From positions 31,062,001 to 31,126,000 of the forward strand of contig NW_027266267.1 in NCBI RefSeq assembly GCF_022045235.1: a DNA stretch of 64,000 nt, given 5' to 3'. The stretch is from Haliotis cracherodii. Its lineage: Eukaryota. The position numbers and the translations under genes are program-made. The notes beneath the pieces were generated by a model. That model did no database searches. It was not told the origin of the DNA and saw nothing but the letters and a program-made list of their open reading frames with translations. Below, one piece after another: positions 1 to 64,000 of the stretch; within the stretch, counting starts at the first letter, position 1; every line of letters starts with the position of its first letter.

Positions 1-29
1 TCTCACCAACAATGCTATTTTATTAATCA

Positions 30-712
30 ACAAGAAAAATAGTGAGCAGGGATCACTAATACCCCAACTTCAACTCTGACATATTTCGACTCCAACATAT
101 TTCAAGTTCAAACATGCAAAAAGCAATAATTCTCAGAATAATTCTATTGACATCCAGCTTTGCATTGCACTTCTACTATCAGAATAGAAACTATTCTCAA
201 AATTTGAAAAGAATCTATGAAGTAGTTTTCAAGTTAAAGGTAGCAAAAATGTTTCGGCAAAAAACATTGGAAAAGAATCCATGAAGTAGTTTTCAGGTTA
301 AAGGTCACACAAATTTTGAAGTAACATGAAAAATATATTTTTTCAGAAAATACACATGTCAAAATCAAACTTTGCACTGCAGCTCTTCTATTAGTATGGA
401 AACTGTTCCCTAAGTTTAAAAAGAATCCAAGCAGTAGTTTTCAAGTTATAGGTTGCACAAATGTTTCAGTAAAACAATTCTAGGTAAAAAATTGAAAAAA
501 AGCTGTATTTTTTCAGAAAATCTAAATATTGAAATCAAACTTTGCACTGCACCTGAATAATAGGTATAAAAAGTGTTCACCAAGATTGAAAGAATCTTTG
601 CAGTAGTTGTCAAGTTATAGGTCACAAAAAATGTCCTCGTAAGGACGTAGAGAAAGATGGAATTCCTTGGCATATCTAAATATACCAACACCCTTTAAGT
701 CCGGGGAACAAA
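30..712 (-). mobile_element. Degenerate Helentron-associated non-autonomous element (HINE/DINE-like) with internal ~150-170 bp satellite-like repeats
   Basis: Motif aagaatc(c/t)..g(a/c)agtagtt(t/g)tca(a/g)gtta(a/t)aggt recurs at ~210, ~273, ~421 and ~590. The block begins aacaag...taatacccc and ends aatatacc...ccggggaacaaaaaa, the layout of invertebrate HINEs read on the reverse strand. Family assignment is by architecture only. Confidence 0.4.
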
Positions 713-1062
713 AAACTACTGGTGGACGTAATTTCCCACCCATATAGAACCTCTTGTACCAGTACAACAGCTGGGAAACAGCTGATCATCTCCAGGCCTT
801 TAACACAGCTAAGTCTAAGATCACGCTAATTTAGCATTAAGTCATTCTGTAATACACTGATCTTTACGTGAAACCGACCTACTGTGGCTAAATTAGTCGT
901 GGTACAAGGGACGTTGTAAAAACCTGGCCGGAAGGATGCACCAACCATCAGGTCCCCACACTCAGAGTAATGGCCTCTGTTTGTGGAGGAGATAGTGGGT
1001 TTAGAGACTACTTACACAAATCACTGGTTTCATACATAGCTTCTTCACGGAGGCTAGAACAC

Positions 1063-2349
1063 AGGGAGACACCAGTCTATATATGTGGGTACAGGTAGAC
1101 ACCAGTCTATATCTGGGTACAGTGAGACACCAGTCTATATATGTGGGTACAGTGAGACACCAGTCTATATATGTGGGTACAGGGAGACACCAGTCTGTAT
1201 CTGGGTACAGTGAGACACCAGTCTATATATGTGGGTACAGTGAGACACCAGTCTATATATGTGGGTACAGGGAGACACCAGTCTATATCTGGGTACAGTG
1301 AGACACCAGTCTATATATGTGGGTACAGTGAGACACCAGTCTATATATGTGGGTACAGGGAGACACCTGTCTATATATGTGGGTACAGTGAGACACCAGT
1401 CTATATCTGGGTACAGGGGGACACCAGTCTATATATGTGGGTACAGGGGTACACCAGTCTATATCTGTGGGTACAGAGAGACACCTGTCTATATATGTGG
1501 GTACAGTGAGACACCAGTCTATATCTGGGTACAGGGGGACACCAGTCTATATATGTGGGTACAGAGACACCTGTCTATATATGAGGGGAAAAGGGAGACA
1601 CCAGTCTATATCTGGGTACAGGGAGACACCAGTCTACATCTGGGTACAGTGAGACGCCAGTCTATATATGTGGGTACAGAGACACCTGTCTATATATCAG
1701 GGGAAAAGGGAGACACCAGTTTTTTTCTGGGTACAGGGAGACACCAGTCTATATCTGGGTACAGGGAGACACCAGTCTATATCTGGGTACAGGGAGACAC
1801 CAGTCTATATCTGGGTACAGGGAGACACCAGTCTACATCTGGGAACAGGGAGACACCAGTCTACATCTTGGTACAGTGAGACACCAGTCTATATCTGGGT
1901 ACAGGGAGACTCCAGTCTATACATGAGGGGAAAAGGGAGACACCAGTCTATATCTGGGTCCAGGGAGACACCAGTCTATATCTGGGTACAGGGAGACTCC
2001 AGTCTATATCTGGGTACAGGGAGACACCAGTCTATATCTGGGTACAGGGAGACTCCAGTCTATATCTTGGTACAGGGAGACACCAGTCTATATCTGGGTA
2101 CAGGGAGACACCAGTCTATATCTGGGTCCAGGGAGACACCAGTCTATATCTGGGTAAAGGGAGACTCCAGTCTATATCTGGGTATAGGGAGACACCAGTC
2201 TATATCTGGGTACAGGGAGACACCAGTCTATATCTGGGTAAAGGGAGACTCCAGTCTATATCTGGGTACAGTGAGACACCAGTCTATATCTGGGTCCAGG
2301 GAGACACCAGTCTATATCTGGGTCCAGGGAGACTCCAGTCTATATCTGG
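1063..2349. repeat. Minisatellite, 28/30-bp unit gggtacagggagacaccagtctatatct (30-bp variant ends tatatatgt)
   Basis: Direct tandem periodicity, ~45 units. The 28 and 30-bp variants are interleaved in the first half; the 28-bp variant dominates the second half. Confidence 0.97.
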
Positions 2350-3101
2350 ACACCGCTAGACATAGTAATCAGTGTCCAGTGCACACTGTCACATAATGTG
2401 TATCCAGAGGATACAGAAGGATGTAAACATTTGGTCACGCATTTCTGCCAATTGCAGCCATTATCAACTCCATTGAGGAATAAGTAGTCAAGCTGTGTGT
2501 GCGAGTCATCTTCAGTTACAGTGCTTGCCGTTACAGAGGTGCAGGGTCATCTACATGAGCTGTTACATACATCAACATGGCCTAGATGGAACATGGCTAG
2601 TTGAGCGACCTAAACATGATAAAACAATGCATTAGTCTATCAAACGATAAGATTCTCAGCAAATTATTCTCAACACCCACATCTAGGTTAATTTGTAATT
2701 GCCACATAGTGTTTTGAAAAAGTACAGACCAGGTTGTAATCTATCACTTTATGCGGCAACAGAGTAGAAGTGCCCCTCCTGGCCAGCTGATGGTGGCCAA
2801 CGCAAATTGATGGGAACAACATTATACTGATAAATGTACAAAGCTGTTCATCACCGCCACTACAGAATCAAGATGTATTACAATACAGTCTATGTGCACA
2901 TCACACTGATAGAGAAATATAGGCTGGAAACTCTAGTGGAGGAGTGTTCTGTGGGCAGTGCATGGTGTGAGTGGGAGCCTACCTGCAGGCCCAGGGGCCA
3001 GGTCTGTTGGGGGAGGGGGAGGGATGAAGATGAACACCTGGGACCTGAAGTGTACACTGAAGGGATAGGGATATTTTATGAGTGCCTCAAACCACTTGTA
3101 A

Positions 3102-4359
3102 ACCATAGTGGCAGCTGATATACCATAGTGGCAGCTGATATACCATAGTGGCAGCTGATATACCATAGTGGCAGCTGATGTACCATAGTGACAGCTGATA
3201 TACCATAGTGGTAGCTGATATACCATAGTGGCAGATGATATACCATAGTGGCAGCTGATGTACCATAGTGACAGCTGATAGACCATAGTGGCAGCTGATA
3301 TACCATAGTGGCAGCTGATGTACCATAGTGGCAGCTGATGTACCATAGTGGCAGCTGATAGACCATAGCGACAGCTGATGTACCATAGTGGCTGCTGATA
3401 GACCATAGTGGCAGCTGATGTACCATAGTGGCAGCTGATATACCATAGTTGCAGCTGATATACCATAGTGGCAGCTGATGTACCATAGTGGCAGCTGATG
3501 TACCATAGTGGCAGCTGATATACCATAGTGGCAGCTGATACACCATAGTGGCAGCTGATGTACCATAGTGGCAGCTGATAGACCATAGTGACAGCTGATA
3601 GACCATAGTGACAGCTGATGTACCATAGTGGCTGCTGATAGACCATAGTGGCAGCTGATGTACCATAGTGGCAGCTGATATACCATAGTTGCAGCTGATA
3701 TACCATAGTAGTAGCTGATATACCATAGTGGCAGCTGATGTACCATAGTGGCAGCTGATAGACCATAGCGACAGCTGATGTACCATAGTGGCTGCTGATA
3801 GACCATAGTGGCAGCTGATGTACCATAGTGGCAGCTGATATACCATAGTTGCAGCTGATATACCATAGTGGCAGCTGATGTACCATAGTGGCAGCTGATG
3901 TACCATAGTGGCAGCTGATATACCATAGTGGCAGCTGATACACCATAGTGGCAGCTGATGTACCATAGTGGCAGCTGATAGACCATAGTGACAGCTGATA
4001 GACCATAGTGACAGCTGATGTACCATAGTGGCTGCTGATAGACCATAGTGGCAGCTGATGTACCATAGTGGCAGCTGATATACCATAGTTGCAGCTGATA
4101 TACCATAGTAGTAGCTGATATACCATAGTGGCAGCTGATGTACCATAGTGACAGCTGATAGACCATAGTGACAGCTGATAGACCATAGTGACAGCTGATG
4201 TTCCATAGTGGCTGCTGATATACCATAGTGGCAGCTGATGTACCATAGTGGCAGCTGATGTACCATAGTGGCAGCTGATAGACCATAGTGACAGTTGATA
4301 GACCATAGTGGCAGCTGATGTACCATAGTGGCAGCTGATGTACCATAGTGGCAGCTGAT
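3102..4359. repeat. Minisatellite, 20-bp unit accatagtggcagctgat(a/g)(t/g)
   Basis: About 63 units in perfect 20-bp register with point variants. The unit contains CAGCTG. Confidence 0.98.
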
Positions 4360-4403
4360 CAAAAATCAAAATCACAATCAAAGCTGGAAAGTCAGCAAGG
4401 TTT

Positions 4404-4663
4404 TGTAACACAAATATCACACACAACCTAAATCTCCTTAGTTACACAAATATCACACATTAATATCCTTTGTTTACACTATTATCACACACAGTCTAAC
4501 AGAGACTAAATATCCTTTGTTACACTATTATCACACAGTCTAACAGAGACTAAATATCCTTCGTTACACTATTATCACACACAGTCTAGCAGAGACTAAA
4601 TATCCTTTGTTACACTATTATCACACACAGCCAAAATATCTTTTGTTACACAGTTATCACACA
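4404..4663. repeat. Short degenerate tandem repeat, ~44-46-bp unit tatcctttgttacactattatcacacacagtctaacagagactaaa
   Basis: Three good copies plus degenerate flanking copies. Confidence 0.85.
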
Positions 4664-4671
4664 GAGCCGGA

Positions 4672-5703
4672 TGTTCACACTGCTACTCATGTGGTCATGT
4701 CTAGTGCCATGGTGTTCACACTATGCTACTCATGTGGTCATGTCTAGTGCCATGGTGTTCACACTATGCTACTCATGTGGTCATGTCTAGTGCAATGGTG
4801 TTCACACTTTGCTACTCATGTGGTCATGTCTAGTGCCATGGTGTTCACACTGCTACTCATGTGGTCATGTCTAGTGCCATGGTGTTCACACTGCTACTCA
4901 TGTGGTCATGTCTAGTGCCATGGTGTTCACACTTTGCTACTCATGTGGCCATGTCTAGTGCCATGGTGTTCACACTGCTACTCATGTGGTCATGTCTAGT
5001 GCCATGGTGTTCACACTGTGCTACTCATGTGGTCATGTCTAGTGCCATGGTGTTCACACTGCTACTCATGTGGTCATGTCTAGTGCCATGGTGTTCACAC
5101 TATGCTACTCATGTGGCCATGTCTGGTGCCATGGTGTTCACACTTTGCTACACATCTGGCCATGTCTAGTGCCATGGTGTTCACACTTTGCTACACATCT
5201 GGCCATGTCTAATGTCATGGTGTTTGCACTGTGCTACTCATGTGGCCATGTCTAGTGCAATGGTTTTCACACTGTTACTCATGTGGTCATGTCTAGTGCC
5301 ATGGTGTTCACACTATGCTACTCATGTGGCCATAACTAGTGCCATGGTGTTCACACTATGCTTCTCATTTGGCCATGTCTAGTGCCATGGTGTTCACACT
5401 GTGCTACTCATGTTGTTATGTCTAGTGCCATGGTGTTCACACTATGCTACTCATGTGGTCATGTCTGGTGTCTTGGTGTTCACACTATGCTACTCATGTG
5501 GTCATGTCTGGTGCCATGGTGTTCACACTATGCTACTCATGTGGTCATGTCTAGTGCCATGGTGTTCACACTATGCTACTCATGTGGTCATGTCTGCTGC
5601 CATGGTGTTCAAACTATGCTACTCATGTGGTCATGTCTAGTGCCATGCTGTTCACACTGTGCTACTCATGTGGTCATGTCTAGTGCCATGGTGTTCACAC
5701 TGT
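4672..5703. repeat. Minisatellite, 41/43-bp unit ggtgttcacac(ta)tgctactcatgtggtcatgtctagtgccat
   Basis: About 24 tandem units with a 2-bp indel variant. Confidence 0.97.
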
Positions 5704-6574
5704 GGACATCATACGGTATTCACGACAAGTCGGGGCCTGGGGCCTCTTGGAGATGCCTATGGGGAGTGCCATAACAATGAGGACTTCAGGAGGCATGTAC
5801 AAATTAAATACTGACAAGTGTAAAGTCACATCAGTTCAGTCAAACATGGGAGACCTATTTGATCTTCTAATAAAGTCTAATTCCATGTACACAACAAGAA
5901 CGACAATTGATTTTAGACATGAACTATACACATGATTACATTTCAACTATAACAGCCATTGCCATGATTCACTTCAACAAAACAACAACTTCATAACACA
6001 ACCAAATTCAGAGACTACTTGTGTTGAGTTCTGGTTTGTTGGTCAGGAAAGTCCCAGCCTGGCAACACAATATACAAACATCCTTCTTGCCTCACATGAC
6101 TCCTGTTCAGCTCCACCAGAGCAACAAACTGCAGCAAATGTCAGTCAATAAGTCCAAACACTGCACTTTACAAATATGCCACAACCAAAAGAGATTGCAA
6201 ATATCTTGCAGCAATGCAAGGAAATCATTATTTCTGTTATAGCCAAGTCTGACACATGACCATCCAATTGCTTCATTTGGGTGCCTTCCCCGCCGGCAAT
6301 GCTGCTTCTTTAGGATTTTATTCTGTGAGGTGTGGGATCAAAGGGCATATGATGAACTGATGAAATTAATGGTGCCATTGAATACATGCACTGTGGGACT
6401 CCCTGCAGAGCGGAATCAACATCCATTCTTTTCTTAGTGAGTTTTCAAACTTCACTCATTTTCATATCAGCTGTCAAATAATAAACTTCTACTTGAAGCA
6501 GAGTTGAGATGTCTTCATAGTTTGACAAATCAAGAAACAAGGAGGCATGCTGTTCATCTCACAAGATCTACCGT

Positions 6575-7272
6575 AGGCCTCACTAGCTGGTGAAGGTCTA
6601 CAGAATACTGACCCCACCTGCTGGTGGAGGTCTACAGAATACAGGCCTCATTAGTTGGCGGAGGTCTACAGAATACAGACTGCACCAGCTGGTGGAGGTC
6701 TACAGAATACAGACCTCACTAGTTGGTGGAGGTCTACAGAATACAGACCTCACCAGCTGGTGGAGGTCTACAGAATACAGGCCTCACCAGCTGGTGGAGG
6801 TCTACAGAATACAGGCCTCACCAGCTGGTGGAGGTCTACAGAATACAGACCTCACCAGCTGGTGGAGGTCTACAGAATACAGGCCTCACCAGCTGGTGGA
6901 GGTCTACAGGATACAGACCCACTAGCTGGTGGATGTCTACAGAATACAGGCCTCACCAGCTGGTGGAGGTCTACAGAATACAGGCCTCACCAGCTGGTGG
7001 AGGTCTACAGAATACAGACCTCACCAGCTGGTGGAGGTCTACAGAATACAGGCCTCACCAGCTGGTGGATGTCTACAGAATACAGGCCTCACCAGCTGGA
7101 GCAGGTCTACAGAATACAGATCCACTAACTGCTGGATGTCTACAGAATACAGACCCACTAGCTGGTGGAGGTCTACAGAAAACAGACTCAATAGCTCGCA
7201 GAGGTCTACAGAATACAGGCCTCACGAGCTGGTGGAGGTCTACAGAATACCGACCTCACTAGCTGGTGGAGA
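6575..7272. repeat. Minisatellite, 34-bp unit ggaggtctacagaatacaggcctcaccagctggt
   Basis: About 20 tandem units. Contains the 10-bp palindrome accagctggt and the octamer gctggtgg across the unit junction. Confidence 0.97.
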
Positions 7273-7291
7273 TCTAAATGAATCTGAATGT

Positions 7292-7526
7292 GTATGACAC
7301 ATCACACATGTCTGACTGTGGTATATGACACATCACATATGTCTGACAGTGGTATATGAAACATCACACATGTCTGACTGTGGTGTATAACACAGCACAC
7401 GTCTGACTGTGGTGTTAAACACATCACATATGTCTGACTGTGGTACGTGACATCACATGTCTGATTGTGGTATATATATGACACATGACATATGTCTGGC
7501 TGTGGTATATATATGACATATCACAT
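7292..7526. repeat. Degenerate minisatellite, ~31-bp unit tgacacatcacacatgtctgactgtggtata
   Basis: About 7 diverged tandem copies. Confidence 0.88.
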
Positions 7527-8135
7527 TTCATGTGGTATTAGGCTTCACATGTAAGACATTATACATATGCCCAGGTTAGGTTGAAGTAGGCTGCAACTCA
7601 AAACTGTAAGCTAATACAATGTCTAAAAGCCCTCAAGGGCATATGTCATCATTTTTTGTGAATCTGGGAAATTCTCCTCTCCAGTTTATGGACAAATATT
7701 GATGGTGAAATTACACACTACCAGCAATTATGATTCCTTCAAGAGTGTATTATAAATCTAGAGTGAAATACTACCCCATACCCATCTACTATGATTAAAA
7801 TGGACATTGTAACTTGAGCTGATATCCATAAAATCAAAGTTTCCAAAGAAACATCAAACAATGATAAATCAACAGTATCTGATTGGTAAAACATCTTGGA
7901 TCAGAGCAATATCAATTTTGATTTAATTCTGAAGGATTTGTTATGTCCAATCTCATCTGTGCACTGCAGGCAGTATATACAGCTTGAGTCTAGGGCATAC
8001 CACAATCACCAGCCACGATGAGGCAGCACTGCACATTAAACCTTGCACAGACCTTTATATGAGTGGTCCTTATCCCGCTACATAAAGGAACACATAGATT
8101 CATATTATGCAATATTCATCATAAAAGACAATCTG

Positions 8136-8465
8136 AGGACAAAGTCATTGATATGCCCCTCAATGGTAAATACTTGTTGTGAATACAATTATTTATATTG
8201 ATTGCATGTCAAATGAAATGGTACTTGTGGAGTAATTTTCTTCCACAATATAAATATTCGAAAAACTTTAGAAAACATTTTAAAGTCAAAGTTGTGGCAA
8301 ACTGGAAACTCTAAAAATCAATCTTTCAAAAATCACAAACTATCAAAAGGCACCAGTTCACCACTAGACCCATGCATGTCTCAAGTTTGGTGAAGAAATA
8401 GTGGACGTTTTTCAAGATGTGCTCCGGAAACAACATCTTGTACGGATGGATGGATGGATGGACTG
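8136..8465 (-). mobile_element. HINE/Helentron-like non-autonomous relic
   Basis: Starts ggacaaagtcattgatatgcccct, has an AT-rich core with caagtttggtgaagaaat...ttttcaagatgtgctccggaaac, then a (ggat)n/ggac microsatellite at ~8444-8464. This matches invertebrate HINE organisation; the distal terminus was not found. Confidence 0.45.
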
Positions 8466-8965
8466 TGACCTCTGCAAAACACATTGCATAGGATGACAAA
8501 TAATGGGGAGATTGTGTTCTGTAGTTTAGTTACTGGAGTTTCAGCAGGCAGACCGCTTGCCCAGAATGTCAACAGCAACCACCACATGCACAGAAGTACC
8601 TCCCCCCCACCCCCCTACACCAACTAGTATCACACTACATAGATTGATCTAGATAGACACAGTATTCATCCATTCCACTTCTTGTTTAATCTTTAACCCT
8701 GACCTGAGATAGCCCTTTTATGTTGGCTGATGGGTGGGAGGGCACTCTTCACCTTCTGCACTGTCTACTGCTAGTCCCAACAGGACTTGAGTGCTGATCT
8801 AGTGTTATCTCCCCAGCATCATCCACTGTACACAGCTATCCCAAGTGAGCCTCCACATCAGTGACACTGCTCTGATAGCATCCTTCCATTACAGGTTGAT
8901 GTGGGAGACACCTGTACCGCTGTCTGAGGTGAGGCAGCTGCTACAGACTCTCACACACAGCAGGA

Positions 8966-8966
<1 letters not shown>

Positions 8967-8996
<30 letters not shown>
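8967..8996. repeat. (CAGA)n microsatellite
   Basis: About 7 tandem caga units. Confidence 0.9.
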
Positions 8997-8998
<2 letters not shown>

Positions 8999-9071
8999 GC
9001 GTTGAATGACTCTCCTGTGACTCGGGGTCAATACTACAACAGCATGAAATAGTTATTCATTCTGGACGAGG

Positions 9072-9790
9072 ACACCCACCAGTACAGAGAGTAGCCCACT
9101 GATATGTGAACACCCACCAGCACAGAGTCTAGCCCACTAATATGTGAACACCCACCAGCACAGAGTCTAGCCCACTGATATGTGAACACCCACCAGCACA
9201 GAGTGTAGCCCACTGACATATGAACACCCATCAGTACAGACAGTAGCCCACTAATATGTGAACACCCACCAGCACAGAGAGTAGCCCACTGATATGTGAA
9301 CACCCACCAGTACAGATAGTAGCCCACTGATATGTGAACACCCACCAGCACAGAGAGTAGCCCACTGATATGTGAACACCCACCAGTACAGATAGTAGCC
9401 CACTGATATGTGAACACCCACCAGTAGAGAGTAGCCCACTGATATGTGAACACCCACCAGCACAGAGAGTAGCCCACTGATATGTGAACACCCACCAGCA
9501 CAGAGAGTAGCCCACTGATATGTGAACACCCACCAGTACAGAGAGTAGCCCACTGATATGTGAACACCCACCAGCACAGAGAGTAGCCCACTGATATGTG
9601 AACACCCACCAGCACAGAGTGTAGCCCACTGATATGTGAACACCCACCAGTACAGAGAGTAGCCCACTGATATGTGAACACCCACCAGCACAGAGTGTAG
9701 CCCACTGATATGTGAACACCCACCAGCACAGAGTGTAGCCCACTGATATGTGAACACCCACCAGCACAGAGTGTAGCCCACTGATATGTG
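9072..9790. repeat. Minisatellite, 38-bp unit cacccaccag(c/t)acagagagtagcccactgatatgtgaa
   Basis: About 19 tandem units. Confidence 0.97.
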
Positions 9791-11086
9791 ACATGCACAA
9801 GGTCTGGTTCAGCAGGTACTCCTCTGCACTCAAAAACACCTTTTCTAATCATGCATCATGATACTGGCAAAATGAACAAGGATTGTGAAGACATAGGTCA
9901 AAGCTTGACAAAAAGCTGCTTGGTCACATGAAAACTACATAGGTCATACCATCATCGGAATAGCTAATTGTTGTGTGTGCAATGACTAATGACATTAGAA
10001 ACCTTCAAAGAACAGAACAGTTTTTGTTCATTCTGTCAGAGGAAGTAACGGAGGAGAATGAAACAGCTATCATCATTTGATAATGTGAAGCCTGTCTGCT
10101 GAGCTGCATTGCAGTGTTTAACGTTTCCTCAGACAGGTATTCTTGAAATCTAGATGATTTATTCTAACTGTCCAATTGAAAAAAGGGGGGATATATTGTG
10201 CATCTTATTGCCCAGACCAAACAACTACACTGACTTTGCATTTTACCATTTGGTAATTTGGGGAAATCATTAACTGTGTTCTAGCATTAATTTATTATTA
10301 TTACATTTTAAAATATTTTGATCACATATGGATGAAACATTCATCTATATGAAAATATCACAATTTCTATACGTTTATGCATTAATATTTCAGTAAATGA
10401 ATACACATGTGCACAGATACATGCAGAAACTCTCAACTGATGATATCACACAGAGCTAGGATGTCATGTGGCAGGGTTACCACGCTGTGACATACTACTT
10501 TAAAGAACGTTGTGGTGTTATTCTTGATAAGGTTTGCTGGAAGCATTACGAGATCTGTTGTAAATTTGGAGTTAATTCCCTTTCAGTCCGATACAGAAGT
10601 CTTTGACTTTTAGTCAGTGATTCTTGACTGCATGACTATTGGCAATGAATTGACTTTTAATGTGCTGTTAAAGCACTTAAAATACAGAAGAGTTGAGCAG
10701 ACATCCTTCAGGTAAACGTGCAATTGGAGATTAGAATTGTCCAACTGACATGAACTTCTAGTGTTCATGCAGCACCCTGGTCAGGAGGCCTGCTCCTGGC
10801 ATAATTATCACTGACTCACGTATTTCATCATGAAGCACAAATGCAATTTGTCACTGTTTGCAACAGCGTGGCTGTCACAGTAGTAGATATTCACATCTTC
10901 AAGAAAGCAATCTCAGTTTATAAGCCCCAAAGGGCTTTTTCTATTATCTAATTTTCTGCTGAAAATTTTCTTTTGCATAATTTGTTTACTGAAGTATATC
11001 CAGCTTTAGTCTACATAGTAAACTTGGCACTACAGGCGATTGATGATATCCCCAACCCTGGAGCCATGCAGCATCAACTGTGAGTC

Positions 11087-12649
11087 ACATAGTGACTCCT
11101 CCCTGCCCCTCACAGACAACATAGTGACTCCTCCCTGCCCCTCACAGACAACATAGTGACCCCTCCCTGCCCCTCACAGAGGACATAGTGATCCCTCCCT
11201 GCCCCTCACAGACAACATAGTGACCCCTCCCTGCCCCTCACAGACAACATAGTGACCCCTCCCTGCCCCTCACAGACAACATAGTGACCCCTCCCTGCCC
11301 CTCACAGAGGACATAGTGATCCCTCCCTGCCCCTCACAGACAACATAGTGACCCCTCCCTGCCCCTCACAGACAACATAGTGACTCCTCCCTGCCCCTCA
11401 CAGACAACATATTGACTCCTCCCTGCCCCTCACAGACAACATAGTGACTCCTCCCTGCCCCTCACAGACAACATAGTGACCCCTCCCTGCCCCTCACAGA
11501 CAACATAGTGACTCCTCCCTGCCCCTCACAGACAACATAGTGACTCCTCCCTGCCCCTCACAGAAAACATAGTGACCCCTCCATGCCCCTCACAGACAAC
11601 ATAGTGACCCCTCCCTGCCCCTCATAGACAACATATTGACTCCTCCCTGCCCCTCACAGACAACATAGTGACCCCTCCCTGCCCCTCACAGACAACATAG
11701 TGACTCCTCCCTGTCCCTCACAGACAACATAGTGACTCCTCCCTGACCCTCACAGACAACATAGTGAACCCTCCCTGCCCCTCACAGACAACATAGTGAC
11801 TCCTCCTTGTCCCTCACAGACAACATAGTGACCCCTCCCTGCCCCTCACAGACAACATAGTGAACCCTCCCTGCCCCTCACAGACAACATAGTGACCCCT
11901 CCCTGCCCACTCACAGGACATAATGACCCCTCCCTGCCCACTCACAGAGGACATAGTGACCCCTCCTTGCCCCTCACAGACAACATAGTGACCCCTCCCT
12001 GACCCTCACAGACAACATAGTGACCCCTCCCTGCCCCTCAAAGACAACATAGTGATCCCTCCCTGCCCCTCACAGACATCATAGTGATCCCTCCCAGACA
12101 ACATAGTGACCCCTCCCTGCCCCTCACAGACAACATAGTGATCCCTCCCTGACCCTCACAGACAACATAGTGACCCCTCCCTGACCCTCACAGACAACAT
12201 AGTGACCCCTCCCTGACCCTCACAGACAACATAGTGATCCCTCCCTGCCCCTCACAGACAACATAGTGACCCCTCCCTGCCACTCACAGACAACATAGTG
12301 ACCCCTCCCTGCCCCTCACAGACAACATAGTGACCCCTCCCTGCCCCTCACAGACAACATAGTGACCCCTCCCTGCCACTCACAGACAACATAGTGACCC
12401 CTCCCTGCCCCTCACAGACAAAATAGAGACCCCTCCCTGCCGCTCACAGACAACATAGTGACTCCTCCCTGGCCACTCACAGAGGACATATTGACCCTTC
12501 CCTGCCCCTCACAGACAACATAGTGAACCCTCCCTGCCACTCACAGACAACATAGTGACCCCTCCCTGCCCCTCACAGACGACATAGTGACCCCTCCCTG
12601 CCCCTCAAGGACAACATAGTGACCCCTCCCTGCCCCTCACAGACAACAT
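11087..12649. repeat. Minisatellite, 32-bp unit catagtgacccctccctgcccctcacagacaa
   Basis: About 49 units. C-rich on +, so the - strand carries G-tracts (gaggggcagggagggg). Confidence 0.97.
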
Positions 12650-13170
12650 GATAATGACCAACTGGTACTCTCCACTCAAGCAATATACTTATCTACTGTC
12701 TGCCTTATCTACTTGGCAATATAACCACTGTGCAATATATCTGACCGGAGCAATAGAACCATTCTGTAACACACACATCCCCTGCCCCACCTCCTCCCCT
12801 CATCATCCTGCATCATAATGAGCACCTGTCTCCCTGACTAAAGATGAGTAATCCGAAGACTGACATGTTCTATACTAGACACAGAATCTGATGTGTTGCA
12901 GAATGCCTGCTAATTTAATTGCCCTCGCAAAACAGCCTTTTTAAGCACATTTAATTGACAGCGTAGCCTGGAACTGCTCCATAGTTACAGCAATTAGAAT
13001 CATACACAATATAAATTATCCCAAAAGCATATCTTATTACTCTACATTTTTTTTCAAATTTATATTACTAATATATTTTTTCATGAAAATTATATTCAAA
13101 ATCAAATTATTATTGTTCTACATGGCTCTTTTAGTGATAATCAATGTGTTCCTATACTACCATATTATAT

Positions 13171-13460
13171 CGTCCGCACGGAGAGCGGAAGGTCCGGGGT
13201 TCGATCCCCGACCCCGTCATACCAAAAGACGTTAAAAGATGGTACTTGTTGTTACCCTCTCTGGCGCTCGGCATTAAGGGGCTAACACAAGGACTGGTCG
13301 GCTCGGAGTCAGTATACTGTGTCTGAGTGGGCTAGCACTATAAATCGGCATCAGTCCACACTAGTACAAGCAGCCACACACACACACACACGTGCATGCA
13401 CGTCGCTATATAAGTGCAATAATCTTGGACGTGACGTTAAACCCAATTTCACCTCACTTT
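13171..13460 (+). mobile_element. tRNA-derived SINE with Meta/MESC-type central domain, slightly 5'-truncated
   Basis: B box ggttcgatccc at ~13197. Central gtcataccaaaagacgttaaaagatggtacttgttg...tggcgctcggcattaagggg resembles the conserved Meta(SINE)/MESC domain. Internal (ca)n, tail gacgttaaacccaatttcacctcac, and flanking TSD tattatat(c) at 13163 and 13461. Confidence 0.85.
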
Positions 13461-13566
13461 TATTATATCCTAGTTATATAACTGTTAGTAACTACAGCTG
13501 CAGCTTGACATTCAGTTGTTCCACAAGGCCAGCTGATGTACAGTGTCCCTCCACAACTAACACTGG

Positions 13567-14843
13567 ATATGATTCTGTTACAGGACTGGTTGTAATACAT
13601 TGTATATGATTCTGTTACAGGACTGGTTGTAATACATTGTATATGATTCTGTTACAGGACTGGTTGTAATACATTGTATATGATTCTGTTACAGGACTGG
13701 TTGTAATACATTGTATATGATTCTGTTACAGGACTGGTTGTAATACATTGTATATGATTCTGTTACAGGACTGGTTGTAATACAATGTATATGATTCTGT
13801 GTTACAGGACTGGTTGTAATACATTGTATATGATTCAGTGTTACATAACTGGTTGTAATACAATGTATATGATTCTGTGTTACAGAACTGGTTGTAATAC
13901 ATTGTATATGATTCTGTGTTACAGGACTGGTTGTAATACAATGTATATGATTCTGTGTTACAGGACTGGTTGTAATACATTGTATATGATTCTGTGTTAC
14001 AGAACTGGTTGTGATACAATGTATATGATTCTGTGTTACAGGACTGGTTGTAATACATTGTATATGATTCTGTGTTACAGAACTGGTTGTAATACAATGT
14101 ATATGATTCTGTGTTACAGGACTGGTTGTAATACATTGTATATCATTCTGTGTTACAGAACTGGTTGTAATACAATGTATATGATTCTGTGTTACAGAAC
14201 TGGTTGTAATACATTGTATATGATTCTGTGTTACAGAACTGGTTGTAATACAATGTATATGATTCTGTGTTACAGAACTGGTTGTAATACATTGTATATG
14301 ATTCTGTGTTACAGGACTGGTTGTAATACATTGTATATGATTCTGTGTTACAGAACTGGTTGTAATACATTGTATATGATTCTGTGTTACAGGACTGGTT
14401 GTAATACAATGTATATGATTCTGTGTTACAGGACTGGTTGTAATACATTGTATATGATTCTGTGTTACAGAACTGGTTGTGATACAATGTATATGATTCT
14501 GTGTTACAGGACTGGTTGTAATACATTGTATATGATTCTGTGTTACAGAACTGGTTGTAATACAATGTATATGATTCTGTGTTACAGGACTGGTTGTAAT
14601 ACATTGTATATGATTCTGTGTTACAGAACTGGTTGTAATACAATGTATATGATTCTGTGTTACAGAACTGGTTGTAATACATTGTATATGATTCTGTGTT
14701 ACAGAACTGGTTGTAATACAATGTATATGATTCTGTGTTACAGAACTGGTTGTAATACATTGTATATGATTCTATGTTACAGGACTGGTTGTAATACATT
14801 GTATATGATTCTGTGTTACAGAACTGGTTGTAATACATTGTAT
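13567..14843. repeat. Minisatellite, 39-bp unit tatgattctgtgttacag(g/a)actggttgtaataca(t/a)tgta (first copies 37 bp)
   Basis: About 33 tandem units, cut at the right end by a LINE insertion. Confidence 0.97.
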
Positions 14844-15572
14844 GTATTCGGATCTTGAACAATCATGTAATGATATTAAGAAGGACATATTTGCATCAGT
14901 GAATGGTATTCGTGAAGACCTGTCCAAGATTGAAGAAAAACAGGATCTGATGCAGTCAAAAATTGACAGTGTTGACACTCGTAATAATGCAGGTGAATTA
15001 AAGCTACAGTCGGTTCAGGACGCTACGGACACAATACACGGATTGCACGAGCTCATCATGCGACTTCAGGATGACGTCGATAGGCTCGAGACCTTTAGTA
15101 GGCGGGACAATCTCGTCATATATGGTGAAACCTACAATGTTTGTAAACAGAAAGTTGTAGATGCACTCGACTCGACTACTCCATCACAACTGTTGACAGT
15201 ATCTGACACTGCATGTGCCCATAGAATTGGTAAACCTGTTCAAGGGAAATCAAGACTCTCATCGCTAAATTTAAAGATTCAGACCAGAAGATAGCGGTAT
15301 TGAAAAAAAGATCTGAACTTGCTACAAAAAACATTGGTGTATCAAATGATCCTACCTTACATCAGCGGGAAACATTACGGGCCCTACGTGCTGATAACAA
15401 GAGAGGTTACTTCAAAGGTGGCAAACTGATGGTGGAAGATATGTCACCAACTGTGCAGACGACAGATAACAGACAATCACCACCGCCTACGGAGACCCCC
15501 AGGGATCTGGACCAAGACCGCGTACTATGCCCTAGACCCAAGTCCAACACTGCTCATGGGTTAAAGAGATAG
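14844..15572 (+). pseudogene. LINE ORF1 remnant (coiled coil followed by RRM/CTD of L1-ORF1/Transposase_22-like type), frameshifted
   Basis: Heptad-rich stretch, then LETFSRRDNLVIYG, AHRIGK and IGVSNDPTLHQR motifs typical of LINE ORF1p. Split over ORFs 14842-15294 and 15300-15572. Confidence 0.8.
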
Positions 15573-15599
15573 GGGTGTGGCCAAGGCTGTGACCGTGAG

Positions 15600-18500
15600 G
15601 CTTTACCCAACACCTGTAGATTTCTCTCCTGGAATATTGGAGGGTTAATAAGTAAACTTAAGGCTAGTGACTTTTGTAGTTTCATATACAACCATGAGGT
15701 CATCTCGATATATGAAACATGGATGTCAGAAATCAGCTTCATTAGCACTCATTTTCCCGACTATAAGATCATTTCTCTACCAGCAAATAAGTTATCTCAG
15801 TATGGTCAATATTCTGGGGGAATACTAGTTTTAGTGTTAAAGCACAATTAGCGAAGTACATTCTTGATGTTAAGGTTGGGGATAATGCAGTAACCGTGTT
15901 GTTTGACAAGGACATATCAAGATGTGACTTAAATGTCTTATGTGTTTTTAGTTACATTCAGCCAGAAGGCTCATCATGGTATGATGACAAAGATAGTCGC
16001 AAGGGTGTAGACTTACTTTTGAACTTATTACTTAGTGTGTTGGAAAAGTATCCAGATGTTTCTATTTTATTGTTCGGGGATTTAAACAGCAAGCTGGCAC
16101 AGAACAAGACTATATCGGAGATGATATCATTCACTATGTGGAAGGGGATGAACATTATACCAACCTGTTAACCAAGTTCGATATGCCACGAATATCTAGC
16201 GACCAGAAGGTGAATACGTTCGGTAGATCTTTCCTGGAAATGTGCTCACTTCTGGACATCCATATTATCAATGGAAGGGTTGGGGCAAACTCCAAGGACT
16301 TCACTTTCATAGGACATCTGGGATGCAGCGTCATAGACTATGGGTTAGCATCAACAGATATATTCCAACATATTGCAGACTTTGACATAATGTCCCACTC
16401 AGAAAGTGACCATTTACCAATCCGTGTGAGCATTCGTCATAAGGGAGATGCGTTTGAACCTGAGAATAGTCAGTTACACTATAAGTACATATGGACTGAT
16501 AAACTTCATGAGACATTCATGATGAATATATCATCGCCATGTATCACTTATATGCTAGAACGTGCAGCTTTATGTTCACTCTCAGATGCATCTACTGCAG
16601 TGACTCTACTGACAGATGCTATTCTGTCTGCCGCTTGTCTGTTCAAAAAGGAGAATAGATGTAAAAGGCATAGTGACTCCCCATGGTATGACAACGAATG
16701 TCTTACTAAAAAACACGAACGCTGTCATGCACTGAACACTTTTCGGGCTACTGAAAGCACTGAACATCTAGCCAAGTACAACAAGGTACGCAATGAGTAC
16801 AGATCTTTGTGTAGGACAAAGGGGGACCAGTATCGACAGCGTAATAGAGTAGAACTGATAAACTCAACTGGTGACTCCAAAAATGTTTTGGGACATTGTC
16901 AAACGTGTGTCTTGGTGTCAACATCATCACAATCCTATCTCCGCGGTAGAGTGGGCCGAATATTTCTCAAGATTATACGCAAATACTGATCCTCTTGACA
17001 TTGACGATAAAAGTCTGTACGTATGTGAATCTCATGAACTGACAGAACACATTCTTGACTGCCCTATAACAAGATCAGAAATCACAGACAGTATTCGTGC
17101 CTTAAAGAACAATAAATCAGCTGGAGTTGACCATATCATAAGCAAATACCTTAAACACTTATCAGATGTTATTTCTCCTTACTTGGAGATTATATTCAAT
17201 AGTATGTATGAAAATGGTGTTTTTCCCGAAAATTGGTCATGAGGAATTATCATTCCATTACATAAGAAAGATGACACAACAGTTCCAGATAACTATCGAG
17301 CTATAAGCCTTCTGAGTGTCCTTAGCAAAGTATTCACTTCAACTCTATACAAGAGATTAGTTTTGTGGACAGACACGCTTTGTGTTATTTCTAAATGCCA
17401 GTCAGGCTTTCGGAAGGGGTATTCCACTGTAGATAACTGTTATGTCCTTAATGCTCTTGTACAAGATTCCTTTCACGTAAAGGGGGTAAGTTTTACGTCG
17501 CTTTTATTGACTTCTCTAGGGCGTTTGATTCCATATACTGTAACCTTCTTTGGAGTTTGATTTATAAACGGGGATTAAGTACAAAAATGGGTAGAATGTT
17601 GCAGTCAATCTACAAGGACATTAAGGCAAGTGTAAGGTCTAACAATCGTATGTCTGAGGCATTCGATTGCCCTTTGGTTGTCAGGCAAGGCTGTGTACTT
17701 AGCCCGTTCTTGTTCCAGTTTTTTATAAATGAAATAGTTCTTGAGATGGAAGAGGAGTGTCCATTTGGTGTACAGCTCCATCCTGACATTATCCACATCC
17801 TGTTAATTCTATTTGCAGATGATTTGATACTCGATGGTGATAGTGTTTCTAACCTTCAGAAGAAACTAAGCGTCCTTGAGAATTTTTGTGACAATCTGAA
17901 AATGTCAGTTAATATGTCCAAGACCAAAGTTGTTGTATCTAAAAATGGTGGTGGTTTGTCACATTTCGATAAATGGTTTTACAAAGGGAAAAGGCTTGCG
18001 GTTATACTTACTTGGGTTTGTATTTTAATAACAGGCTTAACTGGTCTAAAACTCTTGATAAGATTGCCCTGCAGGCGAAAAGGGTATGGATAACTATCCT
18101 CCGAGGCATACATTCGCTACAACCTTTTTCACCAGATTTCTACTTCCAAATTTTCGATGCGAAGATCATGCCAGTGCTACTGTATGGTGCCGAGGTCAGG
18201 GGGTTTGAAAATGTTGACAAATTGGAAACTGTGCAGTTATATGCTAGTAAACGCTTTTTGGGATTAAAATTATCAGCATCAAACAACGCTGTATTGGGTG
18301 AGTGTGGCAGATACCCTATTCATGTATATGCTTTTACCAGATGTCTGAAATATTGGCTGAACATACTAAAGATGCCAGACTTCCGTTTACCAAGAAAGTG
18401 CTACAATATGATGTACCTGTATGATGAACATGGTCGTGTCAATTGGGTAACTAAATTAAGGAATTGTCTTTGTAAACTTGGGTTCGGAGATGAATGGGGG

Positions 18501-18999
18501 TTCCAAATGTATGGAAACCGAAAGGTTTTTCTTAATATGTTTAAACAACATTTGAAAGACAATTTTCAGCAGATCTGGCAAGGCAAACTTCTTGCAATTT
18601 TAAAAATGTCATTTTATGCTTGTTTTTAAACTTATGTTAAATGTGAACCTTATTTGTCATTCTTAAATTCGAAAAATATGAAAACAACCCTCATGAGATT
18701 CAGGCTGAGTTGTCAAACTTTGGAAATTGAGAATGGACTTCATTATAAAATTCCAATGAAATTTAAGAAAATGCAAACTTTGTAAATTAGAGTGTATTGA
18801 AACCGAGTACCACTTCCTGCTTATTTGTCAATCATATGTCAAGTTACAGCAACTATATCTCAAAGCAAAGTTCTATTGTCATCCTAACATTCATAAATTT
18901 AACATGCTTCTGTCATCATCAGATACATATATTATTACAAATCTAGCAAAATATCTATATTATGTAAATGAAGTAAGAAATGCGAAACTGAAAGCTTAA
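15600..18999 (+). pseudogene. LINE ORF2 remnant: apurinic-like endonuclease, reverse transcriptase and C-terminal zinc knuckle, with multiple frameshifts and stops
   Basis: Endonuclease motifs SWNIGG, ETW, GDLN, SVIDY, SDHLP. RT motifs KSAGVD, NYRAISLLS, QSGFRKGYSTVD, FIDFSRAFD, RQGCVLSPFLF, LFADD, YTYLG. C-terminal C..C...ETEYHFLLIC at ~18770-18830. Confidence 0.95.
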
Positions 19000-19100
19000 A
19001 ACCTGTCTGTACTCACCTTTTGTACACAAAGGCCTGTTGTGGCCTATATGTATTGGAAATAAAATGAATGAATGAATACATTGTATATGATTCTGTATAA

Positions 19101-19543
19101 TGTAGCGGCCATAATATTTCCAAGTCCCGTGATGGGATTCAAACCACGGACGTTCTGATCAGAGGTCAGATGCCTTGTCCACATGACCAAAGAGGATAAC
19201 CCCGTCAGCAAGCTGACAAGGTAAGGGTGTCATCTGTGGGATGACTCCACACCCTGCTACATACTCCCCCGTCAACAGAAGGCACGTCCCGGGCTGCATA
19301 GTAAGGTACTGAGGCTTATTTTGCTCAAATTTAATGTGAACATGCTCAGCCCAACGTTGGGCGCCAATGTAGCGGCCATAACATTTCCGAGTCCCGTGAT
19401 GGGATTTGAACCACAGACCTTCTGATCAGAGGTCGGACGCCTTGTCCACATGACCAAAGAGGTTAACCCCATCAGCAAGCTGACAAGGTAAGGATGTCAT
19501 CTGTTGATGACTCCACTCCGTGCTACATACTCCCCTGTCAAAA
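19101..19543 (-). mobile_element. TRIM (miniature non-autonomous LTR retrotransposon) with tRNA-derived sequence in the LTRs (Helenus-like)
   Basis: Direct repeats 19101-19261 and 19368-19527 (~90% identical), each tgtagc...gctaca. On the - strand, PBS tggcgcccaacgttgggc (19349-19366) is complementary to the tRNA-Lys(CTT) 3' end, and PPT gacgggggagta lies at 19262-19273. The non-coding interior is 106 bp. Each LTR holds a tRNA-Arg-like segment. Confidence 0.88.
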
Positions 19544-19745
19544 GATTCTGTGTAACATGACTGGTTGCAGTAATACATTGTATATGATTCTGTGTAACAT
19601 GACTGGTTGCAGTAATACATTGTATATGATTCTGTGTTACATGACTGGTTGCAGTAATACATTGTATATGATTGTGTTATATGACTGGTTGCAGTAATAC
19701 ATTGTCTATGATTGTGTTATATGACTGGATGCAGTAATACATTGT
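19544..19745. repeat. Continuation of the 39-bp minisatellite as a 40-42-bp variant gattctgtgtaacatgactggttgcagtaatacattgtatat
   Basis: About 5 units homologous to the 13567-14843 array, with a 3-bp insertion. Confidence 0.92.
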
Positions 19746-21299
19746 AGATATGTAGTACATTGCATATGATTGAATGGCATGTGTCTGTTTGTATTAATGT
19801 TACATTGTCAGCATTATCTGTAAAACGTCAACATGCTTCTGTTCTGACTGACATAGTAACAATCTTCCAAATATCACTTCTGTTACCTTTTAATTATGGC
19901 ACACTGTAACCAATGATGTTAATTGCTATTATACATTACTAGCTATTCTTTACAGTACTATAAGAATCTACTACAGAGGATCTTCAGGATGGGATAAATA
20001 GCCAATATGAAATAGCTACATCAGAGAATCTAGAAAACTAAAACAACAATGTCTGTGCATAATTCCATTGCTTTACATGCTAGAGACAATAGAATCACAT
20101 CCATAGGGCAAAAATGTATTTTGCAAATAACACCTCCCGCTCAAGTTTGAGCCGTGTCTCAGTGCTTTGATGCTTTTGACAGAATCCTGCTCCTCTCCCC
20201 TGCTCATGAATCTGGCAACACGTCCAACCCATGATCATACAGTAGTCACATCTAAACCAATGCACCAGCAAGTCGACCACTTTGGCAGAAATGTTTGTTT
20301 GGCCATCTCACCTCTCTTCGCAACTATGTACAAAAAAGAGAACGTACAGCCACTGTATTGCTAATATTCTGACAAGAATTCAGTTTCACTGCTTGCATTG
20401 ATTACAAATGTTAGTCATCAAAACAGAAAAAAATAAACGGACTGTGACAGCGTTCAGGCTCATCATAACTAATGCTTTATTAAGCATATTTATGGAATAT
20501 AATCAAAATGGCTGCCAAAGGCGTCTGCCTTCAACAATCACAATGGCTGCCAATGGCAGATGCTGTGAAAAGTTTCAGATGAAAAAACACATGGCTCTAG
20601 TGGTGTGCTCATTTTGTTAGGCAATGATCTTACGAAGTAATTAAACGACAGATCTTTGAAAGTTCGTCCTCACCATCCTGTTCAATATTGTGATTTAGAT
20701 AAATTGAATCTGAGATTTGCAGACTGGCCATATTTAATCGGAAATCTGTCAAATAATTTGAGAAAGGTCATGGTGACCTCGTAAAGTCTTATGGAAGTTG
20801 CACAAAGTAATAGGATTACGATCAAACAATTAGGCAAGCTCATGATTCTTTTAGGAAAGCAAAGATTTATTATAGGTGGCCCCTTGCAGTTTTAAGGAAT
20901 TGTTTAAACTGTTTATATCTGGGGTAATGCAGATTGCGTGAGAAAGATCAGAATCAAAATGGACAGAACCCCTTTAGAAAAGGAAACTCTCTGACATCCT
21001 GTGGCCTAGATAGAAATGTGATTTTCTCATAGAACTCTCATGATTCAAAGTCTATGAGACTAACTGCAGGACAAACAACCAAAATGACAGCTGTAATTAA
21101 AGTCCAAAATAAGATGAATAAATGTAAAACTATATCTGTGAAGACATTTGCCCTAAAATTAGAAAAAGGACTAGAAAACATCATTTTATTAACAAGAAGT
21201 TGTATATACCGCATTGTGTCTACTGGGTAAAAATCTATAAGAAAGTACCGAGAACTTGATTTGTATTACAGACGACAAGTTGGACTATATGACATGAAC

Positions 21300-22318
21300 A
21301 CCCTGCAGTAAACTATGCGACTACTCTGCAAGGAGTACACAATCCGACTACGTTGCATGTAGTAAACTATGGAACTACCCTGCAAGGAGTACACAATCAG
21401 ACTACGCTGCATGGAGTACACTATGGGACTACCCTGCAAGTACACAATCCGACTACGCTGCATGGAGTACACTATGGGACTACCCTGCAAGTACACAATC
21501 CGACTACGCTGCATGGAGTACACTATGGGACTACCCTGCAAGTACACAATCCGACTACGTTGCATGTAGTAAACTATGGGACTACCCTGCAAGTACACAA
21601 TCAGACTACGCTGCATGGAGTACACTATGGGACTACCCTGCAAGTACACAATCCGACTACGTTGCATGTAGTTAACTATGCGACTACTCTGCAAGGAGTA
21701 CACAATCCGACTATGTTGCATGTAGTAAACTATGGGACTACCCTGCAAGTACACAATCCGACTACGCTGCATGTAGTAAACTATGGGACTACCCTGCAAG
21801 GAGTACACAATCCGACTACGTTGCATGTAGTAAACTATGGGACTACCCTGCAAGGAGTACACAATCCGACTACGTTGCATGTATACACCATGTGATTACT
21901 CTGCAAGGAGTACACAATCCGACTACGTTGCAAGGAGTACACAATCCGACTACGCTGAAGGGAATACACTATGCGACTACTCTGCAAGGAGTACACTATC
22001 CGACTACGCTGAAGGGAATACACAATCCGACTACTCTGCAAGGAGTACACAATCCGACTACGTTGCAAGGAGTACACAATCTGACTACGCTGCATGTAGT
22101 ACATTATGCGACTACTCTGCAAGGAGTACACAATCCGACTACACTGAAGGGAATACACTATGCGACTACCCTGAAGGGAGTACACAATCCGACTACGCTG
22201 AAGGGAATACACTATGCGACTACCCTGAAAGGAGTTCACAATCCGACTACCCTGCAAAGAGTACACAATCCGACTACGCTGAAGGGAATACACTATGCGA
22301 CTACCCTGCAAGGAGTAC
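21300..22318. repeat. Compound minisatellite built from ~24-27-bp subunits (cacaatccgactacgctgcatggagta / cactatgggactaccctgcaa(gga)gta), forming 51/54-bp dimers
   Basis: Two related subunits alternate; the pattern is more mixed in the right half. Confidence 0.95.
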
Positions 22319-22814
22319 ATGATGCAAGGAGTATGCACTGGAGCATGTCCTTATGCCAACATGTCTAAAGCTCTGCATCGCTTACAGTTCACATCATTAA
22401 ATTACACTGCGTACCACATCAATCTTTTAGTCACTTTACCCATAAACAGTCTTGTATCCCTACAGCAGCAAACCTTCATTTAATTGTATGAATAAAATAG
22501 ACAGCAAATCTGAAGATCAGACTAAAATGAAGTTGTCTACCAATTTTGATTGTTCTTAGATTCCCCTACGGCTGTAATGAGACAGATTGTGGACAAATAT
22601 AATTAGAAATTTCATTATATAAATCGTATCTCATGTTACATCTCCTGTCAAGTTCATCTACTCACAGCTGGTATTTTAAGTTTGTCTCTCTGCAAATATC
22701 TTTCTTCTCTATATCAAAATGTCTCCATTTGAGGGTAAACAAATTCCTTGGTGTAATATGAAAAAAGAATGGGATATAAAACCAGTCGTTCCTTTAATAA
22801 CTTTTCCCACTATA

Positions 22815-23735
22815 TAAACTACTTGCGAAAAAACCCACTTAGGCCATATTTATTTATGGAAGAGCTATCCTGAGTATCTGTACAATTATTATGTTCTTGC
22901 TTTACGTTACCTTGAGTCATTTCCGAGTTGGAATCCATTGCCTACACTGTTTACCAATCGCCAGTGACAGTGCTTTAGTGACAGTTAAACCACATAAATT
23001 CACATGTGAAGTGATGCCTAGACTTATAGAGGAGCCGCAAAATAATGCAATTTGGCATTTGGAGACATTGGCGAGTGGCAATCACTCGATGCATAAATGT
23101 GTTTCAGATCACTACAGGGACAGATTTCTCCAAGATAGAACAACACATGACCAGCCTCGTTCTGGATGGAAGATCACAAGTTTTCTGACGCCATCATCAA
23201 CGGTATGCTCCCTACTGTGTGCAGGAAGTGGACAGATTTAGTGGTTAGAGTGTTATGGTATAGGAAGGCATCTTGTACAGTGGGAGGTGGATCTCATCCA
23301 GGTGCAAGACAATCTCACAGCGTGATGTTACTGTGAACAAATCATCAGACCTTATGTCATTCAATTTATAAACTGTCCAAACGTTATTTTATACCAGCAT
23401 GACAATCCTCAACCCCATAGATGAACGACAGGTTTCCTGGTCCAGAACAACATTCAGGTTCTTTCTTGGTCAACAATTTCACCAGATCTCAACCCAACTG
23501 AACACTTTGGGGACAAACTGGATCGACTAGTGCGATGACACCATCCCCATCTGCAGACCTTACCAGCTTTATGTGATGAGTATCAGAACTTTCCAAGACC
23601 TGTAATCTTGAATCTTCCCTTTGTGATCTTAACATGTGTGATACTGCTTTGTTCCTAATTGTCATGTTACTCCTATGTTCACACTTTTAAATATAGGAAA
23701 AAAATCACTTATTTGTTTTCTTTTTTAGAGTAGTA
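22815..23735 (+). mobile_element. Decayed Tc1/mariner (Tc1-type DDE) DNA transposon with internal deletion
   Basis: Remnant translation: MPRLIEE..NNAI..L (23014), TTHDQPRSG, SVMV*EGI, QDNLTA*CYCEQIIRPYV, YQHDNPQPHR, WSTISPDLNPTEHFGDKLDRLVR. Second D to E spacing is 32 residues here, against the canonical 34. Weak terminal remnants ctacttgcgaaaaaa / ttttttagagtagtata. Confidence 0.85.
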
Positions 23736-24020
23736 TATGTTTACACTTTGGCCATTACCAGGGATTAACCCAAGTATCTCGAATGACATATTCCCACCTG
23801 CTTATCCTACCTGCTCAATTATAGCCCTACTGTTTTATGACAACACCAGGATTTGTCTCGTGCAGCTGAGGCAGGCAAGCATGGAGCTGGTGGTATACAT
23901 GGCATAACACCAAACACCAGGGGGAAGACAACCTATGTACATTGCATCTTTAACAGGATTTGGATATTGTACATGGAACAGGGCTTTAATTAATTGTTTC
24001 CTTTTAACATGCAGTAACTC

Positions 24021-25461
24021 TGGTTGGGGCTCCACATTATGTAGGAACATCAGAGATATCGGGGACACCAGTGTGTTAGTCAGTATCCCTGGTTGGGGCT
24101 CCACATAATGTAGGAACATCAGAGATATCGGGGACACCAGTGTGTTAGTCAGTATCCCTGGTTGGGGCTCCACATTATGTACAAACATCAGAGATATCGG
24201 CGACACCAGTGTGTTAGTCGGTATCCCTGGTTGGGGCTCCACATTATGTAGGAACATCAGAGATATCGGGGACACCAGTGTGTTAGTCAGTATCCCTGGT
24301 TGGGGCTCCACATTATGTAGGAACATCAGAGATATCGGGGACACCAGTGTGTTAGTCAGTATCCCTGGTTGGGGCTCCACATTATGTACGAACATCAGAG
24401 ATATCGGGGACACCAGTCTGTTAGTCAGTATCCCTGGTTGGGGCTCCACATTATGTAGGAACATCAGAGATATCGGGGACACCAGTGTGTTAGTCAGTAT
24501 CCCTGGTTGGGGCTCCACATTATGTACGAACATCAGAGATATCGGGGACACCAGTGTGTTAGTCAGTATCCCTGGTTGGGGCTCCACATTATGTAGGAAC
24601 ATCAGAGATATCGGGGACACCAGTGTGTTAGTCAGTATGCCTGGTTGGGGCTCCACATTATGTAGGAACATCAGAGATATCGGGGACACCAGTGTGTTAG
24701 TCAGTATCCCTGGTTGGGGCTCCACATTATGTACGAACATCAGAGATATCGGGGACACCAGTGTGTTAGTCAGTATGCCTGGTTGGGGCTCCACATTATG
24801 TACGAACATCAGAGATATCGGGGACACCAGTGTGTAAGTCAGTATCCCTGGTTGGGGCTCCACATTATGTAGGAACATCAGAGATATCGGGGACACCAGT
24901 CTGTTAGTCAGTATCCCTGGTTGGGGCTCCACATTATGTACGAACATCAGAGATATCGGGAACACCAGTGTGTTAGTCAGTATGCCTGGTTGGGGCTCCA
25001 CATTATGTAGGAACATCAGAGATATCGGGGACACCAGTGTGTTAGTCAGTATCCCTGGTTGGGGCTCCACATTATGTACGAACATCAGAGATATCGGGGA
25101 CACCAGTGTGTTAGTCAGTATCCCTGGTTGGGGCTCCACATTATGTAGGAACATCAGAGATATCGGGGACACCAGTGTGTTAGTCAGTATCCCTGGTTGG
25201 GGCTCCACATTATGTAGGAACATCAGAGATATCGGGGACACCAGTGTGTTAGTCAGTATCCCTGGTTGGGGCTCCACATTATGTAGGAACATCAGAGATA
25301 TCGGGGACACCAGTGTGTTAGTCAGTATGCCTGGTTGGGGCTCCACATTATGTACGAACATCAGAGATATCGGGGACACCAGTGTGTTAGTCAGTATCCC
25401 TGGTTGGGGCTCCACATTATGTACGAACATCAGAGATATCGGGGACACCAGTGCGTTAGTT
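24021..25461. repeat. Minisatellite, 69-bp unit tggttggggctccacattatgta(g/c)gaacatcagagatatcggggacaccagtgtgttagtcagtatccc
   Basis: About 21 highly homogeneous tandem units with no visible indels. Confidence 0.98.
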
Positions 25462-25463
25462 GG

Positions 25464-26191
25464 TACAGATTTCTACATGGAATTATCTGCACAGAAAAGG
25501 AACTATTAACAATGAATCTTGTAGAAAACAGTGTTTGTAGCTTTTGTAATGCTGTCAATGAGGATATCAGCCATGTCTTTGGGAATGTAATGAAACTTAA
25601 CAATTTTGGAATGATCTCCATCTTTGGCTTAACAATTTTTTGCAAAAAATTAAATTGACAAAATATCTTATTTGGTTTGGTTCTAACTACTATAATACTT
25701 TATTCAATCATCTACTTTTAAGTAAGGGTAGGCTTTGTGGATGAATAACTTCTTTATTACAATTATGTTCCTCCATAAATCCTACCCTTACTTAGTGCTC
25801 CAGCTTCTAAATGCCTATCAAAGAAGACATATACTTTTATTGGGAAAAAGGCATATTCATGTATATCGGGTCAAAGGAACCAAACCGAAAATATATATAC
25901 TTTTAAAACTATTTAAAAACATATATTCAATCGAGAAATGTATTGCAATAAAAAAGGATGACAAAAACAACTGTAACAAAAAAATGGTTACTTTTATTCT
26001 CAGTTATTCTCTCTGTTGCTACATGCTATGTTGTGTGTTGCAACCTTTTTGTTTTGAAATGTGACAATGTTTGTTTCCGAACCTTTACATTTTTAAGAGT
26101 GTATTGTGTCGTTCTATGGAATCCGAAATATATTTTTGACGGAATACTGTATTACTCTGTAACTCTTGGAACGATAAAAAAAATTAAAAAA
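25464..26191 (+). mobile_element. 3' fragment of an L1/Tx1-group LINE (zf-RVT C-terminus, 3' UTR, A-rich tail)
   Basis: YRFLHGIICTEKEL...CSFCNAVNEDISHVF.(frameshift)EC....FW, ILFG, NHLLL/ILLLGKRHIH, IEKCIA...KKW are typical L1/Tx1 ORF2 C-terminal motifs. Ends in gataaaaaaaattaaaaaa. Confidence 0.8.
25719..25794. mobile_element. Small foldback/MITE-like hairpin inserted in the Tx1 fragment
   Basis: Arms taagtaagggtaggctttgtgga and tccataaatcctacccttactta are near-perfect inverted repeats. Confidence 0.6.
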
Positions 26192-26337
26192 GGAATAAGA
26201 AAAGTATCATGCAAAACTAGGTGAGTCAGATGTCCCTCCCTGATACTACAGGGGAGAATAAATCCCCCCACTACCCCACATCTACAAAAAGTATATCATG
26301 AACACACAAGACCATTCTGAAAGTGGTCAAATGTAAT

Positions 26338-26632
26338 AAATGTTATATTTGGGATAACACTATCTTAGTAAAGTACAGATTCTCATACTTTTTGGGGATT
26401 GAGTCACGTCCAGGATTTGAACCCTCACTGCACCTAATCGCCAGCACACAAAGTCAGCAATCTAACCCACTCACCCATCGAGGCTTCCACAAAATAAAAG
26501 TCTGACAACTAGTGGTCTAGATCACATACTTTGTGTACCCCTCTGACAAGTACAAGTCCCGGACGGGACTCAACCCCAAAAAGTATGAGAATCTGTACTT
26601 TACTAAGAAAGTGTTATCCAAATATAACATTT
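26338..26632. mobile_element. MITE with ~84-bp terminal inverted repeats and an internal tRNA-like cassette
   Basis: 26338-26422 matches the reverse complement of 26550-26632 (aaatgttatatttgg..ataacact.tcttagtaaagtacagattctcatactttttgggg..tgagtc.cgtcc.gga.ttg.ac). The - strand has an A-box-like gggtgagtggg and a B box ggttcaaatcc. Confidence 0.88.
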
Positions 26633-28173
26633 GTTAAAAAATATATCAAATGGAAAAACCCTTTCATCAGTGGCCCTCTGCATGTGGTGCAGTGTACACA
26701 CACTATATTGATATGCTGGAACGTAGACATGTCGTAAGTTGCATTACTGTAAGTGCCAGAGAGCCATGACAGGATTACGTGGTCTGAGTGTGGCCACCAG
26801 TCGCAGATAACATTACACCAAGGTGATGAAGGACTTACAGCAACCTTGGCCACACTTTACACAGCGCTTCTCCATCTCCCTAATCTAACTCCAGCAACTG
26901 GACAGAGAAATGGCACAATTAGCCTAGCCTATCTTAGCATCTTGGAATTGGACAAAGACCACACCAAATCCTATAGTAATGACCTTGAATTGTCTTTTAA
27001 TGAGTAGTTGAAGCCGATAGTGAATACATCAAACACAGCAATGACTGTCTGTATTGTTCTTGACACTTCCAAGCTCCTATAATCCCCTGGGGCTAATGGT
27101 TGTCACATAGCGGATGGCTGAACATGGCCACAAGCTTGTCTCATTCACAAAACTGTTTTCCACACAGAAAGTGTCAAAACAGAAATGAATTAAGAAGGAA
27201 TATCAGTGGCAGGTTTGAAAGGAAACATTCTGCACAAATCGCCGAACACTTGATTAAAAGTGTGTGAAAATAAAATTGAATTACATTAGAGAAATGAGAG
27301 AATTGCCATTCTTGTTTGCAAGTACTTTAAAGAAGTTGAAGAACACTTCTAAATCTTGAAAGATTATTGTAAAAATGTGTTCAAATTTTAATCAATTTTA
27401 GTTATTGTAGTGAAGTTTAGGTTTAAACCTCTCCACCTTGGGTCACAAAGGTTTATTGCATTATCACTTGGATTCAACATCTGGCTACATTAATACTGGT
27501 ACTTAGGGTCCAGTGTGAAAACTTCCTATATATAGTATCCCAGACAAGGGTGGTAATTTGTCACCAATGCTTTGTTTCCATAATCCTGTAGTATTGATTA
27601 AGAATTATGATCATATTGTCTGCTTCTCATTAATGACATTAATACTGTTATTTCTGTGACTTCACACACTAAAGAGGTGTCATGCAGGGAGATAACTCCA
27701 GCCACAGCAACCCCTCAGTTGGACATCACATATGGCAACAAAGGAATGAAGCTGTCTTTTTAATCAAATTGCAGGATAATTCACATGTCCGTGTTTTCAG
27801 CATGGCGCGCCCATTGATTTGCTGGTTTTATGTCCCTCCAGTAGTGTTTTACACCAGCCAAGCCTACACTTGCAACACGGAATTCGGGATCCTGCCTTTT
27901 AAGCACATCATAAATGAGATAGGTTGTTTAATCCTGTATGACTCTGACCTAATTAATTTGATCCTAAAATAGTTGTCTGGTTGCTGTTTTAACTGCAGTT
28001 GTACCCGAGTTGTCAGCAGCTGGGGAGAGACCGTGCATGCTCATCCGGCAGGTGCTTTGGAAAGGACCTGATGCCATGTCACACCATCATCTACATTCAA
28101 CTGTACGAAAACATAAATCTGAAAGAATCCTAATCATAATCAGTCATCATGGATCATTTTAATGTCAACTGGA

Positions 28174-31100
28174 TGTAGTCAATGGGAGGGCACACAGACA
28201 TGTCAGAAGCCAAGTGTGTTGGCTGTCATCAAAATGAGTGCACACAGACATGTCAGAAGCCAAGTGTGTAGGCTGTCATCAATGTGAGTGCACACAGACA
28301 TGTCAGAAGCCAAGTGTGTAGGCTGTCATCAATGGGAGGGCACACAGACATGTCAGAAGCCAAGTGTGTAGGCTGTCATCAATGTGAGTGCACACAGACA
28401 TGTCAGAAGCCAAGTGTGTAGGCTGTCATCAATATGAGTGCACACAGACATGTCAGAAGCCAAGTGTGTAGGCTGTCATCAATATGAGTGCACACAGACA
28501 TGTCAGAAGCCAAGTGTGTTGGCTGTCATCAATATGAGTGCACACAGACATGTCAGAAGCCAAGTGTGTTGGCTGTAGTCAATGGGAGGGCACACAGTCA
28601 TGTCAGAAGCCAAGTGTGTTGGCTGTAGTCAATGGGTGGGCACACAGTGTGTTGGCTGTCATCAATGTGAGTGCACACAGTCATGTCAGAAGCCAAGTGT
28701 GTTGGCTGTCATCAATATGAGTGCACACAGACATGTCAGAAGCCAAGTGTGTTGGCTGTAGTCAATGGGAGGGCACACAGTGTGTTGGCTGTCATCAATG
28801 TGAGTGCACACAGTCATGTCAGAAGCCAAGTGTGTTGGCTGTCATCAATATGAGTGCACACAGACATGTCAGAAGCCAAGTGTGTAGGCTGTCATCAATA
28901 TGAGTGCACACAGACATGTCAGAAGCCAAGTGTGTTGGCTGTCATCAATATGAGTGCACACAGACATGTCAGAAGCCAAGTGTGTTGGCTGTAGTCAATG
29001 GGAGGGCACACAGTCATGTCAGAAGCCAAGTGTGTTGGCTGTAGTCAATGGGTGGGCACACAGTGTGTTGGCTGTCATCAATGTGAGTGCACACAGTCAT
29101 GTCAGAAGCCAAGTGTGTTGGCTGTCATCAATATGAGTGCACACAGACATGTCAGAAGCCAAGTGTGTTGGCTGTAGTCAATGGGAGGGCACACAGTGTG
29201 TTGGCTGTCATCAATGTGAGTGCACACAGTCATGTCAGAAGCCAAGTGTGTTGGCTGTCATCAATATGAGTGCACACAGACATGTCAGAAGCCAAGTGTG
29301 TTGGCTGTAGTCAATGAGAGGGCACACAGACATGTCAGAAGCCAAGTGTGTAGGCTGTAGTCAATGGGAGGGCACACAGACATGTCAGAAGCCAAGTGTG
29401 CAGGCTGTCATCAATGTGAGTGCACACAGACATGTCAGAAGCCAAATGTGTTGGCTGTAGTCAATGGGAGGGTACACAGACATGTCAGAAGCCAAGTGTG
29501 TAGGCTGTCATCAATGTGAGTGCACACAGACATGTCAGAAGCCAAGTGTGTTGGCTGTAGTCAATGGGAGGGCACACAGACATGTCAGAAGCCAAGTGTG
29601 TAGGCTGTCATCAATGTGAGTGCACACAGACATGTCAGAAGCCAAGTGTGTTGGCTGTCATCAATGAGAGTGCACACAGACATGTCAGAAGCCAAGTGTG
29701 TTGGCTGTCATCAATGAGAGTGCACACAGACATGTCAGAAGCCAAGTGTGTTGGCTGTAGTCAATGGGAGGGCACACAGACATGTCAGAAGCCAAGTGTG
29801 TCGGCTGTAGTCAATGGGAGGGCACATAGACATACCAGAAGCCAAGTGTGTTGGCTGTCATCAATGGGATGGCACACAGACATGTCAGAAGCCAAGTGTG
29901 TTGGCTGTAGTCAATGACATGGCACACAGACATCTTAGAAGCCAAGTGTGTTGGCTGTATTTCAATGAGAGGGCACTTAGACATGTCAGAAGCCAAGTGT
30001 GTTGGCTGTAGTCAATGAGAGGGCACACAGACATGTCAGAAGCCAAGTGTGTTGGCTGTAGTCAATGAGAGGGCACACAGACATGTCAGAAGCCAAGTGT
30101 GTTGGCTGTAGTCAATGGGAGGGCACACAGTCATGTCAGAAGCCAAGCGTGTTGGCTGTAGTCAGTGAGAGGGCACACAGTCATGGCAGAAGCCAAGTGT
30201 GTTGGCTGCAGTCAATGGGAGGGCACAAAGTCATGTCAGAAGCCAAGTGTGTTGGCTGAGTCAATGAGAGGGCACACAGTGTGTTGGCTGTAGTCAATGG
30301 GAGTGCACACAGACATGTCAGAAGCCAAGTGTGTTGGCTGTAGTCAATGAGAGGGCACACAGACATGTCAGAAGCCAAGTGTGTTGGCTGTAGTCAATGA
30401 TAGGGCACACAGACATGTCAGAAGCCAAGTGTGTTGGTTGTAGTCAATGGGAGGGCACACAGACATGTCAGAAGCCAAGTGTGTTGGCTGTAGTTAATGG
30501 GAGGGCACACAGACATGTCAGAAGCCAAGTGTGTTGGCTGTAGTCAATGATAGGGCACACAGACATGTCAGAAGCCAAGTGTGTTGGTTGTAGTCAATGG
30601 GAGGGCACACAGACATGTCAGAAGCCAAGTGTGTTGGCTGTAGTCAATGGGATGGCACACAGACATGTCAGAAGCCAAGTGTGTTGGCTGTAGTCAATGG
30701 GAGGGCACACAGTGTGTTGGCTGTAGTCAATGGGAGTGCACACAGACATGTCAGAAGCCAAGTGTGTTGGCTGTAGTCAATGGGATGGCACACAGTGCGT
30801 TGGCTGTAGTCAATGAGAGGGCACAAAGACATGTCAGAAGCCAAGTGTGTTGGCTGTAGTCAATGGGAGGGCACACAGTGTGTTGGCTGTAGTCAATGAG
30901 AGGGCACACAGACATGTCAGAAGCCAAGTGTGTTGGCTGTAGTCAATGGGAGGGCACACAGACATGTCAGAAGCCAAGTGTGTTGGCTGTAGTCAATGGG
31001 ATGGCACACAGACATGCCAGAAGCCAAGTGTGTTGGCTGAGTCAATGAGAGGGCACACAGTGTTTTGGCTGTTGTCAATGAGAGGGCACACAGACATGTC

Positions 31101-32597
31101 AGAAGCCAAGTGTGTTGGCTGTAGTCAATGGGAGGGCACACAGTGTGTTGGCTGTCATCAATGTGAGTGCACACAGACATGTCAGAAGCCAAGTGTGTTG
31201 GCTGTAGTCAATGGGAGTGCACACAGACATGTCAGAAGCCAAGTGTGTTGGCTGTAGTCAATGGGAGGGCACACAGACATGTCAGAAGCCAAGTGTGTTG
31301 GCTGTCATCAATGGGAGGGCACACAGACATGTCAGAAGCCAAGTGTGTTGGCTGTAGTCAATGAGAGGGCACACAGACATGTCAGAAGTCAAGTGTGTTG
31401 GCTGTAGTCAATGGGATGGCACACAGACATGTCAGAAGCCAAGTGTGTTGGCTGTAGTCAATGAGAGGGCACACAGACATGTCAGAAGCCAAGTGTGTTG
31501 GTTGTAGTCAATGAGAGGGCACACAGACATGTCAGAAGCCAAGTGTGTTGGCTGTAGTCAATGAGAGGGCACACAGACATGTCAGAAGCCAAATGTGTTG
31601 GTTGTAGTCAATGGGAGGGCACACAGACATGTCAGAAGCCAAGTGTGTTGGCTGTAGTCAATGAGAGGGCACACAGACATGTCAGAAGCCAAGTGTGTTG
31701 GTTGTAGTCAATGAGAGGGCACACAGACATGTCAGAAGCCAAGTGTGTTGGCTGTAGTCAATGAGAGGGCACACAGACATGTCAGAAGCCAAATGTGTTG
31801 GCTGTAGTCAATGGGAGGGCACACAGTCATGTCAGAAGCCAAGCGTGTTGGCTGTAGTCAATGGGAGGGCACACAGACATGTCAGAAGCCAAGTGTGTTG
31901 GCTGTAGTCAATGGGAGGGCACACAGACATGTCAGAAGCCAAGTGTGTTGGTTGTAGTCAATGAGAGGGCACACAGACATGTCAGAAGCCAAGTGTGTTG
32001 GCTGTAGTCAATGGGAGGGCACACAGTCATGTCAGAAGCCAAGTGTGTTGGCTGTAGTCAATGGGAGGGCACACAGACATGTCAGAAGCCAAGTGTGTTG
32101 GTTGTAGTCAATGAGAGGGCACACAGACATGTCAGAAGCCAAATGTGTTGGCTGTAGTCAATGGGAGGGCACACAGTCATGTCAGAAGCCAAGTGTGTTG
32201 GCTGTAGTCAATGGGAGGGCACACAGTCATGTCAGAAGCCAAGCGTGTTGGCTGTAGTCAATGAGAGGGCACACAGACATGTCAGAAGCCAAGTGTGTTG
32301 GCTGTAGTCAATGAGAGGGCACACAGACATGTCAGAAGCCAAGCGTGTTGGCTGTAGTCAATGAGAGGGCACACAGACATGTCAGAAGCCAAATGTGTTG
32401 GCTGTAGTCAATGGGAGGGCACACAGTCATGTCAGAAGCCAAGCGTGTTGGCTGTAGTCAATGGGAGGGCACACAGACATGTCAGAAGCCAAGTGTGTTG
32501 GCTGTAGTCAATGGGAGGGCACACAGTCATGTCAGAAGCCAAGTGTGTTGGCTGTAGTCAATGGGAGGGCACACAGACAAGTCAGAAGCCAAGTGTG
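28174..32597. repeat. Minisatellite, 50-bp unit ggctgtagtcaatgggagggcacacagacatgtcagaagccaagtgtgtt, with a 33-bp deletion variant
   Basis: About 90 units. Two sequence subtypes (gtagtcaatgggagggc / gtcatcaatgtgagtgc) are interleaved on the left; the right is homogeneous. Confidence 0.98.
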
Positions 32598-34210
32598 AAG
32601 AGGTTTATGCCATTTCACACCATCATCTACACTCATTTAAAGAAAATATAAATCCGAAAGAATCCTAATCTTCATCAGTCATCATGGGTCATGTTAATGT
32701 CAACTGACTGTAGTCAATGAGAGGGCATACAGACAGGCCAGAAGCCAAGTATGTTGGCTTGGCTAACCCTATGTAGTTTAGTTATGAACACAAACAAAAT
32801 ATAACAAAGACAACATGGAAGTCCTAGAAGGGAAATACTTGTCATGTTGATAATTCCTAAATGTTAAAAGTTGTACAATTGATGATATGTGATGACAGGG
32901 ATTGTACATTGGTAGGAATAGCACAAGACGCATCTCAGCCTGCCACCTCACCAAACAAGTGGTTCACAATTTGTGTCAACTTCTCCACTCTACACCTAGA
33001 TTTATACAACAGATGCTTCACATGGGACAGTTTCCATCCCCACCAACAAAAATGTCCAACATAGCCAAACTCCGTAATCTCAACATCTGTTATCTAGAAT
33101 GTACCGCTATCTTGAACCTATTCTCAAGTCCTGACTGTCTCACTACATAAATACAAATTTGACAGTTTGTCTCGAATTCACAATGAAAATACATGGCGTT
33201 ATCTCAAACCTTGGAGTCTGCCCCAACTTGACTATAGTGCAGAATATTTTTACCCTGAACCACATTAACAGTTTTGACAAGCGCAAATAAGAATTTCATA
33301 TAGCTGTTAGAAATTCTCCTGATATATCAAGTACCTTTCCGCACTTCCGCATTTCTGTACTTGCCTTTTAATCCAAAATATAGATGACAGTGAGAAATAT
33401 TGTTACTTGATCTCTCTGTCCATGCCTTGCTATCTCTCACTGTCTAGCTCAGTTCCAGATACCGGAATCCAACTGTATATACAGCAGACCTGCCTCCCAC
33501 CCACTCACCCACCTCACCAAACCATTATGAGTGACAGATAATGTTGTCAGTAGAAAGTAACGATGAAGAAGTTATACAAGGACCTTGTTTTATCCTTTTG
33601 TGCTCTCACTGCAGGATTACTTCTCTACCTATAATGCAAGCATTCATCATGTCAATGCCTATTGGCTAACAACAGTATATTCTATTGGTATACCGCTGTC
33701 TATGTAATGACTTGACTGACACTTCAATGTGGCTTTTTTAATTTACCCAATAACCCCATATTACAATACTATCAAATTTAAGTGCAACAGAATGTGATCA
33801 ATTACCCAACCTTCATAGAGTAAATACTGATACAATATTCATTCTGCAAACACGCATAGAGCTAATACAAACACTCCTGTCCACAATGTCAATACTGTAA
33901 TGAAATTATCTACCTGGTTATTCCATCATCATAATGTTTGTCAATAAAGCTGTTTGCACAGTCATTCACGTCTCGCTAGATAATTAATTGATTCCTCCTG
34001 CTGTTGCATGATTCCTTGGCTTAGTAATCACAGATAATAACAACGCCCCTTTGGAAGAATGGACAGTAAGGGAAACACCAAATGCTGACTCGGCCTCCAA
34101 GGGCAGAGACTGGAACTGTGCTGAAACATAGGGCTTTATCTAATGTGAAACTCAGTCAAACGCCCACAGACTCTACATCCTACATTGTAGTTTGGATTCT
34201 CTCAGTCTAT

Positions 34211-36637
34211 ACCCTGTCTGATGCTGCACACCTGAGTCAGTCAGTCTATTGATGGGTCCACCAGTCTGTCTGAGGCCGTACAGTCAGTCAATCTATTGTT
34301 GGGTCCACCACCCTGTCTGATGCCGTACAGTCAGTCAGGCTATTGTTGAGTCCACCACCCTGTCTGATGCCGTACAGTCAGTCAGGCTATTGTTGGGTCC
34401 ACCACCCTGTCTGATGCCGTACAGTCAGTCAATCTATTGTTGGGTCCACCACCCTGTCTGATGCCGTACAGTCAGTCAGGCTATTGTTGGGTCCACCACC
34501 CTGTCTGATGTCGTACAGTCAGTCAGTCTATTGTTGAGTCCACCACCCTGTCTGATGCCGTACAGTCAGTCAGGCTATTGTTGGGTCCACCACCCTGTCT
34601 GATGCCGTACAGTCAGTCAGTCTATTGTTGGGTCCACCACCCTGTCTGATGCCGTACAGTCAGTCAGGCTATTGTTGGGTCCACCACCCTGTCTGATGCC
34701 GTACAGTCAGTCAGGCTATTGTTGGGTCCACCACCCTGTCTGATGCCGTACAGTCAGTCAGGCTATTGTTGGGTCCACCACCCTGTCTGATGCCGTACAG
34801 TCAGTCAGGCTATTGTTGGGTCCACCACCCTGTCTGATGTCGTACAGTCAGTCAGTCTATTGTTGAGTCCACCACCCTGTCTGATGCCGTACAGTCAGTC
34901 AATCTATTGTTGGGTCCACCACCCTGTCTGATGCCGTACAGTCAGTCAGGCTATTGTTGGGTCCACCACCCTGTCTGATGCTGTACAGTCAGTCAGGCTA
35001 TTGTTGGGTCCACCACCCTGTCTGATGCCGTACAGTCAGTCAGGCTATTGTTGGGTCCACCACCCTGTCTGATGCTGTACAGTCAGTCAGGCTATTGTTG
35101 GGTCCACCACCCTGTCTGATGCCGTTCAGTCAGTCAGGCTATTGTTGGGTCCACCACCCTGTCTGATGCTGTACAGTCAGTCAGGCTATTGTTGGGTCCA
35201 CCACCCTGTCTGATGCCGTTCAGTCAGTCAGGCTATTGTTGGGTCCACCACCCTGTCTGATGCCGTACAGTCAGTCAGGCTATTGTTGGGTCCACCACCC
35301 TGTCTGATGCTGTAGTCAGTCAGGCTATTGTTGGGTCCACCACCCTGTCTGATGCCGTACGGTCAGTCAGGCTATTGTTGGGTCCACCACCCTGTCTGAT
35401 GCTGTACAGTCAGTCAGGCTATTGTTGGGTCCACCACCCTGTCTGATGCTGTACAGTCAGTCAGTCTATTGTTGAGTCCACCACCCTGTCTGATGCCGTA
35501 CAGTTTGTCAGTCTATTGTTGGGTCCACCACCCTGTCTGAGGCCGTACAGTCAGTCAGTCTTTGTTGGGTCCACCACCCTGTCTGATGCCGTACAGTCAG
35601 TCAGGCTATTGTTGGGTCCACCACCCTGTCTGATGCCGTACAGTCAGTCAGTCTATTGTTAGGTCCACCACCCTGTCTGATGCTGTACAGTCAGTCAGGC
35701 TATTGTTGGGTCCACCACCCTGTCTGATGCCGTACAGTCAGTCAGTCTATTGTTGGGTCCACCACCCTGTCTGAGGCCGTACAGTCAGTCAGGCTATTGT
35801 TGGGTCCACCACCCTGTCTGATGCTGTAGTCAGTCAGGCTATTGTTGGGTCCACCACCCTGTCTGATGCCGTACGGTCAGTCAGGCTATTGTTGGGTCCA
35901 CCACCCTGTCTGATGCTGTACAGTCAGTCAGGCTATTGTTGGGTCCACAACCCTGTCTGATGCCGTACAGTTAGTCAGTCTATTGTTGGGTCCACCACCC
36001 TGTCTGATGCCGTACAGTCAGTCAGTCTTTGTTGGGTCCACCACCCTGTCTGATGCCGTACAGTCAGTCAGGCTATTGTTGGGTCCACCACCCTGTCTGA
36101 TGCCGTACAGTCAGTCAGTCTATTGTTAGGTCCACCACCCTGTCTGATGCTGTACAGTCAGTCAGTCTATTGTTGGGTCCACCACCCTGTCTGATGCTGT
36201 ACAGTCAGTCAGTCTATTGTTGGGTCCACCACCTTGTCTGAGGCCGTACAGTCAGTCAGGCTATTGTTGGGTCCACCACCCTGTCTGATGCCATACAGTC
36301 AGTCAGGCTATTGTTGGGTCCACCACCCTGTCTGATGCTGTACAGTCAGTCAGGCTATTGTTGGGTCCACCACCCTGTCTGATGCCATACAGTCAGTCAG
36401 GCTATTGTTGGGTCCACCACCTCGTCTGATGCTGTACAGTCAGTCAGTCTATTGTTGGGTCCACCACCCTGTCTGATGCTGTACAGTCAGTCAGTCTATT
36501 GTTGGGTCCACCACCCTGTCTGATGCTGTACAGTCAGTCAGGCTATTGTTGGGTCCACCAGCCTGTCTGATGCCGTACAGTCAGTCAGTCTATTGTTGGG
36601 TCCACCACCCTGTCTGATGCTGTACAGTCAGTCAGTC
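34211..36637. repeat. Minisatellite, 47-bp unit caccaccctgtctgatgccgtacagtcagtcaggctattgttgggtc
   Basis: About 52 tandem units. Confidence 0.98.
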
Positions 36638-38040
36638 TCTTTTGAAGGTGGATTAGGTCAGATTGCTTTTGAAACAATCTTTCAATTTATTCATTCTCAA
36701 AATGAAAAAGGCTCCCACTCAAAAACATAAGTGAATGAACAGTGAAGCCAATGCAATTCAGTGTACAACTGTGTTAGACTGAAATAAATAAATGAAGTAG
36801 CTGAGAAGCATAGCTGAGAAACTTGTAAGTAAGTAGTCTGAGTCAGCTCAGTGCAAACTGGACATCCTAAACCTTTAGTATCGTTGATCGGTTCCTCCAT
36901 ATAAATGGAATGAAATAAGCAACGTAAATGCAGTTACTTCCTGAACTATGCACTGGAAAATCAGATCTGAAATCAGGTGGATTCAACTGAACAAGGCTGT
37001 TAGCTACAGCAGCAATGCTCCAGGCTGTGATGACTAAGCAGGGAGACACTGTAGGGATGGAGGTAACAGACTGGAAGATTAGAAGAGGGTGTACTTTATA
37101 ATGGTTACTGTGATTTCATTCACATTTGTGACAATATGTCTAAGACTTTTTACAGAAGTTATTCAGAACTTGGAGTTTCCGTTTGACCAGCAGGAGTGAT
37201 GGAAGTGAATGATGACATGGACTGTGGCTGGAGATCCCGTGCCTCCACTGGCCAGGCCCAGGCTACAGGAGGCCAGGCCTCAGGGTGGTGCCAGCTCCAC
37301 TAGAAACTAAACTGATGATATAAGCCAGCACTTCTCAGTCATCCTCTTCATCTGTAATAGGCTACAGTGGCAGATCCATCACAGCTTTAACTGTAAAATT
37401 TGGCAGTTGAGTCCACTATTTTGTACTTTCCTATTTGGTGTGCCCCCAGAGAGTTCCCTATATAAACTGTCGGTGTGTGTGTGTGTGTTTCATTTGCTGA
37501 GGGAGCCATGCAAGATCAATAGTCTGTCTCTGTAGCCTACAGTCAATGCAGCCCTGTGATGACCAAATTGCCCTGTAACTAATGGTATTACTGGACACAG
37601 AAACCAAACCAGATGACCCATTCTGAATTGCCGTATCTAATAAAGACATCCCTTTATGAAGCAAGCATTGCCTACAACTGTGCTGACCAGCCAGGCACTC
37701 TGTGAATCAGGGGACAGTGAGACTTAGAGCTGTATCATGAAACACAACTGCAGGCAGAGGCTTTAACACCAGAAACCCCGAGGTGAACAAAGCTGACTAG
37801 TGGCCACACTCTGAAGGATTGAATCAGACACACAAATACATCAAGGCAGCTTGCTTGGCCCCATCACTAAATGATAGCTCTTGTAATACGGTGTTGTGAG
37901 TGAAAAAGGATACATCAACTCATCTCAGCACAATTGTTAATGTTGATCTGCCTCCTGACAAGGATGTGTTATCAGTACATATAGTCAGTACACTTGGTTG
38001 GCAGTTGGTTACACATTTGCTGCAATTACCACATGAAGGA

Positions 38041-38098
38041 GTGAGTGAGTTAAAATTTAACGTCGCATCAGCATTATTTCAACCATATAGTGACACCG
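38041..38098 (-). mobile_element. Severely 5'-truncated SINE (or partner LINE) 3' tail
   Basis: Reverse complement gtcactatatggttgaaataatgctgatgcgacgttaaattttaactcactcac resembles the tail of the 13171-13460 SINE. Flanked by 9-bp TSD catgaagga (38032-38040 and 38099-38107). Confidence 0.75.
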
Positions 38099-38476
38099 CA
38101 TGAAGGAAGAACACCCAGCAAGCTGATGGCAGATATAGGCAGGGATACAATTCCTGTCAGCTGTGAAGGAATCATACAGCAATTCTAGGAACAAATGCTC
38201 ATTAAGCCAAATGACATTAAAACAATTGGATTTCAGTCAATGACTTTTTGTTGTTGAAATATTGATGAATTGGATGGTTCCATTTCTTTAGTGTCAAGTA
38301 GTGGGGCTACCTGCATGCACATCAATGGCTTTATTCTTTTCTTTAAGCAAAGAAAATTCATCTCATCGATAGGTATTTGTTTTATTTGATTATTTCATAC
38401 ATTCTGGAGTGGAATAATTGGCAGAGCTAACATTTTACATACATTCTGGAGTGGAATTATCTCGCTGTAGTGGCAG

Positions 38477-39278
38477 TATCTAGCAGTACTAACAGTTCAT
38501 ACACCGTCTGGAATGAAATATCTGGCAGTACTAACAGTTCATACACTGTCCTGAGTGGAATATCTGGCAGTACTAACAGTTCATACACTGTCCTGAGTGG
38601 AATATCTGGCAGTACTAACAGTTCATACACTGTCCTGAGTGGAATATCTGGCAGTACTAACAGTTCATACACTGTCCTGAGTGGAATATCTGGCAGTACT
38701 AACAGTTCATACACTGTCCTGAGTGGAATATCTGGCAGTACTAACAGTTCATACACTGTCCTGAGTGGAATATCTGGCAGTACTAACAGTTCATACACTG
38801 TCCTGAGTGGAATATCTGGCAGTACTAACAGTTCATACACTGTCTTGAGTGGAATATCTGGCAGTACTAACAGTTCATACACTGTCCTGAGTGGAATATC
38901 TGGCAGTACTAACAGTTCATACACTGTCTTGAGTGGAATATCTGGCAGTACTAACAGTTCATACACTGTCCTGAGTGGAATATCTGGCAGTACTAACAGT
39001 TCATACACTGTCCTGAGTGGAATATCTGGCAGTACTAACAGTTCATACACCGTCTGGAATGAAATATCTGGCAGTACTAACAGTTCATACACTGTCCTGA
39101 GTGGAATATCTGGCAGTACTAACAGTTCATACACTGTCCTGAGTGGAATATCTGGCAGTACTAACAGTTCATACACTGTCCTGAGTGGAATATCTGGCAG
39201 TACTAACAGTTCATACACTGTCTTGAGTGGAATATCTGCCAGTACTAACAGTTAATACACTGTCTTGAGTGGAATATC
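38477..39278. repeat. Minisatellite, 42-bp unit tatctggcagtactaacagttcatacactgtcctgagtggaa
   Basis: About 19 near-identical units. Degenerate related copies (catacattctggagtggaat) lie at 38396-38458. Confidence 0.97.
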
Positions 39279-40671
39279 AGTGGAGTTACATCAGCAGGTT
39301 ATATTACTGCCTGGGTATACATACTGAGTCTCTGATGACAGGCTCAATTCCACTTTCCCAATGGAGCCTCCATTACTCCTTCCCTCTCTGCTGCTGCTAT
39401 CTCCTGACTACATATGTGTAACAAGGATCTCCTTGATGTAGCAGCAGCATCAGTAATGACAGGCTACAACAACTGCATCCCCCACACTGGCACACCTCTC
39501 CAACATTCAGATCACTCTGGTAATTAACGCGATAACAACCTGCAGGTATTAACCTTGCCAAAAAATGTCAACTATTACGGAAATATTTTTTGACTTGCAA
39601 GTTCAAAGAATGTGATAAAATCTTGTCTCCAAGCTAAGTACTCCATATCAATTTATACCTCGCATTAATTGTTGCAATTTCACATCAGGAGCATCCTACG
39701 CACAGGCAGAGAGCCAACGGCTAGTGATTTATCGAAGAACCGCAAAGGAAGTGTTCGTACAAGTTTTAGATCCACTCATAGCCTTTGGCCCTACACAGAG
39801 CATGGTAAATGTCGCTTTCCGATTTTTATTGGAAATCAACGAAACATAATCAGTGCCGATATTTTCATTGCATGTAATTCCTCCATTGATACACTGGTGC
39901 AAAAACTTTATAACCGAACACAGATTATTGAATTGAAATAAATGTGAGATTAGATTCAAAACCATTGATTGCTCCCTTAACGACAAAACGGCCTCGTCAA
40001 TGCGAACTATGAAAACTATTCTATTGGCGCCGCTTGGTTCCTTCAACTTGCAGCATAATAGGAACCAGAACACAGCTGATGATGCACATAACATAAAGCT
40101 GCTGTACCAAACTGTAACAACAAAGGGAGGAAATAAATTGATATCTCACTTTTCTTTGAAAACAGTTCCATGATTGTAGATCACATTTATTAACTGTGGC
40201 ATTGGGAGCAGGGAGCTGATAAACAGTTGACATACAAAACTGCCACCCATTGTGCAATACTGGTGTACCAGAGAGAACAGAATCATAGCTAGCTTTGCTG
40301 CACAATAAGTTGTGGCACAATACAAGTAGAATCTAATAATCACCTTGATTAGTCAGAACGATGTGCCAACATAAGTGACTTGTAGGTCAGAGCAGTGACG
40401 TTTTCTCATTAAACACTATATCACATGACTGACCAAGGGTCCATGTGGTCCTGAGGGAGTCCATCTGACATGTATATGTTTGAGTAAAGATAAAGCTTCA
40501 TTCAGCTTGAGTGTATGCACGGCCAAATTGTTTTATACATGTATCTAAATGCTTTTTGCAAGTGGTCCGGTAAAACAATTCCCAACTCTTGAGACCTACA
40601 GTAGATATTCGGGTAGGGTCGGTTAACATGGGGTTGGATACCCAGGTAGTTAATCTGGACTCATCCTGGCC

Positions 40672-41000
40672 CTACCTGATAGATAACATTACACATTTAT
40701 CATATGCCATATACACAGCATACCAAACTCAATACCTGGTAGATAACATTACACATTTATCATGTGCCATGTACACAGCATACCAAACTCAATACCTGGT
40801 AGATAACATTACACATTTATCATGTGCCATGTACACAGCATACCAAACTCAATACCTGGTAGATAACATTACACATTTATCATGTGCCATGTACACAGCA
40901 TACCAAACTCAATACCTGGTAGATAACATTACACATTTATCATGTGCCATGTACACAGCATACCAAACTCAATACCTGGTAGATAACATTACACATTTAT
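40672..41000. repeat. Tandem repeat, 60-bp unit tacctggtagataacattacacatttatcatgtgccatgtacacagcataccaaactcaa
   Basis: About 5.5 copies, the inner ones identical. Confidence 0.96.
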
Positions 41001-41056
41001 GGAGGTTTGAACCCAACTGTCGTCCCATGCACTCACTCTGCAGCTGAGCTTCCCTG
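41001..41056 (-). mobile_element. Degenerate tRNA-like (SINE head) fragment
   Basis: Reverse complement agctcagctgcagagtg...gggttcaaacctcc gives A-box-like and B-box-like motifs at tRNA-like spacing. Confidence 0.35.
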
Positions 41057-42684
41057 TTATGCTATGTCAAGACACTTTTCCAAATACAAATAAATATTTA
41101 ACTGGCTCTCAACACATTTCCAAGTAACAAGTCTATACTACAAAGGCATATGTGTGAACATACTACAAGCAATTGATGCCAATTGAATTTTTATGTAACC
41201 GACACAATGTTGAACTGTGAATTTCCAATCTTACACACAGTTTGTTCCCTGATTACGCGGGCCCCACAGCCGGTCGACTACATTTCTATCTCCTCGACTG
41301 AAAGCTAGCTCTCCTGCCTGTGACTGGCTACATTCACAACAGACATCAAGTGTCAACCATTGTGGCGTGTAGCAAAACATGTTAGGCATAAAGAATGGAT
41401 TTGTGGATAAATGCTCTTTAGGAACTTTATGAATGGGAAAATTAGCAAAAAACTCAATTTGTGTTGGCTCTGAAATTAATGAAAGAGGCAGATTAGCCGT
41501 AAAATGAATGTATTCATTTGAATGTTTCAGTGTGAAGTATTTACGTCAATTCAGGAGCCTGGTGACTTCATTAACTGTTTACAATATTGGATTCAAGTGA
41601 GTTTGATAAGCGGTCAATCATTTATTTGAGCATTCAACAACAGTACTTTTTTATGTTCTTTTCATTAATGGTGATTTTCTCTTGTTTAGCAAAGTAATGT
41701 ATTTACTTTAATTACAATGACAGCTGACAGTTAAGTTTTACGTCATTCATTTCAAGCAGCAACCTTCAAAGTGGGATAGATTATTGTTGTTAGAGATTAT
41801 GGAAATATGGAGTCATAAACATAGTGTAATCTTCCATGTATTAATTTGCCCCCCAAAAGAAGATAAAAACACATACAAAATTATCAAGAAAAGTCTACAA
41901 CAAATGGTGGCTTTGTAACTTGGTTTAAAGTTTAGTTGGATAATTTTTGCTATGCCCACGTTTGGAGCCACCCACATCCTTCATTATGCAACCCTTCTAG
42001 TTTTGAAATGTAAAAATAAAATATGATTTTGAAATCACAAGTGGAAGTGATGATTTAACAGGAAGCCCTTAACTCCACTGATCATTCATGGTATGATAAC
42101 AGTACAAATATTGTGTTTAATAGGGACATTAAGAAAAGGTCATCACTTGAGTGATGATTGTGCCTTCACAAAACACAATGGCTGCCCATGTGATGCCAGA
42201 ACAATGGTATATGGCCAACATGATCTAAATAAACTCTTGTTGAATATGTCATCTGTCTCTCACAGCTGTATGAGGCATCTTGACCATGTCGCTGCCCCCT
42301 CCCCTGCTGCATGTGAGCAGCCTCGTGTCCCGTGCTGCACCCACATCTGCTATCTATTGTTCCCCATCAAGGGGTCATGTTTATCAGTAAAGCATACCTG
42401 AAATCGTTGCAGGTCAGCCTGCCAACTAGCTGTCCACACTCAGCCTTAGTAGTCACAAGCACCCGAACCTCTCGGTAAACTCCGATTGACAGGAAGCTGA
42501 AATAACAGAAACATGTACCATGAGCTAAGTGATGATTACACATTTCATCACGAGGAGTTACCACTGTCACATAACATCACAAGCAGTCAGGACTGACAAC
42601 ACTAGCCTATGTCTGTCTGGAGCTGTAATGGATTCATTCCAGCTGAGTTCCAACTGTCATGTCATCAATCCATCAGAGCTGAAA

Positions 42685-42968
42685 CTGTAATGTCACCATG
42701 TCATCTGCAGCTGTAATGTCACATGTCATCTGCAGCTGTAATGTCACATGTCATCTGCAGCTGTAATGTTGCCATATCATCTGCAGCTGTAACATCACCA
42801 TGTCATCTGCAACTGTAATGTCGCCATGTCATTATCAGATGTGATGTCACATGTCATCTGCAGCTGTAATGTCACATGTCATCTGCAACTGTAATGTCAC
42901 CATGTCATCTGCAGCTGTAATGTCGCCATGTCATTTTCAGCTGTAATGTCTGCATGTTATTCGCAGCT
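42685..42968. repeat. Degenerate minisatellite, 25-26-bp unit catgtcatctgcagctgtaatgtca(c)
   Basis: About 11 diverged units. Confidence 0.9.
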
Positions 42969-44206
42969 GCAGCCAAGTGCTGCTGCTGATGCACCTGTAC
43001 TACTGAGTATAATAATCTTAATGCAGATGATGCAGTAGAGGCCTCAGGATGTAGCAAGCAGTATTTGTACCCAGCAGGAAAGTGGGGAATGACAGAGGAT
43101 ACGTCTGTGTCTAAATCCTCTATTTATCCTCCCCATGACACGAACATGAATCCATCTTGTACCCAAGTTGGCCTGTGCTTGTCTGGATTACGGGACTGTC
43201 CTGAGCTGGCCCCTACAGTGATGGAGTTGGTGCCAGTACTAATGAAGTATGACACAAGTGTCCCTCGCTACACCAGAAGCTGAGGAGAGTTTGATAACCC
43301 TAATTCATTATTTTCCCCTTGCCTGGACGAACAGGGGAACAGACCCAAACAGGGATCACCAGACAAACAAATCACAAATTGATTCTGGAGAATCGATCAT
43401 TTTCAAAAGAGTTACACATGTAGAATTCCCCAAACATCTGGCCATGTAAAGAACAACAACGTGGACACATCACTGACATCTAGGGAAGAAATAAAATGAT
43501 ACATTTGCCACTAGTTGAAAAAAAGGTGAAAAGAAATATGTCTTGAATTAGAGTGTTGATATTTATTGTGACAATGCTAAACAAGATTAATGTTATCAGA
43601 CATTATCATGACACATGTTGGAAGGCTAGACTAACATTTAGTCCCAGAATTAAACTTGAAAATATATGTCTTCTAAATAGAAAATAGAATCCAAATGCAG
43701 CCAAGAACAATGCTTAAATTCAGGCCTGGAGCTGGGGTAATCTAGACTTGAGTTGGATTCCTTTTTTAATATATTCCCTTGGGTCTGGGAGACATTAATT
43801 ATGCCTAACTTAGGTGTGCTAAACTGTCTGAAAGTCAAGCATAAACTTCACTTTATTTGTTGTTAAACAATAATTATTCAAGTGTTTGAAATGATGCATC
43901 CACTTGCATTTAACTGGGTGTGAGATAGTTCCAGGAGTTTCTGTTCATTTCAATCATGAAAGTTACTTCCTCGTCTAATTGGCATATCATAAGACTGTCA
44001 TCATAAAAACAATTTTGTTGGCACCACATTGGCAGATGAAGTCCTGTTTCTTGTGAATAAATGAAGTGGCTAACCTAATTGTTGTGTATATGTATCTGTA
44101 CCTACACAGGTACATCACAGCCACACATGCATGATCTGAAGCAGCTGCCATCGCTTCTTGAAAACTTGTGGCCTGTTTAAAGGTTTCTCCGGTGTTGTGT
44201 GAGTTC

Positions 44207-45370
44207 TTTGAGCCCTGCTAGAGGTGTCACTGTTCTTTGATCACTATCAGCCCTGCTGGAGGTGTCACTGTTCTTTGATCACTATCAGCCCTGCTGGAGG
44301 TGTCACTGTTCTTTGATCACTATCAGCCCTGCTGGAGGTGTCACTGTTCTTTGATCACTATCAGCCCTGCTGGAGGTGTCACAGTTGTGTGAACACTTTG
44401 AGCCCTGCTGGAGGTGTCACTGTTGTTTGATCACTTTGAGCCCTGCCGGAGGTGTCACTGTTGTTTGATCACTTTGAGCCCTGCCGGAGGTGTCACTGTT
44501 GTTTGATCACTTTGAGCCCTGCTGAAGGTGTCACTGTTGTTTGATCACTTTGAGCCCTGCTAGAGGTGTCACTGTTGTTTGATCACTTTGAGCCCTGCTG
44601 AAGGTGTCACTGTTGTTTGATCACTTTGAGCCCTGCTGAAGGTGTCACTGTTGTTTGATCACTTTGAGCCCTGCTGGAGGTGTCACTGTTGTTTGATCAC
44701 TTTGAGCCCTGCCGGAGGTGTCACTGTTGTTTGATCACTTTGAGCCCTGCTGAAGGTGTCACTGTTGTTTGATCCCTTTGAGCCCTGCTGGAGGTGTCAC
44801 TGTTCTTTGATCACTTTGAGCCCTGCCGGAGGTGTCACTGTTGTTTGATCACTTTGAGCCCTGCTGAAGGTGTCACTGTTGTTTGATCACTTTGAGCCCT
44901 GCTGGAGGTGTCACTGTTCTTTGAACATTTAAAGCCTTGTTGGAGGGTTTCCCCGTTATTTGAACACTTATAGCCCTGGTGTTGGGTTTCACTGTTATTT
45001 GAACACTTATAGCCCTGGTGTTGGGTTTCCCTGTTATTTGAACACTTAGAGCCCTGGTGTTGGGTTTCCCTGTTATTTGAACACTTATAGATCTGGTGTT
45101 GGGTTTCCCTGTTATTTGAATACTTATAGCCCTGGTGTTGGGTTTTATTGTTATTTGAACACTTATAGTCCTGGTGTTGGGTTTCCCTGTTATTTGAACA
45201 CTTATAACCCTGGTGTTGGGTTTCCCTGTTATTTGAACACTTATAACCCTGGTGTTGGGTTTCACTGTTATTTTAACACTTTGAGCCCTGGTGTAGGGTT
45301 TCACTGTTATTTTAACACTTTGAGCTTTGTTGGTGGGTTTCCCTGTTATTTCAACACTTTGAGCCCTGGT
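44207..45370. repeat. Bipartite minisatellite: 38-bp gagccctgctggaggtgtcactgttgtttgatcacttt grading into 39-bp agccctggtgttgggtttccctgttatttgaacacttat
   Basis: About 19 plus 11 homologous units, with the switch near 44930. Confidence 0.96.
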
Positions 45371-47239
45371 GAAGGGTTTCTCTGGTCCTGTGGGAACTAT
45401 CAAGCCACAAGAATAGGATAAATCAAACATTAGTTGATTATGTATTGGCTACTAATCAGACCCTTCACTATTGTAACATACTCCATATTAAGCATTGATC
45501 CAGGCCCTATTCATACAAGCCATCACCAGTATAGTCACTGGACTATCATTCACAACTGCAGCATACACTGACTAATCAGCCATGCTGATGTACATGAAAA
45601 TAGGATGGTCTAGAGAGTGAATACTTAAATCATTACTGTTGCATTTCTAGGATTTTATGGCACATCAGTGAATGGGAGGGCGTGAGACGGAGGGGGGGGA
45701 GGGGGGCTGGAGGGGGAGGGGGCTTGGCTGACATAACAGAGCGCACAAAGCAGCAGTAACAGATGCAGCAGAAGTAAGCACCCAGGAAAGAACACATTGA
45801 CTGATGCAACAATGCCTGATTTTATGGATGGATGAATAGCTGTGAAACATTAATTGACAGATGGATGAATGAAAGAATATTTAGATAAAAGGTGAATATA
45901 ATAATGGATATTTGTGCATTGATTGTAGTATCAATATCAAGTAAGGTAGGGAAACAGAATATCACTTAAGTGTCTTTTGACATCAAATATATCAACACAA
46001 GTCAACTAAAGTACAACATTCAGAGACTTGTCGAGGTTTTTCACTCTCCTTGATGAGTGACATATAACTGGCATCTAAGAGGCAAGGGTGAAATTTTAAT
46101 TTTTTTCCAATATTATTCTCAACCATTGCGTACTGAAACAATGTATTATTTTGATGACTATTTTGACATTTGAGATGAACTTACATGTGTCCCACCTTTG
46201 AGAGCCAGTTATTGAAAACAAAACCCATTCATAACTATTTCTAGTGTAAATCTCTTGATTAAAGTATACGTAAATCTTACATTTGTTTCATAATGACATG
46301 TTTGAAACCTCTTCAGATGTACATACATGTAACAAACATTTAACACAGATACATGGACGATTGAACAGAAACAATTGTTTTTGTACCTGTGCAGGCTGAT
46401 GGCAAGTATCAATCAATATGTACACCCTCCAACTCCTGCAAGTAGTTCCTGGTATGATGAACCTACCTGTGATGTGCCTGTGCCACAGTCACCTGACACG
46501 TCACACAGCATGAGCCACAGAGTCACATAGTTCCATCACTGGGAAGCATGTAGACCTACTATCTGAGTAAAGTTGTAGCCAGTGCTTGTGTGTCCGGCCA
46601 GCCACTCTGTTCCACTGGTCAGCCAGTCAGGGAGCAGAGCTGGCGGTATAGGGCCTGCTGTGTGCAATAATGAACTGCTGCAGCCAGGAAGAAATCAATC
46701 CATGAGACCTCATACTGAAGCAGCCTGAGTCCTATTGATAATATCTATATGTTTAGGGAATCCAAAAGGGTGAAACCCATTCAAGGAGTTACACATCGCT
46801 GTGAAAAGATTTCTCGATTTATCGATGGCTTAGTGCTTGCAGTGCCATTTTCGTGCCGCTACATTCGTAGTGTCCGTTAGTTATCCTCTTTTAGCGCACA
46901 TATTTACACATGTTCGTTTTTTAGTTTCATGCAATAGTTTGATCAACATGTTACACAAGTTGAAAGAGAAGCTTGCCCATCTAAATGCCTGTTATCGATT
47001 CACAATGTCTATGGTTTCCCAAAAGATGTTCCAATATTCCCCTATATAAAGGACAGAGCGGGAATGGGGACTTCTAGGTATTGTTAGAATATGTATGGGG
47101 CATCACATTTCATATCAAATACTTTATATTTAGAACTTAGCTCCTCTTTCCTGTCATAAAGGACCCGGTTCACACACTGACACACACATACAGATATATA
47201 GCCAACATATGTCTGAGCACAAGTGATCAGCAATATTCC

Positions 47240-48066
47240 ACAGTGTACTCCACGGAATGTCTGCCAAAATACAGCTGTGTACTCCACGGAATGTCTGCCA
47301 AAATACAGCTGTGTACTCCACACAATGTCTGTCACAATACAGCTGTGTACTCCACGGAAGGTCTGCCAAAATATAGCTGTGTACTCCACACAATGTCTGT
47401 CACAATACAGCTGTGTACTCCACGGAATGTCTGCCAAAATACAGCTGTGTACTCCACACAATGTCTGTCACAATACAGCTGTGTACTCCACAGAATGTCT
47501 GCCAAAATACAGCTGTGTACTCCACACAATGTCTGTCACAATACAGCTGTGTACTCCACGGAATGTCTGCCAAAATATAGCTGTGTACTCCACTGAATGT
47601 CTGCGAAAATACAGCTGTGTACTCCACAGAATGTCTGTCAGAATACAGCTGTGTACTCAACAGAATGTCTGTCACAATACAGCTGCGTACTGCACAGAAT
47701 GTCTGTCAGTATACAGCTGTGTACTCCACTGAATGTCTGTCAGAATATAGCTGTGTACTCCACAGAATGTCTGTCACAATACAGCTGTGTACTCCACAGA
47801 ATGTCTGTCAGAATGCAGCTGTGTACTCCACAGAATGTCTGTCAGTATACAGCTGTGTACTCCACAGACTGTCTGTCAGAATACAGCTGTGTACTCCACT
47901 GAATGTCTGTCAGAATATAGATGTGTACTCCACAGAATGTCTGTCAGTATACAGCTGTGTACTCCACAGAATGTCTGTCAGAATACAGCTGTGTACTCCA
48001 CAGACTGTCTGTCACAATACAGCTGTGTACTCCACAGAATGTCTGTCAGAATGCAGCTGTGTACTC
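47240..48066. repeat. Minisatellite, 34-bp unit cagctgtgtactccacagaatgtctgtcagaata
   Basis: About 24 units, with two alternating subtypes on the left. Confidence 0.97.
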
Positions 48067-48903
48067 CTTAAATAAACTCTATAAACAGTTGTCTGGCAAA
48101 ATAAGAAGGAATTTAATATTGTTGACATCTTCTACACAGAACTATAATGAAACAAAGTTTAATAATCACTATTTGATATATCTCAAATCTCACTATACAA
48201 CACATAAGCTTATATTTGAAGGCACTGTGTTTTTCTGTTTGTGACAAGTATTACTGACTGTATTACAGCCTATGTTGTAAGTGACACAACTGCAACACAT
48301 GTTCACTGACACTCTCTCAGGCTTTACCACACAACATGTGCATACAGTATACCCAATTCTGAGCCCTAGATTACAATAAACACACCTAAAATAACCTGTG
48401 TGCTGAAACATTTGCAATGAGCCCTCGATCAGCAGGAAGTATTTCTTTCAATCAGTTAATGTCCACAGGATATAACACTCTGCCATATTTCCAATGAAGA
48501 CAAGAGTAAGTCTCTACTAACCAATTCAGCTAACATGTTACCTCAGTTACATTTCCAGTGATGCCAAGCCTATGATTGTCCAACTAACAAACACAATAAA
48601 CAGTAGATGCTTACACAAATATAAACACAAAAAGCCATGACTAGTTAGGGTTGACTTGGGTTGGCAGCAGGATGGCACCCTGCTTCCTGGATTGATATGC
48701 CCCTCGCCACACAGCCCTCCATCAGCCCTACACCTGACACAATCATGTCTGTTTTACAGGCTAATGACGAGGTAATTCAGCTGGGGAATCTGTCCCTTGT
48801 ATTTCAATCAGTGTCCATACAGAGAGGCTAATATAGTGTTTCTAGTCACACAAGTACTTTTTCATCTTGTACTGACTCAAGGTCACAGTGTAGACAACAG
48901 ACT

Positions 48904-50352
48904 CATGCCACAGACTCTAGACCCAGACAGACATGCCACAGACACCAGACACCCTACAGACATGCCACAGACACCAGACCCCAGGCAGACATGCCACAGC
49001 TTCTAGACCCAAGACAGACATGCCACAGACACCAGACACCCTACAGACATCTCACAGACACCAGACATCAGACAGACATGCCACAGCTTCTAGACCCCAG
49101 ACAGACATGCCACAGACTAGACCCCAGGCAGGCATCTCACAGACACCAGACACCCTACAGACATGCCACAGTCACCAGACCCCAGGCAGACATGCCACAG
49201 ACACCAGACACCCTACAGACATGTCACAGACACCAGATACCAGACAGACATGTCACAGACACCAGACACCCTATAGACATGTCACAGACACCAGACCCCA
49301 GGCAGACATGCCACAGACACCAGACACCCTATAGACATGTCACAGACACCAGACCCCAGGCAGACATGCCACAGACACCAGACACCCTAGAGACATGTCA
49401 CAGACACCAGACACCCTATAGACATGCCACAGGCTCCAGACACCCTACAGACATGTCACAGACACCAGACCATAGACAGACATGCCACAGCTTCTAGACC
49501 CCAGACAGACATGCCACAGACTAGACCCCAGGCAGACATCTCACAGACACCAGACACCCTACAGACATGCCACAGACACCAGACACCCTACAGACATGTC
49601 ACAGACCCCAGACACCCTAGAGGCATGTCACAGGCTCCAGACACCCTACAGACATGTCACAGACACCAGACACCCTACAGACATGTCACAGACACCAGAC
49701 ACCCTCGAGGCATGTCACAGGCTCCAGACACCCTACAGACATGTCACAGACACCAGACCCCAGACAGACATGCCACAGACTAGACCCCAGGCAGACATGT
49801 CACAGACACCAGACACCTTACAGACATGCCACAGGCTCCAGACACCCTACAGACATGTCACAGACGCCAGACACCATGCAGACATGTCACAGACACCAGA
49901 CTCCCTAGAGACATGCCACAGACACCAGACACCCTAGAGACATGACACAGACACCAGACTCCCTAGAGACATGCCACAGACACCAGACACCCTACAGACA
50001 TGCCACAGACACCAGACACCCTAGAGACATGTCACAGACACCAGACACCCTAGAGACATGCCACAGACACCAGACACCCTACAGACATGCCACAGACACC
50101 AGACACCATGCAGACATGTCACAGACACCAGACCCCAGGCAGACATGCCACAGACATTAGACACCCTACAGACATGCCACAGACACCAGACCCCCGGCAG
50201 ACATGCCACAGACACCAGACACCTTACAGACATGTCACAGACACCAGACCCCAGACAGACATGCCACAGACACCAGACACCCTACAGACATGTCACAGAC
50301 ACAAGACACCCTACAGACATGCCACAGGCTCCAGACACCATACAGACATGCC
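48904..50352. repeat. Minisatellite, ~29-bp unit agacatg(c/t)cacagacaccagacaccctac
   Basis: About 50 variable units built from cagac sub-motifs. Confidence 0.96.
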
Positions 50353-50867
50353 ATAAACTGTTTTACCATTACTACCTGTATCCCTGACTGTACACAACTG
50401 TCTCAAGGCTAACACTCACTGTGCGCAAGGCACAGACGATAGAGTAACCACCATCAACAGTCCCCTATTGATGTCCGATAACCACTGTGTTTTGGGCGTA
50501 TTGTTTTAAGGACTACATGAAGAGTATTGATATTTTCCAATCGATTGATTGATTTTGTGTCTGGGTCCTTATTGCTTCATCTGATCAAAGCTGTCGGCTC
50601 TAACCTTTGGCGGTTTTTCTGCACCTTTGTTCTAACAAAAACACCCATCAGAGATTTTTTGTCTTCATACAAAGATATTAACGTTTTTGTCAATGTCTGG
50701 TCTACACAGAGGTAATAAGCTGCAACTGCTGTGATCAAGTTACTGCTCTCCTTGAATAAAGGATGAAATACAGCCATTCACATCACACAAATTAAAGTGA
50801 TACATTCACAACATAACTGTCATTATCATTATTACAAGTGTCAGTATAACCACATAACAGATGCTAC

Positions 50868-53800
50868 TCTACATCCACACCTTCAACCATCACATCCTCT
50901 CTACAACCACACCTGTAACCAACACATCCTCTCTACACCCACACCTACAACCAACACACCCTATCTACACCCACACCTACAACCAACACACCCTCTCTAC
51001 ACCCACACCTGCAACCATCACATCCTCTCTACACTCACACCTACAACCATCACATCCTCTCTACACCCACACCTACAACCAACACACCCTATCTACACCC
51101 ACACCTACAACCAACACACCCTATCTACACCCACACCTGCAACCAACACACCCTCTATACACCCACACCTACAACCATCACATCTTCTCTACACCCACAC
51201 CTGCAACCATCACATCCTCTCTACACCCACACCTGCAACCATCACATCCTCTCTACACCCACACCTGTAACCAACACACCCTCTCTACACTCACACCTGC
51301 AACCAACACACCCTCTCTACACTCACACCTGTAACCATCACATCCTCTCTACACCCACACCTGTAACCAACACACCCTCTCTACACTCACACCTGCAACC
51401 AACACACCCTATCTACACCCACACCTGTAACCATCACATCCTCTCTACACTCACACCTGCAACCAACACACCCTCTCTACACCCACACCTGCAACCATCA
51501 CATCCTCTCTACACCCACACCTGCAACCATCACATCCTCTCTACACCCACACCTGCAACCATCACATCCTCTCTACACCCACACCTGCAACCATCACATC
51601 CTCTCTACACCCACACCTGCAACCATCACATCCTCTCTACACCCACACCTGCAACCAACACACCCTCTCTACACCTACACCTGCAACCAACACACCCTCT
51701 CTACACCCACACCTGCAACCATCACATCCTCTCTACACCCACACCTGCAACCATCACATCCTCTCTACACCCACACCTACAACCATCACATCCTCTCTAC
51801 ACCCACACCTGCAACCAACACATCCTCTCTACACCCACACCTGCAACCAACACATCCTCTCTACACCCACACCTGCAACCATCACATCCTCTCTACACCC
51901 ACACCTGCAACCATCACATCCTCTCTACACTCACACCTACAACCATCACATCCTCTCTACACCCACACCTACAACCAACACACCCTATCTACACCCACAC
52001 CTACAACCAACACACCCTATCTACACCCACACCTGCAACCAACACACCCTCTATACACCCACACCTGCAACCATCACATCCTCTCTACACCCACACCTAC
52101 AACCATCACATCCTCTCTACACCCACACCTGCAACCATCACATCCTCTCTACACCCACACCTGCAACCATCACATCCTCTCTACACCCACACCTGCAACC
52201 ATCACACCCTCTCTACACCCACACCTGCAACCATCACATCCTCTCTACACCCACACCTGCAACCATCACATCCTCTCTACACCCACACCTGCAACCATCA
52301 TACCCTCTCTACACCCACACCTGCAACCATCACATCCTCTCTACACCCACACTTGCAACCAACACACCCTCTCTACACCCACACCTGCAACCATCACATC
52401 CTCTCTACACCCACACCTGTAACTAACATACCCTCTCTACACCCACACCTCTAACCAACACACCCTCTCTACACCCACACCTGCAACCAACACATCCTCT
52501 CTACATCCACACCTGTAACCAACACATCCTCTCTACACCCACACCTGCAACCATCACACCCTCTCTACACCCACACGTGTAACCAACACATCCTCTCTAC
52601 ACCCACACCTGCAACCAACACATCCTCTCTACACCCACACCTGTAACTAACACATCCTCTCTACACCCACACCTGCAACCAACACATCCTCTCTACATCC
52701 ACACCTGTAACCAACACATCCTCTCTACACCCACACCTGCAACCATCACACCCTCTCTACACCCACACCTGTAACCAACACATCCTCTCTACACCCACAC
52801 CTGCAACCAACACATCCTCTCTACACCCACACCTGTAACTAACACATCCTCTCTACACCCACACCTACAACCAACACATCCTCTCTACACCCACACCTGT
52901 AACTAACACATCCTCTCTACACCCACACCTGCAACCAACACATCCTCTCTACACCCACACCTGCAACCAACACATCCTCTCTACATCCACACCTGTAACC
53001 AACACATCCTCTCTACACCCACACCTGCAACCAACACATCCTCTCTACACCCACACCTGCAACCATCACACCCTCTCTACACCCACACCTGTAACTAACA
53101 CATCCTCTCTACACCCACACCTGCAACCAACACATCCTCTCTACACCCACACCTACAACCAACACATCCTCTCTACACCCACACCTGCAACCATCACACC
53201 CTCTCTACACCCACACCTGTAACTAACACATCCTCTCTACACCCACACCTACAACCAACACATCCTCTCTACACCCACACCTGCAACCAACACATCCTCT
53301 CTACATCCACACCTGTAACCAACACATCCTCTCTACACCCACACCTGCAACCAACACATCCTCTCTACACCCACACCTGCAACCATCACACCCTCTCTAC
53401 ACCCACACCTGTAACTAACACATCCTCTCTACACCCACACCTGCAACCAACACATCCTCTCTACACCCACACCTACAACCAACACACCCTATCTACACCC
53501 ACACCTACAACCAACACACCCTATCTACACCCACACCTACAACCAACACACCCTCTCTACACCCACACCTGTAACCATCACATCCTCTCTACACCCACAC
53601 CTGCAACCAACACATCCTCTCTACACCCACACCTGTAACCAACACATCCTCTCTACACCCACACCTACAACCATCACATCCTCTCTACACCCACACCTGC
53701 AACCATCACATCCTCTCTACACCCACACCTGTAACCAACACATCCTCTCTACACCCACACCTGTAACCAACACATCCTCTCTACACCCACACCTGTAACC

Positions 53801-54170
53801 AACACATCCTCTCTACACCCACACCTGCAACCAACACACCCTCTCTACACCCACACCTGCAACCATCATACCCTCTCTACACCCACACCTGCAACCAACA
53901 CATCCTCTCTACACCCACACCTGCAACCAACACACCCTCTCTACACCCACACCTGCAACCATCATACCCTCTCTACACCCACACCTATAACCAACACACT
54001 CTCCCTACACCCGCACCTACAACCAACATATCCTCTCTACACCCACACCTGCAACCAACACACCCTCTCTACACCCACACCTGTAACCAACACATCCTCT
54101 CTACACCCACACCTGTAACCAACATACCCTCTCTACACCCACACCTACAACCAACACACCCACACCTGCA
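50868..54170. repeat. Minisatellite, 32-bp unit acacccacacctgcaacca(t/a)cacatcctctct
   Basis: About 100 units. Extreme strand skew, with 0-1 G per unit on +. Confidence 0.98.
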
Positions 54171-56454
54171 CCCAACAGTCATGTTTTCTGCTCAATGCAT
54201 ACTGCTACACACACTATGAAAAATTGTAGGAACCTACAACTCCTTAATCAATAAGCTACAATTATACATGTGAATAATTATTTCAAAATACCTGACCAAA
54301 ATGTACTTTCCTATTACTGTTAATTGTCGGTGATGAAGTTGTCAAATCATTTGCTTCAATCAGTGGCTTTCATTTGGATTTGAAAGCTCTGATTGACAAG
54401 CTAGAATCATTTTTTCCCCCACTGCCACAATGAGAACAGGTTCATCATAACTGCCCAAAAAGGTCAGGGAGTGTTATTCCGGGGTATATCATATCCATCA
54501 TGATCTTCAGCTGCATCCAGTCTCCTACCATCATGGTATTATACAAAACAATTCACTCATAAGTGGTTTCTGAGATGAGAGTAAATAATAAGGACCATGT
54601 ACAGTTCTGGATATGTTGTGGGTACTGCATCTAACGATGCAGTGCTATTGATGACAGAAATGTAGCCTGGAGCTGAGAGCAGCTGATCTTACACTGTTGT
54701 AGCTCTGGTACATCTCTGGGAGAAGTACTTCATACAGATGACACAACTCTTGTCCAGGATCACCACCTCATGATCTGATAACGATATCAACCCTAAACAG
54801 GCCTTGCAGTAGCCCATATAGTAGGATCAAATATAGTTGTGTCCATCTCCAAGGAAGGAAATAATAAAGTTGCCTTCCAATTACTGGTGAGTTGTTTCTG
54901 AGTCCAGCTTTATTGTAGTGTTCATTGCCTGACTAATATGGCTGCCATCTGTCAGTCTCAGCAGCCGGTCTAGTGTAGGGCAGACACACATAAACCCTGC
55001 TTAGTGTTGTAGTAGTGCAATCCTCCTGAATACCACAGCACACCTGTGACATCATGTCTGTGTGATAGACACCGTAAACAAGCCGCTCTATACCCTACCA
55101 GCCATTAACTTGAGACATAAACTGGATTAGGCCACATTCCTCACAGCAATATCACAAAACATCTGAAATATTTTCGACCTTCGGTTATAAATTTGCTGAA
55201 GCAAACTTTCTTCTGAAACATTTGACAATTTGAGTATCCCACTCATCAAACTGGACAACTTTGATTTCCTCAGAGGCAACATGGCTTTTCAATAGCACAT
55301 GATCAAAGAAAACACGGCTGAAAAACATATCCATCGTGCAAAATTTCATGGACACACTTTTTCAAAACCCAAAGGAATATATTTATCACTTGAGATGTTT
55401 CTATCTTTGCATATTTTATTCAAGTTAATTTAAAAAAGTATTTAAAACGAAACTTCTCCAGCTAACTAATATGGCTTCAAGCTATGACAGGATGTGGAAC
55501 TGGCTGTCCACATGAGCTTCCTCCTCTGACAACTGGGCATGTCTCTCATCCACACAATATTACAGTCAACACAGGGTCATGTAGCTCCTCCACAGACACA
55601 GTACTGCACAGGTCTAACGTAATAGAACGGACGACCACTTTTGTATCTAGATCAATCAATACTATCACATCACACTGAAGGAATAAGCCTCTATCATTTC
55701 TTTCAAATAACTTTTTTGTGTAATTATTTTCTCTCAATATTACCAAAATTACAATTTCAACCCACCAAGTTATCCACTCAATTTATCAATTTGCGATTTG
55801 GCCACCATTTCAGACAAGTGGTCTAACCCTGGCTGATCACTCATCGATCATTGGCAAAAGGTTGGTGAAAGCCGACAAGTCTCTTATTTAACATTGATTC
55901 CAGCACATTCCATTCACACGTCCAATGTATCATCGTATTTCACACACTGCCTCCTAATAGCAGCTCTGTCTTTTCAATTTTCAATCACCAGGAACATTTT
56001 GGTAATTTTCCAAGAAAATTACACACAAGCAAAACTGACTTCATCTGTTTCTGACAATAGGGGTTACCAGATGTTTGAAAATCTGATCAGATTACATCGC
56101 AATCGCAGAAAATATCTGTGTACATATTAGCCATGGAAGTAATTAGAGTTGAGAACTTAGGTACATGCAGTAAGTACACACAAGTGTTATTCAAGTTTCT
56201 TGCTATCTGTTAATAATAAGAGCCACAGGTCAGACAATGCCTGTGAACTGTATGGTGCTGACAGCTGTAACCTGGGACAGCCAATAACTTCAGATACATC
56301 ATTCCATCAACCAGAGTCTCACATAAAGGCTTCACAGATATACTTAGTTAATATAGCAAGGCTGACAGCAGACAGGTTCAGTGTCTTGTGTACTGGCACC
56401 TCACACTTTCTCAGTGCCATAAATCAGACACTATCAGAGTTATGTGATTCCTGA

Positions 56455-59400
56455 CTGATGTGATGCAGGACAGAACAGGTCTTACACTGTCAGTGTCTGA
56501 TGTAATAGAGGACAGAACAGGTCTTATACTGTCAGTGTCTGATGTAATAGAGGACAGAACAGGTCTTACATTGTCAGTGTCTGATGTAATAGAGGACAGA
56601 ACAGGTCTTACACTGTCAGTGTCTGATGTAATAGAGGACAGAACAGGTCTTACACTGTCAGTGTCTGATGTAATAGAGGACAGAACAGGTCTTACACTGT
56701 CAGTGTCTGATGTAATAGAGGACAGAACAGGTCTTACACTGTCAGTGTCTGATGTGATAGAGGACAGAACAGGTCTTACATTGTCAGTGTCTGATGTAAT
56801 AGAGGACAGAACAGGTCTTACACTGTCAGTGTCTGATGTGATAGAGGACAGAACAGGTCTTACACTGTCAGTGTCTGATGTAATAGAGGACAGAACAGGT
56901 CTTACACTGTCAGTGTCTGATGTAATAGAGGACAGAGCAGGTCTTACACTGTCAGTGTCTGATGTGATAGAGGACAGAACAGGTCTTACACTGTCAGTGT
57001 CTGATGTAATAGAGGACAAAACAGGTCTTACACTGTCAGTGTCTGATGTAATAGACGACAGAGCAGGTCTTACATTGTCAGTGTCTGATGTAATAGACGA
57101 CAGAACAGGTCTTACATTGTCAGTGTCTGATGTAATAGACGACAGAGCAGGTCTTACATTGTCAGTGTCTGATGTAATAGACGACAGAGCAGGTCTTACA
57201 TTGTCAGTGTCTGATGTAATAGAGGAAAGAAGAGGTCTTACATTGTCAGTGTCTGATGTAATAGAGGAAAGAAGAGGTCTTACATTGTCAGTGTCTGGTG
57301 TAATAGACGACAGAGCAGGTCTTACATTGTCAGTGTCTGATGTAATAGACGACAGAGCAGGTCTTACATTGTCAGTGTCTGATGTAATAGAGGAAAGAAC
57401 AGGTCTTACATTGTCAGTGTCTGATGTAATAGAGGAAAGAAGAGGTCTTACATTGTCAGTGTCTGATGTAATAGACGACAGAGCAGGTCTTTCATTGACA
57501 GTGTCTGATGTAATAGACGACAGAACAGGTCTTACATTGTCAGTGTCTGATGTAATAGAGGAAAGAAGAGGTCTTACATTGTCAGTGTCTGATGTAATAG
57601 ACGACAGAACAGGTCTTACATTGTCAGTGTCTGATGTAATAGACGACAGAGCAGGTCTTACATTGTCAGTGTCTGATGTAATAGACGACAGAACAGGTCT
57701 TACATTGACAGTGTCTGATGTAATAGACGACAGAACAGGTCTTACATTGTCAGTGTCTGATGTAATAGACAACAGAGCAGGTCTTACATTGTCAGTGTCT
57801 GATGTAATAGACAACAGAGCAGGTATTACATTGTCAGTGTCTGATGTAATAGACGACAGAGCAGGTCTTACATTGTCAGTGTCTGATGTAATAGACGAAA
57901 GAACAGGTCTTACATTGACAGTGTCTGATGTAATAGAGGACAGAGCAGGTCTTACAATGTCAGTGTCTGATGTAATAGACAACAGAGCAGGTCTTACATT
58001 GTCAGTGTCTGATGTAATAGACGACAGAACAGATCTTACACTGTCAGTGTCTGATGTAATAGACGACAGAGCAGGTCTTACATTGACAGTGTCTGATGTA
58101 ATAGACGACAGAGCAGGTCTTACACTGTCAGTGTCTGATGTAATAGAGGACAGAGCAGGTCTTACACTGTCAGTGTCTGATGTGATAGAGGACAGAACAG
58201 GTCTTACACTGTCAGTGTCTGATGTAATAGAGGACAAAACAGGTCTTACACTGTCAGTGTCTGATGTAATAGACGACAGAGCAGGTCTTACATTGTCAGT
58301 GTCTGATGTAATAGACGACAGAGCAGGTCTTACATTGTCAGTGTCTGATGTAATAGACGACAGAACAGGTCTTACATTGTCAGTGTCTGATGTAATAGAC
58401 GACAGAGCAGGTCTTACATTGTCAGTGTCTGATGTAATAGACGACAGAGCAGGTCTTACATTGTCAGTGTCTGATGTAATAGAGGAAAGAAGAGGTCTTA
58501 CATTGTCAGTGTCTGATGTAATAGAGGAAAGAAGAGGTCTTACATTGTCAGTGTCTGATGTAATAGACGACAGAGCAGGTCTTACATTGTCAGTGTCTGA
58601 TGTAATAGACGACAGAGCAGGTCTTACATTGTCAGTGTCTGATGTAATAGAGGAAAGAACAGGTCTTACATTGTCAGTGTCTGATGTAATAGAGGAAAGA
58701 AGAGGTCTTACATTGTCAGTGTCTGATGTAATAGACGACAGAGCAGGTCTTTCATTGACAGTGTCTGATGTAATAGACGACAGAACAGGTCTTACATTGT
58801 CAGTGTCTGATGTAATAGAGGAAAGAAGAGGTCTTACATTGTCAGTGTCTGATGTAATAGACGACAGAACAGGTCTTACATTGTCAGTGTCTGATGTAAT
58901 AGACGACAGAGCAGGTCTTACATTGTCAGTGTCTGATGTAATAGACGACAGAGCAGGTCTTACATTGACAGTGTCTGATGTAATAGACGACAGAACAGGT
59001 CTTACATTGTCAGTGTCTGATGTAATAGACAACAGAGCAGGTCTTACATTGTCAGTGTCTGATGTAATAGACAACAGAGCAGGTATTACATTGTCAGTGT
59101 CTGATGTAATAGACGACAGAACAGATCTTACATTGTCAGTGTCTGATGTAATAGACGACAGAACAGGTCTTACATTGTCAGTGTCTGATGTAATAGACAA
59201 CAGAGCAGGTCTTACATTGACAGTGTCTGATGTAATAGAGGACAGAACAGGTCTTACATTGTCAGTGTCTGATGTAATAGACAACAGAGCAGGTATTACA
59301 TTGTCAGTGTCTGATGTAATAGACGACAGAACAGATCTTACATTGTCAGTGTCTGATGTAATAGACGACAGAACAGGTCTTACATTGACAGTGTCTGATG

Positions 59401-60208
59401 TAATAGAGGACAGAGCAGGTCTTACAATGTCAGTGTCTGATGTAATAGACAACAGAGCAGGTCTTACATTGTCAGTGTCTGATGTAATAGACGACAGAAC
59501 AGATCTTACACTGTCAGTGTCTGATGTAATAGAGGACAGAACAGGTCTTACATTGACAGTGTCTGATGTAATAGACGACAGAGCAGGTCTTACATTGTCA
59601 GTGTCTGATGTAATAGACGACAGAACAGATCTTACATTGTCAGTGTCTGATGTAATAGACGACAGAGCAGGTCTTACATTGTCAGTGACTGATTTAATAG
59701 ACGACAGAGCAGGTCTTACATTGACAGTGTCTGATGTAATAGAGGACAGAGCAGGTCTGACATTGACAGTGTCTGATGTAATAGAGGACAGAGCAGGTCT
59801 TACACTGACAATGTCTGATGTAATAGACAACAGAGCAGGTATTACATTGTCAGTGTCTGATGTAATAGACAACAGAGCAGGTCTTACATTGTCAGTGTCT
59901 GATGTAATAGACGACAGAGCAGGTCTTACATTGACAGTGTCTCATGTAATAGAGGACAGAACAGGTCTTACATTGTCAGTGTCTCATGTAATATACGACA
60001 GAACAGGTCTTATATTGACAGTGTCTGATGTGATGCAGGACAGAGGTCTTACATTGTCAGTGTCTCATGTAATAGGCAACAGAACAGGTCTTACATTGTC
60101 AGTGTCTGATGTAATAGACGACAGAACAGGTCTTACATTGACAGTGTCTCATGTAATATACAACAGAACAGGTCTTATATTGACAGTGTCTGATGTGATG
60201 CAGGACAG
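56455..60208. repeat. Minisatellite, 42-bp unit tctgatgtaataga(g/c)gacaga(a/g)caggtcttacattgtcagtg
   Basis: About 89 units in constant register. This is the source of the 1263-aa and 1153-aa ORFs. Confidence 0.98.
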
Positions 60209-60415
60209 AGGCACCAATGGATATGTCACTCTACCCAGTGGCACCAGTTGATATGTCACTCTACCCAGTGGCACCAATGGATATGGCACTGTACCCAGAG
60301 GCACCAATGGATATGTCACTGTACTCAGTGGCACCAATGGATATGTCACTATACTCAGTGGCACCAATGGATATGTCACTGTACCCAGAGGCACCAATGG
60401 ATATGTCACTGTACC
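60209..60415. repeat. Minisatellite, 30-bp unit ggcaccaatggatatgtcactgtacccag(a/t)
   Basis: About 7 units directly abutting the 42-bp array. Confidence 0.95.
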
Positions 60416-62429
60416 TCTTGATACCAAGAGATACGACTAGTCATACAAACTTATTATGTACACAATGACCAATTCTTCCCTTCCCAATTCTGGAACTAAC
60501 AGTGCCTGTGACACTTCTACAACACTACTTAGATATTCACTGAAATCTACTAATCCTATTGTTTCCAGGATGCTGGGATTCAGCCAGACGTGAGTATCCA
60601 CACTAATGTCCTCTTTCACACAACAAAAACTTTGGCTTCCTTTACAATCCAGTATACACTGTATTCCGTCTGAACCCATGCAGCCTCTCATTGCCTGAGC
60701 TAGGTCCCAGAAGACTCATCACAACTATTCTAATCACAGATATATGTACAGTCAATCAAACTAGTTTTTCTCTTTTTATCTTGGATACACAGCGCTCTCA
60801 AACCAACATTTCAAAGGTTGTTCTTCATTCATTATGTTGGTGCAGAGTTTCCTCGCTATTAACGGTAGGATTAAATTCTGCAAATGAAAGGGTCATGCTT
60901 GTGTGCAGTTATACTATATCCCATCAAACTAATACTATTCACTGTTGTTTAATGTCCTGCATTCCGTGCACCTGCAATCATCCTACAAACCGCCTGGTTC
61001 TCTAACCCCCCCTCTGTGCAGGTCCTGGTGCTCAAATACACAAACATTTCCAAATTGCAGCCTTCCCAGCAGACATCCCGACAACTACGCCCATGTGTCC
61101 CTGTTTGGAAAATAAACACAGTCGTGTGCCAGTTACCAGTTTTAACCCTTTCCAGGCCAAATTGTGCTCCAATTGTCTTAATTAAATGCCCTATGAATAC
61201 AGAAAGGTCACTTGAGCCCCCCTTATGTCCTCTATTGTCATTTCATGGGCTGCTAAAATAACAGAGAATCTGTGTTTGTTGAAATGCAAATGGATGCCAT
61301 TCTCAAGGGGATAGTGTCAGCCATACAACTGATTACATTATTAAGGGCCTTGATTGAGATATGGCCCTGGGTTTTCATTAAAAGCCTTTCTAAGGCAGAT
61401 TGTTTAAGCGAATGAATTTATCAAACACCAAAAACAACTTGATGACAGCTTTTTCTTTGAATAAAACATGACAGACTGAAATGTGAATAACATGGAAATC
61501 CTGTTTTAGCAGTGCTAATTAAATGTCAACAGAACAAAGGTTGTGAACTCTGAACTCCCATACCAAAGAAATATTGATGCAGATACTGAGATTTGTCTTT
61601 CGTGTTGATTATGTCACACATAATGGAAAACATCTGAGGTTGACTGGCGGATGCCTTGACAAAGCTTTGTGTGACACACTTCTTCAGCAGCCACAAATAT
61701 AATACTAAAAACAACTGTAACAGAATAACCATCAACCAAATTTGTCACTGTCTACTTCTGGAGTTGATGAACACTGTGAGCTGGTGACTGTGATTGGAGA
61801 GAGAGAGAGTCTCCCTTTCATCAAGTATTTACATAACAACACATGCCTGGTCAATTTTGACAAACAGCCTTTTAATATGACTTGGTCTGTGTTTCCCCTT
61901 GGGTACAGATCCCCCACAGACATAACATAATGCTACTCTGTAATATGTGGCCAACTGGCTGACACAGTAAAGTCAGCTTTACCTGGTCACTGATGTCCCA
62001 GTCTGCGAGGCCAGGAGTGAAACACAGCCAGTTTATCTGTGCATAAGTCCTTCAATTAATACTTTTGTGCACAACAACCGTTTGAAGTGAATTATCTAGT
62101 TCATCTTGTAGAGATCATTTGGAATGCACAGTGCACTGCCACTTCTGGGATTCCAGAGCAGTGGAGCATGACACTTTCCACAAGAATTTCCACCGACTCA
62201 AAATGGTCTGTGCAAAATCCTTCAACAAACTGAGCATAAACTATTGATCACTTAACATGGAAGTTATCAAAATAACATTTTACAATGTCAAGTGAATTTC
62301 ATTAAAAACAGTTCATGGTTCTGTAGCTGACCTAGTCCCTGACTATTTAAGGGACACATCTGTGTTGACACTTGGCAATATTTTGAGTCAGAATACATGC
62401 ATCACAGACACACTATAGTTCAAGCACAT

Positions 62430-64000
62430 GGAACATTCTTGGTCAGTCGGGCTCTGTGTGGAACATTGTCGGTCAGTCAGGCTCTGTGTGGAACATTGTT
62501 GGTCAGTCAGGCTCTGTGTGGAACATTGTCGGTCAGTCAGGCTATGTGTGGAACATTGTTGGTCAGTCAGGCTCTGTGTGGAACATTGTCGGTCAGTCGG
62601 GCTCTGTGTGGAACATTGTCGGTCAGTCAGGCTCTGTGTGGAACATTGTCTGTCAGTCAGGCTCTGTGTGGAACATTGTCGGTCAGTCAGGCTCTGTGTG
62701 GAACATTGTCGGTCAGTCAGGCTCTGTGTGGAACATTGTCGGTCAGTCTGGCTCTGTGTGGAACATTGTTGGTCAATCAGGCTCTGTGTGGAACATTGTA
62801 GGTCAGTGAGGCTCTGTGTGGAACATTGTCGGTCAGTCAGGCTCTGTGTGGAACATTGTCGGTCAGTCAGGCTCTGTGTGGAACATTGTCTGTCAGTCAG
62901 GCTCTGTGTGGAACATTGTCGGTCAGTCAGGCTCTGTGTGGAACATTGTCGGTCAGTCAGGCTCTGTGTGGAACATTGTCGGTCAGTCTGGCTCTGTGTG
63001 GAACATTGTTGGTCAATCAGGCTCTGTGTGGAACATTGTAGGTCAGTGAGGCTCTGTGTGGAACATTGTCGGTCAGTCAGGCTCTGTGTGGAACATTGTC
63101 GGTCAGTCAGGCTCTGTGTGGAACATTGTCTGTCAGTCAGGCTCTGTGTGGAACATTGTCGGTCAGTCAGGCTCTGTGTGGAACATTGTTGGTCAATCAG
63201 GCTCTGTGTGGAACATTGTCGGTCAGTCAGGCTCTGTGTGGAACATTGTTGGTCAGTCAGGCTCTGTGTGGAACATTGTCGGTCAGTGAGGCTATGTGTG
63301 GAACATTGTTGGTCAGTCAGGCTCTGTGTGGAACATTGTCGGTCAGTGAGGCAATGTGTGGAACATTGTTGGTCAGTCAGGCTGTGTGTGGAACATTGTA
63401 GGTCAGTGAGGCTCTGTGTGGAACATTGTCGGTCAGTGAGGCAATGTGTGGAACATTGTTGGTCAGTCGGGCTCTGTGTGGAACATTGTAGGTCAGTGAG
63501 GCTCTGTGTGGAACATTGTCGGTCAGTCAGGCTCTGTGTGGAACATTGTAGGTCAGTGAGGCTCTGTGTGGAACATTGTAGGTCAGTGAGGCTCTGTGTG
63601 GAACATTGTTGGTCAGTCAGGCTCTGTGTGGAACATTGTAGGTCAGTGAGGCTCTGTGTGGAACATTGTCGGTCAGTGAGGCAATGTGTGGAACATTGTT
63701 GGTCAGTCGGGCTCTGTGTGGAACATTGTAGGTCAGTGAGGCTCTGTGTGGAACATTGTCGGTCAGTGAGGCTCTGTGTGGAACATTGTTGGTCAATCAG
63801 GCTCTGTGTGGAACATTGTAGGTCAGTGAGGCTCTGTGTGGAACATTGTCGGTCAGTCTGGCTCTGTGTGGAACATTGTTGGTCAATCAGGCTCTGTGTG
63901 GAACATTGTAGGTCAGTGAGGCTCTGTGTGGAACATTGTCGGTCAGTCTGGCTCTGTGTGGAACATTGTTGGTCAATCAGGCTCTGTGTGGAACATTGTC
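62430..64000. repeat. Minisatellite, 30-bp unit gaacattgtcggtcagtcaggctctgtgtg (runs off the window end)
   Basis: At least 52 units in perfect 30-bp register. Confidence 0.98.

What the first reader, a model, noticed from the sequence alone, without database searches (positions are those of the whole stretch)
19101..19543. Miniature LTR retroelement whose LTRs carry a tRNA-Arg-derived Pol III cassette
Seen: two ~160-bp TG...CA direct repeats enclose 106 bp that contain only a tRNA-Lys PBS (17/18 match to TGGCGCCCAACGTGGGGC) and a PPT. On the - strand each LTR reads tggtcatgtggacaaggc(g/a)tc(c/t)gacctctgatcagaa...gtggtt(c/t)(a/g)aatcccatcacggg. This aligns with eukaryotic tRNA-Arg: D-loop/A box, anticodon stem tctga/tcaga with TCT in the loop, and T-loop/B box. 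The LTR also has two short hairpins (gtcagc-aa-gctgac and gtcatc-n4/5-gatgac). Known: Cassandra TRIMs carry 5S rRNA in their LTRs, and tRNA-bearing TRIMs have been named Helenus. Inference: a SINE/LTR hybrid that may be transcribed by Pol III and mobilised by an autonomous Lys-primed LTR element. This family may be uncatalogued.
Basis: partly seen in the sequence, partly recalled or inferred. Interest (0 to 1): 0.8.

Follow-up and report, generated by a model that had tools for sequence, protein, structure and literature searches.

The report
Decayed abalone tRNA-bearing mini-retrotransposon (Helenus)
This is an old, damaged copy of a 428-bp gene-less LTR retrotransposon whose repeats contain a decayed copy of the host's arginine tRNA gene; such elements were named Helenus in 2024, so this is a new family, apparently the first from a snail, of a known kind.

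Summary
Two TG...CA direct repeats (19101-19261 and 19368-19527) enclose a 106-bp interior that holds only a tRNA-Lys primer-binding site and a polypurine tract. The element's sense strand is the minus strand.

The genome (1.18 Gb, almost certainly black abalone) holds at least 1,562 LTRs and 473 interiors of this family. In my sample, 24 of 27 other copies have perfect 4-bp target-site duplications. Many copies have identical LTRs and an 18/18 match to the host tRNA-Lys-CTT.

Sense positions 67-132 of the LTR align to the host's own tRNA-Arg-TCG gene (47 of 66 columns identical, z 8-11), with a perfect box B. It is not a working tRNA. The covariance score is at most 15 bits, position 33 is C, and the stems are mismatched.

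The window copy is old and dead. Its LTRs differ at 15 positions, the PBS matches 17/18, the terminator T-run is lost in both LTRs, and there is no duplication at its ends. Eighteen bases of a second interior follow the second repeat, so it looks like a truncated tandem array inside a minisatellite.

This fits Helenus (Kojima 2024), which in molluscs was reported only from bivalves. Pol III transcription and the autonomous partner remain untested. The scan had already found this family elsewhere in this genome (s1-847032, s1-831976).

The parts
19368..19527 (-). 5' LTR of the element (sense = minus strand), 160 bp, TGTAGC...GCTACA
   Evidence: 95% identical to the LTR of young genomic copies. 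It has 8 private differences from them.
19388..19463 (-). tRNA-Arg-derived module of the 5' LTR (box A, anticodon arm with loop CCTCTGA, box B mutated to GGTTCAAATCC)
   Evidence: Alignment to the host tRNA-Arg-TCG gene gives 47 of 66 columns identical, z 10.4. There is no Rfam tRNA hit at E<=10.
19349..19366 (-). Primer-binding site TGGCGCCCAACGTTGGGC, one T after the 5' LTR
   Evidence: 17/18 match to the complement of the host tRNA-Lys-CTT 3' end plus CCA. Young copies match 18/18. 143 genomic sites keep the LTR end plus a perfect PBS.
19262..19367 (-). Internal domain, 106 bp, non-coding
   Evidence: 94% identical to the interior of young copies, with 6 differences. The longest ATG ORF in a whole young element is 59 aa.
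19262..19273 (-). Polypurine tract region GACGGGGGAGTA abutting the 3' LTR
   Evidence: Sequence read. The same ...GGGGGAGTA end occurs 12 times in the published Helenus sequence file; every displayed passage shows it ending a bivalve interior.
19101..19261 (-). 3' LTR, 161 bp
   Evidence: It has 9 private differences from young LTRs, none shared with the other LTR.
19121..19196 (-). tRNA-Arg-derived module of the 3' LTR. Box A-like TGGTCATGTGG lies at 19179-19189 and box B GGTTTGAATCC (10 of 11) at 19135-19145.
   Evidence: Rfam tRNA hit at 19124-19196, 15.4 bits, E 4.7, gathering score 29. Alignment to host tRNA-Arg-TCG gives 45 of 66 columns identical, z 8.2.
19204..19217 (-). Hairpin 1, GTCAGC-TT-GCTGAC, 9 nt upstream of the tRNA-like part
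   Evidence: Intact in 47 of 62 sampled LTRs. By eye, a hairpin plus a GGGTTAACC leader sits at the same place in bivalve Helenus LTRs.
19229..19245 (-). Hairpin 2, GTCATC-n5-GATGAC, in the U3-like part
   Evidence: Present in 56 of 62 sampled LTRs. Its function is unknown.
19113..19116 (-). Site of the family's only sense-strand T4 run (Pol III terminator-like). Here it is mutated to ATTA; in the other LTR the site (19379-19382) reads GTTA.
   Evidence: 57 of 62 sampled LTRs carry a T4 run at or next to sense LTR 146-149 (54 exactly there), 56 of them as their only T4; 5 have none, including both window LTRs.
19528..19545 (-). Stub of a second internal domain (16 of 18 identical to 19262-19279), remnant of a larger LTR-interior array
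   Evidence: Repeat family D5. Complete 3- and 4-LTR arrays with period 267 exist elsewhere.
19544..19746 (.). 42-bp minisatellite (4.9 copies) into which the element is inserted. The left flank 19073-19100 is a partial unit.
   Evidence: A related 39-bp array lies at 13560-14843. This periodicity explains the apparent 12-bp duplication GATTCTGT(A/G)TAA.

Best explanation
What it is. [quoted passage not shown] It is a 428-bp non-coding element made of two 161-bp LTRs around a 106-bp interior. The interior holds only a tRNA-Lys-CTT primer-binding site and a polypurine tract.

Shown by sequence. The family spreads by the ordinary LTR-retrotransposon cycle. An integrase inserts the copies with 4-bp target duplications at a TG|CWWG|CA-like site. 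LTR-LTR recombination has left solo LTRs, and some loci are LTR-interior arrays. Each LTR carries, at sense positions about 66-141, a decayed copy of a tRNA-Arg-TCG gene. It keeps a perfect box B and a near-consensus box A and is followed 5 nt later by the element's only T4 run.

Inferred. Reverse transcriptase and integrase are supplied in trans by an autonomous, probably Gypsy-type, Lys-primed element. The tRNA-derived module serves as an internal Pol III promoter. In that case the genomic RNA would start just upstream of box A in the 5' LTR, read through the first T4, and end at the T4 of the 3' LTR. The tRNA-like module would then be the R region (U3 about 60 nt, R about 90 nt, U5 12 nt).

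The window copy. It has lost what it would need to move: an exact PBS, the T4 runs, one box B, and its right-hand end.
For: Family size. The first look gave 1,915 candidates, and the 50 full-length copies scored besides the window's own were 91-95% identical to the window copy. A 25-mer from the LTR matches 1,562 sites and a 25-mer from the interior 473 sites, each with up to 2 mismatches and 0 control hits. 143 sites keep the LTR end plus a perfect PBS.

Integrase signature. 24 of 27 independent loci have perfect 4-bp duplications flanking TG...CA. The target-site profile is T(-2) G(-1) | C W W G | C(+1) A(+2), with A at +2 in 21 of 24. Solo LTRs with 4-bp duplications are visible.

Recent activity. 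In 9 of the 27 independent loci sampled all LTRs are identical, and in 9 more they differ at a single position.

Primer. The host tRNA-Lys-CTT gene (array on C2) matches the young PBS 18/18.

tRNA origin. The LTR aligns to the host tRNA-Arg-TCG gene (array on C1) with 45-47 of 66 columns identical and z 8.2-10.6. No shuffle out of 3000 reaches the score, and scores against tRNA-Lys or the antisense strand are at background. Box B GGTTCGAATCC is perfect in 56 of 62 LTRs, and 57 of 62 carry a T4 run at or next to sense 146-149 (54 exactly there). The LTR has no AATAAA, ATTAAA or TATAAA on the sense strand (read from the LTR printed).

Class match. Kojima 2024 (PMC10886601) defines Helenus as TRIMs with a tRNA-like sequence in the LTR. 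Animal families make 4-bp duplications, and bivalve families use tRNA-Lys among other primers.
Against: The tRNA covariance model scores the module below Rfam's gathering score: 15.4 bits against 29, in one window LTR only. A young copy gives no hit at E<=10, and ARAGORN calls nothing.

Box A departs from TRGCY (it reads TGGTC). The T4 run also sits in the 5' LTR, so Pol III would have to read through it to make a full-length RNA.

Three small-RNA runs (about 57 million reads) gave only 11 partial reads, which may come from true tRNA-Arg. There is therefore no evidence of transcription of either kind.

No autonomous partner was found. Of the 11 genomic sites where the perfect PBS is followed by a base other than T, at least three lie next to family LTRs, and the others could not be fetched.

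The window copy itself lacks a target duplication.
Confidence: 0.85

Rival explanations
1. It is an ordinary Pol II-transcribed TRIM. The tRNA-Arg-like stretch would be a passenger, left by a tRNA gene or tRNA-derived SINE that landed in an ancestral LTR. It would play no part in making the genomic RNA, or would serve some other role such as a chromatin boundary or a packaging mimic.
For: A T4 run lies 5 nt after the module in both LTRs, so Pol III starting in the 5' LTR should often stop after about 90 nt. The cloverleaf has decayed. The conserved hairpins lie upstream of the module, where a Pol II promoter could sit. No small RNAs were seen.
Against: Box B is perfect and box A is close to consensus in the active lineage, although the rest of the tRNA structure has decayed. 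The LTR has no TATA box and no poly(A) signal (read). The element has no other sense-strand T4 in 428 bp. The same layout recurs across independent Helenus lineages, and Cassandra is reported to be transcribed from its 5S promoter (PMC10886601).
Confidence: 0.35
2. It is not an LTR element but a tRNA-derived SINE, or a local tandem duplication of one, inserted by LINE machinery. This is suggested by the apparent 12-bp duplication GATTCTGT(A/G)TAA and the ...CAAAA end on the plus strand in the window.
For: The sequence flanking 19101 and 19543. A LINE reverse-transcriptase fragment lies just upstream.
Against: 24 of 27 other copies end exactly at TG...CA with 4-bp duplications and have no A-tail. 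The 12-bp 'duplication' is the periodicity of the 42-bp minisatellite that hosts the insertion. The extra 18 nt are the start of a second interior. A PBS exact to tRNA-Lys and a PPT are present.
Confidence: 0.02
3. The LTRs encode a working tRNA-Arg, so the element multiplies functional tRNA genes.
For: The LTR is similar to the host tRNA-Arg-TCG gene and has a nearby T4 terminator.
Against: Position 33 is C rather than the invariant U, in the loop CCTCTGA. Young copies have a mismatched anticodon stem (TCCGA/TCAGA). Rfam scores 15.4 bits or less and ARAGORN finds nothing. Kojima reaches the same view for most Helenus families.
Confidence: 0.02

Closest known systems
Helenus (TRIMp3) families of pteriomorph bivalves, e.g. 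Helenus-1_CGi, Helenus-2_CVi, Helenus-3_CGi and Helenus-1_PiIm (Kojima 2024, PMC10886601)
   Same: Sizes are similar: published LTRs are 104-193 bp, interiors 87-268 bp and whole elements 325-580 bp, against 161, 106 and 428 bp here. All make 4-bp duplications and have TGT...ACA LTR ends. The PBS starts (t)ttggcgcccaac for tRNA-Lys, and the interior ends ...GGGGGAGTA. By eye, a short hairpin and a GGGTTAACC leader sit directly 5' of the tRNA-like part, and a T4-5 run sits between that part and the LTR end.
   Different: The host is a vetigastropod; Kojima lists molluscan Helenus only from bivalves. The tRNA part is Arg-TCG-like (GGACAAGGCGTC...GATCAGAAG), not the AGCTCAGTNGGTAGAGC type of most bivalve families. 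None of my 9-14-mers from it occur in the published file. The comparison with the published sequences was by eye and by motif look-up only, because paper sequences could not be put into the alignment tools.
LTR-11_DR and related fish Helenus
   Same: High copy number, tandem LTR-interior arrays, a tRNA-like LTR and 4-bp duplications.
   Different: The interior is 43 bp, the LTR sequence is unrelated and the host lineage differs.
Cassandra (plant TRIM with 5S rRNA in the LTR)
   Same: A small-RNA gene with a Pol III promoter and terminator sits inside each LTR. Arrays of about three LTRs are common. The proposed LTR-to-LTR Pol III transcript is the model used here.
   Different: The module is 5S rather than tRNA, the hosts are plants, and the published text I could read quotes an 18-bp terminal redundancy against the roughly 90 nt predicted here.
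tRNA-derived SINEs (SINE2)
   Same: A tRNA-derived internal Pol III promoter, non-autonomous, thousands of short dispersed copies.
   Different: SINEs have no LTRs, PBS or PPT. LINEs insert them with variable duplications and a 3' tail. This family has fixed TG...CA ends and 4-bp duplications.

Membership tests
Helenus (TRIM with tRNA-derived LTR; Kojima 2024) | Short non-coding element with two LTRs flanking an interior that holds only a PBS and a PPT | tested here: met
   LTRs of 161 bp, interior of 106 bp, longest ORF 59 aa, PBS exact to host tRNA-Lys-CTT in young copies, PPT GGGGGAG.
Helenus (TRIM with tRNA-derived LTR; Kojima 2024) | tRNA-like sequence in the LTR | tested here: met
   45-47 of 66 columns identical to the host tRNA-Arg-TCG gene, z 8.2-10.6. 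The covariance model alone is sub-threshold, at 15.4 bits.
Helenus (TRIM with tRNA-derived LTR; Kojima 2024) | Conserved Pol III boxes: box A TRGCY...YGG and box B GGTTC | tested here: inconclusive
   Box B GGTTCGAATCC is perfect in 56 of 62 LTRs. Box A reads TGGTC...TGG, so YGG is met but TRGCY misses by one base. Promoter activity was not tested.
Helenus (TRIM with tRNA-derived LTR; Kojima 2024) | Animal families make 4-bp target-site duplications | tested here: met
   24 of 27 loci have perfect 4-bp duplications. The window copy itself has none.
Helenus (TRIM with tRNA-derived LTR; Kojima 2024) | Mobilised in trans by an autonomous Gypsy element that shares the PBS type | tested here: inconclusive
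   No partner was found in the window or the fetched loci.
TRIMp3 (Pol III-transcribed TRIM) | Genomic RNA made by RNA polymerase III from the LTR's small-RNA promoter | not testable with these tools
   Only small-RNA runs were available as raw reads. They gave 11 partial reads out of about 57 million.
Cassandra / Ajax | 5S rRNA-derived sequence in the LTR | tested here: not met
   The Rfam scan of the region at E<=10 gives no 5S hit. The only small-RNA-gene-like hit is tRNA.
SINE2 | No LTRs; LINE-type insertion with a 3' tail and variable duplications | tested here: not met
   Fixed TG...CA ends, a PBS, a PPT and 4-bp duplications.
Functional tRNA-Arg gene | Cloverleaf that passes tRNA detectors; U33; paired stems | tested here: not met
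   ARAGORN finds none. Rfam scores 15.4 bits or less against a threshold of 29. Position 33 is C and the anticodon stem is mismatched.

The most novel reading that the evidence does not exclude
The tRNA-derived module together with its T4 run may be the R region of a Pol III-made retroelement genome. Pol III would start just upstream of box A, skip its own terminator in the 5' LTR and use the identical one in the 3' LTR. That would be the Pol III counterpart of retroviral poly(A)-site occlusion.

The hairpin and GGGTTAACC leader just upstream are shared by eye with oyster Helenus families. They may be a conserved functional signal of a molluscan Helenus lineage that spans gastropods and bivalves, either through very old descent or through horizontal transfer.
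Probability: 0.25. Interest if true: 0.55.

Novelty: new member of a known kind. Interest (0 to 1): 0.3.

Why it matters
The finding extends Helenus (TRIMp3) elements from bivalves to what is almost certainly a gastropod. The family is very young, with many copies whose LTRs are identical, and both parent genes can be identified in the same genome: tRNA-Arg-TCG for the LTR module and tRNA-Lys-CTT for the primer.

That makes it a practical system for asking whether Pol III can produce an LTR-retroelement genome and how it deals with a terminator present in both LTRs. On the practical side, about 1,500 tRNA-like, box B-bearing LTRs will confuse tRNA and SINE annotation in abalone genomes. They may also act as dispersed TFIIIC sites.

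The window copy itself is a dead relic with no special importance.

Tried and rejected
1. The interior as a complete reverse-copied tRNA-Lys primer. By eye, the interior's plus strand resembles the whole tRNA. After removing the 18-nt PBS, a global alignment to the host gene gives z 1.2 (p 0.14) and a semi-global one z -0.8. I rejected the idea.

2. A 12-bp duplication and an A-tail as a sign of LINE-type insertion. The host minisatellite's periodicity and the stub of a second interior explain both.

3. Covariance-model support from younger copies. A 19-locus Rfam scan and a single young copy gave no tRNA hit on the LTRs. The three tRNA-like hits lie in flanking DNA, not in the element.

4. 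Finding the host tRNA-Arg gene with the LTR's own anticodon-arm pattern returned only family LTRs. A pattern requiring T33 found the true gene array.

5. RNA evidence. No holder of the sequence is on record as RNA. Three raw small-RNA runs gave 0, 11 and 0 reads, all partial, and one possibly-RNA contig set is uninformative.

6. The autonomous partner. I did not try to read the sites by another route. At least three of them lie next to family LTR motifs. Nothing else with this PBS exists in the window or the fetched loci.

7. The ESM Atlas look-up for an organism check was unavailable.

8. Published Helenus sequences were not typed into the alignment tools, so those comparisons are by eye and by short-motif look-up only.

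Full report
**What is in the window**

Reading 18700-19950 and the repeat finder show two direct repeats separated by 267 bp. I set the boundaries against 29 other genomic copies.
- LTR at 19101-19261 (161 bp).
- Interior at 19262-19367 (106 bp).
- LTR at 19368-19527 (160 bp).

Both LTRs run TGTAGC...GCTACA. The element's sense strand is the minus strand. There, the 5' LTR (19527 down to 19368) is followed by one T and then the primer-binding site TGGCGCCCAACGTTGGGC (plus coordinates 19349-19366). The interior ends GACGGGGGAGTA against the 3' LTR. Two or more such hairpins arise in 3.1% of shuffles of the LTR.

**It is a real, dispersed LTR family**

A search of the window's own genome gave 1,915 first-look candidates. 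The 50 full-length copies scored besides the window's own were 91-95% identical to the window copy, and most end exactly at query position 427, the CA of the second LTR.

Of 27 independent loci, 24 have perfect 4-bp target-site duplications flanking TG...CA. The rebuilt empty sites show a near-palindromic preference T G | C W W G | C A, with A at +2 in 21 of 24. That is the signature of an integrase.

Pattern counts give the family size, each with zero hits for the reversed control.
- 1,562 sites match a 25-mer from the LTR with up to 2 mismatches.
- 473 sites match a 25-mer from the interior with up to 2 mismatches.
- 143 sites keep the LTR end plus a perfect PBS.

The 3.3:1 ratio of LTRs to interiors, together with solo LTRs carrying 4-bp duplications, shows LTR-LTR recombination. 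Arrays of three or more LTRs with period 267 occur at 5 of the 27 sampled loci, and 7 arrays appear among the first 100 listed interiors. They are flanked by a single duplication. Their LTRs are identical in one array and differ at up to 10 positions in the others. In 9 of the 27 loci all LTRs are identical, and in 9 more they differ at a single position, so the family was active very recently. The longest ATG ORF in a whole element is 59 aa.

**The host**

The genome has 1,182,234,246 bases in 80 contigs. The published black abalone assembly xgHalCrac1 has 1,182,252,637 bp in 81 scaffolds (PMC9709981). The difference of 18,391 bp and one record would fit a missing organelle record, which is my inference. 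Other notes of this scan also call the genome black abalone. I did not confirm the organism from sequence.

**The primer**

A tandem array of tRNA-Lys-CTT genes lies on contig C2 near 45.99 Mb. The gene's 3' end plus CCA matches the PBS of young copies 18/18 and that of the window copy 17/18.

**The tRNA-like part of the LTR**

ARAGORN finds no tRNA in the window. Rfam's tRNA model gives 15.4 bits (E 4.7, gathering score 29) on one window LTR at 19124-19196 on the minus strand. It gives nothing on the other window LTR or on a young copy.

I then located the host's own tRNA-Arg-TCG genes, an array on C1 near 30.24 Mb. Sense positions 67-132 of the LTR align to that gene with 45-47 of 66 columns identical and z 8.2-10.6. 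None of 3000 shuffles reaches the score. Scores against tRNA-Lys or the antisense strand are at background. The D-arm and anticodon arm (GGACAAGGCGTC.GAC.TC..ATCAGAAG) are Arg-specific.

The module is not a working tRNA. Position 33 is C (loop CCTCTGA), and young copies have a mismatched anticodon stem (TCCGA/TCAGA). What is kept looks like a promoter. Box B GGTTCGAATCC is perfect in 56 of 62 LTRs. Box A reads TGGTCATGTGG, one base off the TRGCY motif.

**A terminator-like run**

In 57 of 62 sampled LTRs a T4 run lies at or next to sense LTR 146-149 (54 exactly there), 5 nt after the tRNA-like part and 12 nt before the LTR end. In 56 of the 57 it is the LTR's only sense-strand T4, and a young interior has none. 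The LTR has no AATAAA, ATTAAA or TATAAA. By eye, most published bivalve Helenus LTRs also have a T4-5 run between the tRNA-like part and the LTR end. The Helenus paper does not discuss terminators in Helenus.

If Pol III makes the genomic RNA, the layout would be U3 of about 60 nt, R of about 90 nt (the tRNA-like module) and U5 of 12 nt. The first T4 would then have to be read through. This is inference. The same T4 is also the best argument for the rival view that Pol II makes the genome and the module is a passenger.

**The state of the window copy**

- Its two LTRs differ at 15 positions. Each has 8-9 private differences from young LTRs and none shared. The source sequence at the time of insertion therefore equalled today's young copies, and the differences are decay in place.
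- With K of about 0.093 and an assumed 2-5 x 10^-9 substitutions per site per year (my assumption, not measured for abalone), the copy is roughly 9-23 million years old.
- The PBS has one change, both T4 runs are lost, and box B is altered in both LTRs (10 of 11 in each).
- The ends show ATAA against TACT, so there is no duplication.
- Instead, 19528-19545 repeats the first 18 nt of the interior (16/18 identical), as in the complete arrays elsewhere. The sequence then runs into a 42-bp minisatellite (19544-19746, 4.9 copies). The left flank is part of a unit of that minisatellite, and a related 39-bp array lies at 13560-14843.

The simplest reading is an insertion into the minisatellite, originally as or later expanded to a 3-LTR array, followed by a deletion with GA microhomology. 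The apparent 12-bp duplication is the minisatellite's own periodicity.

**Comparison with what is known**

Kojima 2024 (PMC10886601) named TRIMs with tRNA-like LTRs Helenus. Animal families make 4-bp duplications and are thought to depend on Gypsy elements. Bivalve families use tRNA-Lys among other primers. In molluscs, only five orders of pteriomorph bivalves are listed.

The abalone family meets the structural definition. It also shares several details with bivalve families: the (t)ttggcgcccaac PBS start, the GGGGGAGTA interior end (12 occurrences in the published sequence file) and TGT...ACA LTR ends.

None of my 9-14-mers from the Arg-like module occur in the published file, so at family level it is undescribed there. 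No paper in the searched library combines Helenus with abalone, Haliotis or gastropod terms. The bivalve 'biv-TRIM' is a different element without a canonical PBS. Tandem arrays are known for Cassandra and LTR-11_DR.

One by-eye observation may be new. Directly 5' of the tRNA-like part, most bivalve Helenus LTRs have a short hairpin whose letters vary but whose pairing is kept (CTAGC..GCTAG, CTAGCCG..CGGCTAG, AATAGTTCAGT..ACTGAGCTATT). It is followed by a leader such as tGGGTTAACC and then CTTTAGCTCA. The abalone LTR has GTCAGC-TT-GCTGAC, then GGGGTTAACC, then TCTTTGGTCA. The 9-mer GGGTTAACC occurs 3 times in the published file. The two occurrences displayed, in Helenus-1_CGi and Helenus-2_CVi, sit at that same place. 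The paper does not mention a hairpin. I could not test this with alignment tools because paper sequences may not be typed into them.

**RNA and other species**

Twenty runs from 10 studies, under 7 coded organism labels, hold 74-96% of the sampled 31-mers of a young copy. Near-identical copies therefore exist beyond this one assembly, but the labels are coded. None of the 20 holders is on record as RNA. Three raw small-RNA runs gave 0, 11 and 0 reads, all partial and all on the palindromic anticodon arm, so they may come from true tRNA-Arg. Expression is untested.

**Limits**

I built no family consensus. The scan had already reported this family elsewhere in the genome (s1-847032, s1-831976, and probably s1-835423 and s1-826386) with the same verdict.

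**Verdict**

The element is a new family, in what is almost certainly a new host class, of a known kind. The window copy is a dead relic. Interest is modest.

Noticed in passing
window 1-64000: The window is packed with minisatellites. TRF lists 44 rows, which collapse to about 27 distinct arrays with periods of 20-150 bp, many with 20-100 copies. This explains the long stop-free ORFs on both strands, for example at 56411-60251. The 39-bp array at 13560-14843 is related to the 42-bp array that hosts the element.
   Followed up: partly
G000:C2:45989462-46015739 and beyond (loci L036-L060): A large head-to-tail array of tRNA-Lys-CTT genes, with period 297 and further on alternating 212 and 297. 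At least 95 copies are listed, and ARAGORN of 6 in one 3-kb locus.
   Followed up: partly
G000:C1:30241993-30279072 and beyond (loci L073-L092): A head-to-tail array of tRNA-Arg-TCG genes with period 307; the pattern matches 419 sites genome-wide. One listed unit has the anticodon TCA, which ARAGORN labels tRNA-SeC; it is an Arg gene with a CpG transition to an opal-reading anticodon.
   Followed up: partly
window 16138-19100: A LINE fragment lies just upstream of the element on the plus strand. The ORF at 17557-18093 hits RVT_1 (E 5e-17), and the fragment ends in an (ATGA)n tail at about 19064-19078.
   Followed up: no
published Helenus LTRs (PMC10886601 DataS1) against window 19204-19217: By eye, a hairpin with variable letters but kept pairing, followed by a GGGTTAACC-type leader, sits directly upstream of the tRNA-like part in most bivalve Helenus LTRs and in the abalone LTR. 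A T4-5 run follows the tRNA-like part in most of them. Neither feature is discussed in the paper.
   Followed up: partly
L033 near 1518 (G000:C1:34657209-34660224): A rearranged copy of the family in which the PBS is followed directly by antisense LTR sequence, an inverted junction.
   Followed up: no
L005:3021-3092, L017:2993-3049, L004:1076-1134: Near-threshold Rfam tRNA hits (26-28 bits) lie in the DNA flanking three copies of the family. They are unrelated to the element and are probably other tRNA-derived repeats or pseudogenes.
   Followed up: no
window 26338-26632: Another first-stage note (s1-826426) reports a long-TIR MITE with a tRNA-like promoter here. A BLAST of a young LTR and interior against the whole window found no similarity outside 19101-19527.
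   Followed up: partly
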